Shown piece by piece: positions 1 to 64,000 of a stretch of 64,000 nucleotides of DNA; the stretch's first letter is position 1; each line of letters starts with the position of its first letter. The notes under the pieces are model-generated. The model worked only from the letters and a program-made list of their open reading frames with translations, was not told where the DNA came from and made no database searches. The position numbers and the translations under genes were made by a program. This DNA is from a virus, in IMG/VR virus record IMGVR_UViG_3300030103_003268, positions 1-64,000 of that record; one strand, given 5' to 3'.

Positions 1-135
1 TGATTCGGTTTTGTTTCCATCGCCATCAATATCTATATAATCAGGTTTTGCCGCTTTTAATTCTTCATCATCGGTCTTTTCAGTCCCACAATGTCCTTTT
101 TCTTCTTCCTTTCGGATAATATCTCTCCAACTCAT
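1..135 (-). CDS. Small protein, truncated by the window edge, with an EF-hand-like DxDGDG motif
   Basis: Manual translation MSWRDIIRKEEEKGHCGTEKTDDEELKAAKPDYIDIDGDGNKTES; its ATG overlaps the stop of the upstream ORF (ATGA). Confidence 0.65.
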   Translation of the reverse strand, partial: MSWRDIIRKEEEKGHCGTEKTDDEELKAAKPDYIDIDGDGNKTES

Positions 136-239
136 TTCTTCTCACCTGTTATTAAGTCTTTCTTTTGTTTTGCTTCTTCTTTGTCTAAACGCTTTGATTC
201 AGCGTCAAACCATGAATCTAAATAAGTGCATCTTGTCAT
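132..239 (-). CDS. 35-aa hypothetical protein
   Basis: Manual translation MTRCTYLDSWFDAESKRLDKEEAKQKKDLITGEKK; GGAGA RBS upstream; coupled to the next gene. Confidence 0.55.
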   Translation of the reverse strand: MTRCTYLDSWFDAESKRLDKEEAKQKKDLITGEKK

Positions 240-254
240 GTCAATTTCTCCAAA

Positions 255-911
255 TTAGAAATAATATCCTCTTCTTTCGGCTCTTAATTGACCTTCACTA
301 AATCCTCTATCCATATTTGCGCCCATTTCATTCATAGCAGCAACATATTCACTATATGAAATCTCTTCGTTCCTTAATTGCCTACTAAGTTCTTCGGCTC
401 TTTTCTCGTCCATTCTGTCATCATGCTTAATTCCGACATTAAATCCTAACCTGTTCATAACTAAAGCAGTAAAAGCAGTAGGGTCAGTTAATTCAAATGG
501 TAAATGTATATTTTCTATTTCAGGATAATCTCCGCCTACCCAATACGCTTCGGTGTCGGTGTCAAAATAAAGTATAATTTCTTTTCCTCTTGATTTGGCT
601 TTTACCGCTACACCAAAATGAAGATGACCACTAAAATCATCGGGGGTTTTTTCATTTATTAAATCAGCCACAAAACATTCAACACCCAAAGTATTCAAAG
701 CATCAATTCCTTTTTGAATATTAAATTGTTGAGCATCATTAGAGACAAAAAGACTACTAGCCTCTTTACTCCATGCGTTTTGCTTTAATCTTTCTTCTTC
801 TCCCTCCATTCCTGGATTACTAGCAGACCATTCCCATTCAAACTGCAAGTTCTTGGGCATAGAAGAGTATTTTTCGTTATCTTCCTTTTTAATCGTTGCT
901 TTCCATGTCAT
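255..911 (-). CDS. Hypothetical protein with an N-terminal W-x-x-[IT]-[IL]-K motif
   Basis: 218-aa ORF; AGGTGA RBS. Confidence 0.8.
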   Translation of the reverse strand: MTWKATIKKEDNEKYSSMPKNLQFEWEWSASNPGMEGEEERLKQNAWSKEASSLFVSNDAQQFNIQKGIDALNTLGVECFVADLINEKTPDDFSGHLHFGVAVKAKSRGKEIILYFDTDTEAYWVGGDYPEIENIHLPFELTDPTAFTALVMNRLGFNVGIKHDDRMDEKRAEELSRQLRNEEISYSEYVAAMNEMGANMDRGFSEGQLRAERRGYYF

Positions 912-954
912 AATATCACCTTAAAATTTCTCAAAAAAATGTGGCGGATTTTTT

Positions 955-1251
955 TCACCTATACTGTCTAATTTCTTTAAATCTATTAACATCAGCATAT
1001 CTATGAGTTCCTGCTCTTTTCTCTTTTGGTAAATCATAGCCGAGTTTCATAAGAGCCTCTTCTAAAACAATAAGATATTTCGGCATAGGAATATTTTTAT
1101 TTTTGTCTGTAATTCTAAATCCTCTATCTGCTCTTTCTGAATATTGCAGTAAATACTGATTAAAAGCCGCTTCATGCACCTGCTTTAAAGTCTCAATGAC
1201 TTCTTCTTCAACATCTGCTTCGGATTCTGCCTTTAAGATATTTTGCCACAT
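955..1251 (-). CDS. Hypothetical protein with N-terminus MWQNILK
   Basis: ORF track; ATG at 1251 follows an AAGTGA RBS-like sequence. Confidence 0.75.
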   Translation of the reverse strand: MWQNILKAESEADVEEEVIETLKQVHEAAFNQYLLQYSERADRGFRITDKNKNIPMPKYLIVLEEALMKLGYDLPKEKRAGTHRYADVNRFKEIRQYR

Positions 1252-1441
1252 AGTAATCACTTTTTCTCAAAATTTGGCTCGGAATTTTTTTGGCACTTGC
1301 GTCCTCATTTAAATTTTTTTATTTGTATTCCCAGGATAAAAACTTTTTCATTTAAAGTTGCTTGTTTAAAGATAATAAGTTTGGCCGCCGTGTAATAATG
1401 TTGTTATAACTAATCGGATTATCATAATTAATTTAATTATT

Positions 1442-1669
1442 TTAATTGCCAAAGTCTGTTAAAGTAGTTTGTTTATCATATCTATTAATAAAATCATTAA
1501 TATGGCTTTTTACCTGTTGTAGTTGCTGGCCCAATTCACCTAGTTTGGTAATACTGGCTATATCCATTTCCTTCAATTGTTTGCGTTTAGCCTTGATATC
1601 AGATAAAATAATAACAATCTCTTTATTGATACCCTGTAATAGTTCTAATGCCTTATCCTCACTAGACAT
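1442..1669 (-). CDS. Small coiled-coil protein with a C-terminal PIP-box-like motif
   Basis: 75 aa, heptad-like, ends QTTLTDFGN. Confidence 0.65.
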   Translation of the reverse strand: MSSEDKALELLQGINKEIVIILSDIKAKRKQLKEMDIASITKLGELGQQLQQVKSHINDFINRYDKQTTLTDFGN

Positions 1670-1839
1670 ACTGTATCATGTTATGGGAGTAGGCCATACC
1701 CTATAATGGTGGCGGTTTTACCCTTGTTTAATTAAAGATAATGCTTCAAAATAGGGCTTTTAAAGCATTTCGCTCTAAATGAGAAGAATTAAAAAATTTG
1801 AAACAAAGCCATATGGTTGTAGATTATGAATGCGGGAAG

Positions 1840-1997
1840 AGTTGTTAATAACTACCATTTTCATCTATTGTCTTGTTTTCATCTTCCTTTACAGTTTGCT
1901 ATAGAACGCTATTGGTAACTACAAAATGTTTGTTTATAGCCATCTATGATGAATAACTATCTAATGCAGAAACCCTAAATGATAGTTATTAACAACT
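1840..1997. repeat. ~160-bp ORF-less element with 21-bp terminal inverted repeats
   Basis: AGTTGTTAATAACTACCATTT (1840-1860) versus AAATGATAGTTATTAACAACT (1977-1997), one mismatch. Confidence 0.75.
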
Positions 1998-2044
1998 TTA
2001 CAACCATATGGTCGTAACTTTGAGTAATGACCCGAAGGCCGCCA

Positions 2045-2170
2045 TTAACGGCAATCGGGGCAAATCCAAACGATTCGCAATTCCTTAACCCAAGTATCAT
2101 TTCCAAATTGGTCGTAAAAACGAACAGTTCCATCAGCGTTGCATTCTTCACAATACATTGTCTCTTCCAT
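2045..2170 (-). CDS. 41-aa Zn-ribbon microprotein (cassette gene)
   Basis: Manual translation MEETMYCEECNADGTVRFYDQFGNDTWVKELRIVWICPDCR; two CxxC motifs. Confidence 0.7.
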   Translation of the reverse strand: MEETMYCEECNADGTVRFYDQFGNDTWVKELRIVWICPDCR

Positions 2171-2399
2171 GCTTAACCCGCAAATGGGCGTATTCATTGA
2201 GGTATTACCAAAGCACTACCATATGGTGTTGCTTTGCTATAACCCTGAAGTGGGACGGGAAGAATTACCTCTTTTCTTCCCGCCCCCGTATTCCCTCTAT
2301 TCCCTGTTTGTTTGGGTCATAGTGCCATAACGAGAGGCTCATGGCTAACGGGCCGCTTTTAGGGTGCTTACGGACTTCATGCCGTATTTGGTGAGTTAT

Positions 2400-2600
2400 T
2401 CAAAGCACACGGCCATTTGAGAAGTCTTCACCCCAAATGGACTTATATTGAGCCAAAAAGTATTGAGCAAAGCGCACAGCGTCAAAATTCCCATTATCAC
2501 GGGAAAACATATTAATCATATGATTAACAATATCTGCGTTAATATCACGCCATCGGGCAAGCATTTCAGCCATTTTCTTATAGTGTCGTCGTTGGAACAT
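2400..2600 (-). CDS. 66-aa hypothetical protein (cassette gene)
   Basis: MFQRRHYKKMAE...; TATA-like CCTTATAT about 25-30 nt upstream, right beside the repeat at 2651. Confidence 0.7.
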   Translation of the reverse strand: MFQRRHYKKMAEMLARWRDINADIVNHMINMFSRDNGNFDAVRFAQYFLAQYKSIWGEDFSNGRVL

Positions 2601-2716
2601 GATTAACCGCTTAAGACTCACATATAAGGTTTTATTACCAAAGTATGCAACCATATGGTTAGGCTTTGCATTAACCCCATATAGGGGCTTCACAGGGGAA
2701 TTAGCCGTGAAGAGTC

Positions 2717-3232
2717 TCATTCCTCCTCGGAACCCTCCATATCTGCTTTCGCAGGGGTTGGTTCAATTTGAGGAACCCCGTCTTTAACGGCTACGCCGTC
2801 CCAACGGTTGTCTTTGATTGACTTAACCATGTAGGCATGAGCCTTACCACGGAAAGAGTCCACCAATTCGCTGAATGAACCATATACTCCACCAGTTCGG
2901 CCATGTGGCACGATAACTGACAGAATCAAGTTGTGGTATTCAGTAGGGATTGCAGCAATAGCACCTGCCACGGTTTCCTCCACAGTCGCCAAAACAAGTT
3001 CCTGTTCGTCCGAGAGGGTTGATTCTCGCCCTCGTCGTGCCGCAGGAAAACCCTCCATAGTGGAGCCTATTGAACGAATTGCCGTCCAATAGGTGCTTCG
3101 TAGGTCGTCTGTTCCCGCATTATCGCCCAATGTGAGCGAAAGGAGAACAGCACTCAAGTTGTCGCTTTTTGGCTGTGTTTCAGCCCAAGCCCGCACTTTG
3201 TTTGTGTTCAGTGTCCAATTCTTCATCTTCAT
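2717..3232 (-). CDS. Hypothetical protein, paralog family A, copy 1
   Basis: Shares LRSTYWTAIRSIGS, FPAARRGRES, PHGRTGG and RWDG with 4210-4716; AGGTGA RBS. Confidence 0.9.
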   Translation of the reverse strand: MKMKNWTLNTNKVRAWAETQPKSDNLSAVLLSLTLGDNAGTDDLRSTYWTAIRSIGSTMEGFPAARRGRESTLSDEQELVLATVEETVAGAIAAIPTEYHNLILSVIVPHGRTGGVYGSFSELVDSFRGKAHAYMVKSIKDNRWDGVAVKDGVPQIEPTPAKADMEGSEEE

Positions 3233-3397
3233 ATTTCTTCACCTTTCCTTAAAAAAGATACTCTCACGCCGTTTTCCCCTGTGGAGCGATAATAAGGGTA
3301 TGGCATCGCATAAGGTTGTTTCCACGCAAAGCAAGAAACAACCATATGGTATTGCTTTGTTAATACCCTAAACAATACAATAAGTCAAAGAAGAGAC

Positions 3398-3652
3398 ATG
3401 CACGCAGACAAATCGCAGAAAATCGCTAATCTCTTAGTAAATACCTTCCCAAGCCTTCGGCCTTGGATTGAAGCCCAATACCATTCAGCCTTTTTGAAAG
3501 ATATGATGGTTTATGCCGACGAACCTAACGCTATGATTGCTATGTGCGAATTTGCGGCTTCTATTGAGGCTTTCGCTGATACTATCGCAGAAGTCTCATT
3601 TGATGAGATGATACGCATTATGACTGATATGGGATGGGAGGTGCTTGAATGA
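3398..3652 (+). CDS. 84-aa hypothetical protein (cassette gene)
   Basis: ORF starts about 50 nt after the repeat at 3342. Confidence 0.75.
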   Translation: MHADKSQKIANLLVNTFPSLRPWIEAQYHSAFLKDMMVYADEPNAMIAMCEFAASIEAFADTIAEVSFDEMIRIMTDMGWEVLE

Positions 3653-3783
3653 TTTCCCACTGCCCCACCTGTAAAAGAGAATTGGCTAAAGATGATTTTA
3701 TGTCCTTTGCCTTTATCCTTGGAGGAGACATTTGCCGCTATTGTCTTGATGATGAGCCTTCGGGCCAGTATAACAAAGTATGA
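3649..3783 (+). CDS. 44-aa Zn-finger microprotein
   Basis: Manual translation MISHCPTCKRELAKDDFMSFAFILGGDICRYCLDDEPSGQYNKV; GGAGGTG RBS; ATGA overlap. Confidence 0.65.
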   Translation: MISHCPTCKRELAKDDFMSFAFILGGDICRYCLDDEPSGQYNKV

Positions 3784-3853
3784 CCATATGGTTGCGGAAC
3801 TTTGTTTTCTGAAAGGAAACGCAACCCCATAACCGCATAACGCCGGATGAGGC

Positions 3854-4105
3854 ATGAAAGCAACCCTAACTCAAGATTTACTTACTGGAGAGTGCCGTAT
3901 TAGTATTAAAACCTGTTCGGAGGCCATCAACTACATGGGAGAAATCTTCGGCTTTATCAAAGATAATGGCTTTTATTGCCGAATGACCACTGATTTCTAT
4001 ACGGTCAATTTCACCATTCGTGGCGACGAGGACATAGCGGCCCGTGTCCCTAAAATCATGGGATTCATTAATGACATCACCTGTGGTCGCATTAAGCGTG
4101 ATTAA
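3854..4105 (+). CDS. 83-aa hypothetical protein (cassette gene)
   Basis: Fills the interval between repeats 3784 and 4137; followed by a GGCCTTCGGGCC hairpin. Confidence 0.7.
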   Translation: MKATLTQDLLTGECRISIKTCSEAINYMGEIFGFIKDNGFYCRMTTDFYTVNFTIRGDEDIAARVPKIMGFINDITCGRIKRD

Positions 4106-4209
4106 CGGCCTTCGGGCCAATTTAACCAAAGTAAGCCCATATGGTTGTGCTTTGCCAGTTGAAAACGGAACCCCACCCATAGGTGGGGCTGCGAGGGGAA
4201 AGACCCGCA

Positions 4210-4716
4210 TCATTCCTCTTCTTGACCTCCTTCAGCAGATTTAACCGCAGGTGGGGTCATAGTTGGGATTTCACCGTTCATAGAACCATCCCAACGACCT
4301 TCTTTGTAGCCCTTAACGAGCGCATCATAGGCTTTCTTACCCATTGAACGGGCAAAGGCCATGATATCTTCATAATCGCCACCAGTTCGCCCGTGAGGGA
4401 GAATAACGGTAGTAATGAGGTCAGGGTTAGTAATGCCCGCAAAGGCAGTAATAACCGCATTCTTCACAGAAGTCGCATTTAGGTCTACTTCTTCGGGCAA
4501 AGATGATTCTCGGCCTCGGCGGGCGGCTGGGAAATCGTCATAAGGACTCCCAATAGAACGAATAGCCGTCCAGTATGTAGACCGCAATTCGTCGTTATCC
4601 GTTGCATTTCCAAGTGTAATAGAAAGAGAAATGGCTTGACCCACATCTCCCCTATCTTCAAGTTCAAGCCATGCTTGAACCGCATTCGTGTTCTTAATCC
4701 AGTTGTCTTGCTTCAT
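4210..4716 (-). CDS. Hypothetical protein, paralog family A, copy 2
   Basis: Strong similarity to 2717-3232; GGAGG RBS before MKQDNW. Confidence 0.9.
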   Translation of the reverse strand: MKQDNWIKNTNAVQAWLELEDRGDVGQAISLSITLGNATDNDELRSTYWTAIRSIGSPYDDFPAARRGRESSLPEEVDLNATSVKNAVITAFAGITNPDLITTVILPHGRTGGDYEDIMAFARSMGKKAYDALVKGYKEGRWDGSMNGEIPTMTPPAVKSAEGGQEEE

Positions 4717-4859
4717 AATCAATTCCTCCAAAAAGGTTTGATGCGTCCGTTTTCCCCTCGGAGCAACTAATGGCGACCATAGGCGACTATGGTTGCTTTT
4801 TCATTAACACTCGCAAAGCGAAAAGCAACCATATGGTTGTAATTATGCTTTGCATTAAT

Positions 4860-5395
4860 AAAACCATAAAGAAGGCTACACTAAACGGACAGGGAAAAGC
4901 CTATATTGGTGCATTTCGTGCTAATTTGTCCGTTTAGTGGGTGAATACAAAACGCCGCCTACTCCATTCATATCCGACTAACTGCCTTACTGTTGTTTCC
5001 GTCTCTAATTCGGCATGCCTCCTTAGATTTGTTTCCTTTCGGGTCTTACTACGCTGTGTTTCGGCTTTGTTTCCGATTGATGTTTATGGCCAATCAACCA
5101 AGGGAATTTGAAAAGGGTGGGATGAAGAATTGGGTATCTCCAAGTATGATGCGATTGGGTCGCACTCACTTTTGAACGCTCCTTAGATTTCGTCTTAAGA
5201 GCCATACTACCGATTTCATGAAGTTAGTTTGTAGCCAACCGCCTTTTGAGCCTTAATCACTTTCACAGGGAACAATTAATCTGCCTCTTGGCCGTCATAA
5301 CTGCTATGTGTCCCACAACAGGAGAAATCGTCCATTACCCCCGTTCAAAAGGGCATTAATGGTAATCCCCTCCGAGGGAGCGACCCCCGAAGCAA
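4860..5395 (-). ncRNA. Candidate large structured non-coding RNA
   Basis: Cassette without a convincing ORF; perfect 13-bp stem (4879-4891/4927-4939), 12-nt direct repeat (5019, 5179), GAAA-capped hairpins, 5' hairpin like the family A leaders. Confidence 0.45.
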
Positions 5396-5522
5396 TAGAA
5401 CCGAGCGATTATCGCTTATGGTTCTCTATAAGCAAAGCAATATAGAACCATATGGTAATGCTTTGTTATTTACCCCAACGCTCCATTATTAAAGGCATTT
5501 GAAGGGGCAATCCGCTATTTCA

Positions 5523-5639
5523 CTACTCTTCCTCCTGTATATAAGCCATACTCAGCAAAGCGGCCTCAATGACCAGTCCGTTCTTATTACACAGTTTCAC
5601 AAGGGCTTTAGCCAATCCACACCAATCCATAGTCTTCAT
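5523..5639 (-). CDS. 38-aa microprotein (cassette gene)
   Basis: Manual translation MKTMDWCGLAKALVKLCNKNGLVIEAALLSMAYIQEEE; TTATAAATA next to the repeat at 5735. Confidence 0.55.
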   Translation of the reverse strand: MKTMDWCGLAKALVKLCNKNGLVIEAALLSMAYIQEEE

Positions 5640-5859
5640 GTTTATCTTAAGTGGGTATGTTCGCAACTTGTTGATTTAAATGTTTAATGTTTCAATTTAA
5701 ATTTTTAGAGGGTATTTATAACAAAGCAACAATACCATATGGTTTGATACTATCAAAGAGCGCAGAATATTCTTATTTAGCGATATTCAATGACACTGAA
5801 ATGGGGAGAATTTTCAACCCCCAAAAATCTGTCAAATTTGACAGGGTGTTTCTCAACTG

Positions 5860-6305
5860 TGGTTATATTAATTCGTATTCATATTCTAATATTCAATATT
5901 AGTATTATAGTAAAATAAATGGGTTGTCTCATGGTCGGGAGGGGATGAGACGAGACAACTCAGGGAAGAATCATTAAGGTTATGCAACATAAGTAAAAAT
6001 ATATTTCTATTATCTCATTATCTCATCATCTCATCATCATCATCTTCTTCTCTCTGCATAACCCCTTATTTTCTTAGGGGCTAGGGAGAGAGAAATATAT
6101 GGAACTTTGATGAGACGAGATGAGACAACTCTTTTTTGCGGGTTTCGTCAAGGTTTTGCAGGGTTGTGTTGCATAACCCCGTTGTCTCAAGATGAGACAA
6201 TAGGCGAGACAGTCTCAACGACGGGGAACCAAAAGTTATTTCATTTGGCGAACTATTGTTGTAAATAAAATCTATTTGATTCAACAAAAGAATTATCTCA
6301 CCATT
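5860..6305. repeat. Cluster of TGAGAY/RTCTCA short repeats plus an AT-rich tract; candidate origin or terminus
   Basis: GATGAGACGAGACAACTC at 5944, GATGAGACGAGATGAGACAACTC at 6109, TATCTCAT tandem at 6011-6043, inverted copies at 5923 and 6181-6220; lies at the strand switch. Confidence 0.6.
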
Positions 6306-6404
6306 TAATTAAAAATACAAAGATGAAACACATCGGAGTCGCAGGAAACTTTCTTGGTAAAATGTTGGTAATTCCCTCAAGGGAGGTGCATTCGGAGGCA
6401 TTTC

Positions 6405-6420
6405 TGGACTCCTTTATATA
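6405..6420 (+). promoter_or_regulatory. Archaeal-type promoter TGGACTCCTTTATATA
   Basis: Identical 16-mer at 15095 and 31887; contains a TTTATATA TATA box; 52 nt upstream of ATG 6472. Confidence 0.7.
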
Positions 6421-6471
6421 CCGAAAGACAACTGTTGAGAATACCCCGCAAAGGGGAAGGAGAGAATATAC

Positions 6472-6945
6472 ATGGATGATACCACATGGGAAAGCCTCAA
6501 AATTGAGGTGAACGAATACCTAGAAGCCGACACTACGCTTGATGCTGGATTGCGTCAAGTCGTTGAATTGAACCTGCAAATCGGGACGAACAACCCCGAT
6601 GAGCGAACTGCCGCCGAAGGTGCGCTTAAAGCACTTTTGAAGGGAAGAGACGGAACTCCGTTCCGCCGAGGCCAAAAGAGCGCAGTTCCAGCCGCAGTTC
6701 GTGTTTCTATTGACCGAATCTGTGGAGTTGTTGAAGAAGCCGCTATTGGCTACTACAACCACGATGCAGTTATTGGTGCAATTACAATGAAGCACATCAA
6801 ATCTGGTGGCGGAAACTTTGATGGCGCAGAAGATTACGCTTCTGCTGTCGTTAAGCGAACCCGAAACAACCTTGGCAAAATGTTCAAGGCTGGCGATTGG
6901 GACGGTAGCGTTGATTCCCTTTTAGGCGAATCAAGCGACCTTTGA
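6472..6945 (+). CDS. Hypothetical protein, distant member of paralog family A
   Basis: PFRRGQKS, HIKSGGG and GDWDG align with AARRGRES, HGRTGG and RWDG. Confidence 0.85.
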   Translation: MDDTTWESLKIEVNEYLEADTTLDAGLRQVVELNLQIGTNNPDERTAAEGALKALLKGRDGTPFRRGQKSAVPAAVRVSIDRICGVVEEAAIGYYNHDAVIGAITMKHIKSGGGNFDGAEDYASAVVKRTRNNLGKMFKAGDWDGSVDSLLGESSDL

Positions 6946-6992
6946 GATTAAAACCTCAAACAACCGCTTATCAGGTCAATGACCTGAACAAC

Positions 6993-7030
6993 GGGGAATA
7001 GGAGTCTAAGGACTCCTATTCTCCCCTTTT
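6993..7030 (+). terminator. Hairpin terminator
   Basis: GGGGAATAGGAGTC-TAAG-GACTCCTATTCTCCCC followed by TTTT. Confidence 0.6.
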
Positions 7031-7107
7031 CCACAAGGGGGAAGAGAGGCGCATGAAAATGCTTTGCTGGCAAGGCTTTCTCTCTTCTCCCGCCTTTGGG
7101 TGGTTTG

Positions 7108-7365
7108 ATGCGTTTAGTTGAAGAAGTCTTTGTCAAAACAAAAGAAGATTTAATTTGCCAGTCTTGCGGTGTTGATATACCAAAAGACAGCAACCATCTT
7201 CTTGAGTCTTATGTTCATCATGGCGTTATTTCAACTAGTCATTACTGTTTAAACCCAAAGTGCAATCCACCTAATAATGTTCGTTTGAAGTTATTTTGGG
7301 GAACACTAGCCACAGGCGTTTCTCTGTGGTTAATCTACTTTTTCTATCAAAACGCTGCGTTTTGA
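7108..7365 (+). CDS. Zn-finger protein with a C-terminal TM helix
   Basis: CxxC...HYCxxxxC followed by a hydrophobic segment. Confidence 0.6.
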   Translation: MRLVEEVFVKTKEDLICQSCGVDIPKDSNHLLESYVHHGVISTSHYCLNPKCNPPNNVRLKLFWGTLATGVSLWLIYFFYQNAAF

Positions 7366-7509
7366 ATCTATTCATTCAAAGTTTGGGGGGTGGCCCCGCA
7401 ACATATACGCCCTCGGCAGGTGGGGGTATGCTTCAACAGTCGCCAAGCGACATGGTTTCACTTTTTTAATTTGAAATGGTGTGGTTTTCTTCTGTTTAAG
7501 TATTTTAAC

Positions 7510-7593
7510 GCTGAGATGGCTGAGTTTGGTTAAAAGCGCAGGGCTTAAACTCCTGTCCGTATTGGTTCGCAGGTTCAAATCCTGCTCTCAGCA
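7510..7593 (+). tRNA. tRNA-Leu(TAA)
   Basis: Acceptor GCTGAGA/TCTCAGC, anticodon arm CAGGG-CTTAAAC-TCCTG, long variable arm, GGTTCAAATCC T arm. Confidence 0.88.
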
Positions 7594-7695
7594 CTTTTAC
7601 ATGGGGAAGGTTGAACAGGGGGCTAAAGAGTAATGACCGAGTAATCGGTTTTGTTCCCTTCCCCACCTATTCTCTATTTTTAAGAGGTAATAAAA

Positions 7696-9123
7696 ATGCA
7701 ACACACAAACGAACAAGAAGCAATTTTCAATTGCATAGAAAAAACAGACGACCACCTAATTATCAATGCAGGTGCGGGAACAGGAAAAACAACAACAATT
7801 GTTGAAGCAGCAAATCGTATCAATGGGGAGAAAGCCGCATTCTTGGCATTCAATAAATCTATTGCTACTGAATTAGCAGAAAGACTTCCAACTGGCGTAG
7901 AAGCGAAAACCTTTCACGCCTTTGGTTTCGCTGCGATTCGTGCCGCCGGTGTCAAAACAAAGGTGAACAATTTTAAGGTCAATAACATTATCAAAGAACT
8001 TCATGGTGCTGATTTCTACATCGCCCCACTAAAGAAACTTGTTTCTCTTGTTAAGGGAAGTATGGTTAATGGAACTGACAAGAAAGCCATCAATCAACTG
8101 ATTGATGAATACAATATCAACTTCAATTCAGACCGTGAAGAACGGATTGCAGTAGAATCAATACCTGCAATTCTCACGATGTGCCGAACACAAACCCATG
8201 TCATTGATTTTGATGATATGATTTGGATGCCTATTGTTAATGACTATCCTTTCCCAAAATACGATGTTTTGTTTGTTGATGAAGCACAAGATTTTAACGA
8301 AGTGCAACGAGAAATGATTTCTTTGTGCGTTAATGGCGGTCGCTGTATTATTGTTGGAGATAAAAACCAAGCAATTTACGGCTTCCGTGGTGCTGACTCA
8401 AACTCAATTGATATGTTTCGGCAACGGCTTCTCAAAGGAGAAAGAAAAATCAGCGAATTTCCTCTTTCAATTACTTGGCGCTGTCCTAATTCAGTGGTTC
8501 GTGAGGCTAACCGATATGTGCATGAGTTTAATGCACCTGATTTTGCCGAAGAAGGAGCAGTTATCGTAGATGCTCCATTCACACCACAACGAAATGATAT
8601 GGTTCTTTGCCGATACAATGCTCCTTTGGTGTCTGCTTTCTATGATTTGATTTCACAGGGCAAATCGGCTTATGTTCTTGGTCGTGATATGACGAAGGGT
8701 TTAATTACCGCCGTTCAAAAGATTTCTAAGAACAACCACATGGGCGTTGATGAGTTTTTGCAGTTGTTCCAAAAGGACTTTGCATATAACTATCAACGGC
8801 TTCTTGACCAAAACAAAGAGAATCAAGCGATGGCTCTTGAAGATAAGCGTGATTGTATTATGATTTTTGTTCAAAAAGCAACAACTGTTGGTGGAATCAT
8901 TGAAGAGATTAAGCGTGTCTTTGATGGAAATGATAAAGGTGAAATTATGCTTTCTACTGTTCACAAGGCTAAGGGTCTTGAAGCAGACAATGTTTATATT
9001 CTCGCAACTGAGCGAATGCCCCATCCTTATGGAAGTAAGGAAGAGAACAACATTTGCTATGTAGCGATTACACGGGCTAAAAAGAACTTGTTCTATGTTG
9101 GCCCAAAACCGGGAAAAGTTTGA
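7696..9123 (+). CDS. UvrD/Rep-like superfamily 1 helicase
   Basis: AGAGTGKT, VDEAQD, VGDKNQAIYGFRGA, STVHKAKGLE, YVAITRAK. Confidence 0.93.
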   Translation: MQHTNEQEAIFNCIEKTDDHLIINAGAGTGKTTTIVEAANRINGEKAAFLAFNKSIATELAERLPTGVEAKTFHAFGFAAIRAAGVKTKVNNFKVNNIIKELHGADFYIAPLKKLVSLVKGSMVNGTDKKAINQLIDEYNINFNSDREERIAVESIPAILTMCRTQTHVIDFDDMIWMPIVNDYPFPKYDVLFVDEAQDFNEVQREMISLCVNGGRCIIVGDKNQAIYGFRGADSNSIDMFRQRLLKGERKISEFPLSITWRCPNSVVREANRYVHEFNAPDFAEEGAVIVDAPFTPQRNDMVLCRYNAPLVSAFYDLISQGKSAYVLGRDMTKGLITAVQKISKNNHMGVDEFLQLFQKDFAYNYQRLLDQNKENQAMALEDKRDCIMIFVQKATTVGGIIEEIKRVFDGNDKGEIMLSTVHKAKGLEADNVYILATERMPHPYGSKEENNICYVAITRAKKNLFYVGPKPGKV

Positions 9124-9132
9124 GGTGAAAAA

Positions 9133-9351
9133 ATGAAATATGCAGAATTTATGAAAATTACAGATAGATGGTCAGATGATGATACGATTTGTTTCTTGAT
9201 GGAATACGAAGTTTGGAACGAAATGATTAAGCGTTTTATTATGCATAAGTGGCGTGATGGTGTTGTTGAGGCAGAACACATTGAATGGTATGCTAATGAT
9301 ATATATAACAATATCATGGAATACACAGATTTGCCGGAGGGAGAAGAATGA
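9133..9351 (+). CDS. Hypothetical protein
   Basis: GAGGTGA RBS; operon context. Confidence 0.7.
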   Translation: MKYAEFMKITDRWSDDDTICFLMEYEVWNEMIKRFIMHKWRDGVVEAEHIEWYANDIYNNIMEYTDLPEGEE

Positions 9352-9542
9352 TTACACGAATGAATTGTCGTCATGTTGATTATGAATTAACAGCCGAAGA
9401 TTTAGAATTGAATGAAATTTACAACATCATCCATCAACACTTTGTTTGTTTGGATTGTGGTGCAATCGGTGAGCGAACCTATCGTATTCCAAATGAAATT
9501 ACTTGGAATGGTAATCAAGACACCCTGCCTTTGGAGGAATAA
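9348..9542 (+). CDS. Small Zn-binding hypothetical protein
   Basis: CxH...CxxC; ATGA overlap. Confidence 0.65.
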   Translation: MITRMNCRHVDYELTAEDLELNEIYNIIHQHFVCLDCGAIGERTYRIPNEITWNGNQDTLPLEE

Positions 9543-9544
9543 AT

Positions 9545-10849
9545 ATGGAATCAATCGTAGCAAAGCGTGAACTCGGTAATGGCCGTTGGGACAAAGCCCT
9601 AAAGCGCAAAATGGTAGAATTATCTGTTGCTGATAACTATGATGAAGCAAAGGAAGAATGGATTGCCACCGGAGAAGTATGGTGGGCAGGAAATGAAGAA
9701 ATACCTGATTGGGTTTCTAATTCACAAATGGGACAAGGTAAATGTCTTTGTGGACATATTGTAGTTTATCACTTTCAAATCACTAACACCGAAAACGGTG
9801 TAGTTGAATGTGTTGGTAGCGACCATATCAATACTTATCTAATTATGCGAGCAATTGCAGAAGATGAAGGTATTTCTATTGATGCTATCACTGATGAGAA
9901 AATCCAAGCATGGATTGATGTGCGAACAAAATCAATGAAAGCAGAAGCATGGTGGAAAGCCAACGGTGCTGGATTTGAGATGATGTTTGATTCAGTCAAA
10001 GAAATGGATTTGTTCTTCAATGTTCGTGAAGGTGGTAAAACCAATTATAATCCCGACACTCAATGGTATGAAACTGAAAAGTATATTCGTAAGCGAGCAG
10101 ATGGTCAATTTGGTAGTCCTGAATATAAAATGGCTTCTATTGTTTGGCGGTGGAATCATCCAGATAACCCAAAGGCTCAAATCAATACGACTGGCTATCC
10201 TAACGATAACCTGATGAAGGATTTGTCTTTGTTCTATGTAATGCAAGCCCAGTATTTGCCTCGTTTTAATCGCGCTAAAAAGCGAAAAGAAGACAGAATT
10301 GCTGAATTAGCAGAACAACGACGAAGAAGGCAAGAACGCCTTGAACAAGAGCGAATTGCCCGTCAAGAACGAGAAGCCGAGCGTCAGCGTATTTACAATT
10401 TACCTGAAAATGTTGAGAAGCGTAGGCTTCAAGCAATTGAAGAAGAAAAGCGTCGTGCCGAAGCAAGAGAAATGCGACGAATCCAAGAAATTGAAGCAGA
10501 AAGAATTCGTAAAGCAAGAGCCATTAGAAAACAAATGGAACAGGAAGATACACTTAGAGACAATAACTCCGAGTTTGAGAATCTTTGTGGATATTATGGT
10601 ATTCCTGCATTTGATGAATCTTATGCTGGTAATGATTGGGAACGGGAGTTCTTGTCAAGTGTTAAAGAGCAAATGCTATCGGGCAAATCAATGTCTGACA
10701 GGCAACTTGATACAATGAAAAGGATTCTAACCCATGAACCAGCAACAACAAAACAAATTGACTACTTGATTAGCCTTGGCTATGAAGGCCCAGTTATTGA
10801 TTTAACTAAAATGGAAGCAAGCAAGTTAATTACCAAATATATTCAATAG
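9545..10849 (+). CDS. Hypothetical protein with a Cys/His Zn-site, a long charged helix and a C-terminal ATxKQ helical motif
   Basis: CLCGH...VGSDH; E/R-rich segment; PATTKQIDYL. Confidence 0.8.
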   Translation: MESIVAKRELGNGRWDKALKRKMVELSVADNYDEAKEEWIATGEVWWAGNEEIPDWVSNSQMGQGKCLCGHIVVYHFQITNTENGVVECVGSDHINTYLIMRAIAEDEGISIDAITDEKIQAWIDVRTKSMKAEAWWKANGAGFEMMFDSVKEMDLFFNVREGGKTNYNPDTQWYETEKYIRKRADGQFGSPEYKMASIVWRWNHPDNPKAQINTTGYPNDNLMKDLSLFYVMQAQYLPRFNRAKKRKEDRIAELAEQRRRRQERLEQERIARQEREAERQRIYNLPENVEKRRLQAIEEEKRRAEAREMRRIQEIEAERIRKARAIRKQMEQEDTLRDNNSEFENLCGYYGIPAFDESYAGNDWEREFLSSVKEQMLSGKSMSDRQLDTMKRILTHEPATTKQIDYLISLGYEGPVIDLTKMEASKLITKYIQ

Positions 10850-11058
10850 ACGGATTTCGGAAGCGTGTTGTTTCGCCGTCTTTGATACCGCAGGTTTAAA
10901 AGTAAAAATCATCACTCTGGGCGCATTTGATTTGCATTAGATGGTTTTCCTGCACCTACTCACGGGGTTTTTCTAGTAAAAACGACAATCTTTTACCTCA
11001 CAGAATAGTAGTATTTGCATTCTATGAGTCGTTTATCCCCACCTTTTGAGGTTTTATT

Positions 11059-11241
11059 ATGAAATTAATGAAAGATATAATCCCACCCGACCAACAACGC
11101 TTTTACAAAAAAGAATACCTATTGCGAAGTTGTTGGGCGGAAGAAAATAGAAAAAGAATATTTAAAGAATTAAGGAGTTTAGGAATGCCTCCGTATCAAG
11201 CATTCCAAATATCAATAAAAAGGATGTATGAAAATGAATGA
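11059..11241 (+). CDS. Hypothetical protein
   Basis: ORF track; GAGGT RBS. Confidence 0.55.
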   Translation: MKLMKDIIPPDQQRFYKKEYLLRSCWAEENRKRIFKELRSLGMPPYQAFQISIKRMYENE

Positions 11242-11401
11242 AGAAATTAAAAGAAAGATGTGGGAATTGCTTGATTATGCGATTTCTACTTTGAAGCACT
11301 ATGATAAAGGAGATAACCATTGGAAAGTTACGCTTTCTTTGGCTCGCCATGAAGCAAAAGAATTGCTAGAATTGACCAAATCTTTAGATGAGGAGGAATG
11401 A
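11234..11401 (+). CDS. 55-aa hypothetical protein
   Basis: Manual translation MNEEIKRKMWELL...LDEEE; coupled to its neighbours. Confidence 0.55.
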   Translation: MNEEIKRKMWELLDYAISTLKHYDKGDNHWKVTLSLARHEAKELLELTKSLDEEE

Positions 11402-11634
11402 GTATGGATAATTTTGTTGAAATTAAATACGGAACCATCATCTACAATGACGGGACAATTAGCAAGACCACTATTTACAATTTTAATACTGTGCAGGGTT
11501 TTCGCACATCGTGGGAAAATCGTAGCCAGTTGTCAAAAGCAGAATATCAGGCAAATGTTAAGGAATTGACTATTCAATGCCGAGAGTTTGTTGATGCTAC
11601 TGAATACCTTAACTCTTTGGGTGAGGAAGAATGA
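11398..11634 (+). CDS. Hypothetical protein
   Basis: ORF track; ATGA coupling. Confidence 0.65.
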   Translation: MSMDNFVEIKYGTIIYNDGTISKTTIYNFNTVQGFRTSWENRSQLSKAEYQANVKELTIQCREFVDATEYLNSLGEEE

Positions 11635-11864
11635 AGACATACAAATGCCCTAGTTGTGGTAAAACAGGCGGAATGCGTTCTGTTGAAACGGAAATTCATC
11701 AATATCCTATCTTTCCAGATGATGAAGGTAATAAAGAATATGATTCAACTAATAGTAAATGTATTTATGGAGAGTTTGAGTGTATTACATGCGTTCATTG
11801 TAATGATGAGTTTTCCGAAAGCCAATTAGCAGGAATGGTTATTGATGAGGAGGAAGAAGAATGA
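11631..11864 (+). CDS. Zn-ribbon protein
   Basis: CPSC...CVHC. Confidence 0.7.
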   Translation: MKTYKCPSCGKTGGMRSVETEIHQYPIFPDDEGNKEYDSTNSKCIYGEFECITCVHCNDEFSESQLAGMVIDEEEEE

Positions 11865-11997
11865 ATAGCGATGAAAGAATTGGAAACGAAGTTATGTCAA
11901 TGAATGTGGCTGAATTGGCCGACCTATCAACTATTGAATTGGTTGGGTTAATTTTGAATCTTAGATTTAAACTGCGAGCATTTATGGGGGAACAACA

Positions 11998-12684
11998 ATG
12001 AATATCTTTGCACTATCACGAAATCCAGTTGAAGCGGCTCAACAAATGCTTGATAAGCATATTATCAAGATGCCGACTGAAACCTGTCAAATGTTGCATA
12101 CTAATATTCTTTACATGCAATATGTTCAAGAACACGGTGAAGAACCTCAATTGAAAGACCTTAAGGCTTTTCACCTCGCCACCGAGTCAAAATTAATGAA
12201 GCCAGCCATGCTTAACCACCCCTCAACCATTTGGGCGAGGCAAACTTACGCTAATTGGAACTGGCTTTATGAACATGGCTTGGCTCTTTGTGATGAATAC
12301 ACTCATCGTTATGAGAAAAAGCATGGAACACTACAAAGAATCCTTGATTGTATTCCTTATTTTGATGTGGTGTTTGAACACCCATTTTCAAAGAAGCGAC
12401 TTCAACCAGTTTCAATTGCTATGGATGACAAATATCGTATTGATAGAGATGTGTTTTACAATACATCAAGAGTTCAGTATGGTATTGAAACTACTGAATG
12501 GGATTTTGTAATTGAATCTTATCGCCACTATTATCTTGAGGGTAAGTGGCGTATCGCTGAATGGCGCAAGAACCGTCGTCCTGATTGGTTTCCTGCAAAC
12601 CACTACGCAAAAAAATACAATGTGGGTGTTCGTGCTTATAATGCTCGTAAGCCCCGTTATCCACAACAACTGATGGAGGAATAA
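11998..12684 (+). CDS. Pyrimidine-dimer DNA glycosylase-like protein (DenV/Pyr_excise type)
   Basis: MNIF, DKHIIKMPTETCQML, NHPSTIWAR, LCDEYTHRY. Confidence 0.8.
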   Translation: MNIFALSRNPVEAAQQMLDKHIIKMPTETCQMLHTNILYMQYVQEHGEEPQLKDLKAFHLATESKLMKPAMLNHPSTIWARQTYANWNWLYEHGLALCDEYTHRYEKKHGTLQRILDCIPYFDVVFEHPFSKKRLQPVSIAMDDKYRIDRDVFYNTSRVQYGIETTEWDFVIESYRHYYLEGKWRIAEWRKNRRPDWFPANHYAKKYNVGVRAYNARKPRYPQQLMEE

Positions 12685-12686
12685 AT

Positions 12687-13205
12687 ATGAAAGAAGAATG
12701 GAAAAATGAATTTGAATTGTATAAGAGCAGACTTGGAACCTTCTTTAATGCCATAGGCCACAAACAAAAGATTGGTCTTTCTAATGAAGAGTTAGAAGTA
12801 ATATTTACTGCTTTCAAAAACTTTGCAGAGCAAGGAGATAGTGATTCTTTTCAACAAATATATATGAATCTTTGGAAGGAGAGACTTGCTCCCTTAAAGG
12901 AAATTATTGAAAGAGACGGCAGTGGTGAAAACTTTACTGAGGAACAAGAAAAAGAGTGGGAAAGTGTTAATTCTAGTTTTGAAGTTGCATCTTATCCTAT
13001 TAACTGTTCTTGTTGCGGTGTAAATAAACCAAATATGTTTTATATTGGAGAGCCATCTTTTACTATGGCTATGATGAAACTCAAATTTGCCAAAGAATGG
13101 GATAGGTCAATGCAAGACTTTTATGATAAACTAACCCATTGTGATGTTTGTTATATAGAATATGGCGATGATGAAGGTAATGGCGGAATTACAATTAAAG
13201 CGTGA
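12687..13205 (+). CDS. Hypothetical protein
   Basis: ORF track; GGAGG RBS. Confidence 0.7.
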   Translation: MKEEWKNEFELYKSRLGTFFNAIGHKQKIGLSNEELEVIFTAFKNFAEQGDSDSFQQIYMNLWKERLAPLKEIIERDGSGENFTEEQEKEWESVNSSFEVASYPINCSCCGVNKPNMFYIGEPSFTMAMMKLKFAKEWDRSMQDFYDKLTHCDVCYIEYGDDEGNGGITIKA

Positions 13206-13214
13206 GGATTGAAA

Positions 13215-13466
13215 ATGTATAATGATATTGAAATGAAAATGCTTGAGTCGCTCAAAAAAGAATTTGGAGAGACATATGAAGCACTAGAAGAAGTAATTGT
13301 GATGGATAAATTGAGAGTTGCTCAACAGTTGTATAAAAAAACCGTTGATGACTATCGGCTAAATCAATCAGCCAAAAACTACAATATGCTAACAGTTGCT
13401 ATGATTTGTCTCCAATATTGGGGCCAAAAGAAAGTGAAACTGTTTTCTCTTACGGAGGAGTTTTAA
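13215..13466 (+). CDS. Hypothetical protein
   Basis: ORF track. Confidence 0.65.
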   Translation: MYNDIEMKMLESLKKEFGETYEALEEVIVMDKLRVAQQLYKKTVDDYRLNQSAKNYNMLTVAMICLQYWGQKKVKLFSLTEEF

Positions 13467-13769
13467 ATGAAATGTGAAATTTGTAATGGAACGGGTTGGT
13501 ATAAAGTGCCAAACCATCGTCTTGAAATTATGGAAAATGTTGAATGTATGGATTGTTTAGCACATGAAAACTTCAAAGACCATCTAAAAGACGAGTTATC
13601 TCGCTTGTTAATCAACACAAGTCCACAAAAACTGGCTCAAATTGTAGCACAGTTGGTCGTCAATTCGGTGGATAGAAACGAGAACGACGACATTCAGCGC
13701 ATTGAGGGTATCATTCATACGAAAAATGCTTTAAATGCGCTCACGCTAGCAGAAGCGTATTCGCAGTGA
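13467..13769 (+). CDS. Protein with a DnaJ-like CxxCxGxG Zn motif
   Basis: CEICNGTG...CMDC. Confidence 0.7.
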   Translation: MKCEICNGTGWYKVPNHRLEIMENVECMDCLAHENFKDHLKDELSRLLINTSPQKLAQIVAQLVVNSVDRNENDDIQRIEGIIHTKNALNALTLAEAYSQ

Positions 13770-13781
13770 GAATGGTCGCAT

Positions 13782-13856
13782 GGGTGTATGGTGTAATGGA
13801 TAGCATTCTGGCCTTCTAAGCCGGAGATTCGGGTTCAAATCCTGATACGCCCGCCA
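13782..13856 (+). tRNA. tRNA-Arg(TCT)
   Basis: Acceptor GGGTGTA/TACGCCC, anticodon arm CTGGC-CTTCTAA-GCCGG, T arm GGTTCAAATCC, encoded CCA. Confidence 0.93.
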
Positions 13857-13968
13857 TTCTCGTTGTATCGCCAACTTTCTGAGACGGACTCCCCGCTTTT
13901 TGGATTCTTTAAATAGAGTCGTGGGAAGTTCGTTTCACCTAGAGGTAAATTAAAAAAGAGGAATAAAA

Positions 13969-14340
13969 ATGCACACAGAACAAGAAACAATACAAACCGT
14001 GTTGCTCAATGTAATGTTGAACAATGACGGTGCAACAACCGAAGAATTAAAAAACGCTTTGATTCATGCTGGCTTGATTAAGCCAACATCTAATAGTATG
14101 GATAACACAATTAGAGCAGGAATGATTGCTTTACAAAGACGATTTGCTAAGCAATTTGATATTATATTGCATAAAATTAATCCACATATTAGACAAAGAA
14201 AATATATTCCCTTTGAAAAGGCTAAGCAATTTTGCATAGATAATCTTTTAGAAGAGATGTATGATGAAGACGGAAACCAAATTGGATATTATTTCCAACA
14301 CCCAGTAGCAATAAGTAAAGAGAGGATTGATTTAATATGA
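13969..14340 (+). CDS. Hypothetical protein, possibly wHTH
   Basis: ORF track; promoter-like TGGATTCTTTAAATA at 13901. Confidence 0.7.
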   Translation: MHTEQETIQTVLLNVMLNNDGATTEELKNALIHAGLIKPTSNSMDNTIRAGMIALQRRFAKQFDIILHKINPHIRQRKYIPFEKAKQFCIDNLLEEMYDEDGNQIGYYFQHPVAISKERIDLI

Positions 14341-14585
14341 TACCCGAAAAAAATAAAGTAGAATTTAGAATAATTGACGCAGAAGATATGCCACCAATGG
14401 TTATATCACAGAATGAAAATGATGAACCAAAGGTAGTGATTAACACTTATCACCGTCTTTGGTTAAGTCTTAACCGACGATTAATTGCAGGTATTATTGA
14501 TGCTCTACCTGAAAAACTAGATATGATTTTGACTTCATATCTTGAACAACAAAGAGCATACGAACAAATGGACAGGGAGGAATAA
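14337..14585 (+). CDS. Hypothetical protein
   Basis: ORF track. Confidence 0.7.
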   Translation: MIPEKNKVEFRIIDAEDMPPMVISQNENDEPKVVINTYHRLWLSLNRRLIAGIIDALPEKLDMILTSYLEQQRAYEQMDREE

Positions 14586-14587
14586 AT

Positions 14588-15010
14588 ATGGCAGGAATAA
14601 TTAAAGAATGTCGCCAATGCGGAATCAACTTCAGAACAAAAACAATTAAAGCAGGTGCATGGCAAGCCTACTGCAATCCTTGTTTTGGAGCAAGACAAGA
14701 AAGTAATGCTGAAAAATCTATCAAGAAGCGACAATCTCATATGTTTGAAGCACTAGATGACAGAATCAAAAGGATAGAGGAAAAAAGTCAGCACATGGAT
14801 ATGCTGGTTTCTGCTGAAATCAGTAATGCCTTAACAAATCTCTCAAATAATGATTTGTTTAATTCAGTGAATGATGCTATGCAAAAGGCACTAGAAGAAA
14901 AAAAGAAGCAGATTGATGCTGATAATAAGAAGTTTAAAGATAAGATTCAAAAACAATTAGTTATGCTAAATAACAAATTGGTTAAAATTATGCAGGAGAT
15001 GGAAAAATGA
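14588..15010 (+). CDS. Zn-finger plus coiled-coil protein
   Basis: CRQC...YCNPC followed by heptads. Confidence 0.7.
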   Translation: MAGIIKECRQCGINFRTKTIKAGAWQAYCNPCFGARQESNAEKSIKKRQSHMFEALDDRIKRIEEKSQHMDMLVSAEISNALTNLSNNDLFNSVNDAMQKALEEKKKQIDADNKKFKDKIQKQLVMLNNKLVKIMQEMEK

Positions 15011-15094
15011 TTAAAAAATTAGCAAAGATTGCATTTAACCAACATTCTGTGTTGGGATTGACAATGTGGGTATTGACTTACCCATTGGAGTAGG

Positions 15095-15110
15095 TGGACT
15101 CCTTTATATA
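15095..15110 (+). promoter_or_regulatory. Promoter TGGACTCCTTTATATA upstream of the Ubl gene
   Basis: Identical to 6405-6420; 39 nt before ATG 15149. Confidence 0.7.
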
Positions 15111-15148
15111 CTTTGGAAGAGTAGAGAAAACACAACGGAGATGAGAAT

Positions 15149-15355
15149 ATGATTAAGTTGAGAATTATGAACGAAACTGGACACACAGAAGTTGTCCTTG
15201 CAGAAAGCGAAGTTATTGACCAAATTGACCAACACCCGACCCATTGGGTGTTTATTGACGGTGAAATGGTTGCTAGAGAATCTATCGGGGAAATTAATTG
15301 GGACACTGTTCAATCAGTGGATTTGACCCCCGCTATTGTTGGAGGAAGTTATTGA
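15149..15355 (+). CDS. Ubiquitin-like (ThiS/MoaD/SAMP beta-grasp) protein precursor ending GG-SY
   Basis: 68 aa; VFIDGE strand; C-terminal VDLTPAIVGG followed by SY. Confidence 0.8.
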   Translation: MIKLRIMNETGHTEVVLAESEVIDQIDQHPTHWVFIDGEMVARESIGEINWDTVQSVDLTPAIVGGSY

Positions 15356-15390
15356 GATTAATTTCTCTTAACTCTTCCAAACCACCATTC

Positions 15391-15435
15391 GGGGGTAGCG
15401 TAGGATTTAATCCATCCTGCGCTATCCCCTTTTTT
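15391..15435 (+). terminator. Hairpin plus T-tract terminator after the Ubl gene
   Basis: GGGGGTAGCGTAGGAT...ATCCTGCGCTATCCCC-TTTTT. Confidence 0.7.
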
Positions 15436-15440
15436 GGGTG

Positions 15441-15821
15441 ATGCAACCCGATTTGATAAATTTTATCAACCAAAATGGATTAAAAATAATGCTAGACCTG
15501 AAAGGATGGACTTATTCCTCCTGTATTCAGATAAATGGTTTAGCAGTAGTCAAACCCGACTTTTACCCGCCCCGTCATGTCCTCGCTATGGGCAAGAGGG
15601 GCTACATTTATTGCGACGGGCAGACTCGGATAGATTACGCAGGGAAAGTGTTTTCATCAACAGATGAATTACTCAATACCTGCGGTGAAGAAGCAATTCT
15701 TCATTTTAAGGATTGGGTATTCCTTGAAGAAAAAGAATGGGTGATAACCGATGGTAGTCATTGGTTAGCCTCATTCTCAAATCTCTCAGAATTACCTAAA
15801 AGAAGCAAATATAGGTGTTAA
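15441..15821 (+). CDS. Hypothetical protein
   Basis: ORF track. Confidence 0.65.
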   Translation: MQPDLINFINQNGLKIMLDLKGWTYSSCIQINGLAVVKPDFYPPRHVLAMGKRGYIYCDGQTRIDYAGKVFSSTDELLNTCGEEAILHFKDWVFLEEKEWVITDGSHWLASFSNLSELPKRSKYRC

Positions 15822-15823
15822 TT

Positions 15824-17689
15824 ATGACTCAAGCCCCAAACAAAAAGATTTTATCAGATATTACTGTTCACATGAAATATGCAAAATACAACCCCGAATT
15901 ACTCCGAAGAGAATCGTGGGATGAAATTGTTGAAAGAAATATGCAAATGCACATCAAAACCTATCCTCAGTTAGAAGAAGATATTCGTGATGTTTATACT
16001 CACTTTGTCAAAACGAAGAAGGTGTTGCCTTCTATGCGTTCAATGCAATTTGGTGGTAAGCCGATTGAGATTAGCCCTAATCGGGTCTATAATTGTGCTT
16101 ATATGCCTATTGATACTCACATCGCTTTTAGCGAGGCTATGTTCCTATTATTAGGAGGAACAGGCGTAGGATATTCGGTTCAACGACATCATGTTGAATT
16201 AATGACTCCTATTCAGCATCCTAACCCAAATCGCCAACGACGATATTTAGTTAATGATTCAATAGAAGGTTGGGCTGATGCAGTAAAAATTCTAATGGAA
16301 TGTTATACTGGTGTTAGAACATCTACACCTACATTTGATTATTCCGACATTAGACCAAAAGGCTCTCTTTTAAAAACTTCTGGAGGTAAAGCCCCAGGCC
16401 CACAACCATTGAGAGAATGTCTTGTTAAGATTGAAGGTATGCTTCAAACTATTTCTAATGGTTCTATGTTAAAGCCAATTCAAGCACATGATATTATGTG
16501 CCATATTGCTGATGCTGTTCTTAGTGGAGGTATTCGTCGTGCGGCTATGATTTCTTTGTTTTCAGCAGACGACCATGAAATGATTGCTTGTAAATCTGGT
16601 AATTGGTGGGAAAACAATCCCCAAAGAGGAAGGGCAAACAATTCAGCCGTTCTTTTGAGACATAGAGTGACGAAAGATTTCTTTATGGATTTGTGGAACA
16701 GAATTAAAGCATCCGGTTCAGGAGAGCCTGGAATTTATTTTAATAACGACAAAGACTGGGGAACAAATCCATGTTGTGAAATTGCGCTACGGCCATATCA
16801 ATTCTGCAACTTAACCGAAGTAAATGCTTCAGATATTACAGACCAAGCCGATTTAGAATCAAGAGTTTCAGCCGCCGCATTCCTTGGAACGCTTCAAGCA
16901 GGATATACTGATTTTCATTATCTTCGTGAGGTATGGCGCAAAGCAACAGAAAAGGATGCTTTGCTCGGTGTTTCAATGACAGGAATTGCATCCAACATTG
17001 TTGAACATCTTGATTTAGAAATGGCGGCCTATGAAGTCAAGAAAGAGAATGAACGAGTTGCTAAAGAAATTGGTATCAATCCAGCATCAAGAACAACTTG
17101 TGTGAAACCAGCAGGAACCACTTCTCTTGTTTTAGGAACATCAAGCGGCATTCATGCTTATCACGATGAGTATTATATTCGTCGTCTTCGTGTTGGTAAG
17201 AATGAAGCAATTTATGGCTATCTCGCAAACAACCACCCCGAACTCGTTGAGGATGAGTTTTTCAATCCGCACGAACAGGCAGTTATTTCAGTCCCTCAAA
17301 AAGCACCAAAAGATGCAATTATCCGACATGAATCAGTGTTTGATTTGTTGGAGCGAGTCAAAAACTTTAGTATTCGTTGGGTTCGTGCAGGACATAATGA
17401 TGGGTTGAATACCCACAATGTTTCTGCAACAGTCTCTATAAAAGAAGAAGAATGGGAAACAGTGGCCGATTGGATGTGGTTAAACCGACATTACTATAAT
17501 GGCCTTTCTGTTCTCCCATATGACGGAGGAACATATACTCAAGCACCCTTTGAAACTTGTGATAAAGAAACCTATGATAAACTGACTGAAACTCTTCAAG
17601 ATATTGATTTAACATTGGTTCAAGAATTACAGGATGATACTGACCTTTCAGGCGAATTAGCCTGTGCCGGTGGCGCTTGCGAAATTTAA
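15824..17689 (+). CDS. nrdJ: Class II (B12-dependent) ribonucleotide reductase
   Basis: YNCAY, TNPCCEI, FCNLTE, TCVKPAGT, C-terminal CAGGACEI; no small subunit nearby. Confidence 0.9.
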   Translation: MTQAPNKKILSDITVHMKYAKYNPELLRRESWDEIVERNMQMHIKTYPQLEEDIRDVYTHFVKTKKVLPSMRSMQFGGKPIEISPNRVYNCAYMPIDTHIAFSEAMFLLLGGTGVGYSVQRHHVELMTPIQHPNPNRQRRYLVNDSIEGWADAVKILMECYTGVRTSTPTFDYSDIRPKGSLLKTSGGKAPGPQPLRECLVKIEGMLQTISNGSMLKPIQAHDIMCHIADAVLSGGIRRAAMISLFSADDHEMIACKSGNWWENNPQRGRANNSAVLLRHRVTKDFFMDLWNRIKASGSGEPGIYFNNDKDWGTNPCCEIALRPYQFCNLTEVNASDITDQADLESRVSAAAFLGTLQAGYTDFHYLREVWRKATEKDALLGVSMTGIASNIVEHLDLEMAAYEVKKENERVAKEIGINPASRTTCVKPAGTTSLVLGTSSGIHAYHDEYYIRRLRVGKNEAIYGYLANNHPELVEDEFFNPHEQAVISVPQKAPKDAIIRHESVFDLLERVKNFSIRWVRAGHNDGLNTHNVSATVSIKEEEWETVADWMWLNRHYYNGLSVLPYDGGTYTQAPFETCDKETYDKLTETLQDIDLTLVQELQDDTDLSGELACAGGACEI

Positions 17690-17698
17690 GGTGATTAA

Positions 17699-18073
17699 AT
17701 GAAACTCTCCAAAATTTCTAATTTTGAAGAGTATTTAGATGTAATAGTAATAATGTCTAGAGATTTATCTAATATGTCTCTGGAAAGAATAGGTATGGCA
17801 ATCAATGTGTGTGATTCTTACATGGATGACAGCGAAAAAATATATAGGCTAAATACCACTCTCAAAAAATGCCTGTGGGAATATGAAGAAGCAATTAACA
17901 TGGGCTTTCATAAGTTCATAATCAAAGAGACAGGTAAAATTAAAGAACTGCTTAACTATCACAAATTTAATTGCGAAGGCGAATCATGTTATATTTGTAA
18001 TGTTTTAAAAGAAACTAAATTGAAAATGGTGAATAATAATGAAAGAAAAGAATCCTCAATATGTTCTCAATAA
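17699..18073 (+). CDS. Hypothetical protein
   Basis: AGGTGA RBS. Confidence 0.6.
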   Translation: MKLSKISNFEEYLDVIVIMSRDLSNMSLERIGMAINVCDSYMDDSEKIYRLNTTLKKCLWEYEEAINMGFHKFIIKETGKIKELLNYHKFNCEGESCYICNVLKETKLKMVNNNERKESSICSQ

Positions 18074-18204
18074 GAGAAGCAATAAACCAATAGCCACACG
18101 ATGTCGTGTGTGTGGCGGGCAACTTATGGTAGCCCATGAAATTAAAAACGAAATCCATGATAAATGTAATAATGACGATAAAAATGTATATATGATGTGA
18201 TATA

Positions 18205-19356
18205 ATGAAACTAAGAATTAAAAAACCAGATGATAGCCAACAGTATTTTGAAACAAATATTACCTGTGCTTCTTTCCAATTTAGAGAAATCATAACGGTT
18301 AATTTTATCCGGTCTTCTAAAGACCCAATCCAAGCAGGACTGGAAGCCTTTTGGAAGAACTTGATTTCTCCTAGAAAATCAAGAAGACATCTCTCTACTG
18401 GCTTCGGATATAAATTTAATCATATTATTTTTATTGAAGGCTGTCCTGTTGTTCTATCAAGAGAAGGCATTCGTTATCAATTAAATGGTAAATCATACAG
18501 CCTTTCAACTATTTGTTCAGCATTAGCAAGAATCACTTTCAAATCATGTTTTGAAAAGAAGCCAGAAAATTTACTTTCTGCGTTGTATTCAACTCTTAAT
18601 TTGCCAGAAAATGTCAAGTATTGTCTTGAGAATCGTGCGCCCTTTCATTTCTTTGAGGACTTTGAGAAACAAGAGGTTCGCTTGAATGTAGTTCAAATTG
18701 ATGATAAGATGCTTGCTATGGAGATAAGTGATGGTATTTGGGGAGAGATAACTCCAAAACAATTAGACTCTTACTGTAATTTTTATCTCCATAATAGGAG
18801 AAAGGGGTCTTGGAAATATCTTTCACCTAAATCACTATATACTAGGCTAATGGGCCGTGAGCCATCGCAGTCTGAATTAAAAGTCATGATTGCTTTTTTG
18901 ATGCAAAACAGAATGCAGGATATTGTAGACGCAAGGGCATTGGAATTAGTGGCTGATATGCTAGTTCAGCATAAAGGTAGACTATCTGCTGAATATGGTA
19001 ATGACGGAGTGTTAGAGACTCTCTTTGTTAGAGGCAAAGATTATGATTGGAAACTTACAAATAATAGATATAAGTCTGGCATTCAAATGGTTTCAACTTT
19101 TGTCTGGCAACCAATTGTTGAAATGGTTAAATCAGAGGAAGATGATTCTTCTTCTAAGATATTCACTGAACCAGATTGGAGAGGGCCAATTTGTATTGAC
19201 AATATGGCCGAAGGCTCTCCATTAGGCGACCAATTTGCTGCAAGAGCATTAGCCCTTCTAAACGACTCCTTTACAATAACAATAGTAAATACAATTAAGC
19301 GGTATCTTGCTGCTGAACCGAATAAATATAGGATTGATAGCAATGATTTGCGATGA
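18205..19356 (+). CDS. Conserved-looking hypothetical protein with a C-terminal GPICID...PLGDQ..ALALLND motif
   Basis: 383-aa ORF overlapping the TFB start. Confidence 0.8.
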   Translation: MKLRIKKPDDSQQYFETNITCASFQFREIITVNFIRSSKDPIQAGLEAFWKNLISPRKSRRHLSTGFGYKFNHIIFIEGCPVVLSREGIRYQLNGKSYSLSTICSALARITFKSCFEKKPENLLSALYSTLNLPENVKYCLENRAPFHFFEDFEKQEVRLNVVQIDDKMLAMEISDGIWGEITPKQLDSYCNFYLHNRRKGSWKYLSPKSLYTRLMGREPSQSELKVMIAFLMQNRMQDIVDARALELVADMLVQHKGRLSAEYGNDGVLETLFVRGKDYDWKLTNNRYKSGIQMVSTFVWQPIVEMVKSEEDDSSSKIFTEPDWRGPICIDNMAEGSPLGDQFAARALALLNDSFTITIVNTIKRYLAAEPNKYRIDSNDLR

Positions 19357-20200
19357 ATGTGGAAGCAACAATAACTCATTTGATGAGATACAAGGCGAAA
19401 GAGTTTGTAATAACTGTGGGCTTATTCTAGTCCAAGAGATGTTTGAAGAAACTGTTCATATTTTAGATACGGGCGGTAATCTAAAACATTCTGCTGATAA
19501 AGGTAGATTGGGTTCTGTTATTACTGGTAAAGGTTCTTACAAATTTAATAAGTTTGGTAAGAATAGTGTGATTCCTCAACACATACAAAATGCTTTGATG
19601 CATTGTAATATGATTTTGTCTCATGTTGCCCCTAACTTGGGTTTGAATGAGCGTGTTGAAAAATTATATCTTGACTTACATAACAAAGGTATTTTTGGAA
19701 GAAGTCAAATTGAAGCGAGAGCAACCGCAGTTGTTTTTTATGCTTTAAGAGAAAACGGAACACCACATACTTTTGCAGAAGTCTCGTCTGAGTTTAATGC
19801 TAACTTAAAAACAGTTAAGAGACTAGTTAGAAAAATCAATCAAGTTTTTAGAAACAAAGCCGCTTATAGTCCTATTAATCCACAGTATCTTTTAGAGAAG
19901 ACACTTAATGAGATTACAAGTGATTTAGTATTTAAAAGACAGACAATCAAAATATTAGAGTTTTTTGAAACAAAGGCCGCACAGAACACCTTCAATAAAG
20001 GAAGGTCATATTATGCGTCAATTGTTTGGATTTCAGCAAACATGAATGTAAATACGCTGATAACTCAGAATCTAATTACCGAGAAAACAGGATTTTCTCG
20101 CTTCAATATTAGAAGACAGACTAAAGCAATCTTATCTATGGTGGGTTTAAAACTAGCCAGCCAAGTGAAAGGAAAACAACTAAGTGAATTAGGTGAATGA
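19343..20200 (+). CDS. tfb: Transcription factor B (TFB/TFIIB)-like protein
   Basis: N-terminal Zn ribbon CDECG...GERVCNNCGLIL, GS B-reader region, two cyclin-like repeats. Confidence 0.85.
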   Translation: MICDECGSNNNSFDEIQGERVCNNCGLILVQEMFEETVHILDTGGNLKHSADKGRLGSVITGKGSYKFNKFGKNSVIPQHIQNALMHCNMILSHVAPNLGLNERVEKLYLDLHNKGIFGRSQIEARATAVVFYALRENGTPHTFAEVSSEFNANLKTVKRLVRKINQVFRNKAAYSPINPQYLLEKTLNEITSDLVFKRQTIKILEFFETKAAQNTFNKGRSYYASIVWISANMNVNTLITQNLITEKTGFSRFNIRRQTKAILSMVGLKLASQVKGKQLSELGE

Positions 20201-20201
20201 T

Positions 20202-20525
20202 ATGTTTGAAAAAGAATGGAATAAAATAGCAAAGAAAGTATATAAGAACGCAGTTAATCATGGGTTTTGGAAAGAAACCCCGAATGATGGTGAACGCATG
20301 GCTTTGATTCATGCAGAAATTAGTGAAGCACTTGAGGCTTTACGGGATGGAAACCCATCATCTTCAAAGATTATTGAATTTAGTAGTCTTGAAGAAGAAT
20401 TAGCCGATGCAGTAATTCGTATTATGGATTATGCCTTTGGCAAAGATTTAGATATTGCAGGAGCAATTCTAGCAAAAATGGAATATAATGAAAGCCGTGA
20501 GTTTATGCATGGTAAAACATTTTAA
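20202..20525 (+). CDS. MazG-like NTP pyrophosphohydrolase
   Basis: LIHAEISEALEALR...EEELADAVIRIMD. Confidence 0.85.
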   Translation: MFEKEWNKIAKKVYKNAVNHGFWKETPNDGERMALIHAEISEALEALRDGNPSSSKIIEFSSLEEELADAVIRIMDYAFGKDLDIAGAILAKMEYNESREFMHGKTF

Positions 20526-20537
20526 GGAGGAATAAAT

Positions 20538-20804
20538 ATGGATGAATTTGAGAAGAAGAAAGAAAGATTGATTAGGCAACATAATCTTTATATTGAGGAT
20601 TGTGAATCAGACATTACATTTGAAAATTTTCTGGTTCTAAACATTTTGTCTCAAGCAGATGAAATTAATTCGCTTATGCAGGAATTATTAAAATTTAATC
20701 CCCCGTATTTAGAAGAGATTGATGAGATAGCCGAAGAGTTTTTTGACACTCTTAAAAAGCAAGATAAAGAAGCAGAAGAAAAATTTAAGGAGGAATATCA
20801 ATGA
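20538..20804 (+). CDS. Acidic hypothetical protein
   Basis: GGAGG RBS. Confidence 0.65.
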   Translation: MDEFEKKKERLIRQHNLYIEDCESDITFENFLVLNILSQADEINSLMQELLKFNPPYLEEIDEIAEEFFDTLKKQDKEAEEKFKEEYQ

Positions 20805-20983
20805 GAAAAGATAAATTAATAACAGGTTTTACTTGTGTTTGTATTGATGGAATTGGATTTGGCCACCAACCAACGGTGGTTAAATGGCATCCAACAGATA
20901 CAACCGCAGAATGTCTTGAATGCCAGCGAGTTTGGGATTTAGAAGTAATTAAATATACAATAGAAAATGGAGGATGGGAATGA
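20801..20983 (+). CDS. Small Zn-ribbon protein directly upstream of E1
   Basis: CVC...CLEC. Confidence 0.6.
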   Translation: MRKDKLITGFTCVCIDGIGFGHQPTVVKWHPTDTTAECLECQRVWDLEVIKYTIENGGWE

Positions 20984-21540
20984 TGAGAAAAATATTAGTA
21001 ATTGGAGCAGGTGGAATTGGAAGTTTTCTGATTCCTACATTAGATAAAGTGGGCCTTTACCGCATTCATGTGGCTGACCCTGATTCGGTAGAAACAAAGA
21101 ACCTACCTTATCAAAACTTTAAGAAAGGCCATGTTGGGCAAAATAAGGCTCAGGTAATGATGGATTCCTACGAATCTGTCTCTACTTTTAGCAAATACCC
21201 AGTTTTGACTGAAAAACAAATGCAGGGCTATGACCTTGTGATTTGTTGTGTTGATAACTTGGGTGTGAGGCGAACCTTATACAACACAACCCTTAAATGG
21301 CTTGACTTACGAGCGCAAGGTAGAAATGCCGCACTTGTGAGTCATAAGGCCGACCCGAAGATGTATGATATGCTCTTAGCCGGAGAAGAAGGTTCATTCA
21401 GTTGCCAAGGGGATTCGTGGGATGGAACAAATAGTAATGTTCATTTTATGCAGGTCGCAATTGCAGGATTAGGCTCACAATGGATTCAAAGATATTTTAA
21501 TAAGGAAGAAGTGAGAGATTATATGGTGGTGAATGTATGA
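20980..21540 (+). CDS. ThiF/E1-like ubiquitin-activating adenylyltransferase
   Basis: VIGAGGIGS, DPDSVETKNLPYQ, GQNKA, CCVDN..R, candidate catalytic Cys in FSCQ. Confidence 0.88.
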   Translation: MMRKILVIGAGGIGSFLIPTLDKVGLYRIHVADPDSVETKNLPYQNFKKGHVGQNKAQVMMDSYESVSTFSKYPVLTEKQMQGYDLVICCVDNLGVRRTLYNTTLKWLDLRAQGRNAALVSHKADPKMYDMLLAGEEGSFSCQGDSWDGTNSNVHFMQVAIAGLGSQWIQRYFNKEEVRDYMVVNV

Positions 21541-22625
21541 GTGAAAGAAATTTTTGGACGGATGAGCAGGTGGCGTTTCTTGTTGTTTGTAGAACAAAAA
21601 GACAAACATGGGAACAGATTGCACTTTCTATGGAAAGTAAATTTGGCTTTTCAAGAAGTCCTTCTAATATTGCTAATAAATATCGTAGTCTATTTGATGG
21701 CGACCATGCCAAAGAATATACGCCCGAACAGTCAAAATTCATTATTGATTGCTATTTGAATCACTTCCAAACAAAAGTGATTCTTGAGGGTTATTTTGAA
21801 CAGTTTGGTCAGACCATTAATCCATCGGATATTGATAAAGTCGTAAAAAAGCATCTAGCGACTGAAAAGAAAGTAGATGCTGAAATTAAAACAATAAAAA
21901 CAAAAATTAAGGAGAGAAAAAAGATGAAAACTAACAGAACGGCCGCTAAGTGGTCAAAAGAAGAAGATGAGATGATTATGGCGTGTAAAAGCCGAAAGGA
22001 AGCACTGTCGCTCCAAATTGGGCGAACACAGGGAGCACTTCGTAATCGTTGGCAAAATTTGAAAGTAAAAGCAAAGGCAGTAAAACCTGTTGAGAAAGTT
22101 TCTCAGCCAAAAAAGGGCGCAAAGCGTGGACGAATGACAAATGTTGAATTAGAAATGATTCGCAATTGTAAAACGGTTGAAGAAGCATTGGCTTTGAATT
22201 TGCGAAAGCCTGAAACAATTATTCGGCAATTCGCTACTTTCAATTCAAAGAAGAAAGAAGTGGTTCTTGCAGTTAGACCTAAGCAAAATACTCATGGAAA
22301 CAAGGGTAGGAAATATACTCCCCGTTGGACAAAAGAACAGGACTATGACCTCATCTTGAACTTTTACGAACTTTCAATTGACGAAGCCCGAAACCGATTT
22401 AATCGGCCATACGGAGTTATCGCAAGCCGCTTAGAAAAGTTGGTTGATAGCACAAAGCCTGAGCATATCTCTATGCTTATGGAGGCTTCAAAGGAAATCA
22501 AGAGTCGCAAGAAGGCACAGAACCCAACGCCCAAAAAGAGCCGCAGAACACTACGCAAAGAGCGAAAGAAGGCTAAGAAAGAGGCTAAGTTGAAGGCCAA
22601 GTTGCAGAAAATCCGAGGTGAATGA
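21537..22625 (+). CDS. Multi-Myb/SANT-like HTH DNA-binding protein
   Basis: Repeated WTDEQ, YTPEQ, WSKEED and WTKEQD units; basic C-terminus. Confidence 0.7.
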   Translation: MSERNFWTDEQVAFLVVCRTKRQTWEQIALSMESKFGFSRSPSNIANKYRSLFDGDHAKEYTPEQSKFIIDCYLNHFQTKVILEGYFEQFGQTINPSDIDKVVKKHLATEKKVDAEIKTIKTKIKERKKMKTNRTAAKWSKEEDEMIMACKSRKEALSLQIGRTQGALRNRWQNLKVKAKAVKPVEKVSQPKKGAKRGRMTNVELEMIRNCKTVEEALALNLRKPETIIRQFATFNSKKKEVVLAVRPKQNTHGNKGRKYTPRWTKEQDYDLILNFYELSIDEARNRFNRPYGVIASRLEKLVDSTKPEHISMLMEASKEIKSRKKAQNPTPKKSRRTLRKERKKAKKEAKLKAKLQKIRGE

Positions 22626-22626
22626 A

Positions 22627-23202
22627 ATGAGTAAAAGTAGCGATTGGGCGTTAAAAGAACAGGAGAAGAATGAAATGAAAGATGAAAGTGAAATTGAACA
22701 AGCAGAATTGGAGTATTTTAGAGAGAAAGCCATCTCTGATATTAAGGAATCCTTTGAAGAGATTCTTGAGATTAACCTTAACTCTTGTAAAGGCCCAAAG
22801 GAAGAACTATTAGATGTTGCTATGCACAACAAAAATTTTCATGAAGTTATTTGGAAGGCTTCAACGGAAACATTACCTCATCTTGAAGTGCAGGTTGTAA
22901 TTGATGGAAAAAACAATTGTTTCGTTTCAACAGGAACGGCTGGCTTTGTTGATTTCTTTGAGCCTCCAATTGGTATGACTCTTCCTATTCGTTGCTGGAT
23001 TCATACTCATCCATTTGGAGCCGCCTATTTTAGTGGAACCGATATTCGGACAGTTTCTATCTGGGAACAGAATATGGAATGTGCATATGTTCTTGGTGGA
23101 ATTGACCATCATGGTTTTTGGAGTAAGCGAGAACCTAAACAATTGGAAATCTATGAAGATAATGAGGAATACAAAATACAAACATGGGGTGAAGAAGAAT
23201 GA
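22627..23202 (+). CDS. JAB/MPN+ (JAMM) metalloprotease
   Basis: Upstream Glu (LEVQ) plus WIHTHPFGAAYFSGTD, matching HxH-x7-S-x2-D. Confidence 0.88.
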   Translation: MSKSSDWALKEQEKNEMKDESEIEQAELEYFREKAISDIKESFEEILEINLNSCKGPKEELLDVAMHNKNFHEVIWKASTETLPHLEVQVVIDGKNNCFVSTGTAGFVDFFEPPIGMTLPIRCWIHTHPFGAAYFSGTDIRTVSIWEQNMECAYVLGGIDHHGFWSKREPKQLEIYEDNEEYKIQTWGEEE

Positions 23203-23513
23203 GAAAAACAATAACAACAGGACAACGATTTAAGTCAATTAAGAAGGGTATTAGCACTGCGTCTAAATATCCAGATAGACCAATGCGAGAAGCCGAAAAG
23301 ATTTCTTTGATGGAAAGAGCCGAGAGACATTCAAATGCTCATCCTAACGACAAAAATACACCAAAGGAAAATAAAGGTGTTCAATGGGCAAAGTCAAAAA
23401 AGACTGAGCGAGATAAGAAATTGAAGGAGTTTTACAAAACTCATGTTTATACTTGGGTTTCTGAAACTAACCGAGCATGGGTCGCTATTCCATCAATGGA
23501 GGAAGAAGAATGA
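23199..23513 (+). CDS. Basic hypothetical protein
   Basis: ORF track. Confidence 0.7.
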   Translation: MRKTITTGQRFKSIKKGISTASKYPDRPMREAEKISLMERAERHSNAHPNDKNTPKENKGVQWAKSKKTERDKKLKEFYKTHVYTWVSETNRAWVAIPSMEEEE

Positions 23514-23917
23514 AGAAGAAATTATGGCAAGAAATGACTTACGAAGAACAGCAAGAGATTTTGGAAGATTTGAAAGGGAGTTGGCCTTCATTCAGATATG
23601 ACCATCCTCGCTCAAGGAATCTGAATACTTGGCGCAACCCTAATTTGGAAGATTTTGTGGCTTATATGAATGCGCCTCTCCATTCTTCTTGGATTCAGTA
23701 CCAAAATGAATATAATCGTTTGCGTCGTGAAGAACGACAAAAAGATATGGTTGGGTTCCTAGAGCATTATTCTAAAACGCAGCCCTTAGCGGCTAAAATG
23801 ATTGAAGATATTTATGCTTCTCCCCGAGACTATAAAACTGTCAAACAGATGACTAAAATGGTTTTAGATTTTTTCCCGCCAAGAAACTGGCCTATTACAA
23901 GAGGTGAAGAAGAATGA
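23510..23917 (+). CDS. Hypothetical protein
   Basis: ORF track. Confidence 0.7.
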   Translation: MKKKLWQEMTYEEQQEILEDLKGSWPSFRYDHPRSRNLNTWRNPNLEDFVAYMNAPLHSSWIQYQNEYNRLRREERQKDMVGFLEHYSKTQPLAAKMIEDIYASPRDYKTVKQMTKMVLDFFPPRNWPITRGEEE

Positions 23918-24132
23918 AGGCTTTAGGTAATTATGCAATAATCAAACTAGAAAACTCGGTTTCTAAATCAGGTATTCAGGTTAAGATTGATAGCACAGGT
24001 GTTGTGCATTCATGTCCTTCAATGCCCGAAGTAGAGGGTAAAACGGTTTTATTTGACGATAGACACCGTTTCGTTACTCACGACGATATGATTATTGTTT
24101 CCGTAGAACATCTATTGGGGGTTTTTGATTAA
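23914..24132 (+). CDS. groES: GroES-like co-chaperonin
   Basis: MKALGNYAIIK, SKSGI mobile loop, G-VV, GKTVLF, LLGVF; upstream of GroEL. Confidence 0.7.
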   Translation: MKALGNYAIIKLENSVSKSGIQVKIDSTGVVHSCPSMPEVEGKTVLFDDRHRFVTHDDMIIVSVEHLLGVFD

Positions 24133-24332
24133 TGTTTTTTAGGCAACAAAAATATAGGAATAAGATTGAGAAGTTTCATAGTTGGGCAACGTGGCATTTA
24201 AATGCCGATAAAGACTTTGTTGAATATGTATTGTATCTGTCCAACATTACTCCAGAAGAAAAAGATTGTAGATTTATTTGGAAAACGATTGAATTGCTAC
24301 TTAGAGTGGAGGAGATTAATTATGATTATTAA
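24132..24332 (+). CDS. Hypothetical protein
   Basis: ORF between groES and groEL. Confidence 0.55.
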   Translation: MFFRQQKYRNKIEKFHSWATWHLNADKDFVEYVLYLSNITPEEKDCRFIWKTIELLLRVEEINYDY

Positions 24333-25845
24333 AGGAAGAGAAGTAAAAGAAAAACTACTACAAGGAATCAATTTGGTTGCTGATACAGTTAAACCAACAT
24401 TAGGGCCACAGGCAAAAACAGTAATTTTACAGGGTAATCCACCAGTCGTCATCAATGACGGCGTAACAATTACAAGGTATGTTTCTCACGAAGACCCTTA
24501 TGTTCAAATGGGAGTTCAATTAGTTCAAAATTTAGCAAGTAAAGCCCAAGAAGGTTCAGGTGATGGAACAACTACTGCTTGTATTCTTGCACAGGCTTTT
24601 TGTAATGAATTGATTAACAATGAAGAAAAACTGACTACGCATGAATTTCACCTTTTGATGGAAACCCTTCGTGAAGAAACAATTAACTACTTAGATAGTA
24701 TTTCAATTGCAGTTGATGATGGCGATATTATGAATGTAGCCACAATTGCAGCAAACAATGATGCTTCTCTTGGAAAATTAATTCAAGAAGCATTTAATAC
24801 AGTTGGCCGAGATGGGGTAATTACCGTTGAAGAATCTAATAACTATCAGACACAATTAATTGTCCGTGAGGGAATGGAAATTCAAGAAGGCTATTTGAGC
24901 CATCTTATGTGTAATACTGAAAGCGGGAAAGTTGAGTTTAATAATCCTGTTGTTTTCATGTCAAACATGAGCCTTCGGCACTTCAAAGACATTATGCCTT
25001 TGCTTGAGTATTCGGCCAGTCAAAGCCGACCTCTTCTAATTATGTGCAAGGGTATGGATGGTTCAGCACTTAACAATTTGATTATGAATCTAATCAACAA
25101 GACTGTTGAATGTGCAGTGGTCATGGCTCCTAATTTTGGTGATGCTCAGATTGATGAATTGTCGGATATTCAATCCTTGATTGGTGGAAAGGTCTTTGTT
25201 GAAGAAAGTAAAGACGATTCAAAACTCTTTACTGAAACTGATTTGGGAACCTGTTCTAAGGTTATCATTACAAAAGAAACGACCACCTTTATTGGCGGAG
25301 AAGGCAATACCGAAGAAAGAATCAAAGCCTTAAAAGAACAGGCACTTGATTTGAAAGGACATGACTTGGCTCGTATCAAATCAAGAGTCTCCCGTCTAAA
25401 GGGTGGAATTGCTACGATTAAGGTTGGTGCATCATCTTCCATTGAAATGAGAGAAAAGAAAGAAAGACTTGATGATGCTCTCCATGCAACAAAAGCAGCC
25501 TTAGAAGAAGGTATTGTTATTGGTGGCGGTGTTCCGTTTATTCGTCTTGCTCATGCTATTGAAGCACCCGAATGGTTTAGAAAATCAGTCGTAAAACCAT
25601 ATCGTGTTCTTTTGGATAATGCTAATTATACTGAACAAACGAGGGTTGTTGAATTTGAAATGGAAAAAACAATTGATGGAACAAATCCTAATTGGGGATT
25701 CAATGCAGTTTCATGTATGCACGAAGATTTAGCAGAAGCAGGTGTCTTTGACCCTGTGAAGGTTTCTAAGAACAGTTTCTTAGCGGCATTATCAATCGCC
25801 CAGTTGTTTTACTCAACAGATGTTGCAGTATTAGTGGAGGAATAA
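24322..25845 (+). CDS. groEL: Group I chaperonin GroEL
   Basis: TLGP, NDGVTI, GDGTTTA, APNFGD, GGIATIKVGA, EKKERLDDALHATKAALEEGIVIGGG. Confidence 0.93.
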   Translation: MIIKGREVKEKLLQGINLVADTVKPTLGPQAKTVILQGNPPVVINDGVTITRYVSHEDPYVQMGVQLVQNLASKAQEGSGDGTTTACILAQAFCNELINNEEKLTTHEFHLLMETLREETINYLDSISIAVDDGDIMNVATIAANNDASLGKLIQEAFNTVGRDGVITVEESNNYQTQLIVREGMEIQEGYLSHLMCNTESGKVEFNNPVVFMSNMSLRHFKDIMPLLEYSASQSRPLLIMCKGMDGSALNNLIMNLINKTVECAVVMAPNFGDAQIDELSDIQSLIGGKVFVEESKDDSKLFTETDLGTCSKVIITKETTTFIGGEGNTEERIKALKEQALDLKGHDLARIKSRVSRLKGGIATIKVGASSSIEMREKKERLDDALHATKAALEEGIVIGGGVPFIRLAHAIEAPEWFRKSVVKPYRVLLDNANYTEQTRVVEFEMEKTIDGTNPNWGFNAVSCMHEDLAEAGVFDPVKVSKNSFLAALSIAQLFYSTDVAVLVEE

Positions 25846-26067
25846 ATATGGATAAAGAAATTGTAAGAATGACTACCGTTTATTCCGATGGAACCATGTG
25901 TATTCTCATCAAAGAAGATGATGGCCGATTAAGAGTTGAATGGAGGGAACGATGATGAAATGCCCGAAGTGTAATATAACTATTATCCCTCATTTTGGTG
26001 GGTATCATATGCGAAGATATGGTATGTGTCAAGATTGTTGGGAATCAAAACTTAAGGAGACTAAGAA

Positions 26068-26466
26068 ATGAAAGAAAAAGCAATAACTGTTGTTTTACCC
26101 GCACCTCATAAAGCAAGGGTTAAGTGTCCTATTTGTGAAGGAAATAAATGTAAAGTGTGTGCTATGACAGGAGAATTAGAAATTGGGGTAGCACCAAAAA
26201 TCCCTATTCAACGGGCGCATATCATTAAGTATGTTGCTGAAAATATGCACACGGTAGCGAAAGAAATTACCCGTAAATATGGTTTAGTGCCTGAAGTAAA
26301 TACTGCTGAAGTATTAGAAGTAAATGGAGGGCAATTTGAAGTTGTTCAGATTTCTAGTCTTGGCGGTGTTTGTTGGGTTGTAAATCGCTTGGATGATTTA
26401 GATACTCCAAGATACTTTACATCAAAACAGGAACTTGATAAGTTTAAACAGGGGTGGATGAATTGA
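26068..26466 (+). CDS. Zn-finger hypothetical protein
   Basis: CPICEGNKCKVC. Confidence 0.75.
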   Translation: MKEKAITVVLPAPHKARVKCPICEGNKCKVCAMTGELEIGVAPKIPIQRAHIIKYVAENMHTVAKEITRKYGLVPEVNTAEVLEVNGGQFEVVQISSLGGVCWVVNRLDDLDTPRYFTSKQELDKFKQGWMN

Positions 26467-26675
26467 CAGATGAATTAGAAGTTAAAGGAACCATAGTCCG
26501 TAATGCTGAACTGGACTGTAAAATAAAGCGTGGTGTCTATTGGAATATAGAGGTCATGGATATTCGTTGGTATCGTAATGACAAACCAACGAATAAAGGC
26601 ATTCGTTTGAATGTTGATGAAGCAAAATTGTTATTACAAATTTTAAGGAGAGAATTAAATGAAGAGAGTAAGTGA
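26454..26675 (+). CDS. PC4-like ssDNA-binding protein
   Basis: VMDIRWY...KPTNKGIRL. Confidence 0.8.
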   Translation: MDELTDELEVKGTIVRNAELDCKIKRGVYWNIEVMDIRWYRNDKPTNKGIRLNVDEAKLLLQILRRELNEESK

Positions 26676-26922
26676 TGTTCAATCAAAGATAAGCCTACGG
26701 GCAGCAAATGAAGATAGGCAATATGGGCATAATGCTGTTCCTAGGTTTGGGACTTGTGCTGGTAAGATTATTGATTTGTTTGCTACCTATGTTGAAGAAA
26801 GTATGACTGTCCCACCTAAAGGTGGAAGAGGTTGTAGAGTTCAAAAAGAACATATTGACCTTTGTTTCGGTAAGTTTTATCAGGCTATGAGAGAGTTTAT
26901 GGATGGTGAAAAAAATGAGTAA
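26659..26922 (+). CDS. Hypothetical protein, possible divergent histone fold
   Basis: Three-helix pattern ending GCRVQKEHID. Confidence 0.6.
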   Translation: MKRVSDVQSKISLRAANEDRQYGHNAVPRFGTCAGKIIDLFATYVEESMTVPPKGGRGCRVQKEHIDLCFGKFYQAMREFMDGEKNE

Positions 26923-27036
26923 GGAATACAATGTAGGTGTTAGATACGATATGTTAATTATGTGGTTGATGAAAAACCATGATGAAGTATTTGATGAATG
27001 GATAGAATATATTTGGGAAAAAATGGAGTGAAAAGA

Positions 27037-27390
27037 ATGAATAAACTTTATTTGATTACAACCAACAATAAGAAGTTTGATTCTTGGTCTAAGCAATTGA
27101 AGAAGAACCTCAAGGGACTAGCCCTTGACCACTTCAATTCAGGATATAATGATACTGTTAATGGAAACTATTTGGCGAGAGCCTCTTTTGTCTGCTATTG
27201 GGAAATCTATTCTAATGATTCTCTAGCAAGATTAGCACCAGCGATTACTCAAGCATCATTGATTCATATGTTGCATAGATTTATGGAAATGCAAATGCAC
27301 GAAGAAGTAAGAGTCGTTGAGCAATTAATGATGAATTTCTTACGGCTACTTCAAAGACTAGAAGGAGAGGAAAACAATGAAGAGGAATGA
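27037..27390 (+). CDS. Hypothetical protein
   Basis: ORF track. Confidence 0.7.
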   Translation: MNKLYLITTNNKKFDSWSKQLKKNLKGLALDHFNSGYNDTVNGNYLARASFVCYWEIYSNDSLARLAPAITQASLIHMLHRFMEMQMHEEVRVVEQLMMNFLRLLQRLEGEENNEEE

Positions 27391-27619
27391 TTGGGTCTAT
27401 CTAGCAAACGCTATGTGGACTTATTCCGAGAAGAATGAAGGAAGAATCAGTAGACTTCTAAAACAACTGATTAAAGAAGTAAATAACAATAAGGAGATGA
27501 TTGAAAATGACATGGGAAAATATGAGCAGAATGCTACAAGCGACAGACCAATTAACACCGACTCAACAGATAAGTCGGATTTCACGGGACTTGGAAACAT
27601 TCACGACGCAGAAGAGTAG
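27377..27619 (+). CDS. Hypothetical protein overlapping the ligase start
   Basis: GGAGAGG RBS; its 3' part overlaps the ligase in another frame. Confidence 0.55.
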   Translation: MKRNDWVYLANAMWTYSEKNEGRISRLLKQLIKEVNNNKEMIENDMGKYEQNATSDRPINTDSTDKSDFTGLGNIHDAEE

Positions 27620-29048
27620 TCCTTCTTTGGTTTTGCAGATTCTTGACAAAGATAAACTAGAAGCAAATAGTCTTGGTTTAGCAAAGGCAAAGAAATGGTT
27701 GGCTAAAATCTTTGATGTTTTTGATGATGAAATTGATGGATTAATTTATGCTCACAATGATTTGGGCGAAGCAATTTATCACCTTGACCCATCAGCAGAA
27801 AAGCAACGAAATTTTTCTGTTCAGTATGTTCACCGACTACTGAACATGAATTGTGGAAAAATTGATTCTAATGAATTTGAAATGATTGAGGAATCAATTT
27901 TGGCTATGTCTGCAAACGCACGACGCTGGTTCATTCGGTATATGCTTAGAACGCCACGAAACGGAATCAATGAAGGAACAGTAGCGAAGATTATCGCCAA
28001 GCACTACAATAAGAAGCAAGCAGATGTAAAGAAACATTTGAACTTTAATTCTGTTGAAGTAGTTTGTCAGTATTATGAGGCGGGCAATACCCCTCCTTGT
28101 AATTTAACTTACGGAAAGTTCGTAAAACCAATGCTTGCTAAGGAAGTTCCGATGAATAAGTGGCCGACTGATTTTGTTGTTGATTACAAATACGATGGAA
28201 ATCGCTATCAAATTCACATTGATGGAGATAAAACTATGATTTTTAATCGTAAGGGTAAAATCGTAACTCAGCAATTCCCTGATGTTGTTGAATTGGTTCA
28301 AGCCTATGATATTGAAAACGCTATTCTTGATGGTGAAATCTATCCTATCTTGGAAAATGGCGCACCTGCACCTCATAAACAAATGGGAACAAGGGTTCAT
28401 TCAAAGAATGTTCAAGAGGCTATGGAAAGGGTCAAGGTTGAATGGGTCATTTTTGATTGTCTCATGTTGAATAACGAAACAGTCATGGATTTGTCATACA
28501 CGGAACGCTTAGAGAAGATGAAAGACTTGCCGAATCAAGCACACCGAATCACCGAGGGCGACATTATGGCCTTTTACCATGAAGCAATCAACGAAGGATT
28601 TGAAGGAATCATCGTTAAAGATGCAAGCCAACCTTATCAATCAGGAAAACGCTCCGTTTTCTGGGCTAAATACAAACCTCCGCAGATAAACCTTGATGTT
28701 GTTATCCTTTCTGCTAAATATGGAGAAGGGAAACGAGCAAGTGTTTTCGGCACTTACGAGTTAGGCGTGAGGGCTAATAATGGTTATCACAGCGTCGGCT
28801 GGTGTGGAACCGGCTTCTCGGATAGCGATTTAATCAACCTCACTAATACGCTACGGCGTAATGTTGAATCCTTTGACAACGGGCGATTCTTTGTTTCACC
28901 TGTTGTTATCCTTGAAGTCAAGGCTGATTTGGTTAGCCGTGATGAAAAAGGCAACTTGGGTCTAAGGTTTCCAAGATGTGTCCGTATTCGTGATGATAAG
29001 TTTGTTGCAGATATTAATACCTTAAATGATGTGGAGAGATTAGAATGA
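27507..29048 (+). CDS. lig: ATP-dependent DNA ligase
   Basis: KPMLA, YKYDGNRYQ, ILDGEI, EGIIVK, WAKYK, LRFPR..RIRDDK. Confidence 0.95.
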   Translation: MTWENMSRMLQATDQLTPTQQISRISRDLETFTTQKSSPSLVLQILDKDKLEANSLGLAKAKKWLAKIFDVFDDEIDGLIYAHNDLGEAIYHLDPSAEKQRNFSVQYVHRLLNMNCGKIDSNEFEMIEESILAMSANARRWFIRYMLRTPRNGINEGTVAKIIAKHYNKKQADVKKHLNFNSVEVVCQYYEAGNTPPCNLTYGKFVKPMLAKEVPMNKWPTDFVVDYKYDGNRYQIHIDGDKTMIFNRKGKIVTQQFPDVVELVQAYDIENAILDGEIYPILENGAPAPHKQMGTRVHSKNVQEAMERVKVEWVIFDCLMLNNETVMDLSYTERLEKMKDLPNQAHRITEGDIMAFYHEAINEGFEGIIVKDASQPYQSGKRSVFWAKYKPPQINLDVVILSAKYGEGKRASVFGTYELGVRANNGYHSVGWCGTGFSDSDLINLTNTLRRNVESFDNGRFFVSPVVILEVKADLVSRDEKGNLGLRFPRCVRIRDDKFVADINTLNDVERLE

Positions 29049-29425
29049 AAGATGAAAAAGAAAATGCGGTTTGGAATACAAAATATTTTCCCGATGAACA
29101 CGGGAGATGTAGAAAAATCTCAGACATGAGTATGAATCAAACCAATAAAGCCCTTAAAACAATAAATGTTAGGATGAAAACCTGTATGCTTCATTTAGAA
29201 AGACTATATCAACGAAGATTTGTTTTAAAACAACAGTCAGGCGAGGAAGACTATACAGTAAAGAATCATAAACAGAAGATTATTAAAAATCTAGGTCTTA
29301 AAACTGAACTAGAAAAAAATGAACACATGCAACAGATTCTTTTGACAGCACTAGGCTTTATTGAAAGCGGGAAAGACCTTTCCTTAATTAAGGCCATTCT
29401 TGAACAAGCGAGGGATGAACTATGA
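29045..29425 (+). CDS. Hypothetical protein
   Basis: ORF track. Confidence 0.7.
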   Translation: MKDEKENAVWNTKYFPDEHGRCRKISDMSMNQTNKALKTINVRMKTCMLHLERLYQRRFVLKQQSGEEDYTVKNHKQKIIKNLGLKTELEKNEHMQQILLTALGFIESGKDLSLIKAILEQARDEL

Positions 29426-29865
29426 TTCAGCAAGGAGAAATGACAATTATTGATGCAATTACTTACAGATGTTTGAAGATTGATGAAGAGGGCTATGCTC
29501 ACTTAAAAAATATTCTACATGAGCAAGGAAGACCCAAGTTAGTTTTACAAAAGTATTGTCCTTATATCAAAGATAATCAAATCATTGTTCCAGAAAAGCC
29601 AACCTATAAGAAACCTAAACCTACTACTAAAATTAATATAACTCAATTAATTAAAGAAACGACTGACCTTCAGATTTCAAATGAAGCAAAGTATTTCATT
29701 ACTCAATGGGTTGAAACAGCGATTTCTAATCTTATAAGCAACGCAGAAGAGAACGCTCTTGAACGGGGCGATTCTCGTTTAACTGCGGCACATTTCTTTT
29801 GGCTTGAAACCAATACTGCACCGAATGGCTATTGGCCTTCAAATACAGAATACATGCAGGATTGA
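29422..29865 (+). CDS. Protein with a C-terminal archaeal histone-fold-like domain
   Basis: ITQLIKETTDLQISNEAKYFITQWVETAISNLISNAEENALERGDSRLTAAHF follows the HMf-like pattern. Confidence 0.65.
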   Translation: MIQQGEMTIIDAITYRCLKIDEEGYAHLKNILHEQGRPKLVLQKYCPYIKDNQIIVPEKPTYKKPKPTTKINITQLIKETTDLQISNEAKYFITQWVETAISNLISNAEENALERGDSRLTAAHFFWLETNTAPNGYWPSNTEYMQD

Positions 29866-29870
29866 TATTT

Positions 29871-30266
29871 ATGTATAGTAAAGATATGTTAATTGGTATC
29901 TTGCTAACTGCTGGTAAATTGGATTTTAATATTGAAAGGGCCAGTGATTCTCAAATAGGCTATCGTGTGAGGGTGAAAATTATCCTTCGTGCTGAAGAAC
30001 CATTTCTTAGAGCAGTTGAAAGAACGCTTCTTCAACATGAGATTACTTCTTCTTACAAAGAAAAAGAGTCAAAGACAAGACCGAAGCCTATTCTAAAGAT
30101 TGGTGGGATAAAAAATCTGTATAAATTGACAGAATTAGTTCCTGCATTACCTGACGCAAAAGGAGAATGGGGAACATTTAGAGAACTTGTTGAATTAATA
30201 TCAGAGAATAGACATAGAACATCAAGTGGACTTGATAGAATATTTGAATTGAAAGGGGTAATTTAA
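29871..30266 (+). CDS. LAGLIDADG-like endonuclease or derivative
   Basis: LIGILLTAGKL helix, GYRVRVK strand, H.TSSGLD.I..LK tail. Confidence 0.65.
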   Translation: MYSKDMLIGILLTAGKLDFNIERASDSQIGYRVRVKIILRAEEPFLRAVERTLLQHEITSSYKEKESKTRPKPILKIGGIKNLYKLTELVPALPDAKGEWGTFRELVELISENRHRTSSGLDRIFELKGVI

Positions 30267-31114
30267 TGGGACTAACAAATAGAAATAATGATAATAGAAC
30301 AATCCTACTAACGGGTAAAACTGGAACTGGAAAATCAACAAAGGCACTTACTTTCGTAAATGACCCAATCGTTCTATATGCAAACGATATTGATTTTGAT
30401 GTAGGTTCGTTTCCTGTGGAGAACGGAATCGTTATTGAAGATGTGCATTACAAACCTGATAAGTCAGCAATTTTGCATATCATACGCAATTACCGTGGTC
30501 AAGTAGTATTGACTTCTATTAACCAAAAATCTGTTCCTAAAGAAATTAAGGATATGTGTAAAATAAAAAGAGCAGGTTCTCATAATTTTCTTGAGGAAGA
30601 AATTAAAGAAATCGCTCCAAATAGCGAGAGTCCTTTCTCTTTAGATAGAGATACCTATTCTATTGTGAATGGTTTTCTCAAGGAGAGAAATAGAGACTTG
30701 GTTGCCGAAATATTATGGTTTAACAAACCATCAGACACACAGATTTTATCATGGTTGTCTGAAAATATGCACCCTAATAGGTTAATTTTTGTTGATGGAA
30801 GAGTTAAGCGAAGATGGAGCCAAAAGTATTTTTATGAAATGCTTGCTTATTCTCATATAGGCGGTTTTGTTGGACAACTAAATATGCCAAAAAGAAGAGC
30901 CTATTCACAGATACCCAAACTAGCGAGAAGATTGGGAGTTAAAAACCAAAGGCTTCTTCCTGATTTATTGAAGGATGAAGCATTTAAGGAACAAGCAAAA
31001 AAGAAACTCAACAATGCTGAGTGTCGTTTGCTTAAAATTGGTGAAAAGAGGCGTAGAAAGAAAACTACGCCAGTAGTAGCCACACAAACAGTATTGGAGG
31101 AATACTATGCCTAG
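30266..31114 (+). CDS. Replication factor C large subunit-like protein (reduced)
   Basis: GKTGTGKS, VIEDV, C-terminal PIP box QTVLEEYY; adjacent to the RFC small subunit. Confidence 0.7.
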   Translation: MGLTNRNNDNRTILLTGKTGTGKSTKALTFVNDPIVLYANDIDFDVGSFPVENGIVIEDVHYKPDKSAILHIIRNYRGQVVLTSINQKSVPKEIKDMCKIKRAGSHNFLEEEIKEIAPNSESPFSLDRDTYSIVNGFLKERNRDLVAEILWFNKPSDTQILSWLSENMHPNRLIFVDGRVKRRWSQKYFYEMLAYSHIGGFVGQLNMPKRRAYSQIPKLARRLGVKNQRLLPDLLKDEAFKEQAKKKLNNAECRLLKIGEKRRRKKTTPVVATQTVLEEYYA

Positions 31115-31337
31115 AACAAGAGGAATGAAACTAGCAATAAAGGAAGCAGAAAAAATTCTAAGAGAAAAAGGGCCGATGACGGCAGATGAATTAAAGTCTA
31201 CTTTAATATCTCTACCTAAATTAAAAAATACCTGTATTACTACACATAGATTGGCTCAACATCTTAAAAGAAAGCCCTTTAGTGTATTTGATAGGTTAAA
31301 TAATAACACTAAGATATATGCAATCGCAGAGGAATAA
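31107..31337 (+). CDS. Small wHTH-like protein
   Basis: ILREKGPMTADEL pattern. Confidence 0.6.
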   Translation: MPRTRGMKLAIKEAEKILREKGPMTADELKSTLISLPKLKNTCITTHRLAQHLKRKPFSVFDRLNNNTKIYAIAEE

Positions 31338-31339
31338 AT

Positions 31340-32248
31340 ATGTTATGGACAGAAAAATATAGACCAAAAAAATTAAATGAAGTAATAGGACAAGAACACT
31401 TTGTTTCTGATGCAAGAGGTTGGGTTGAAGAAAATAATATGCCCAATATCTTGTTATACGGAAATCCTGGAAATGGTAAAACAGGAGCAGGATTAACAAT
31501 TGGAAGAGAAATCTTAGGTGATTCTTTTCAAGATAATTTTGTTGAAGTAAATGCTTCTGATGATAGACGATTAGAGAATGTGCGAACAACAATTAAGAAT
31601 ATCGCTCAAAGTGGAACAATAGGTGATGCACCATTTAGAATCGTATTATTAGATGAAATGGATGGTATGACAACTGATGCCCAAAATGCACTAAAGCGTA
31701 TCATGGAACGGTATGCAAGTAATATTCGTTTCATTATTACCTGCAACGATAGAAATAAGATTATCTTTGCATTACAAAGTAGGTGTGCAAATTATCACTT
31801 TAAGCCACTCTCTAATGAGGCTGTTTTAGAAGTATTAACTTCAATTCTCAAGGCTGAAGAAATAACCCGATTCTCTGTTGATGAATTGGACTCCTTTATA
31901 TATGCTATGAATGGTGATATGCGGAGGGCGATTACAGAACTGCAAGCGGCAAAGGCCAGCAATTCTACCCTCAAAAGGCAAATTGAAGCGGGATTAAACG
32001 AATACAAAAAATTGTTAATGAAAATTGTAAATAAAGAAAAATTCGCATTAAGCACAATACACGATTTCTTACATAACGGATTTACTATCCGTGAAATTTG
32101 TATTGGCTTGCATGATGCGGTAATTCAAACTGAATTAGAAAGTAATATCAAATTCAAAATTTTAAGAACCATAGGAGAAAGCGAATGGCGTTCAACCACT
32201 ATGACTCCCAAGGTTTTAGCATCTTGGCTAATAAGCCAATTATCATAG
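31340..32248 (+). CDS. rfcS: Replication factor C small subunit
   Basis: WTEKYRP, GNPGNGKT, NASDDR, LDEMD, AQNALKR, LQSRC, GDMRRA. Confidence 0.95.
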   Translation: MLWTEKYRPKKLNEVIGQEHFVSDARGWVEENNMPNILLYGNPGNGKTGAGLTIGREILGDSFQDNFVEVNASDDRRLENVRTTIKNIAQSGTIGDAPFRIVLLDEMDGMTTDAQNALKRIMERYASNIRFIITCNDRNKIIFALQSRCANYHFKPLSNEAVLEVLTSILKAEEITRFSVDELDSFIYAMNGDMRRAITELQAAKASNSTLKRQIEAGLNEYKKLLMKIVNKEKFALSTIHDFLHNGFTIREICIGLHDAVIQTELESNIKFKILRTIGESEWRSTTMTPKVLASWLISQLS

Positions 32249-32270
32249 ATTTGGACAAAGAAAAATAAAT

Positions 32271-33506
32271 ATGGAAGTGAAAAACATGCAAGAAAACATG
32301 AAAGCAGAAATTGAAAAGGGCGCACAGGCTATCGGCTTGAGCGTTGAAGAAGCGAAGAACAAGTTTGAAGAGATTTGTTCCGAAAACAGCATTGAAACAA
32401 CAAACCCTATCGCTAAGGGTCTTTGGCGAAACTTTGTTGCGAATGTGAAGCGAACACAGAATAACGATGGTGATGAAAAGAAAGATAATGATTCTTTCTA
32501 CAAAGCAGCCTTTGGCTTCTTTGTGTCATTGGATGCACCAAGAGACATGATGGCTTGGAACAGAATGAAAGCAAAAGAGGAATTTATGCGTGATTCTGAT
32601 AATGCTCTTGAGCAAGGTATTGTGGCTATTGCTTCGCAAAATGCCCTTGGTAAGTGGGTTGTTTCCCGCTATCACAATGGAGAATACAATGAGAAGACTA
32701 TTTCCACTCTTCCTTCGGGAGCAGAAGAAACAGAAGATGGTCGCTTCTTTATCCCATTGGATAATACTGCTACCTACATGAATGGTGGTAAAAACAATAA
32801 TTACGGTAAGCCTCTTCCAGCAGAACAAATGCGACGAAGCGGTATTTTCTTTGGTTCAATTGGAACAGGAGAAATGAAACCGTATTTCTTCTCCTACAAA
32901 AATCAAGGCGGGGTAGATTTTGCACCAAATACTTTTGAATGGGTGCATTTCCTTTGCGTTGCTAACGACAATGGAACTGACATTTACGGTGCTAAAGATT
33001 TGACTTTTAACAGTCTTTCTCTTAATGCAGAAATGAATCCCGATAATGAACTTTATCGTGATATGTCCACATTTGACTTTGAGGACTGTCTGCGAGAAAA
33101 CTTTGAATCTCATCTTGTTCCTCTCGTTGATATGGATAAAGCACACATTAACCGTCAAGCACTTCCTTCAAAGGAACGATACATTATCACAGATGGAACA
33201 GTCTGTAATATGAATATGACTCCAACAAAGAACGGAAACAGAATCATTAACTTAACTGATTTAAATGCAGAAATGGATTATGACTCTAGCGAGTCGGGCA
33301 TTACTACTTGCTGGATTCCTGAGCATTTGACTCTTGACTTTGGTATTGGTTCTTCTGTCATAGTAATTGGCCGAACAAGCCAAAGAACCACCGATGAAGG
33401 AGTTGAACCAACAACTATCAATGTTGCTGGTCTTTACTGCACTGTTCGCCATGGTTCAGTTGTTGAGGTTTCTGTTCCTGTTGAAGAGGACTTTGACTGG
33501 TTTTGA
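32271..33506 (+). CDS. Putative ssDNA-binding protein (RPA-like, OB fold)
   Basis: C-terminal OB-like strands, acidic-aromatic tail EEDFDWF, replication context. Confidence 0.6.
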   Translation: MEVKNMQENMKAEIEKGAQAIGLSVEEAKNKFEEICSENSIETTNPIAKGLWRNFVANVKRTQNNDGDEKKDNDSFYKAAFGFFVSLDAPRDMMAWNRMKAKEEFMRDSDNALEQGIVAIASQNALGKWVVSRYHNGEYNEKTISTLPSGAEETEDGRFFIPLDNTATYMNGGKNNNYGKPLPAEQMRRSGIFFGSIGTGEMKPYFFSYKNQGGVDFAPNTFEWVHFLCVANDNGTDIYGAKDLTFNSLSLNAEMNPDNELYRDMSTFDFEDCLRENFESHLVPLVDMDKAHINRQALPSKERYIITDGTVCNMNMTPTKNGNRIINLTDLNAEMDYDSSESGITTCWIPEHLTLDFGIGSSVIVIGRTSQRTTDEGVEPTTINVAGLYCTVRHGSVVEVSVPVEEDFDWF

Positions 33507-33548
33507 TTAAAACCAATCGTTGTGTAGTCGTTGGCGTTAATGACGGCC

Positions 33549-33570
33549 ATAGAGGTGCGAAGCCTCTATC
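33549..33570 (+). terminator. Stem-loop after the SSB gene
   Basis: ATAGAGG-TGCGAAG-CCTCTAT. Confidence 0.45.
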
Positions 33571-33588
33571 TTAAAAAGGTGAAAAAAT

Positions 33589-33885
33589 ATGGAATACATT
33601 TACATTAGTAATTTTAATTCAGCGTTTATCGCTGAAGAATTTGTTATTAAGTCTGGTAGTTGGATTATTGATTTGAAAGATGTTCAATTCATGACTTACC
33701 GACTTAATGAAAGAGACGAGACTTCTTATCTTATCAACTTCCACATTGGAAGTAAAGAAACCAAAATAATGGTTGATGATATTGAATCTGTAAAAGCGTT
33801 ATTTAACTCTTGGACAGAGGCTAAAGGATTAGAAGTGGATTTTGAAGAAGAAGATATTAAAGGAGAAGTGAAAAAATGGGATTAA
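33589..33885 (+). CDS. Hypothetical protein
   Basis: AGGTGA RBS. Confidence 0.7.
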   Translation: MEYIYISNFNSAFIAEEFVIKSGSWIIDLKDVQFMTYRLNERDETSYLINFHIGSKETKIMVDDIESVKALFNSWTEAKGLEVDFEEEDIKGEVKKWD

Positions 33886-34697
33886 CTAGCAATAAAAATA
33901 CGAGCGCAGTAGAAGAAGGGATGTCTCAAAATGCAAGAGTTATTGCATTTAGAGACAAACTAGCAAAACAAACGGAAGGAAGAAAAGCCCGAAGCAACCG
34001 TCTTATTTGTGGTGTTTGGGGAGAACCAAAGACAGTTAAAAGCGGTTTGGCTCTTGATTTTCCAAACAAACAAATCTATGTTTTGGATTGGGATGATGGT
34101 TGCGAACCAACTTGGAGACAAAACCATGAAATGACTGATAGGATTACTCTTTGGAATCCTGAAGTCCGAAACAAAAATGGTGAATTGGATATTCAAAAGT
34201 CGGAAGCAAACTCAGAAGACTTTGTTTTATTTGTTAAATCAAAGATTGAAGAAGGAGAAGATTGTCTTTTTGTTTTTGACGGCGTAGATAAATGGCTTGA
34301 TTGTTGCACATTAAATGTGACTGGCTCTTCAAAGATTGGAAAACCACAAAAGATGAAATTTGAATGGGGTAAAAGAAATGCACCGTTCTATTCTCTTTTG
34401 ATGATGTGCAAGAATCTTAATTGCGACCAAATCTACATTACGCATTCAAAGGCTGATTATGGTGCAACTGGAGAAGTTATTGGCTCTAAACCTAACTGGC
34501 ATAACTGGGGTGATTACCTGTATCAAATTATTACTACGAGAAGAACACGCAAAAAGAATGATGTTGTATATAAGGCTGAATTACTTAGCAGTAAAACCAA
34601 CACCGAACTAGTGGGTAGGTCTTGGGAAACATTAACCGTTGGTAGTGGTAAAGTTTCTTGGGAAGGAATATCTGAATTGCGTGAGGGATTAATTTGA
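33876..34697 (+). CDS. RecA/Sak4-like P-loop ATPase
   Basis: Degenerate Walker A GEPKTVKS, VLDWDDG, VFDGVD, YITHS. Confidence 0.7.
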   Translation: MGLTSNKNTSAVEEGMSQNARVIAFRDKLAKQTEGRKARSNRLICGVWGEPKTVKSGLALDFPNKQIYVLDWDDGCEPTWRQNHEMTDRITLWNPEVRNKNGELDIQKSEANSEDFVLFVKSKIEEGEDCLFVFDGVDKWLDCCTLNVTGSSKIGKPQKMKFEWGKRNAPFYSLLMMCKNLNCDQIYITHSKADYGATGEVIGSKPNWHNWGDYLYQIITTRRTRKKNDVVYKAELLSSKTNTELVGRSWETLTVGSGKVSWEGISELREGLI

Positions 34698-35461
34698 AGT
34701 TCACAATTGATAGTGATACCCTAAAGAAAGCATTAGAAAGCGTTCAAGTAAGAGGCAAAGGAACAACCAATAGTGGTTTTGGCTCAACTAATTTTGGCAC
34801 TTATGCCTATTTAGTGGCTGATACTGCTTCTATTGAAATTTGGAATGGAAATGCTACCTTTTGTGTTAAGATTAGTCTTGATGCTAATGTTGAAGAACAA
34901 GGCCGAGTTTGTTTTGATAGTGCAACCGTTATCCCTTATTTGAAAAACTTTGGCGGAGAGGACATCGTTTTCTCGGTTGGTGATTTCATTGTCATTAACT
35001 GCGGGACAAAAAAGGCTTCTATACCTTTGGTTGTTAATCACCCAAACGCTGATGCTATCTCAAGAATCCAAAACATGTTGAATCCTGTTTCATATGAGAT
35101 TCAGCCTCAGACTCTTTTTAACTTTGGTAAATCTAAGTTTGAAGGAGCATTTACGCTCACACAACGACAATTACAGGATGCAATTAAAGCCTGTGAACTG
35201 GTCAAAAGTGGAGTATATAAAATTGATTTTAATAATGGCTTGTTGAATATTTCAACACGACAAGATATTACAAATAAATACGAAGAAACAATAACTCCTG
35301 CTTTCCCTACCGGAGAACCTGCTACGATGGAGTTTAGTTCACCAATCTATGCTTTCTTTGAGAAAGACCAAATGTTGAATTTTTATGTAAAAGATGACTT
35401 TCCTCTTTTAGTAGTAGCCAATGATAGAATACTGTTGAAAGCACCACATATTTCAGGGTGA
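34694..35461 (+). CDS. pcn: DNA sliding clamp (PCNA-like)
   Basis: 255 aa, TTG start, two-domain clamp pattern, ends FPLLVV...ILLKAP; directly upstream of PolB. Confidence 0.75.
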   Translation: MKFTIDSDTLKKALESVQVRGKGTTNSGFGSTNFGTYAYLVADTASIEIWNGNATFCVKISLDANVEEQGRVCFDSATVIPYLKNFGGEDIVFSVGDFIVINCGTKKASIPLVVNHPNADAISRIQNMLNPVSYEIQPQTLFNFGKSKFEGAFTLTQRQLQDAIKACELVKSGVYKIDFNNGLLNISTRQDITNKYEETITPAFPTGEPATMEFSSPIYAFFEKDQMLNFYVKDDFPLLVVANDRILLKAPHISG

Positions 35462-35467
35462 ATAATA

Positions 35468-37156
35468 ATGATAATTAGTAGAATGAATGATGGAAATAGA
35501 ATATACAAATCGTGGAGAGAGAACGGAGAGAAGAAATATGAGATTATTCCTTTCCGGCCTTATTTTTATGTAAAGGAAGACAGCGCAGAACCATTTGAAT
35601 ATAAGCCGAGTAAATATATTAGTCGGGAATTTGAGTATGTTCGTGGTGATTGGGTTAATCTTAACAATGAACCTTTAAAGAAAGTAATTGTTGAGACTTC
35701 TCACGATATGCGAAAAGCAAAGGATATGTTCGGTGAAACCTATGAAGCCGATGTTCCTTTTCACTTTCGGTATTGTGTAGATGAATTACATGAAATGCCT
35801 GAATATAAAATGCGTAAGTGGTATTGGGATATGGAATGGCAACAAGGCGGTGAATATCACGACCAATTGACTACAATTGTTGTTTATGATAACTATGATG
35901 AAGAATATCTTCAATGGAGTTGGTTTCCTAATGAATTTGAAGAGAATTTATATACGGGTGAAATGGATAAATCAATTAGCAATTCATTACCAAAATTTAA
36001 TTCTTGGGTTTTTGAAACTGAAAAAGATATGATTGAACATTTCTTTACAGAAATGATTATTTACGACCCCGATATGTTAATTGCTTGGTTTGGTCATTTT
36101 GCTGATTTACCAAAGTTGTTTGAACGGGCTTGTGCGGTGGGTCTTGACCCTCGCATTATTTCACCCACGGCGACCATTAAGGGAGTAAAGACAGTAAAAG
36201 ATGGCTATGAGTTTAAATATTCAGAGAAAGGTTTTTCTCCAATTGAACAACCTATTGGTGGGAGAATTACTCTTTCTTTGGACTTGGCATTTGAAAGACA
36301 ATGGAATGATTCTCAAAGAGGAACACTACCTTCTCTTTCTCTTGATTATATCGGTGAAACTGTTCTTGATAAGAAGAAGTTAGTATCGGAAAAGTTTCCA
36401 GACACCAATGAATTTTATCGCAGGGCTTGGTTAGAAGATACAGAAACATATCTCAAGTATGCTTTGAGAGATGTTGAATTGATGGTTGAGATTGATGAAA
36501 CTAACTTTTGTAGTGAAGCAATCCTTTCTCTTCAACGACTGTTGAAAGCACCATTTGATGCTTGTTTTTATGCAAGCCATATGGGTTCTATTTACTTTAT
36601 GCGAAACGCTACTTGGAAAGCACCAACTGGTAGTAAAGTGGATAAAAGACAAGAATACGAAGGTGCGATGATTTATGACCCATTAAGTGAAGAAACAAAC
36701 GGATTACATTTAAATGTAGCCGCCTTTGATTTTGCTGGTCTATATCCTAGTATGATGATTGCTCGCAATATTAGTTGGGAAACTAAGTCAGTAGAACCTA
36801 CTGAATTTGCGGTTAATATTCTCACCCCAAGAGACTTTAGCGAAACAAAGCATGAGCAGATACTTTATTACAAAACAGATAAACTCGGCCTACTGCCGAG
36901 AGCCGTTCTTGAATTGAAGGAGTTGCGAAATGAATATAAACGACTGATGCGAGAGGCAAGAGAAACGGACAATGGCGAGTATGCAAAGTGGTATAACAAT
37001 CAAATGGCAGTAAAGCGACTAATGGCCTCTTTTTATGGCATTGTTGCTTTTCAGGGCTTTGGTTGGGCTGATGTTGATTTAGCGGCATCTATTACTGCAA
37101 GTGCAAGAGAAGCAATTAGATTAGCGGCCTTTGCTGCAAAGGAGATGGAAGAATGA
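35468..37156 (+). CDS. polB: Family B DNA polymerase, N-terminal part (exonuclease, motifs A and B)
   Basis: WDMEW, YALRDV, FDFAGLYPS, QMAVKRLMASFYG. Confidence 0.93.
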   Translation: MIISRMNDGNRIYKSWRENGEKKYEIIPFRPYFYVKEDSAEPFEYKPSKYISREFEYVRGDWVNLNNEPLKKVIVETSHDMRKAKDMFGETYEADVPFHFRYCVDELHEMPEYKMRKWYWDMEWQQGGEYHDQLTTIVVYDNYDEEYLQWSWFPNEFEENLYTGEMDKSISNSLPKFNSWVFETEKDMIEHFFTEMIIYDPDMLIAWFGHFADLPKLFERACAVGLDPRIISPTATIKGVKTVKDGYEFKYSEKGFSPIEQPIGGRITLSLDLAFERQWNDSQRGTLPSLSLDYIGETVLDKKKLVSEKFPDTNEFYRRAWLEDTETYLKYALRDVELMVEIDETNFCSEAILSLQRLLKAPFDACFYASHMGSIYFMRNATWKAPTGSKVDKRQEYEGAMIYDPLSEETNGLHLNVAAFDFAGLYPSMMIARNISWETKSVEPTEFAVNILTPRDFSETKHEQILYYKTDKLGLLPRAVLELKELRNEYKRLMREARETDNGEYAKWYNNQMAVKRLMASFYGIVAFQGFGWADVDLAASITASAREAIRLAAFAAKEMEE

Positions 37157-37820
37157 AAGAATGTATTGTATGTAAAAAAACCTTTACTCATGGTCGTTCC
37201 GACAAAAAGGTTTGTAGCCTAGAATGCAAAAAAACTCATCTTAAAGAATATTCTGCTAAATGGAGAAAACAAAATAAAGAAACTCTTGCGATTAAAAAAT
37301 CTGAATATCAAAAAAAGAATAGAAAGTATATTACAGAACGAAAGAAAAAATGGCGGGAAACGAAGAGGCCACCATTGGAAAACATTAAATGTAAGGAATG
37401 TAATAAACTCTTTACGCCAACAACGAGGGCTAAAAAAATTATTTTCTGTTCAAGAAAATGTCAGTTTAATAATTGGCAAAAACAACCTAAAAACAAACTT
37501 AATTGGGCAGTTCAAGACGCAGTAAGAAGAGGTATGAAAGGCATTATTCATAAAAGTATATACTTTGAAGGGCTATCCTTCACTATGGAAGAACTGAGAA
37601 CTCATTTAGAAAACCAATTTGATGATTGGATGAATTGGGATAATCACGGTCTTTGGCACATAGACCATATTAAACCCGTAGCCTCCTTTGATTTTACATC
37701 TATGGAGGATGAAGACTTCAAGAAGTGTTGGGCTTTAGAAAACTTACAGCCACTTAAAGACACAGAAAATATGAGAAAGAATCATTATTACTATAAAGCA
37801 AAGGAGATGGAAGTATGAAA
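37136..37820 (+). mobile_element. HNH insertion bounded by a GCAAAGGAGATGGAAG(A/T)ATGAAA duplication
   Basis: 37136-37158 versus 37798-37820, 22/23 identical. Confidence 0.7.
37153..37818 (+). CDS. HNH endonuclease with Zn fingers, flanked by 23-bp direct repeats
   Basis: CxxC/CSxxC motifs; WHIDHIKP...NLQPL...N..K. Confidence 0.85.
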   Translation: MKECIVCKKTFTHGRSDKKVCSLECKKTHLKEYSAKWRKQNKETLAIKKSEYQKKNRKYITERKKKWRETKRPPLENIKCKECNKLFTPTTRAKKIIFCSRKCQFNNWQKQPKNKLNWAVQDAVRRGMKGIIHKSIYFEGLSFTMEELRTHLENQFDDWMNWDNHGLWHIDHIKPVASFDFTSMEDEDFKKCWALENLQPLKDTENMRKNHYYYKAKEMEV

Positions 37821-37988
37821 ACAAAATACATTACAGTAAAAGTGTCTTATGACACAGAAGAAACATGGGATATTACTATGCAAGAAGTGAAAGAGATATT
37901 TCAAATGATGAACAATCTTAAACGGAATGCAATCATTACTGATATTGAACAGGGAGTGAATGAAAATGATGATGGACAGGACGAATGA
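37815..37988 (+). CDS. 57-aa hypothetical protein
   Basis: Manual translation MKTKYITVKVSYDTEETWD... Confidence 0.6.
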   Translation: MKTKYITVKVSYDTEETWDITMQEVKEIFQMMNNLKRNAIITDIEQGVNENDDGQDE

Positions 37989-38097
37989 ATTGCTGGAGGA
38001 ATTATTGATGATGATTAGCAGAAGCAATAAAATATTAATGATGGTTAATGTAGTTAATATCGCAACAATTATTACATTACTGGTGGTGGTATTATGA
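37966..38097 (+). CDS. Small membrane protein
   Basis: Manual translation MMMDRTNELLEELL...VNVVNIATIITLLVVVL. Confidence 0.55.
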   Translation: MMMDRTNELLEELLMMISRSNKILMMVNVVNIATIITLLVVVL

Positions 38098-38288
38098 AGG
38101 ATGAAGAATTTTACTTTGAAACATTGAAAGAAATAAAGAAAATGAAAGAGCACCTAGAAGAAGAATTAGAGGACTTAGAAATCAAACTGCGTTCTCTTAA
38201 ATTAGTTAAAAGACAGATTATGGAACTTCAAGATGAAGTTGCTAAAATGCAAAAACAACCTGTTGGTATGCTTTTTACTTTGAGATGA
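38094..38288 (+). CDS. Small coiled-coil protein
   Basis: ORF track. Confidence 0.65.
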   Translation: MKDEEFYFETLKEIKKMKEHLEEELEDLEIKLRSLKLVKRQIMELQDEVAKMQKQPVGMLFTLR

Positions 38289-38292
38289 TAAT

Positions 38293-39186
38293 ATGAAAGT
38301 AGTTTATGGACATACAGATTCTATCTATGTGCAGATAGATTCGGTGGAACAAGCACAAAAATCAATTAAAAAGATTGAGGCAAAAGTGCGTGAGAGTTTT
38401 CCTAATGTAATGGGATTAGACAATCATCCTGTTGTTCTTGAGTTTGAGAAGTATTATTCGGCATTGGGTGTAGGAACAACCAAAAACAGAAATGCAGGTT
38501 TAGTATCTTGGGAAGATGGAGAATGGTTAGAAAAGCCAAAGTTTAGCATGACTGGCTTTACGGCAAAGCGAGTTAGTGAAACAAAATTAGCAAAGAGAGT
38601 TCAAACTAATACTCTTAAAATGTGGGTTGAAGGTAAAACACAAGCAGAAATTGTGCAATACTTACACAGAGAATATACAACCGTTCTTGATGGGCAGATT
38701 AGCATAATGCCTCTTATTAAAAGAAGTCGTCTAAGGAAAAATCGTTTCACAGTAAAATGCCCTGAATGTAAAACACAGTATCATTTGCGTGATTGTGTTC
38801 ATTTAAAGCATGAAGTTTGTGAAAAGTGCGCTACTCCAACAAAACAATTTACTACTCTTGAGGGAAAGAAGCCGACAATTGGTTCAGGTATTGCTGGCGT
38901 TTTATATGCTTGGGAAAAGAAAGATGCTAATTTTGATGACTCTTATATTTACTTAAAAGTAAAGGGTGTAAATGATTTTTATACGCATCCTTTAACGCAT
39001 GAAAGGCGAGAAGTTGAATACATATCAGGCACAACCGCTAAGGATTTAGGCAGTTGTAGAGCAGACTTAGCCTTCTATTCGCAACAGGTTATCAAGAAGG
39101 CGGAACCCATTTTCAAGGCTATGGGATGGGACACATCGGCCATACGCACAGGAAAAATACAGTCAAGCCTTGACGAATGGTGGTGA
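38293..39186 (+). CDS. polB: Family B DNA polymerase, C-terminal part (motif C, thumb, Zn-finger insert, PIP box)
   Basis: VVYGHTDSIY, LEFEK, KNRNAG, CPEC/CEKC, ends QSSLDEWW. Confidence 0.92.
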   Translation: MKVVYGHTDSIYVQIDSVEQAQKSIKKIEAKVRESFPNVMGLDNHPVVLEFEKYYSALGVGTTKNRNAGLVSWEDGEWLEKPKFSMTGFTAKRVSETKLAKRVQTNTLKMWVEGKTQAEIVQYLHREYTTVLDGQISIMPLIKRSRLRKNRFTVKCPECKTQYHLRDCVHLKHEVCEKCATPTKQFTTLEGKKPTIGSGIAGVLYAWEKKDANFDDSYIYLKVKGVNDFYTHPLTHERREVEYISGTTAKDLGSCRADLAFYSQQVIKKAEPIFKAMGWDTSAIRTGKIQSSLDEWW

Positions 39187-39190
39187 AAAT

Positions 39191-40102
39191 ATGAACACAG
39201 ATGAAAAATACGAAGCAAGAATTAACTCAATGAGGCCATTTACCTATGATTGGAAAGCAGAAGATTATGACGACCCTTCAAAACCAATTCTAAAAATTAG
39301 CAAGTCTTCTCTTGTTGGTGCGTTTGCTTGGTGCAATAAAAAATATGAATTTTCATATATTCAAAGATTGCCTCAAGACCAAACAGAAGCCATGAGAAAG
39401 GGAACAATTCTTCACAATAACCGTGAAGAATTTTTTAATGTGTTTGATATTAAGAAAGCCGAAAGTATGAATAATACTGAAGTGCTTGAGTATTGCACAT
39501 CACTTATGCCTATTGATGATTATTTTGATATTTCCTTGACTGTTGCTGCATTTGAAGCACAACGGTTTATAGAAGCAAGAAGTGAAGGAAGAGTTGATGA
39601 ATACTTACCTGTTATTAACGAGCGAATGTTTGATTGTGAAATTACTGTTCCTCAAAATGTAAGTAAGAAATATCCTTTACAAAGGGATTATGTTGTGAGA
39701 CTTCAAGGGATTATTGACCGTGTGTTTATTGAAAACGGCAAATTGATTCCGTTTGAATATAAAACAGGCGGTTGGAAAGACTCAAAGTATAGCAGTATGC
39801 GTCAAGAGATGGCTTTCTATCAAGTGATGATTGAAAATGCTCCCGAAGAAGTGCTTGAAAAACACGGCCTAACAAAAGACATGGAAGTATCTCATTGGGG
39901 TTGGTATTATCCAGCCGCTAATCACATCACTGTTGAACCAGTTAAAAAGCGGTCAATGACTGCACTTTGGGATAATATTGCTAAGTTGATTTACACTTAT
40001 GAACAAGGGGAATTTCCCACTAGTTTCTGGAGACAAACCTGTTCTAATTGGTGTTCCTTTTATGGTATTTGTCCTGCGGCACAAGAGGATGCGTGGTTAT
40101 AA
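39191..40102 (+). CDS. Cas4/RecB-like PD-(D/E)XK nuclease
   Basis: GIIDRV, EYKTG, QEMAFY; N-terminal Cys plus CxxWCxFxxxC Fe-S pattern. Confidence 0.85.
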   Translation: MNTDEKYEARINSMRPFTYDWKAEDYDDPSKPILKISKSSLVGAFAWCNKKYEFSYIQRLPQDQTEAMRKGTILHNNREEFFNVFDIKKAESMNNTEVLEYCTSLMPIDDYFDISLTVAAFEAQRFIEARSEGRVDEYLPVINERMFDCEITVPQNVSKKYPLQRDYVVRLQGIIDRVFIENGKLIPFEYKTGGWKDSKYSSMRQEMAFYQVMIENAPEEVLEKHGLTKDMEVSHWGWYYPAANHITVEPVKKRSMTALWDNIAKLIYTYEQGEFPTSFWRQTCSNWCSFYGICPAAQEDAWL

Positions 40103-40473
40103 TGAAAGATTTAATTGAAAAGAAAGTGCTTGGAAGAAATTGGACATTCAATGAGATTTCTAATCTCAATGATACAGTAGCCAATCTATCGCAAGATATT
40201 TATTCAGAAATGTCTATTATTGAGAAATTTAAATTGGTTCAGGACTTAAGAATCAAAGACGATTATGTAGGAGCATATTTTGAAGATGTGCTTAAATTAA
40301 CAGTAATGACAGTCTTAAATGGCGAAATTGCTATGACAATCAAACAACTGCTCAATGGAGCAACAATTAATTTTGGAGGTAATACAAATGAAATTTCCGA
40401 GGGAAGTATGGGCGGGAAGCCACATCAAGAACGCCCCACAAATGAAAAGAAAAGTCGTCTTAGCGAGGAATGA
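40102..40473 (+). CDS. Hypothetical protein
   Basis: ORF track. Confidence 0.65.
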   Translation: MKDLIEKKVLGRNWTFNEISNLNDTVANLSQDIYSEMSIIEKFKLVQDLRIKDDYVGAYFEDVLKLTVMTVLNGEIAMTIKQLLNGATINFGGNTNEISEGSMGGKPHQERPTNEKKSRLSEE

Positions 40474-41428
40474 CTATGCTAACTTTATTAATGCTCAAAA
40501 TAACAGGACGAATGTATATACTACGGTCTATGATTTCCAGCATTTTTCGGAGAAAGCAAAGGTAGAATCCTCAGTAATTATTGATAGAATCTTTCTTGAT
40601 TTTGATGCACATGAAGATGAATTAGATTTGGCTTGGAGGGATGTTAAAGTGGTAATGCAATTAGTCCATCAAAAAGATTATCTACATACGCTTTTCTTTT
40701 CAGGTCGTGGTTTTCATCTATTTTTGTTTGGTAAAAAAACAAATAATATGAGAAATGTGCAAACTCTTTTCCGGGAAATTAAAGCCTATTTATCATCAAA
40801 AGTTGGTAGCAAAAATAGCCTTGATGATAGAGTAGGACAAACAACGAGATTACGCCGTATTCCAAATACTGTGAATATGTCATCTTCAGATGAAAATGGT
40901 AATCCTTATTATTGCATACCCCTGACACGATTTGACCTTATGTGTGAAGTTGAAGATATTCTTGAAATTGCTAAAGAGCCACGCCTTATCCCCTTCCAAA
41001 AGGGCGGAAAAAATGAGGTCGTGTTTCCCGATGCACCCCCCATTGAGGCGGTAGAAGGCGAAGTATCGGTTCCCGATACAGTAGGAAAACTCCCAATGTT
41101 GCCTTGTTTGCATAATGCAGTAATGACGGAGAATCCCTCGCATATGGCGAGAGCATACCTTGTTTCTTGGTATCGTGATTTGCTTTCGGGCTATCGTGAT
41201 TTGTCTTCAGGACAAGAGAAAATGAAAGTGCTTGACTTAACTGTTGAAGAACTTGAAAGAGTTTTTGCTGATTCTGATTCAGTATGGCTTGATTGGGATA
41301 AAAATGAAACGAGAAAACATGCAAGATTTACAGTATTCAATAACTACAATACGCCACATTGTGATAAATTAATCAGCGAAGGATTTTGTGTAGGTAAATG
41401 TTGGAGGTATTCAAATGCTAGTAATTGA
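40388..41428 (+). CDS. Archaeo-eukaryotic primase, catalytic domain fused to a PriL-like Cys-rich C-terminal domain
   Basis: FLDFD, FSGRGFH, RLRRIPNT, then LPCL...H..R...C....G.C...C. Confidence 0.85.
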   Translation: MKFPREVWAGSHIKNAPQMKRKVVLARNDYANFINAQNNRTNVYTTVYDFQHFSEKAKVESSVIIDRIFLDFDAHEDELDLAWRDVKVVMQLVHQKDYLHTLFFSGRGFHLFLFGKKTNNMRNVQTLFREIKAYLSSKVGSKNSLDDRVGQTTRLRRIPNTVNMSSSDENGNPYYCIPLTRFDLMCEVEDILEIAKEPRLIPFQKGGKNEVVFPDAPPIEAVEGEVSVPDTVGKLPMLPCLHNAVMTENPSHMARAYLVSWYRDLLSGYRDLSSGQEKMKVLDLTVEELERVFADSDSVWLDWDKNETRKHARFTVFNNYNTPHCDKLISEGFCVGKCWRYSNASN

Positions 41429-42104
41429 TTCAAGAGAGAAGTCCAAATTGGCTAAACTAGTTATGCAAAAAGCAAAGGGCTTAAATATACAATACGAACA
41501 GCGTTGGATTGAGATAGGCGACTATATCTACGATGATGTTTGTTTTGAAGCAAAATCAACAACCGACTTTTTAGGTTCAGTAATGACAAAAAGATTATGG
41601 ACTCAAATTGATAATATGGATAGGCACTATAAAACAAATGTAGTGATTATTCATGGTAGTCTTGATGAAGCAATTATTAATGTAGTTGAAAACTCGGAAA
41701 GCAAAATGCCCATCGGAACAAGAAGCATCATGCTCAATAATAAATTTCTCGGTGCAATTGGTAGGCTAATTCTTGATACAGATGTAAAACCAGTATGGGT
41801 TGAAACAGAAGAAGAGGCGGCTTTGATTATTACAGCAGTATGCAAAATGAAACCAATGACAAGAGATGTGATTGCACCTCAAGTATTTAAAAGATTAACT
41901 ACTGATGATTTGCGGCTAGATTTATTGTCTAGTATTAAAGGAGTATCAATTAAGAAGGCAAAAGAACTAATAAAACAATTTGGTTCTATTATGGAAATAG
42001 GTGAGTGTTCGGAATATGAACTACAAGCCATTGAAGGAATCGGAGAAACCTTAGCCAAAAGAATACTCTCCACATTAAACTCAGAAGAGAAGGTGAAAAT
42101 ATGA
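41415..42104 (+). CDS. ERCC4/XPF (Hef-like) nuclease with HhH domains
   Basis: VIDSRE, GDY, EAKS..DF, IKGVS and IEGIG HhH motifs. Confidence 0.9.
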   Translation: MLVIDSREKSKLAKLVMQKAKGLNIQYEQRWIEIGDYIYDDVCFEAKSTTDFLGSVMTKRLWTQIDNMDRHYKTNVVIIHGSLDEAIINVVENSESKMPIGTRSIMLNNKFLGAIGRLILDTDVKPVWVETEEEAALIITAVCKMKPMTRDVIAPQVFKRLTTDDLRLDLLSSIKGVSIKKAKELIKQFGSIMEIGECSEYELQAIEGIGETLAKRILSTLNSEEKVKI

Positions 42105-43564
42105 ATGAAGAATATAATGAAGAAGAATACATGGAAATATTTGAAACAAACGCAGGTGTTTTCAGCGAAGCCTTGCCTAAAGTCGTTAGAGACTTTCAAT
42201 CATCAGCAGTTGAAGTATCACACTACAATGATATTCCTGCTGGTATTAGTTTCTTTAATATCCTTGGCCAAGTAGTGAAAGATTTTATCACAATTCCTAA
42301 TGGAAGAAACCATGAAGATACCCGAATCCACTTTTGTTGGGTTCAAACAAGCGGAACTGGCAAATCTACTATGTGGAACTTTGTTGGGCCAGTGGCAGAA
42401 AAAACATTTGCGATGATTAATTCTGCAAACAATCATCCTCCTTTTGTTCGTAATAATCTACCAATGAATCGTATTTTCAATACATTCGGTGTGACTGATT
42501 ATACAGATTCAGTTCTTATTGGCGGATATGATAAAGAAGTAGATGATGATGGCGAAATTGAATATCAAAGAAGGCCAGGAGTTTTAGAAGGAAATGGTCT
42601 TGCTCATTGGGATGAATTTGAATATTCAGGTATCTTTAAGCAAAGCCAGCATAAAGAAAACTCAATTGTTTATCTCAATACTTTGATGAACTCATTAGCG
42701 GGCGAATCTTGGATTATTTCTAAGGCTTTGACTTCTTTTGGTGGCATGATTATGGAATGTTTTTGTGAGCGTTCAGTATTGGCTATGACTTATCCACCTA
42801 GTAATCTTAATGATGTAATGGCTGAAAAGGGTGTTCTTCAAAGAATGCTTTTGTATGTTTGGGAAGTTCCTGAGTTTATTCAACACAAGATGCGTCTTGA
42901 ACAAATTGAGAAAGCAGGAACCGTTGAAGAAGTTAATCAACCAATTGATAAATATGCGAATGCTTTGTATAAGATTTATGAATTAACCCGTGAAAGATTC
43001 AATCAAGTCGGTGGCGACCCACTTAAAACTATGAAATATACTCAAGACTTTAATCAAGTTCTAAGACTTGAATACGAAAGTATGCGTATGTATCTTCAAA
43101 ACACCCGACCCGATGTTGCTAAAATTGCGGGTAATTTTACCACCCGTTTGATGAAGATTCTGTATAAAATGTCTGTTCTTTGTAGTGTTGCATCTGCTCC
43201 TTCAATTAAAGATAAAGACCAACAATTCATTGTTACTGGGCATAATGTCCGTCAAGCAGCAACAATTGTCCGACAGTGTTATATGACATTGGTTGATTGG
43301 CTAGAGCGAAGCCTACGAGCGAAGCGCAAGAGCATAGCCGAAAACTCGCTTGAATCAGTCTTTATGGATATTTATAACAAAATGAAGAAAGATGACGATG
43401 GTTTCGTCAATAAGACTACTCTCTTAACAGAAGTCCGAACAAAGGCTAAAAAATCAAGAGCGCAAGTGTATAGACACTTTGATGTTATTAGACACAAGTT
43501 TGAAGAACAAAAAGGGCCAAGCAATAGGACTTACATTAAGTTGATAAGGAGTGATGAAGAATGA
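42101..43564 (+). CDS. AAA+ replicative helicase (MCM-related)
   Basis: QTSGTGKS, WDEFE, LQR arginine finger, C-terminal wHTH. Confidence 0.7.
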   Translation: MNEEYNEEEYMEIFETNAGVFSEALPKVVRDFQSSAVEVSHYNDIPAGISFFNILGQVVKDFITIPNGRNHEDTRIHFCWVQTSGTGKSTMWNFVGPVAEKTFAMINSANNHPPFVRNNLPMNRIFNTFGVTDYTDSVLIGGYDKEVDDDGEIEYQRRPGVLEGNGLAHWDEFEYSGIFKQSQHKENSIVYLNTLMNSLAGESWIISKALTSFGGMIMECFCERSVLAMTYPPSNLNDVMAEKGVLQRMLLYVWEVPEFIQHKMRLEQIEKAGTVEEVNQPIDKYANALYKIYELTRERFNQVGGDPLKTMKYTQDFNQVLRLEYESMRMYLQNTRPDVAKIAGNFTTRLMKILYKMSVLCSVASAPSIKDKDQQFIVTGHNVRQAATIVRQCYMTLVDWLERSLRAKRKSIAENSLESVFMDIYNKMKKDDDGFVNKTTLLTEVRTKAKKSRAQVYRHFDVIRHKFEEQKGPSNRTYIKLIRSDEE

Positions 43565-43788
43565 AGTGGGAAAACACATACCTAGTGTTTCAAGTTGAAA
43601 AGGGGCCAAAAGTGATTATTGATACTCTAAACACTTATGGCGACGATGGATGGGAATGTTGTTCGCAACTAATTGTTGCGAATAAGCAAATCGTGTGCTT
43701 TTTAAAGCGACGAACCGATACTGACGAGGAACCAAAGGTGAACAAGGAAGAAGAAAAGATTAGCAAACTTTGGTCTAACGGTGAATGA
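43561..43788 (+). CDS. DUF4177-like small protein
   Basis: MKWE...LNTYGDDGWE...FLKR. Confidence 0.65.
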   Translation: MKWENTYLVFQVEKGPKVIIDTLNTYGDDGWECCSQLIVANKQIVCFLKRRTDTDEEPKVNKEEEKISKLWSNGE

Positions 43789-43789
43789 T

Positions 43790-44383
43790 ATGTCTGTATT
43801 GGCTATTGATTTGGAAACCAAAAATATGTCGTATGACATTGGTGGTTTCGGTAATACGCATATGTTTCAAGTTTCAACCGTAGCAACATGGGATGGAAAT
43901 AATGGAACGGTTTATGTTGATGAACCTGTTGAATCGTTTGCTAAGTCGGGCCATACCGTAAAGTCCCTATCCGAACTTAAATATGATTTAGATAATCATT
44001 TTCAAAAGGGAGGACTATTGTTAGGGCACAATATTAAAGGGTTTGATTTGCCTGTTCTTAGAGATGCGATGGATATTTATTGCATTAATAAGTATATCAA
44101 AGAAGAGCAATTTATTGATACTTCAAGAATCCTGTTAAAAGAACACGGTGAAAGATTTCAACTAAAAAATCTAGTTAAATGCACCATGAATGATGCTAAA
44201 TTAATGGAAAGTGCTGATGCACCTAAATTATGGAAGATGGGTCAATATGATGATGTAGTTGAGTATTGTATGAAAGATACTCAATTAGTCTATGACCTTT
44301 GGAAATACGGACAAGATAACGGTATTGTTAAAGCCTTTTCCTTAGAAAAGGGAGAACATAAAGAATTAGAGGTGATGTGGTAA
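43790..44383 (+). CDS. DEDD/RNase H-like 3'-5' exonuclease
   Basis: IDLET, GHNIKGFD, YCMKD. Confidence 0.85.
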   Translation: MSVLAIDLETKNMSYDIGGFGNTHMFQVSTVATWDGNNGTVYVDEPVESFAKSGHTVKSLSELKYDLDNHFQKGGLLLGHNIKGFDLPVLRDAMDIYCINKYIKEEQFIDTSRILLKEHGERFQLKNLVKCTMNDAKLMESADAPKLWKMGQYDDVVEYCMKDTQLVYDLWKYGQDNGIVKAFSLEKGEHKELEVMW

Positions 44384-44529
44384 TGACGACATGGGAATGG
44401 ATTGGTTTATTCTTTTTCATCAGCGTTTTAATGCTTCTATTCTTTGCCGCTTTCGGTGGAACAAATATCACCGATGAAAGCGTTGAAGAATACATGAAGC
44501 GGCTGATGGGCGAAGATAGCCAAAAGTGA
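44383..44529 (+). CDS. Small membrane protein
   Basis: Manual translation MTTWEWIGLFFFISVLMLLFFAAFGG... Confidence 0.6.
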   Translation: MTTWEWIGLFFFISVLMLLFFAAFGGTNITDESVEEYMKRLMGEDSQK

Positions 44530-44533
44530 TGAT

Positions 44534-44677
44534 ATGGGATTGAAGCAAGAATGTTTCTACTGTAAAGAAAAAACAGTAGCAAGACGATTACTTGGCTTTT
44601 ATGTCGGTTCTACTGAACAGACAAAGTTATGGGAATGCCGAGCCTGTAATGCCATTTGGTCGGAAAAAACAAATTGA
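44534..44677 (+). CDS. Zn-ribbon microprotein
   Basis: Manual translation MGLKQECFYC...WECRACNAIW. Confidence 0.65.
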   Translation: MGLKQECFYCKEKTVARRLLGFYVGSTEQTKLWECRACNAIWSEKTN

Positions 44678-44708
44678 GGGGGAGCGTATGCTCCCTCTCT
44701 TTTTTTTT
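44676..44708 (+). terminator. Terminator where the replication and structural arms converge
   Basis: GAGGGGGAGC-GTAT-GCTCCCTCTC followed by a T-tract. Confidence 0.75.
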
Positions 44709-44850
44709 GGTTTTTCAACTTTTGTGAATTTTTTAAAAATTCATTAATCCTATTTTTTGTTCGTCCAAATGACGAGGTTTTGCTCTGGTTCAATTGCGAA
44801 CCAAGTTATAACAAACCCAAATACAAAACTTAGTAGAAATAAATAAAATA

Positions 44851-46716
44851 TCATGAAATTAACCCAGTAGTTGTTAAAGCCGTAATTAATGCATCTAACT
44901 TAGTTCTAAGATTAGTAATTTCTTGTTCTACATTAGCCAAATAAAGCCCTTGGTCTGAGGTAAATAACCCTGTTGCCGTAGGGTCTACGAAACCAGCCCC
45001 CGCAGTAGGATTAATAGCATTACCTCCTAAAGCACCAACAGATTGCCGAGTAGCGGGAGAAATACCATAAAAACCTACATTGGAACCATCATGATTTAAA
45101 CTACCATCTATTTCAATGTCTCCACCTGAACGAATACTTCCAACAACTAATCTTCCTTGAATATGTCTTCCATTACCCGTTATTCCGGTAATGTCGGTTG
45201 TAGAAACAATGTTAAAGGCAGAATAATTATTACTGCTACCTACTCCTAGATTATCATGTGCTGTATTGTCTGCATCTGCCACAGCATCATTTAAAACCCA
45301 ACCATCCTCTTGAAAGTTATTTTTAAGAAAAACCTCAATATTGTTTGTTGCATTTGCTATTTGTATTTGCAGAACTGCCCCATCATAAGTAGAGCCTTCT
45401 TTGATTCTTACTGCGCTAATACCTACCGTAGAGAAATGACTGGCATGTTCAACACTTATTCCATTTCCATTCCCCGCACCAAACAAATGACTGGCTGTTA
45501 AAATAATACTTTGATGTCTTGAAGAATCGGTATTTCTAATAAAAAATGTTCCTATTCCCCTTTGTTGTTGATTTGCTGATGAGCCATTACCTGCTCCATT
45601 CCACCCATCAATGTGAGCAATAGTGTGATAGCCAGTTGCTATATCGTCTGATAAATCTTGAAATTGGTTATACTGAACCCCATCAATTTGTATATCGCCA
45701 CTAGCCCTAATATTACCAGAAACAGTCAATTTTTCTGAAGGAGCATTTGTGCCAATACCCACATTTCCTGCATCATCAATTCTCATTCTTTCTGCTATTC
45801 CTGCATTTGCGTTATTAGTTGAAAATACTAAACTTCCATCATTAACTCCATCTGCCTCATTAACTGCGCTAATTCTTGCACCGACATAAGAAGTAGGGCC
45901 GTTAGAATCATAATTTTCTAAATCAATTCTAGCGTAATCAGTTCCCGCTGCGTTTCTTGCCCCTTCTATGCTTAGCGTTCTTGTTTGTCCCGAATCAACA
46001 CTTCTTGAAATTGCTGTATCACCTTTCACTTCTAATTTGGCTGTGGGTGCTGTTGCCCCAATACCTACTCTTGAAGATGAACCATCTACTCTCATTACTT
46101 CTGTTGATGCTCCGCCATCATTTGCTTTAAAAATAATATCCTTATCTTGCTCTAAAGCCTCAATTTCAATATCTCCAGCGTTGCTTTGAATTGTTAAACC
46201 CTCAGTATAGCCAGAATTGTCTCTACCAATGCTTAAACTGTTTTCAGTTTTATTAACAGTAAGATATTGAATACCTACATTCGCAGTTCCGTTATGGGTA
46301 ATAACCGCAATAATAGTGTCTCCTGCCGTATATTCAGGAACTTTATCAGCCGCAGTAGGGTTTCTTAAAACAACCGTTGATGTATCGGGAGTTGAGCCAT
46401 TACTATCTTCATCACTTTCAATTGGGGCAACTAGTAAATGATAACCATTTGTATGTGTTGAACTTAAGGTCAAATTATTAGCCCCAAGAACAGATAACTT
46501 TCTACCATCACGAAAAACAACTCCTGCGCTTACATCAATTTGTGTTGCGCTATCAACAGTAATGTTAAAACCACTAATTGCATAGTTTTGACCTAAACCA
46601 TGTGATAGTGCTTTAACTATCCCAGTATGGGGAAAATCTACACCATCTTCAATTTGATTTGGTGTTCCATGTGTGCTTTGTCCATAAAAGTTCGGATTAT
46701 TTACCATATTACTCAA
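44851..46716 (-). CDS. Tail fibre / receptor-binding protein
   Basis: G/S/T/N-rich; repeated VGIG..AP..KL.V.G motifs; C-terminal coiled coil. Confidence 0.75.
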   Translation of the reverse strand: MSNMVNNPNFYGQSTHGTPNQIEDGVDFPHTGIVKALSHGLGQNYAISGFNITVDSATQIDVSAGVVFRDGRKLSVLGANNLTLSSTHTNGYHLLVAPIESDEDSNGSTPDTSTVVLRNPTAADKVPEYTAGDTIIAVITHNGTANVGIQYLTVNKTENSLSIGRDNSGYTEGLTIQSNAGDIEIEALEQDKDIIFKANDGGASTEVMRVDGSSSRVGIGATAPTAKLEVKGDTAISRSVDSGQTRTLSIEGARNAAGTDYARIDLENYDSNGPTSYVGARISAVNEADGVNDGSLVFSTNNANAGIAERMRIDDAGNVGIGTNAPSEKLTVSGNIRASGDIQIDGVQYNQFQDLSDDIATGYHTIAHIDGWNGAGNGSSANQQQRGIGTFFIRNTDSSRHQSIILTASHLFGAGNGNGISVEHASHFSTVGISAVRIKEGSTYDGAVLQIQIANATNNIEVFLKNNFQEDGWVLNDAVADADNTAHDNLGVGSSNNYSAFNIVSTTDITGITGNGRHIQGRLVVGSIRSGGDIEIDGSLNHDGSNVGFYGISPATRQSVGALGGNAINPTAGAGFVDPTATGLFTSDQGLYLANVEQEITNLRTKLDALITALTTTGLIS

Positions 46717-47071
46717 CCTCCAACAATATAAACAGTTCTAATGTTTCTGTTGTGGAAAATGGGCCAACTCCTTGAAAGTTGGTTCTATATACCATTTTTT
46801 TATCATTTGGGGCAGGATTACCTGTGTTTCTAAAAAGACCAACTTCACGAATAACTTGTCCTTGAATATTCTGCCCATCTACTGACACTTTAACTTCAAT
46901 AACATTTAATGTGGAATTTGTAATTGTTAATGTTGTAGAGGCGGATAAAGGAACATCTAAATCGGTAGCAGTTGGACTAGTAGCATTTCCCCCAAGTCCA
47001 ATTTTTGCGGTATCAAAGAGGTTATCTTTAATATGTGTGGCAATCAATGTTTTTAATTCATCTGTAATCAT
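46709..47071 (-). CDS. Small tail/baseplate protein
   Basis: IGLGG...TATDL...IREVGLF pattern typical of tail-fibre-adjacent proteins. Confidence 0.65.
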   Translation of the reverse strand: MITDELKTLIATHIKDNLFDTAKIGLGGNATSPTATDLDVPLSASTTLTITNSTLNVIEVKVSVDGQNIQGQVIREVGLFRNTGNPAPNDKKMVYRTNFQGVGPFSTTETLELFILLEVE

Positions 47072-50000
47072 GCTAAATCTTCCTCCACTAAATCAGTAAT
47101 TGTGATTGCTCCACCTGTAAATCCTAAAGCAGTAGTAAATCCTAACGCTGCTCCAAAGCCGAGAGTCCGACCTGCGCCTCCCGCACTTCTCTTCCGAACC
47201 AACAATTTAAGTTCTTTGGTGTCCACAGTATCAAGGAAATTAAAAGAGACTTCTTGCGTGTTTAAGTCGTTGCTTCTCAATGCTGCTTTTGTTTCTTTAC
47301 TTGAAATCAGCAGTTCAGAGAAAACATCGGAAAGGTCTTTACTGTATCGGCCAAGTTGTAGTTTGATAAAGCCTGTTAATTGGTGTTCCATTTCCAATAC
47401 AATAAATTCATTCATTTCAATGTTCTCTCTTGGGATAAACACATTTACAATATCACCGACTCGCAGTTGGCTTATTCCTTTGTTTTGCATAGTAAAGGAT
47501 AATTTTTGATTAAGACGAGAATGAATCTGTAAAAGGTTAGTAGCCTTTTTATCTACTTCTTCTTGAGTTAGTAAAGTGTTATCTACCACTTCTAATGTCT
47601 TTCGCCCTCTTTTTTGTATTGAGCGCAAGTCTTTGCGAATGGCTTTATGTGCATTTCCATATACATTAATTTCGTTAAAGAAATCAAAGAGAGTTGAAAC
47701 TTTATCAAATTCAGAAATTAAAAATTCTCCACTATCATCAATGGTGATATTCGTTCTTAAAGAATTTTCGCTTTCAGGGAAAATCTTAAACACATTGTTT
47801 TCCTCAACAAGTTTCATATTCTTTCTATCAAGAATATATCGTATTGCAGAATATAAATCTACACCTTGATAGTTGGGTGCTAAATACATCGGTGTGTCCG
47901 TTGAAGTAGTTGTAAATTCAATTCCTTCTTGCTCAAGTAATTCGTTGATAAGGTCTTCACCTTCAAGACCAATACTTACTGTTGAACCAATACAGGCTCT
48001 TGTTGGGTCAATTTTTAATTGCTCATTTGATGAAGCAGTAAAGGTTTCCGAAACAGAAACAACTCCTTTAGCATTAAACATTTCATTTAAAACTATGGAA
48101 TGTAATGTGCTTCTTATTGTTTTTGAAGAAGTTTGTATTCTTTTGGAATTTTTTCCATCAGAATAATACAGAGAATAATCTCCTGTTGGTAAAATATTAG
48201 TAAATTGCTCAGAGTCTTCAATTACAATTCCGTCATCTGTTGATTGTTTATCTAAATCAATGGCGACAAACATTGAAAGAACGCCTTCATCCCGATAAGA
48301 GTTATCTCCCGATTTATCATTTCCATCTTTATAGAAATAACTTTCTTTTTCGTCTATATACACTTCATTTTTATTTGCTTTTTTAGTGTATTCAGATTTT
48401 AATGTATTAAGGTGTAATTCTTTAGGCATGAAATCATAAAAGCAAGTTTCGTTAGGTTGAAGTATTCTATATGCTCCTGCGGCTAAAGCCCTATCTGTAA
48501 TTAAGTGATGCTCGTCAATATCGCCATTATTGACTTCATGCGAGACTACATGAATCAATTGAGAAACTCTTACCTCTTGCATACTCTTTGCTAAATCTTT
48601 TGTTCCAGTTGAAACAGAAGTTCCGACAATATCTCGGCCCGCTTCAGGAACAAGATAACATCCCGTCAAATCAATAAACTTTAAGAAACAATTATGTTTA
48701 TCACTAGTTGCTACATCAATAGCATTTTTGTGTAAATTGCCATTAGAAGAATTAATTGTTCCTGTCGTGAAATTGGCTGGAGTAGATGTTTGTAAAAATA
48801 ATCTTGGCTTAAAGACCATCATCGCCCCATCAGCAGTATATGGTCTTGAGGTGGTGTATGAAGTGCTAGTATCGCCTACATATTCAAAGCCCTTAAAATG
48901 AGCATCGCTTTGTAGAATAAGGTGTTCATCAGCATTAACTGTTATTTCCCCGACTCCTTTCAAAATCTGAGTAGTATTACCTTCTGCCAATTTAAATGCG
49001 CCCGCATCCTCAATTCCAAATCTATCTAAGACAACACCAATTAGACCATTATATGGCTTACCATGAATATTTGAAAAATAGTGTCCTAATGGTCTTATTG
49101 GAAATGTATCTGCACTAGAAGATAGTGTTGAATAGTTTCCAGATTCAAATGCAATAGGCAAAACAATTTCTGTATCTACTGGAATAGAAAGAACAGTTGC
49201 CCCTGAACCAGTATCATTTGCTACTGCGGCGGCATCTGCTGGATTAGAAACAGCAGTAGCATCGCTCCCATATCCGCTTGTTTCAGGAATAACGCAACAT
49301 TTAAGTGGATGGAACTTAAATCTATCCAATTGATGAAAAGAATCTTTTTCATTTCTTCCTTTCAAAAATGTTCCTGTTAATCCAGTTATTACAATAGCCT
49401 TTGAAGCCGCAGAACCATTATTAGTCAATATTCCAGCAGAAGTAAGTGTGTGGGCAGTTCCAGTAGATGTTCCTGATTTTGCTCCTATAAATTGTCCCTT
49501 TTCATCAAAAATATTAGTAGTATCATTAATTGTGACTGAGGTTGTAAAGTTAATGGTTGTTCCACTAATGCTAGCAATATTTCCTATTACCGTAATTGAA
49601 GAACCTGTCAAACTTACAACGCTAGCAAGGCTTTCAGGAATTCTCTTAGGAATTTCTTTTTCAGGATTTACTGGATTAAAAAGAAAATCTACACATAGTT
49701 CTGTAAGTCTCATCAATCCAAATCTCTTGAGTTTAGATAAATCAGTTTCGCTAGAAAATGACAGCGTTTGGAATTTTTCATCTTTTAATAATTGTCTTTT
49801 TCCAGACTCTAATGTAGAGTCTCCTACATTTTTATTATCAATTAAAAATAAATTATAGTTATTTAAAGTTTTAGACATACTTCCGCCTATTGAGTGCATT
49901 AAACTATCTTTTCTTAGACTACTATAAGGTAAAATATCACTATTTACATATAAAAATAACCTAGCGACTGATTCATCTATATGAATATATCTAGCATATT

Positions 50001-53000
50001 TTTCTAAAGTCCCAAATGCACCACCAATAACAGTATAGTAATAATTTACTGATTCATTAGCACTAGTAAATATTCTTGTGTTGTTTAAATTAGAACCAAA
50101 GGGGCTATGATAGCCTCTTTCATCGGGAGGTAAAACCCTATAAGAACTATCTGTCTTATTAGCATTGTTGATATTAGATGAACCAGTGTTGGGTTTAAAT
50201 CTATAAGAACTGGCATAAGTGTTTAGTTGAGATTTTCTAGGATAAAAACTAGGAAAACGAGAGTTAGACTTTTTAATAAGAGGATTGTTTAATGTAAAAT
50301 TACCAAAACCGATTTCTCTAGTTTTATAGTATGGTTGTCCAAAACGACTAGTGTTATCTCCTGCAACAGTTGTGCTTTCTACATTTAGTGGAACTGAGCC
50401 GCTAGCCCTTACTGTGGGATGAGGACGAGTTAAAATTTTACCTCCCCATAAGTGGGAGCCATTGACTAAAAGTAAATCACTAACTGGTTTGTCAATTTTA
50501 TGTATGGTTTCACTAACAGAAAAATTATGTATAGTTCTATCTAAATAGATTCTAACTAGCACAGAAGAGGTTGTCTTAACTAATTTATCAAAAACTAAAC
50601 CAACGAATGTTTTATTTGCACCAACAAACAAAGCATCTCCTATTTCTAAAGTGTAGGCATTTGCATTAGCAATATCAAAAAAGTTATCATTTGTAGAACT
50701 ATCAACAGCACTTACTGTTCCTACTTCTGTAAATGTAAAATCACTAGTATCTGTAAAATAATTTGTTTTTCTACCCAAAGTGATAGGAATATACGGGGCT
50801 AATTCAATTTCTGTAATATTGTCTTTCTTTGAAGTAGAAACAACTTCAAAATCAATTAAAGTATTTACAGTATCAAAGGATGATTCTCCTGCACTACCAT
50901 GTTCGTCCTTTAATTTTGATTGAAAAGCAAAGTCATTTGAAATAGATGATGGCTTATGAATTGCATATCCAATTGCGCCAGCACTTGCATTTGCACTACT
51001 TGAAACCAAAGAGTCGCTTTCAACACCGCTTGACATTGTGATTTTGTTTCCTGATGTAAAAATTAATCCTTTATTAGCGGCTCCTGTAAGAGAAGAGGGT
51101 TTGCTTGTAGCAAGATGGGATGAACCAAGTGCCTTTGAGAGAATGTAATTCTTTTCTGACTCTTTGTAAATTTTATCTCCTGCTGAAACGCTAGTAAGTA
51201 GTCCCGTTGATATATTTATTTGTTGTAATACACTAGAGCCTCCACCAGAATAATCACTAAAAGAAGTTATTTCTCCTAAAAAGCCATTTTCTACAAATAT
51301 TTTATCACCTGCAACTAAAGGTGAATCAAAACCCTCGGCAATCATTTCTGTTTTTATAAAGGTTGAACCAACAGAACTTGCTAAAACCGAACCTGCGGGA
51401 ACAGCAGATTGTAATTTATTATATGGACTATTACTAGAATAAATAATATCTTCACTAAACAAAGTATTTAGATTTACAATAGGAGAAAGTAATTTGCTAA
51501 ACTTGTCTCTACCCTGAATTTCCATAATAGTCTGCCCATTCTCCTTTCTATTTTCAATATTTTCAACTTCGCCGTTAAATCTTTCAATAAAGATTTGATA
51601 TTGTCCTTTAGTAAAACTTAACGGGTTAGTATGATATGAGTCTGTATCAAATGATAAAGTAATCATTCCTTTTGTGGCATCACAAGCAGTAATAGTAGCA
51701 AATCTTTCATTATGATTTAATGATGTAAAAGAGACATACATCTTGCTAAACCTACCATTTAGTAGTGAAATATCAAGCATAAGTGTCCCGTCAGTTGCGT
51801 TATATGCTCGCCTGTTAAGCACATCTCCGCTTGTTGGGGTCGTGGACTGTGCGGCGAAAACCCCGTCGTTCTCCGTTCTTACATAGGGGTGTGTGGATGA
51901 TTGGAAGGTTATCTCTTGGGTTGTTCCCGACAAGCCAGCAATAGACTGAACAATTAAAATATTATCTCCTAACTTGACCTCATCTCCTGCATTTAGAACA
52001 TCATCTAAATTATATTGAGTATTGAAAGAAAATACTGCATTAGAAGTCTTTGAACTATATGTTGCGGCTAAAGGAAAAAATTCGTTCATATCACCACGAT
52101 GAATATTATGTCGCACACGGTATGCGTCAAATTCTTTCACCTTTCTCGGCATAATTCTGCCGTTATCAATAATAGATGTCTCTGCAAACCCACCCTTTCC
52201 ATCAATTGATTCTGTATTTGTGTGGTCATAAATATTGTAAAGAAGATTAGATTTAGTCGGTGAAAAATCATAACTTAGGTATCGTAGGGGGCCGGTGAAT
52301 GTAGGAGTAGAAATAACATCGTCTGCGATTCTTCTTGCATTAATGTGGCTTTGCTGATAATTTGTTGTATCCTCCACAATTGTTCCTCCTTCATTATAGG
52401 TGCAATTTATGGATTGTGCCGCATCCAAATCTCTTAGTTTATCAGTCAATTTTATCTTGTATGAGAATCTGCTGTAATCTACAACAGACTTACCAAAGTC
52501 TTGCATCGTAGTAAAAACTTTACAATTATCTGCATTTGATAGTGTATAACTGTTGGCTGTGCCGCTTTCCCTCATAGCGTAAAACTTGCGATTATGGTTC
52601 AACTCATTGGGCTTATCCAAACTATCATTATAGAAATAAAATAGCGGTCTTGCCACTGCCATTCTTCTCCACAATTCTCCTTCAAAATCATTTGATGAAG
52701 AACCTAAACTATCATCTTGGAGCATGCCCATTGAGACAGCAACAATGCTTCCATTCTTGGTCATTTGGAAAATAATGAACTTGGTATCTTTTGGGATTTC
52801 ATTTCCTAACTTCGGTTCAAATTCAAAAGCATCACCATATTCGTCTTCTGTTAAAACCTCAGTAATTTTAGCAAAGTGATGTTGGTATGGAGTGTCCGAA
52901 TAAAGCAAAACAAAATAATCATTATCTGTTAAGTTAGTAGCAGTAGGGTTAAATCTAATCCCTGTCGTGGTCAATGAATCATAGCATTTGATTCTAAATC

Positions 53001-53175
53001 CCTTCGTTGTATTTAGATTAGAATTTTCTGTAATGGTTCCTCCCCAACCAGTAATCGCAACAGAAGTGTCTTCTGTTGTAATTGCAGTATATATTCTATG
53101 CCCGTCTGTTGGGCTACTGTCCTTCAAATAAGGATTTGTTGGGGCATTAAAAATGTCATCTAATGTCAAAGCCAT
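47068..53175 (-). CDS. Large (2035 aa) tail tip/hub structural protein
   Basis: Beta-rich; C-terminal SIQKRG...LRVGDIV hub-like motifs; position in the tail module. Confidence 0.75.
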   Translation of the reverse strand: MALTLDDIFNAPTNPYLKDSSPTDGHRIYTAITTEDTSVAITGWGGTITENSNLNTTKGFRIKCYDSLTTTGIRFNPTATNLTDNDYFVLLYSDTPYQHHFAKITEVLTEDEYGDAFEFEPKLGNEIPKDTKFIIFQMTKNGSIVAVSMGMLQDDSLGSSSNDFEGELWRRMAVARPLFYFYNDSLDKPNELNHNRKFYAMRESGTANSYTLSNADNCKVFTTMQDFGKSVVDYSRFSYKIKLTDKLRDLDAAQSINCTYNEGGTIVEDTTNYQQSHINARRIADDVISTPTFTGPLRYLSYDFSPTKSNLLYNIYDHTNTESIDGKGGFAETSIIDNGRIMPRKVKEFDAYRVRHNIHRGDMNEFFPLAATYSSKTSNAVFSFNTQYNLDDVLNAGDEVKLGDNILIVQSIAGLSGTTQEITFQSSTHPYVRTENDGVFAAQSTTPTSGDVLNRRAYNATDGTLMLDISLLNGRFSKMYVSFTSLNHNERFATITACDATKGMITLSFDTDSYHTNPLSFTKGQYQIFIERFNGEVENIENRKENGQTIMEIQGRDKFSKLLSPIVNLNTLFSEDIIYSSNSPYNKLQSAVPAGSVLASSVGSTFIKTEMIAEGFDSPLVAGDKIFVENGFLGEITSFSDYSGGGSSVLQQINISTGLLTSVSAGDKIYKESEKNYILSKALGSSHLATSKPSSLTGAANKGLIFTSGNKITMSSGVESDSLVSSSANASAGAIGYAIHKPSSISNDFAFQSKLKDEHGSAGESSFDTVNTLIDFEVVSTSKKDNITEIELAPYIPITLGRKTNYFTDTSDFTFTEVGTVSAVDSSTNDNFFDIANANAYTLEIGDALFVGANKTFVGLVFDKLVKTTSSVLVRIYLDRTIHNFSVSETIHKIDKPVSDLLLVNGSHLWGGKILTRPHPTVRASGSVPLNVESTTVAGDNTSRFGQPYYKTREIGFGNFTLNNPLIKKSNSRFPSFYPRKSQLNTYASSYRFKPNTGSSNINNANKTDSSYRVLPPDERGYHSPFGSNLNNTRIFTSANESVNYYYTVIGGAFGTLEKYARYIHIDESVARLFLYVNSDILPYSSLRKDSLMHSIGGSMSKTLNNYNLFLIDNKNVGDSTLESGKRQLLKDEKFQTLSFSSETDLSKLKRFGLMRLTELCVDFLFNPVNPEKEIPKRIPESLASVVSLTGSSITVIGNIASISGTTINFTTSVTINDTTNIFDEKGQFIGAKSGTSTGTAHTLTSAGILTNNGSAASKAIVITGLTGTFLKGRNEKDSFHQLDRFKFHPLKCCVIPETSGYGSDATAVSNPADAAAVANDTGSGATVLSIPVDTEIVLPIAFESGNYSTLSSSADTFPIRPLGHYFSNIHGKPYNGLIGVVLDRFGIEDAGAFKLAEGNTTQILKGVGEITVNADEHLILQSDAHFKGFEYVGDTSTSYTTSRPYTADGAMMVFKPRLFLQTSTPANFTTGTINSSNGNLHKNAIDVATSDKHNCFLKFIDLTGCYLVPEAGRDIVGTSVSTGTKDLAKSMQEVRVSQLIHVVSHEVNNGDIDEHHLITDRALAAGAYRILQPNETCFYDFMPKELHLNTLKSEYTKKANKNEVYIDEKESYFYKDGNDKSGDNSYRDEGVLSMFVAIDLDKQSTDDGIVIEDSEQFTNILPTGDYSLYYSDGKNSKRIQTSSKTIRSTLHSIVLNEMFNAKGVVSVSETFTASSNEQLKIDPTRACIGSTVSIGLEGEDLINELLEQEGIEFTTTSTDTPMYLAPNYQGVDLYSAIRYILDRKNMKLVEENNVFKIFPESENSLRTNITIDDSGEFLISEFDKVSTLFDFFNEINVYGNAHKAIRKDLRSIQKRGRKTLEVVDNTLLTQEEVDKKATNLLQIHSRLNQKLSFTMQNKGISQLRVGDIVNVFIPRENIEMNEFIVLEMEHQLTGFIKLQLGRYSKDLSDVFSELLISSKETKAALRSNDLNTQEVSFNFLDTVDTKELKLLVRKRSAGGAGRTLGFGAALGFTTALGFTGGAITITDLVEEDLA

Positions 53176-54338
53176 TAATCATCCACCTCCTCAAATCGTA
53201 AATATAAAACAGTATTATTTAAATTAGGCATCAAGTTATTAATTGCACTAAATTCAGTTTTTTTAATATTCATGATACTTAACTCATGTAATTCTCCCAT
53301 GAATTGATTATTTGTAGTGGCCGAATTAGCCCCTGTTGCACCTCCACCATTCGCACCAATATAGAAATCTTCTCCTTCCATTGTAAAAGAATCCGTTTGA
53401 GTATGCGTTCCTGTTTTAACTATTCTTCCGTTAAAAAAGACTAGTGCCTCTTTATTTTCATTATCCCAAGAACAAGCAATATGATAAGTATTGTTTATGT
53501 AAGAAGGCTCAAAGAAATCATTATGTATAAATATTTCACTACCTGAAGGAACAGAAATAGAAGGGTCAGCCTTCAATGTTAGGCTAGTCCCATTTGCTGA
53601 ATGCACAAGACCAAAAGAAGTAAAATTAAATCCATCTCTAATAAATACTTCTTTACCATCAAAAACATATGTATTCGCATTTGATAGATTAGCGACCTTA
53701 CTAGAAAAGGCACTTGTAGTAGAACCAATTGATTTATATTTTACCTTTCCGTCTTCTTCAAAGCCCTTTTCTACAAAAGAATCATATTGGTTTCCAAGAT
53801 TAGGAATAATCACCGCATCGCTCGTAAAGTATTCCATTGAAGCAGTTCCTAATTTAATTCCTACTTTAATTTTGTATCTTGCTGGATTATTCTCATTGTG
53901 TAAAGTATCATTTACTAAACTCACTTGAAAGTTGGTGCTATGAAAAATTCTCATTTCATGTGTAATTCTACTGGCTCTTGGTAAATATAATTCACTTTGA
54001 AAATTATTTTCTTCCGTAGCAGTAAAAACTGCTTGACTTAATCCAGGCATTATTTTCTTATTATGTGCATCAAAAGAATGACCACTACCAATAGGGGCCT
54101 GATTAATATTTGATGGCTTACTGATAGAACCTGCTGTTCTGTAAGTCCCGTAGCCGTTAATTTCATATGGTGTTAAAACACACTCAAAGGTAAAATTATT
54201 ATCTAAATTCCAAAGACCATAGGGAATACCTGTTCCAGTTGAAGCAATATTATCTGTATAATCTAAGGTCAAAAAACCATTACACATAATTGGAAAAACA
54301 AGAGAGCGTTGTTTTCCTGTAAAAATAGCATATGACAT
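53175..54338 (-). CDS. Tail protein with a LamG/ConA-like domain
   Basis: FTFEC, YHIACSWD, FFNG, FYIG, FMGELHEL. Confidence 0.75.
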   Translation of the reverse strand: MSYAIFTGKQRSLVFPIMCNGFLTLDYTDNIASTGTGIPYGLWNLDNNFTFECVLTPYEINGYGTYRTAGSISKPSNINQAPIGSGHSFDAHNKKIMPGLSQAVFTATEENNFQSELYLPRASRITHEMRIFHSTNFQVSLVNDTLHNENNPARYKIKVGIKLGTASMEYFTSDAVIIPNLGNQYDSFVEKGFEEDGKVKYKSIGSTTSAFSSKVANLSNANTYVFDGKEVFIRDGFNFTSFGLVHSANGTSLTLKADPSISVPSGSEIFIHNDFFEPSYINNTYHIACSWDNENKEALVFFNGRIVKTGTHTQTDSFTMEGEDFYIGANGGGATGANSATTNNQFMGELHELSIMNIKKTEFSAINNLMPNLNNTVLYLRFEEVDD

Positions 54339-54347
54339 AATAAAACC

Positions 54348-54962
54348 TCAAGGAAGAACATTGGCTACGACAAATTCTAAAGAAAACGAAACATCAATAC
54401 TTTCACCTGTCATCTCATAAGAAAAACTTTGAATAAACCCGCTTAGTCCCTTTGATGTGGAAGAGGTAGGAAATGAAAATGAACCAACTACATTTGTATT
54501 ATCCTTTTCTAAAGCATTTCCTCTTGCTCTAAAGGTTAAAGGAATTTGGACTGTGCTTGCTCTTGCTGCATAATTTTCATCAACCTTTGAATCTATTAAA
54601 ACAACTAATTGATTAATTGCTTGATAAGAAGCCAGACCTGTTGAATCAACACCAGATGCAATCATTTGAGCCACTTCTTGCGCTGTAAAAGTTAGGTTAG
54701 TCGCACTTCCGCCTGATTTAGTGTGGCTTCTTCTTATTTCTGTATCAACAATAATTCCATTTAATGAAATTCTTTTATTAGACATTCCTAAATCTAAAGC
54801 AACGGTAGTAGATTCTCCTGTTGCTAAACCGCTTAAAGGAACAGGAATAGCAGGAATCGTTTTATCAACCGAAACACTTACGCTATTTACCTTCAATGGA
54901 ATAGTATCAATTGTTGCACTACTACCGCTATGCTTTTGTAATTTTAGATATACATAACTCAT
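54348..54962 (-). CDS. Distal tail-like protein
   Basis: Immediately downstream of the tape measure gene. Confidence 0.6.
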   Translation of the reverse strand: MSYVYLKLQKHSGSSATIDTIPLKVNSVSVSVDKTIPAIPVPLSGLATGESTTVALDLGMSNKRISLNGIIVDTEIRRSHTKSGGSATNLTFTAQEVAQMIASGVDSTGLASYQAINQLVVLIDSKVDENYAARASTVQIPLTFRARGNALEKDNTNVVGSFSFPTSSTSKGLSGFIQSFSYEMTGESIDVSFSLEFVVANVLP

Positions 54963-54967
54963 TTTAA

Positions 54968-56638
54968 TCACCTAAATGTGCTTGAAGAAGTGCTTCTGTT
55001 AATTTTGGAATTAATCATGCGACCAATTTCATCTGCCATTCTACGCATTTCTGCCTTTGAAGAATCTTTTGCATTAACAGTAATGTTGAAGTTATTTACA
55101 ACAGATTTTCCTCCAACCATCTTTTTGCTATCTCGGTTGGAATGAACTCTTGCTCCTCTCGGCAAATTTACCAATTCTGGGCCTTTTTCGCCAACAACAG
55201 TTAATCCTCCTTGAGCGATACCTCCGTTAGCCATAAAGGGTATTTTATCTGTAATTGTTCTCATAAATCTATACATTATAACTCCAAGCAGACCCGCTAA
55301 CCAAACAGGCGCACCCATAATGAAAGCACCCACTAGAACAATAAAACCAGCAACTCCCGCAATATATCCTATTTTTTCCGAAAAATTACTTCCTACACCT
55401 CTAAGGTAGTCTGTAAATCTTATCCATCCTTGTTTAAAGAATTCTACAAATATCCCACCTATGAATAATAGACCTGCTCCAATAATTCCAACTGCTACAC
55501 CGATAATACCAACAGCAATTTTAATCATACCATCTATAACATCAGATAGGTTTCCATCACCGAAAAAGCCATTCCATATATCAGTAATCCCTGACCAAAT
55601 CATAGAAATTGAACCCATTATTACTTGACCTGCTAATTTTATTGCTGGTAATGCTTCTTTAAATGCCGCTATCAATGTTTTTCCAATTGTCTTGTATAAG
55701 ATATAAAAGACGGTTAGGGTCAGAGTCATATATATTGTAGCCTTTAAGAAAAATTGAAGAGCCTTCAAAAAGAAACGAGCAATATTTTTTGGCTGTAATG
55801 CTGTGAATACATTATTCATCGCTAAAATCGCCCTGCCTATTTTGGTTTTTTCTAATATTTTATTTCTTCTTCTTTCCATGTCATAGGTTCTTTTTTGCTG
55901 CTTTTTAAGTAGGGTTTTTAAGTAGTCAGGTTGTTTGCCTTTCGCTTCTAATTTTCTAATTGATACTAGTAGGTCTTTTTCATCTTTTTTTGATTGTTTT
56001 ATTTTTCTTGTTCTTTCAAAATCTTTACCTACTACTTTTGTTATTCCGCCCAACCCTTTCTTAAAATCACCTAAAGTCATTTTAGGTAATTTGGCAAGAC
56101 CGACCATTCCAGCCGCAAGAGTAGAAAATAGGCTACTGCTCTCTTTATTTGCGCCCGAAGCACTATCTCTAACGGCTCTTACTGCACTTCCCATACCATT
56201 GAAAGCAGTTGCCACTTTATTGACTAATCTAAACATTCCAGGCGGTAAAAACCCATACATAAATCTTCTAGCAGAAGCGGCCTCAAAACCAAGTAATCTA
56301 ACCTCTTCTTTTGTTGAAGTCATAAAAGTAGCAAGGTATTCTAAGGTTGTTCCTCCCGCTTTTCTATAATCTCTAAGGCTTTTTATGCCAAAAGTTAGCA
56401 TATCATTATTTAGTTTTAAAGTTGTATTAAGAATTTTAGTTCTCTTTTTTAACCCTTCTTCGTCCTGAACTGTTTCTCTTAATTCTTGTTTATTTAATTT
56501 CTTAAGTTTTAATGCTTCCTCTTGAGTTTTATTTAAATTATCATAATATTTTTTCATAGACGCTAACGCCTTATTCATTTCATTTAATGAATCTGTTAAG
56601 GTATTAGTTTCTTGAGTCAAAACGGTGACATTACTCAT
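54968..56638 (-). CDS. Tape measure protein
   Basis: Helical and hydrophobic segments; C-terminal MANGG...VGEKGPELV motif; follows the chaperone gene. Confidence 0.85.
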   Translation of the reverse strand: MSNVTVLTQETNTLTDSLNEMNKALASMKKYYDNLNKTQEEALKLKKLNKQELRETVQDEEGLKKRTKILNTTLKLNNDMLTFGIKSLRDYRKAGGTTLEYLATFMTSTKEEVRLLGFEAASARRFMYGFLPPGMFRLVNKVATAFNGMGSAVRAVRDSASGANKESSSLFSTLAAGMVGLAKLPKMTLGDFKKGLGGITKVVGKDFERTRKIKQSKKDEKDLLVSIRKLEAKGKQPDYLKTLLKKQQKRTYDMERRRNKILEKTKIGRAILAMNNVFTALQPKNIARFFLKALQFFLKATIYMTLTLTVFYILYKTIGKTLIAAFKEALPAIKLAGQVIMGSISMIWSGITDIWNGFFGDGNLSDVIDGMIKIAVGIIGVAVGIIGAGLLFIGGIFVEFFKQGWIRFTDYLRGVGSNFSEKIGYIAGVAGFIVLVGAFIMGAPVWLAGLLGVIMYRFMRTITDKIPFMANGGIAQGGLTVVGEKGPELVNLPRGARVHSNRDSKKMVGGKSVVNNFNITVNAKDSSKAEMRRMADEIGRMINSKINRSTSSSTFR

Positions 56639-56643
56639 ATCTA

Positions 56644-56873
56644 TCACATTCCTTTCATATTAGATTTAGATTGTTTTTCTATCTTATCCATCTCTTCTTT
56701 TTCTAATTCCATCATAACTTTATGAACTGACAATAAATCTATAACAAGAGAACTCGGCATTTTATAGATTTCTAACGGGCTTATTGCTAATGCTTTCGCT
56801 AAAGTATAAACGATAATCAAGGAAATATCTTCAGGGGAACCTTGTCTTCCCTTGAATACCCCCTTTAGTCTTC
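56644..56873 (-). CDS. -1 frameshift extension of the tail assembly chaperone (gpT-like)
   Basis: Open -1 frame after the A AAA AAC slippery site: RRLKGVFKGRQGSPEDISLIIVYTLAKALAISPLEIYKMPSS... Confidence 0.75.
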
Positions 56874-57242
56874 GTTTTTTTCTTCATCCTCCTCTAACGC
56901 CGAAAACGGGTTTGGGAGAATTTCTTTCAACTGATTGCCGATATACGGCGTGAGTCGTAAAATGTCAATCGCAGAAAGACTTGGTTCAGTCTTTACTACG
57001 AAATTTTCAACCATGAATCTAAACATAGCGTTTAGGTCTAACTCCATGTCTTGACGCTTTGCATCAATCTTCATCATGGCGTTCATGGCCTTATCAACCT
57101 CAAGCCATGTGGGTTCTTTTACCCAGACTTTGAGGTATTCTTCTTTCTCAGGTGCTACACGAATATAGTGTAGTTTTGGCTCGGTTAGTGCAAATAGCAC
57201 ACTCTTATCTGATACAATTTTTTTGTTCAACATTTTATCCAC
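56865..57242 (-). CDS. Tail assembly chaperone (gpG-like)
   Basis: Between the tail tube and tape measure genes; slippery heptamer near its end. Confidence 0.8.
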   Translation of the reverse strand: MDKMLNKKIVSDKSVLFALTEPKLHYIRVAPEKEEYLKVWVKEPTWLEVDKAMNAMMKIDAKRQDMELDLNAMFRFMVENFVVKTEPSLSAIDILRLTPYIGNQLKEILPNPFSALEEDEEKNED

Positions 57243-57282
57243 CTTTTATACCAACAAACAAACAAACGGTGTTGGTGGAATA

Positions 57283-57381
57283 TTATTCTGCTAACTTAGA
57301 TTTTTTAGTAGTCTCTTTCTTAACCTTCTTTTTCTTAGATGCTTCTCTAATCAAGCGACCTTTTTCTGCTTTGGAAACCAT
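57283..57381 (-). CDS. 32-aa Lys-rich microprotein
   Basis: Manual translation MVSKAEKGRLIREASKKKKVKKETTKKSKLAE; GGTGA RBS. Confidence 0.55.
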   Translation of the reverse strand: MVSKAEKGRLIREASKKKKVKKETTKKSKLAE

Positions 57382-57385
57382 TTAA

Positions 57386-59026
57386 TCACCCCTGCAAAAC
57401 CCAATGAGTCTTAACTGTGCATGAGTTTAATGTTCTCGGCATAACTGTTCCTTCAACGGTAATTGGGCCTTTATCATCAGGAATAGTAAAGTTTGCAGAA
57501 CTAAGGAAATAGTCTTGGAACTTCATCAAAATCTGTTCTCCATTTGCTTTATCAAATTGTAGAGTTAAGAGAGTATCTGTTGCACTACCTACTTCTGTTT
57601 GATTTAACAATTCTTCAAACAATTTATCATCAGTCACCATAGCAGTAAAAGAAACTTCATAGGTTCTTTGTGCTGGAATAGCGTCTTTGATTGATTTATT
57701 ACCAATACCCACAAATCTCTTGTCTTGAAGATTATTGTTGATGGTCAAAGTAAGGTTTGTAATTTTCAAGAACTGTTGTCCAAATACGCTGAACAATCCA
57801 CTTGAAAAGAAGAAAGGCTCTAAAAATTCAGCATCTTTATCAGTTGTGCTTGAGTCATTGGCTTGCTCAAAATTAAATAATTGACGATTATCAGTAATTC
57901 CGCCTCTTGCTTCATAATTTTCATCTTGCTCTAATTTGTGAACTGCTCTTGCATTTAAGTCAAGAGTCATTTTAATTTCTTCATTTTCGTTAGCCGTCAT
58001 TGTTAAGGTATTGACTCGGTTTCCTCTAGCAATACGAACAAAAGTAGTATCTTCTGAACCGGATGCAGTATTCGTAGTTAATGTGCTAGTCTTAGCCAAA
58101 GTTTGTTCTAAAGCAAAAGAAGGTAGTTTTTCACCATTTGCTTCTTCAAATTTGTAAGTAATTGGGTTTGTTAAAGCAGTTGCAGTAGTAGTTGTTCTAT
58201 TGACTAATTCTGTAGTTGCCGCAGTATCAAATCCGTTAAGAAGAGGTGGGAGTAAAGTATCTGATGCTCTCGCTGTTTTGTAAAAGATTGGGCCTTGTTC
58301 TAAAAATGTAGTAATTGTGTGTTCTCCAGTAGCATTAGATGATTCAAGATAAACATGCCGTCTATCATCAACAGTAGGAGTTCCATGAGCATTTAATACA
58401 TCAGCAGGAGAATGACCCGAAGGGTTCCCAAATGTAGCAGTAATTTCTGTGCATCGTCCCAAAGCATAATATAGAAAAGCACCATGATTTGCGACAAGAT
58501 TAAGATTTGCTGCACCTGCGGTTTCAATGCCTTTATATTGATAAGTATAGTTTCTTGAACCACCGAGAGACAAATTTAATTGTTTCATCTCTACCTCAAC
58601 ATCAGGGAAGGTAGCACTTTCAAGAATACCTAACCAATTATCAGCATTAAGCCTCTTTGTGTTAGTAGACTTTTCACCAACGCAAGGTGCGCCATATCCT
58701 CTAATATGAATAAAATCCCCAGAAATAATTGTTCTTGGGTCAGGGCTTAAAGTAATATCATTGTCAGTATTACTAGTAATGGTATGGGTAGAAATAACAG
58801 TTGTCTGTGCGGCATTTGCATATAATTCAACAATGCAACCCACATATAAGTTATTAACCATCAAGAAATGAGTTGCCCAACTACTATGGACTTTTACTGT
58901 ATTTGTATTTGCGGCGTTATCTCCGCTTCCTGTGCTGTTTGAATGGTCAAGTGGAATATACAAATCCACTTCGGGAACCATTGTTAAACTTGCTTGACTT
59001 CCTAAAAATATATCTTCTGCGCTCAT
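57386..59026 (-). CDS. Major tail (tube) protein with insertions
   Basis: SFALEQ, GNRVNTLTM, LTINNNL, RTYEVSF patterns; position upstream of the chaperone. Confidence 0.75.
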   Translation of the reverse strand: MSAEDIFLGSQASLTMVPEVDLYIPLDHSNSTGSGDNAANTNTVKVHSSWATHFLMVNNLYVGCIVELYANAAQTTVISTHTITSNTDNDITLSPDPRTIISGDFIHIRGYGAPCVGEKSTNTKRLNADNWLGILESATFPDVEVEMKQLNLSLGGSRNYTYQYKGIETAGAANLNLVANHGAFLYYALGRCTEITATFGNPSGHSPADVLNAHGTPTVDDRRHVYLESSNATGEHTITTFLEQGPIFYKTARASDTLLPPLLNGFDTAATTELVNRTTTTATALTNPITYKFEEANGEKLPSFALEQTLAKTSTLTTNTASGSEDTTFVRIARGNRVNTLTMTANENEEIKMTLDLNARAVHKLEQDENYEARGGITDNRQLFNFEQANDSSTTDKDAEFLEPFFFSSGLFSVFGQQFLKITNLTLTINNNLQDKRFVGIGNKSIKDAIPAQRTYEVSFTAMVTDDKLFEELLNQTEVGSATDTLLTLQFDKANGEQILMKFQDYFLSSANFTIPDDKGPITVEGTVMPRTLNSCTVKTHWVLQG

Positions 59027-59055
59027 GTTATTTCTCCCCCTTCCTAACAAACTTA

Positions 59056-59568
59056 CTAGGGAATAGATAATGCGAATCTTTTTGCTTCTAAATTGACTTT
59101 ATATCCGAATAAACGCTTGGCTCTATCATTTGATTCGCTTCTTGAACCAACAAACAACTGATTGAACTTTGAGCCATCACTTGCTGTATAGCCCTTGCGC
59201 TTACCCTCAAGAACCCTACGAAGAATCAAGTATATAGCCCTTAGCCTGTCTTTTCCGTGTGAGGCATCAGCACCGCCTCGCTCATCGTGGAGAACCCGAA
59301 TATGAAGGGTAAAGGAATAAGTTTCATTTCTTACATCATAATGAATTGTTGGGTATGTAATTGACTGTGAATCTTCAAAAACAACAATTGTTGCAGGTGT
59401 TCTACTTAAATCAACACGAACACCTTTATTGGCAGACAATGTTCTAATATCAATAAAATCTGGCGTAACGGCGTGGTCTGAACTAATTTCTCCTGCACTT
59501 ACAAGAGCAGTGGCATTAGACGACCAATTGTTTGATAACAAATCTAAGAGAAGAGAGACTTCATCCAA
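59056..59568 (-). CDS. Tail terminator/completion-like protein
   Basis: Size and position upstream of the tail tube gene. Confidence 0.55.
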   Translation of the reverse strand: MDEVSLLLDLLSNNWSSNATALVSAGEISSDHAVTPDFIDIRTLSANKGVRVDLSRTPATIVVFEDSQSITYPTIHYDVRNETYSFTLHIRVLHDERGGADASHGKDRLRAIYLILRRVLEGKRKGYTASDGSKFNQLFVGSRSESNDRAKRLFGYKVNLEAKRFALSIP

Positions 59569-59759
59569 TTTTCCACCTCCGCATTAATTTGTTTTTCAAT
59601 TGATTTTTGATATTCTTCTAAAGCAAACTTCATTACTTCATCATCACTAAAACCAATATCAATTCCTAATGATTCCGAAACGGCTTGCATGGCTAACTGT
59701 CTTTCTTTTTGAATAGTCAATAACTGGTCAAATGCAGAGAGGTCAATCTTAATTGCCAC
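59544..59759 (-). CDS. Hypothetical protein
   Basis: ORF track. Confidence 0.6.
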   Translation of the reverse strand: MAIKIDLSAFDQLLTIQKERQLAMQAVSESLGIDIGFSDDEVMKFALEEYQKSIEKQINAEVENWMKSLFS

Positions 59760-59761
59760 AA

Positions 59762-59965
59762 TTAATACCCCTCATGATAATAATCTCCATATGCTCTTGC
59801 ATCTGCCGAATCATTTAATAAGTCTAATTTACAATCTTCACAAAGATTTTCAGGTTCGTAGCCCATTTCTCTAGCCATTTTATTACCCATTTCATCATAT
59901 TGGCTATATGTAGCAGGTTGTTTCTTACAGCGAACACACATATTTTTAATTATATTTTTCCACAT
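59762..59965 (-). CDS. Small Zn-finger protein with N-terminus MWKNIIK
   Basis: CVRC...LCEDC. Confidence 0.65.
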   Translation of the reverse strand: MWKNIIKNMCVRCKKQPATYSQYDEMGNKMAREMGYEPENLCEDCKLDLLNDSADARAYGDYYHEGY

Positions 59966-59970
59966 AATAA

Positions 59971-61275
59971 TCAATCCAAGAAATAAACTAAATCTCCCTT
60001 GCCTTTCAAAATATCCATAGCCTCTTTACGAAGTATATCATACTTTTCTTTTGTTGAAATATTACCACCCGATTCGGTAATTAGAATACTTTGGTCGTCA
60101 TGCCGGATAATTTCAGAAGCAACTAACTTAGTCGTTGCTTCGTGAATTGCAGACGGCACTCTATTATCACCGGCAATATATGAAACAATAACTGAATTAT
60201 TTCTATGATAGGGATAGTCCTTCAAAAAGAAAATACGCCCCTCTTCATTAATTGTCCAGAAATCACCAAGCCTTCTTAAGTCTTCTTTATCTGTAAATAC
60301 TTCTATTGTGCAAACTGTCGGTATTTCATTTTCTGTGGTAAATGTTAATGGTGTTGAAAATGCTCCGCCCGTTGAGGAATGACTCAAAGTAATAGTTGTT
60401 GAATCTACAATAGCAGCAATTGTGGTTGAAGTCACTATATTAACTGCTCCGCTAACCACCATACCTACTGCTAATTTGCTAGAATCAGCAACAGTAAGGT
60501 TTGTTGAGTTATTGCCCGAACATGACTGTTTTATGGTGGCCTTGATGACACAATCTGCCCCATCATCCCCCGAAAGTAGGGATGAGATGAGAATTTGTTT
60601 CCCGTTTGACTTGGCCTTCGCACCATAGAAAAAGTCAGAAATGGCTAGATTAGAAGAAATAAGACTTTTTGGTGCAGTTGCTTTAGTAAATTGAGACATT
60701 GAAGGAAAAGACTCGTTTATTAAAGAAACAATATCATTAGCGGTAGTTTTTATTCCAAAGGTTGTATTGAATTCATCATTTCCTAAACTACTAACATCAA
60801 CTTCGCTTTTCATTTCAAAAGATACGCCACTATTAGGCAACTGAAGAATAATAGAATGCAAGTCTCTATAATTGTCTTGTAGAGTAATTTTTGCTTGAGC
60901 CGAAGCAATTTCAATATATTGACTTCCTTGCCACAATTGAAGAGAAACAATCTTTCTTACCTTCATCTTTGATAATTGCACAAAACCGACATGACCTCCA
61001 TAATACGCCTTATGCGGGAGGCGAGAAAATTCAAAGTTATGGTGTTCATCCTTTGTGATAATTGGTCGGTATGAACGCTTCACCTTGTCATCAACAATAC
61101 CCTCCACCCTTTTGATGATTGACCCGACTTGAGCCAATGTGGGGAAGGTAGATGCTGAAAAAGCGGGAACTTGTAAGAGATTCGCAACCTCAGTAGCGTT
61201 GGTATAATGTCCTCTTCCATCCGAATATAGCGGATTAATTTCCGTAAAATCGCTAGGCGAGATTGTTTGTCCCAT
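59971..61275 (-). CDS. Head-tail adaptor/neck protein with an inserted domain
   Basis: YTNATEV N-terminus; VIVSYIAG..VPSAIHEA C-terminus, typical of gp6/gp15-like adaptors. Confidence 0.65.
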   Translation of the reverse strand: MGQTISPSDFTEINPLYSDGRGHYTNATEVANLLQVPAFSASTFPTLAQVGSIIKRVEGIVDDKVKRSYRPIITKDEHHNFEFSRLPHKAYYGGHVGFVQLSKMKVRKIVSLQLWQGSQYIEIASAQAKITLQDNYRDLHSIILQLPNSGVSFEMKSEVDVSSLGNDEFNTTFGIKTTANDIVSLINESFPSMSQFTKATAPKSLISSNLAISDFFYGAKAKSNGKQILISSLLSGDDGADCVIKATIKQSCSGNNSTNLTVADSSKLAVGMVVSGAVNIVTSTTIAAIVDSTTITLSHSSTGGAFSTPLTFTTENEIPTVCTIEVFTDKEDLRRLGDFWTINEEGRIFFLKDYPYHRNNSVIVSYIAGDNRVPSAIHEATTKLVASEIIRHDDQSILITESGGNISTKEKYDILRKEAMDILKGKGDLVYFLD

Positions 61276-61276
61276 T

Positions 61277-62983
61277 TCAAGCACCAATCATTTTCTTTAA
61301 AGCCCGAATGTTTTTCTTTAGTTTATTAACATAATTAGCCATGGGCTTATTTTGACTTCTTCTTGCTCCACTTAAATTAAATTCACCATGATTAGTCACT
61401 TCAAATTCTACTACAACAATAGAGTTTTTAAAGGCATCAATTAACCCATCTTTAGGAATAGGAACCATTGAAAACTTTTCTTTTCCAAAATCTGCGGCAC
61501 TTCTTGTTTGAAAGGTTCTTTTAACTTTACCTTCCGAGTCTTCGGATTCATTAAACTGAAATACCGAAATTTCAGATTTATAGTTATTCTTTTCTTCTTT
61601 GCTAAGATTCTTATATTCTTCTTCGGAAATAAAAATCTTACTTCCATCTTTATTTTTCTTAGTTTTATGACTGAATGCCTTTTTAGATTGTTCTTCAATT
61701 TGTTCAGGAGTTAAACCCTTACCACTAAAATCTTCAATATTTTTCATTGCGTCAAGAGCCATATCTTTATAAGTCTGTTCGGTCTTTTTTGAGTTTTTAA
61801 TAGTAGCATAACATTTTACAGAAAAGACAGCATCGGGAACAACTAAAAATTTGTTAAGTATTCTCATAATGGCTTCTTCATTATCAATAAAGAATCCTTC
61901 GGGTGTTCCTGAACTGCCGTCAAATGGAAACTTAACTCTTACTTCTCTTGTTGATTCTGCAAAAGTATAAAAATAATATTTATCACCTATCTGGACAATA
62001 TCTTCTTCTCTCATTAAATCTGTCCTATTTAAATCCATTCGTGCGGCTGAAATAACTACAATGTTTAAATCCTCAGTAAGTCCGGTGGGCATAGGCATTT
62101 TTTCTCCTACCTGCTCAAACATTTTATTACCATCTTCATCTTCTACTAATTTCATTTCAGTAATAGTGTTTTTACTTTCAAATTCGCCTGAAATTTGTTC
62201 AATGTGTTTTTCGGGTAAATCAAAAGCATAATCAAAGGTTTCTTTTCCTATTTTTGACTTGGTATTTCTTTCTCTAAAAGCGGCCTCTTGTCCTGTCTCT
62301 TCTAGGATAAAATCAGTTTTTGCAGCAATTAAAGCCCCTTCATCGAAAAAAGGAAATCTGGCTTCCATATGTGCTTTTAATCCGCTTATATCTGAATCAA
62401 AACCATAAGTATATTTTCCTTCTTGGCCTACTCCTTTATGTTGGCGAATAGTAATATCATAAGAAACATCAAAGTCATCTACTTCTAGTTTCTTACCTTC
62501 TTCTGTTTGTTCTATTTTCTTTAGTTTATTTTTAGCATACCAAGATTCAAAGTCAAAATCTGGCAATTTAGTAATTCCGCTTTGAATAAAAGAAACATCT
62601 GTCCCTCTAAGCCTACCCAAAACTCTATTATTAGACAAGTCTTTTAATTTTTTATTTTTAATAAACTCTACATTTGCAGTATTTGGTTTAGGTTCTTGTC
62701 CTTGCTTTCTTCTCAATTGAGAAAATCGGTTCCAACCACTAGGCTCTTTCTTTAATTCTTCTTCTAAAGAATCATCTAAAACTGTTTCTAATATAGACTT
62801 TAGTTCTTCATCTAATTTTTCTAAATTAACTTCGCTTTCTTCTACGCTTTCCCTAGCAATCCTTAGTTTATTACGAAAAGATTTTTGTCCTTCTGTAATA
62901 TAATCTCTCATTTGAGTTTGAACATAATCTTTAGATTTGGGTAGAGAAAGAGTTTGATTACCCCATCTAAAACTAACAGACAT
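61277..62983 (-). CDS. Hypothetical protein, charged, 568 aa
   Basis: ORF track; GAGGTGA RBS. Confidence 0.75.
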   Translation of the reverse strand: MSVSFRWGNQTLSLPKSKDYVQTQMRDYITEGQKSFRNKLRIARESVEESEVNLEKLDEELKSILETVLDDSLEEELKKEPSGWNRFSQLRRKQGQEPKPNTANVEFIKNKKLKDLSNNRVLGRLRGTDVSFIQSGITKLPDFDFESWYAKNKLKKIEQTEEGKKLEVDDFDVSYDITIRQHKGVGQEGKYTYGFDSDISGLKAHMEARFPFFDEGALIAAKTDFILEETGQEAAFRERNTKSKIGKETFDYAFDLPEKHIEQISGEFESKNTITEMKLVEDEDGNKMFEQVGEKMPMPTGLTEDLNIVVISAARMDLNRTDLMREEDIVQIGDKYYFYTFAESTREVRVKFPFDGSSGTPEGFFIDNEEAIMRILNKFLVVPDAVFSVKCYATIKNSKKTEQTYKDMALDAMKNIEDFSGKGLTPEQIEEQSKKAFSHKTKKNKDGSKIFISEEEYKNLSKEEKNNYKSEISVFQFNESEDSEGKVKRTFQTRSAADFGKEKFSMVPIPKDGLIDAFKNSIVVVEFEVTNHGEFNLSGARRSQNKPMANYVNKLKKNIRALKKMIGA

Positions 62984-62993
62984 TCATTTCACC

Positions 62994-63644
62994 TCACATT
63001 AACCATTTAGCCCAAGCCGCACCCTTTTGGATTGCTGCACTTAAATGAAGCCCGCTTGAAGGAGGCTCATAACTCATTTGTCCTTGAGCATCAATCCAAT
63101 AAGGACGACCATATCCATCTGTTCCGTTTGGAGGAATAGGGTAGCCTGTTCCATTGTTCATGGCTCCTTGCATTTGCTGATACTGTTGAGTATTTCCAGT
63201 AACATTGGCTAAAGCCATCCCTGCTGATGGCTGTTGCATACCTCCGCCATTAAATCCTTGTGATTCAAGATATTGCTGTTTAGCCATCTTTCTCTGCATA
63301 ACAACTTCAGTATTGATTGCTGACTGTAATAACTTTTGAATATCTAAGTCAATATTTTCTTGAGTAATTCTTTCATATTCACGGAGAGCATCTCTATTTA
63401 TTGTAAGGCTGCTCCCATTAGAATCAAAACTTAACTTAGCCAACATTTGAGAAACAACTCTTTCAACAACATCTTCCATCAACTTTTCAAGAGCAATTAA
63501 GAATTGTTCTCCATGATATTGAAAAAATTCTTCAACATGATTTTCTTGTAATGAAAGTAAATTGTTCACTGTTTTAAACTGTGTATCGCTTTGTGCTTGA
63601 ACTGCACCCAACACGGTGCTATTGCTTGTCCCTAGTATTCCCAC
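62994..63644 (-). CDS. Hypothetical protein with a Q/G/P-rich C-terminus
   Basis: ORF track; GGAGG RBS; GTG start. Confidence 0.75.
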   Translation of the reverse strand: MGILGTSNSTVLGAVQAQSDTQFKTVNNLLSLQENHVEEFFQYHGEQFLIALEKLMEDVVERVVSQMLAKLSFDSNGSSLTINRDALREYERITQENIDLDIQKLLQSAINTEVVMQRKMAKQQYLESQGFNGGGMQQPSAGMALANVTGNTQQYQQMQGAMNNGTGYPIPPNGTDGYGRPYWIDAQGQMSYEPPSSGLHLSAAIQKGAAWAKWLM

Positions 63645-63646
63645 TT

Positions 63647-64000
63647 CTATTCCTCCTTAATTTTCTGTTCTTCTGGTAATTCGTTTTGTGCTTGAACACC
63701 GTTCTTTAGCATCAAATGGTTTAGCCTCTCTGTCATAATGTTCATTTCTGCAATTAAGCGAATGACTTCATCGGTGGCCGTCTTTGTGTCTGCTAAGGCG
63801 GGTGGGGTTATAAACCAACCTGCCGCCGTAAGGGACATAACATCTTCCTTTGTTAGTGTTTTAATTGGGCCACCTTTAAGCATTTTAGGCATTCTTGGTT
63901 TAAAGGCACTAAATTCAAGCCCATGTTTATCTGCTAAAATCTGTTGTTGTAGCATTTCTAGTTGCATATAAATTGAAGCATGTTTAGGGCAATAAGTTCC
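63647..64000 (-). CDS. Hypothetical protein, probably truncated by the window edge
   Basis: Frame stays open from the window end through 63647. Confidence 0.65.
   Translation of the reverse strand, partial: GTYCPKHASIYMQLEMLQQQILADKHGLEFSAFKPRMPKMLKGGPIKTLTKEDVMSLTAAGWFITPPALADTKTATDEVIRLIAEMNIMTERLNHLMLKNGVQAQNELPEEQKIKEE

What the first reader, a model, noticed from the sequence alone, without database searches (positions are those of the whole stretch)
1804..5750. Array of gene cassettes delimited by palindromic CCATATGG repeats (integron- or PeSL-like)
Seen in sequence: ten palindromic sites (CCATATGG core, usually with CAAAG...CTTTG outer arms) within 4 kb, spaced 195, 215, 432, 691, 442, 353, 692, 619 and 287 bp. 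I noticed only one other CCATATGG in the window, inside polB and without arms. Most intervals hold a self-contained unit: an AT-rich promoter-like stretch beside the repeat, one or two short genes (or an ORF-less structured segment) and often a closing hairpin. Units face both directions and look more GC-rich than the rest of the genome. Inference: the repeats act as recombination or shuffling sites, as operators for an early host-takeover or anti-defence region, or as both. The nearest analogies I know are integron attC sites and the promoter-stem-loop elements of T4-like phages. I know of no described equivalent in archaeal marine viruses. No recombinase is encoded in this window.
Basis: partly seen in the sequence, partly recalled or inferred. 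Interest (0 to 1): 0.88.

Follow-up and report, generated by a model that had tools for sequence, protein, structure and literature searches.

The report
Palindrome-bounded promoter gene cassettes, magrovirus
A 94-kb ocean virus of archaea keeps its small accessory genes as self-contained promoter-gene-hairpin units separated by one invariant 10-letter palindrome, and related viruses have gained, lost, swapped and flipped these units at that palindrome.

Summary
Ten CCATATGG cores lie at 1809-5742, against 0.85 expected per 64 kb. They form the only cluster in the 94,476-bp genome, which looks like a group B magrovirus.

The same array occurs in at least 53 non-redundant viral contigs (353 unique sites). 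The 8-bp core is almost never mutated: 321 armed exact cores against 10 armed one-mismatch cores.

Each unit reads: half core, arm hairpin with CTTTG in its loop, TATA-like box, gene, GC hairpin, arm, half core. Long-ORF ATGs peak sharply 36-42 nt (mode 37-38) after the arm, which fits leaderless archaeal promoters.

Comparison with relatives shows insertion, loss, transposition, inversion and allele replacement of units. Homology-block ends lie a median 24 bp from a core, against 125 bp for random points.

No tyrosine or serine recombinase is found in the genome. Cassette proteins are almost all ORFans.

My best reading is a PeSL-like composite terminator/operator/promoter junction that also serves as the crossover point. 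It is not an integron.

I found no mention of it in the three magrovirus papers searched. A looser analogue has been described in the haloarchaeal virus HGTV-1.

This scan has found and followed up the same element before in other magrovirus genomes (e1-5359081, e1-5985201, e1-5769696, e1-5887225). My independent tests agree with those reports.

The parts
1804..1816 (.). Junction site 1, the array end on the - strand side. The CAAAG arm abuts the core directly, and there is no arm on the other side.
   Evidence: The same end signature (core followed at once by CTTTG and an A/T run) is conserved in L009-L011, L013, L014, L151 and L239.
1817..2003 (.). Unit F: an ORF-less, AT-rich 195-bp unit with a 15-bp perfect terminal inverted repeat (1840-1854 and ending at 1997).
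   Evidence: It is conserved as the last unit in L009, L010, L011 and L049.
2004..2022 (.). Junction site 2: core plus right arm.
   Evidence: A right-arm hairpin is predicted.
2045..2197 (-). Zn-ribbon mini-protein cassette. The likely true start is the internal ATG at 2168-2170, exactly 38 nt after the arm of site 3.
   Evidence: ORF; Zn_Ribbon_YjdM, E 2.5e-4; distance.
2209..2236 (.). Junction site 3: a full palindrome with 5-nt spacers.
2400..2600 (-). Cassette gene (about 66 aa, from the ATG at 2598-2600, 38 nt after the arm of site 4), followed by a hairpin-rich 3' region at 2237-2399. The longer ORF 2400-2720 runs through site 4 and is probably over-called.
   Evidence: The unit is homologous at 74-75% in L009, L010 and L013.
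2639..2668 (.). Junction site 4.
2717..3232 (-). Family A paralogue 1 (171 aa), in the 691-bp unit. It has a roughly 100-nt leader with a Shine-Dalgarno sequence.
   Evidence: The AF2 model has pLDDT 89 and is all-helical, with no informative fold match.
3327..3359 (.). Junction site 5: a divergent junction, with gene starts on both sides and twin arm hairpins.
   Evidence: DNA fold z-score -4.1.
3398..3783 (+). Two overlapping small genes, 3398-3652 (84 aa) and 3649-3783 (44 aa, 4-Cys). The first ATG lies 38 nt after the arm, and the stop codon abuts core 6.
   Evidence: The unit is present in L009 and L010.
3774..3804 (.). Junction site 6.
   Evidence: A 7-bp right-arm stem is predicted.
3854..4105 (+). 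An 83-aa gene in the 353-bp unit. This unit is absent from the closest relatives, so it is an insertion of exactly one unit plus one core.
4127..4154. Junction site 7: a convergent junction with two gene ends. The palindrome is nevertheless intact.
4210..4731 (-). Family A paralogue 2 (about 168-173 aa), in the 692-bp unit.
   Evidence: It is 48% identical to paralogue 1.
4814..4852 (.). Junction site 8, with twin arm hairpins.
   Evidence: z-score -3.2.
4837..5447 (-). Unit D: no convincing ORF. It is a candidate structured RNA that ends in a 13-bp perfect hairpin.
   Evidence: (z-score -2.4; no Rfam family). It is conserved at 73-88% in five relatives.
5433..5465 (.). Junction site 9.
   Evidence: z-score -2.3.
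5523..5639 (-). A 38-aa gene with an acidic C-terminal tail (unit G, 287 bp). Relative to the window, this unit is transposed in L009 and inverted in L010.
5722..5757 (.). Junction site 10, the array end next to the strand-switch region. Its outer side has a small separate dyad in place of a normal arm.
   Evidence: conserved in relatives.
6472..6945 (+). Family A paralogue 3 (157 aa), outside the array. It is the first gene of the + strand arm and the gene most consistently associated with arrays.
   Evidence: It is found in 25 of 52 array loci, at a median 827 bp from the array.

Best explanation
The ten sites are the joints of a hyperplastic accessory-gene block in a group B magrovirus. Each joint is a composite, two-fold symmetric element. 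The 3' GC hairpin of one unit comes first. An arm hairpin follows, whose stem starts at the core's GG and whose loop holds CAAAG or CTTTG. Next is the invariant core ACCATATGGT, then a second arm hairpin, then an A-rich/ACC stretch and a TATA-like box. In about half of the units the ATG follows 37-38 nt after the arm, which points to a leaderless archaeal promoter. The element therefore most likely ends or insulates transcription of one unit and starts the next. The palindrome would then be a binding site for a dimeric factor that has not been identified. Because every unit carries the same half core at both ends, recombination within the core moves, inserts, deletes, replaces or flips whole expression-ready units. 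This works like the PeSL elements of T4-type phages. Shown here: the motif and its invariance, the unit anatomy, the fixed arm-to-ATG distance, the hairpin statistics and breakpoints at the cores. Inferred: promoter and terminator activity, protein binding, and the recombination route. For that route I favour short-homology or template-switch events using viral or host repair enzymes over a dedicated recombinase.
For: Enrichment and clustering. Five more 66-97 kb records each hold one cluster of 4-7 cores, and the control pattern finds none. Breadth: at least 119 viral stretches, 53 non-redundant arrays and 353 unique sites. A distant family A member also sits in an array with the same core. 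Cellular genomes give only chance-level single hits plus one mis-binned viral contig. Core invariance: 321 armed exact cores against 10 armed one-mismatch cores. Promoter geometry: ATGs opening ORFs of 35 or more codons peak 36-42 nt after the arm, at 89 of 336 armed ends. The background is 0-3 per position, and ATGs opening short frames show no peak. Three window genes sit at exactly 38 nt. Genes in the rest of the genome carry Shine-Dalgarno sequences instead. 3' hairpins: mean MFE is -12.2 kcal/mol on 3' sides against -6.2 on 5' sides (p = 1e-19). Arm hairpins: perfect stems of 5 bp or more occur in 34% of half-sites against 7.7% with permuted partners. There are 87 distinct stem sequences, and CTTTG lies in the loop in 87% of them. 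Shuffling: unit maps differ between relatives. Homology blocks end within 4-36 bp of core centres, and include a swap, an inversion and single-unit insertions. Of 485 block ends inside arrays, 47% lie within 20 bp of a core against 12% for random points (median 24 against 125 bp). Identity is mosaic: unit D is 87.5% identical to L013 but 83% to L009, while the flank is about 80% and 90% respectively. No integrase or resolvase is present. An ERCC4 nuclease, a PD-(D/E)XK nuclease, a UvrD helicase and two ATP-dependent ligases are present. Assembly artefacts are unlikely, because the shared exact sequence is only about 10 bp. Identical arrays also recur in independent samples (L013/L015, L047/L105, L029/L040/L133).
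Against: Near-perfect invariance of an 8-10 bp core is stricter than usual for an operator and would suit an enzyme recognition site. Convergent junctions serve no promoter, yet they keep a perfect palindrome (site 7 here; 16 of 114 junctions overall). Core-to-arm spacing varies from 5 to 10 nt, which is awkward for a single rigid dimer that reads both the core and the arms. Ten base pairs of identity is short for classical homologous recombination. About half of the units have longer leaders with Shine-Dalgarno sequences (family A, the 353-bp unit), so the leaderless promoter is not universal. Only 5-6 of the window's 10 sites fold clearly into arm hairpins.
Confidence: 0.65

Rival explanations
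1. The sites are targets of a dedicated site- or structure-specific recombination system. An unidentified enzyme would recognise the invariant core and the twin arm hairpins, then cut and rejoin at the centre. Candidates are a viral protein such as family A, or a host protein. Because the site is symmetric, such an enzyme would produce excision, integration and inversion. This would make the array an integron-like platform without a known integrase.
For: The core is almost invariant. Arm structure is conserved while stem sequence varies, as in integron attC sites. Insertions consist of exactly one unit plus one core, and inversions are bounded by cores. The palindrome is intact at convergent junctions. 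Family A is the only gene family consistently tied to arrays. It has 326 clusters at 50% identity and no known fold.
Against: No tyrosine or serine recombinase is found in the whole genome. Pfam scans of 105 of its proteins gave no HUH or transposase hit. The family A model is a plain helical bundle with no nuclease or recombinase features. Arrays are stable between close relatives, so events are rare. No variant core co-varying with family A was seen, although only one distant member could be examined.
Confidence: 0.15
2. The element acts mainly as RNA. Read-through transcripts from either strand would fold into two hairpins flanking AUAU. That structure would be a processing or termination signal that trims transcripts into stable single-unit mRNAs, comparable to the RNase III sites between T7 early genes. 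Recombination at the sites would then be a by-product.
For: Stem complementarity is kept while stem sequence changes. The element gives the same RNA motif on both strands, which suits units that can be flipped. 3' sides are strongly structured. Among stem mismatches, G-T types outnumber A-C types 43 to 22 on the strand read outward from the core.
Against: If transcription starts at the ATG downstream of the arm, a unit's own 5' arm is not transcribed. The invariant core lies mostly between the hairpins rather than within them. The strand compositional bias can explain the G-T excess. No Rfam family matches.
Confidence: 0.12
3. The palindromes are replication-origin or packaging binding sites (iterons), and the genes between them are incidental.
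For: The array adjoins the strand-switch region and the minimum of cumulative GC skew.
Against: Sites sit precisely at gene boundaries, with fixed geometry to start codons. The number and spacing of sites vary freely among relatives. A separate repeat family at 5900-6300 is a better origin candidate.
Confidence: 0.03

Closest known systems
PeSL (promoter-early stem-loop) cassettes in the hyperplastic regions of T4-type phages (Arbiol et al. 2010, PMC2839356; Comeau et al. 2014, PMC4122927)
   Same: Both are repeated intergenic composites of a stem-loop plus a strong host-type promoter. Both are concentrated in one plastic region, mostly upstream of ORFans. Indels, replacements and shuffling between related genomes map to the elements (for the definition; here).
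   Different: This promoter is archaeal TATA-type and often leaderless, not sigma-70 type. It has an invariant 10-bp perfect palindrome with arms at the centre, which PeSLs lack. Units lie in both orientations, and inversions are seen. Mini-circles could not be tested. Shared identity is only about 10 bp.
Conserved 'TATA box plus inverted repeat' intergenic motif of the haloarchaeal myovirus HGTV-1 (Sencilo et al. 2013, as summarised in PMC3950731)
   Same: It belongs to an archaeal tailed virus. A repeated motif with TATA-like boxes and an inverted repeat precedes most small ORFs of one genome arm. Its authors proposed that it regulates transcription and mediates shuffling. I confirmed the motif in NC_021328 at 128-143 kb.
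   Different: The HGTV-1 element is a roughly 100-bp direct repeat with a 10-bp stem and 3-nt loop, and all copies point the same way. Its sequence is unrelated and has no symmetric core. I know of no comparative evidence there for gain, loss or inversion at the element. The original paper is not held in the library.
Integron cassette arrays (IntI plus attC)
   Same: Both have single-gene cassettes bounded by imperfect palindromes whose structure is better conserved than their sequence. In both, cassettes are gained and lost at the site.
   Different: There is no integrase here. These cassettes carry their own promoters and lie in both orientations. The site has an invariant central palindrome rather than R/L boxes.

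Membership tests
PeSL regulatory cassettes (T4-type phages) | Repeated intergenic motif concentrated in a hyperplastic region, mostly upstream of ORFans | tested here: met
   The genome holds a single cluster. Cassette ORFs fall into 95 protein families, of which one has a solid Pfam hit.
PeSL regulatory cassettes (T4-type phages) | Contains a sigma-70 consensus early promoter (-35/-10) | tested here: not met
   The host is archaeal. The element has a TATA-like box with the ATG 37-38 nt after the arm, so it is analogous but not the same promoter class.
PeSL regulatory cassettes (T4-type phages) | Stem-loop acting as a terminator or attenuator | tested here: inconclusive
   Hairpins are predicted and significantly enriched on 3' sides and in the arms. 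Termination itself was not measured.
PeSL regulatory cassettes (T4-type phages) | Indels, replacements and shuffling between related genomes map to the elements | tested here: met
PeSL regulatory cassettes (T4-type phages) | Excised mini-circles | not testable with these tools
Integron | Adjacent IntI tyrosine recombinase | tested here: not met
   PF00589 has no match at E <= 1 in the whole 94-kb genome, while the control genomes all match.
Integron | Promoterless, co-oriented cassettes read from one Pc promoter | tested here: not met
   Units have their own promoter-like elements. Junctions are 77 tandem, 21 divergent and 16 convergent.
Integron | attC sites with R''/L''-L'/R' boxes | tested here: not met
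   The site is an arm hairpin, an invariant ACCATATGGT core and a second arm hairpin.
Invertase or shufflon systems (Hin/Gin, Rci) | Serine or tyrosine invertase gene near the inverted repeats | tested here: not met
   PF00239 and PF00589 are both absent.
Archaeal BRE/TATA promoter giving leaderless mRNA | A/T-rich TATA-like box about 26-30 nt upstream of the start, with the ATG at or near +1 and no Shine-Dalgarno sequence | tested here: inconclusive
   The sequence geometry is strongly non-random, but transcription starts were not mapped.
HGTV-1-type intergenic motif | TATA-like box plus inverted repeat before most ORFs of one genome arm | tested here: met
   The kind of element is the same, but its sequence and symmetry are unrelated.

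The most novel reading that the evidence does not exclude
The invariant palindrome with structure-conserved twin hairpins is the target of a new, still unidentified recombination machinery that captures, excises and flips expression-ready gene cassettes. The enzyme could be the array-linked family A proteins or a host enzyme. This would be an integron-like cassette platform of archaeal viruses without any known integrase.
Probability: 0.15. Interest if true: 0.9.

Novelty: new variant of a known kind. Interest (0 to 1): 0.62.

Why it matters
Magroviruses are among the most abundant archaeal viruses in the surface ocean, and their hosts (Poseidoniales) are uncultured. The array matters for four reasons.

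- It gives a sequence-defined promoter architecture, with a fixed arm-TATA-ATG geometry, for a host whose transcription signals have not been measured.
- It marks where the viruses keep a very open pool of accessory genes: 232 nucleotide families among 314 units, nearly all ORFans. These are natural candidates for host-takeover or anti-defence functions.
- It shows that modular shuffling at composite regulatory junctions, known from T4-type phages, also operates in archaeal viruses. Here the junction carries a strictly conserved palindrome that permits inversion.
- It offers a simple marker, clustered ACCATATGGT, for recognising this virus group and its plastic region in metagenomes.

Tried and rejected
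Two viral-contig scans with distant members found nothing. One metagenome locus was found, and it carries the same core. I therefore had no means to look for a variant core that co-varies with family A.
- Family A function: no Pfam, NCBIfam, PDB-sequence, Foldseek or ESM Atlas lead. VIA-align gave only generic three-helix-bundle matches at Z below 8.
- Rfam: no family in 1-8000 apart from the tRNA.
- GenBank phages: no nucleotide similarity to the array.
- Host operator idea: the strict palindrome pattern in 185,579 prokaryote genomes gave 18 hits. These were chance-level singletons in unrelated bacteria plus one mis-binned viral contig, and none was in Poseidoniales.
- Restriction-site idea: CCATATGG is neither avoided nor enriched outside the array (1 observed, 0.6 expected).
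- Origin or iteron idea: rejected because the sites are tied to gene boundaries.
- The original HGTV-1 paper is not held in the library.
- Searching the genome for Myb Pfam models found nothing. The Myb-like ORF was located by its tryptophan repeat pattern instead.

Full report
**Observation.** The window holds eleven CCATATGG cores. The eleventh, at 36577, lies inside polB and has no arms. Dinucleotide-preserving shuffles give 0.85 matches per window. The window is the first 64 kb of a 94,476-bp IMG/VR virus record rated complete by CheckV. In that whole record, cores with a CAAAG arm occur only at 2004-5742. The array is GC-richer than the rest of the window, 0.44-0.47 against about 0.33-0.40.

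**What the virus is.** The genome carries tRNA-Leu and tRNA-Arg, a ribonucleotide reductase, a Cpn60-type chaperonin, an ATP-dependent ligase and a split family B polymerase. It also has tailed-virus head and tail genes. This matches the group B magroviruses of Philosof et al. 2017 (PMC5434244). The array is the first block of the minus-strand arm. It sits beside a non-coding strand-switch region at the minimum of cumulative GC skew.

**Anatomy of a joint.**
- The core extends to ACCATATGGT; the flanking T is present in 92% of half-sites.
- A CTTTG arm lies 5-10 nt away on each side.
Stems that start at the core's GG and close with ACC, with CTTTG in the loop, reach 5 perfect base pairs or more in 34% of 689 half-sites. 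With partners permuted among sites the figure is 7.7%. For 7 bp or more it is 10% against 0.7%.
- There are 87 different stem sequences, so complementarity is kept while sequence changes.
- In this window, sites 5, 8 and 9 fold as twin hairpins with z-scores of -4.1, -3.2 and -2.3. Sites 2, 6 and 10 show one arm hairpin. Sites 3 and 7 prefer a single hairpin across the whole palindrome.

**Anatomy of a unit.**
- Reading outward from the core on the side where a gene begins, the arm is followed by an A-rich stretch ending in ACC and then a TATA-like octamer.
- ATG codons that open a frame of at least 35 codons pile up 36-42 nt after the arm (mode 37-38). This holds for 89 of 336 armed unit ends, against 0-3 per position elsewhere. 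ATGs that open short frames show no peak.
- In the window, the genes starting at 3398, 2600 (minus strand) and 2170 (minus strand, an internal ATG of the Zn-ribbon ORF) sit at exactly 38 nt and lack a Shine-Dalgarno sequence. Most genes elsewhere in the genome have one.
- This geometry is what a TATA box about 26-30 nt upstream of a leaderless start would give. That reading rests on established knowledge of archaeal promoters and was not measured here.
- Other units have longer leaders with Shine-Dalgarno sequences: the two family A genes and the 353-bp unit.
- On the side where a gene ends, the 50 nt next to the arm fold much better than on the start side. Mean MFE is -12.2 against -6.2 kcal/mol, and 46% against 5% fold at -12 kcal/mol or below. 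Many of these hairpins have UUCG-type loops.
- A unit is therefore: half core, arm, promoter, gene(s) or an ORF-less segment, GC hairpin, arm, half core.
- Site 5 joins two gene starts and site 7 joins two gene ends. Across all arrays, junctions are 77 tandem, 21 divergent and 16 convergent.

**Conservation.**
From these I extracted 53 non-redundant arrays and 353 unique sites.
- Five further 66-97 kb records each hold one cluster of 4-7 cores, and the control pattern finds none.
- Within arrays, 321 exact cores carry at least one arm. Only 10 one-mismatch cores do, and only 2 of those have both arms.
- In 185,579 prokaryote genomes, a strict form of the palindrome gives 18 hits. These are chance-level singletons in unrelated bacteria plus one marine contig with a 7-site array that is plainly a mis-binned virus.
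- The element is therefore specific to this virus group. It is not a host chromosomal operator in this form.

**Shuffling.**
- I cut seven related genomes at the cores and clustered the pieces. This gives different unit strings: the window reads G D A x H C E y F, L009 reads I D G A H C J E F, L010 reads I D G(inverted) K A H C J E F, and L011 reads D. C... A F. Here x and y are the window's 353-bp and 215-bp units, which have no counterpart in these relatives, and dots mark units unique to one genome.
- Uncut pairwise alignments confirm that homology blocks stop 4-36 bp from core centres. They show a swap of G and D, an inversion of G bounded by two cores, exchange of the positions of the two family A units, and insertions of exactly one unit plus one core.
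- Over 38 array pairs, 485 block ends inside arrays lie a median 24 bp from a core, against 125 bp for random points. Within 20 bp the fractions are 47% and 12% (Mann-Whitney p about 1e-36). The pairs are not independent.
- Identities are mosaic. Unit D of the window is closer to L013 (87.5%) than to L009 (83.1%), although the flank shows the reverse (80.5% against 89.9%). Units G, H and E are only 74-78% identical to L009 and L010 beside flanks at about 90%.
- Mis-assembly is an unlikely cause. The exact shared sequence is about 10 bp, well below assembler k-mers. The same arrays also recur in independent samples.

**Content.**
- The 314 units (median 512 bp) fall into 232 nucleotide families, of which 183 are singletons.
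- Their longest ORFs form 95 protein families. One has a solid Pfam match, Kyano_Gp96, a cyanophage protein of unknown function. Thirteen match PHROGs of unknown function.
- Family A is the exception. It accounts for 37 of 171 unit representatives, with two copies in most arrays and a third copy just outside (6472-6945 here). It is the only flanking gene widely conserved next to arrays.
- Family A has 326 clusters at 50% identity in a 1.8-billion-protein library. Its AF2 model is confident (pLDDT 89) and all-helical, with no informative structural or sequence relative.

**Mechanism.**
- No tyrosine or serine recombinase is detectable in the genome. Pfam scans of 105 of its proteins, 82 through the alignment route and 23 singly, gave no transposase or HUH enzyme.
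- The genome does encode a UvrD helicase, an ERCC4-type nuclease, a PD-(D/E)XK nuclease and two ATP-dependent ligases.
- I therefore favour rare short-homology or template-switch recombination at protein-bound or hairpin-forming joints, as proposed for PeSLs.
- A dedicated activity cannot be excluded. Three features would suit an enzyme site better than an operator: the near-absolute invariance of the core, its persistence at convergent joints where it serves no promoter, and the structure-conserved arms.
- An RNA-level role for the twin hairpins is a further rival.

**Comparison with known systems.**
- PeSLs are repeated composites of a strong sigma-70 early promoter and a stem-loop terminator. 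They are concentrated upstream of ORFans in hyperplastic regions, and they are the points of indels and replacements between related phages (PMC2839356; PMC4122927). The present element works the same way. It differs in having an archaeal promoter, a symmetric invariant core and units in both orientations.
- In the haloarchaeal myovirus HGTV-1, a TATA-plus-inverted-repeat motif before most ORFs of one arm was compared to PeSLs by its authors (PMC3950731). I found it to be a roughly 100-bp co-oriented direct repeat of unrelated sequence.
- Integron membership fails on the integrase, on the promoterless co-oriented cassettes and on the form of the site.
- The three magrovirus papers I searched do not mention repeats, palindromes or promoters. 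Cassette, recombination and TFIIB terms, each checked in a subset of them, were also absent.

**Status within this scan.** The same element has already been found and followed up in several other magrovirus genomes, with the same overall conclusion. My tests were run independently on this genome and agree with those reports. I add three formal statistics: arm-hairpin covariation, the arm-to-ATG distance and core invariance.

**Verdict.** This is a real, widespread and strongly constrained element. It is a new variant of PeSL-type modular shuffling in archaeal viruses. The molecular roles of the palindrome are inferred, not shown.

Noticed in passing
window 19307-20200 (+): A 297-aa divergent TFB/TFIIB homologue. 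It has an N-terminal TFIIB Zn ribbon (E 1.4e-5) and a cyclin repeat. NCBIfam PRK00423 matches at E 1.4e-11 over residues 78-282, and there are PDB TFIIB/TFB core hits. A virus-encoded general transcription factor could set promoter specificity. TFIIB and TFB are not mentioned in the founding magrovirus paper, and TFIIB is absent from a second one.
   Followed up: partly
window 5900-6300: A non-coding strand-switch region with at least 8 copies of an ATGAGAC-type repeat in both orientations, plus AT-rich stretches. It lies at the minimum of cumulative GC skew and is a candidate replication origin or master control region.
   Followed up: partly
window 1817-2003: The terminal ORF-less 195-bp unit has a 15-bp perfect inverted repeat near both ends. 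It is conserved as the last unit in several relatives. Its function is unknown.
   Followed up: partly
window 4837-5447 (-): A 611-nt unit without a convincing ORF, conserved at 73-88% in five relatives. RNA fold z-score is -2.4, it ends in a 13-bp perfect hairpin, and no Rfam family matches. It is a candidate non-coding RNA cassette.
   Followed up: partly
whole genome outside the array (6001-94476): Strong avoidance of GATATC (1 observed, 25.9 expected), GTATAC (0 observed, 8.5 expected) and CCATGG (4 observed, 16.5 expected). This suggests pressure from host restriction systems.
   Followed up: no
window 21537-22625 (+): A 362-aa protein with an N-terminal Myb/SANT-like repeat, located between a ThiF/E1-like gene and a JAB-type gene. 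It is a possible sequence-specific DNA binder.
   Followed up: no
window 2717-3232, 4210-4731 and 5523-5639; family A alignment A4: Many array-encoded proteins end in an acidic EEE-type tail, and several proteins of this genome start with a W-containing N-terminal motif. The meaning is unknown.
   Followed up: no
L151 (NZ_NZTP01000027.1, labelled Altibacter sp. MAG): A 14.8-kb contig in a bacterial MAG carries a 7-site array with the magrovirus end signature. It is most likely a mis-binned viral contig.
   Followed up: partly
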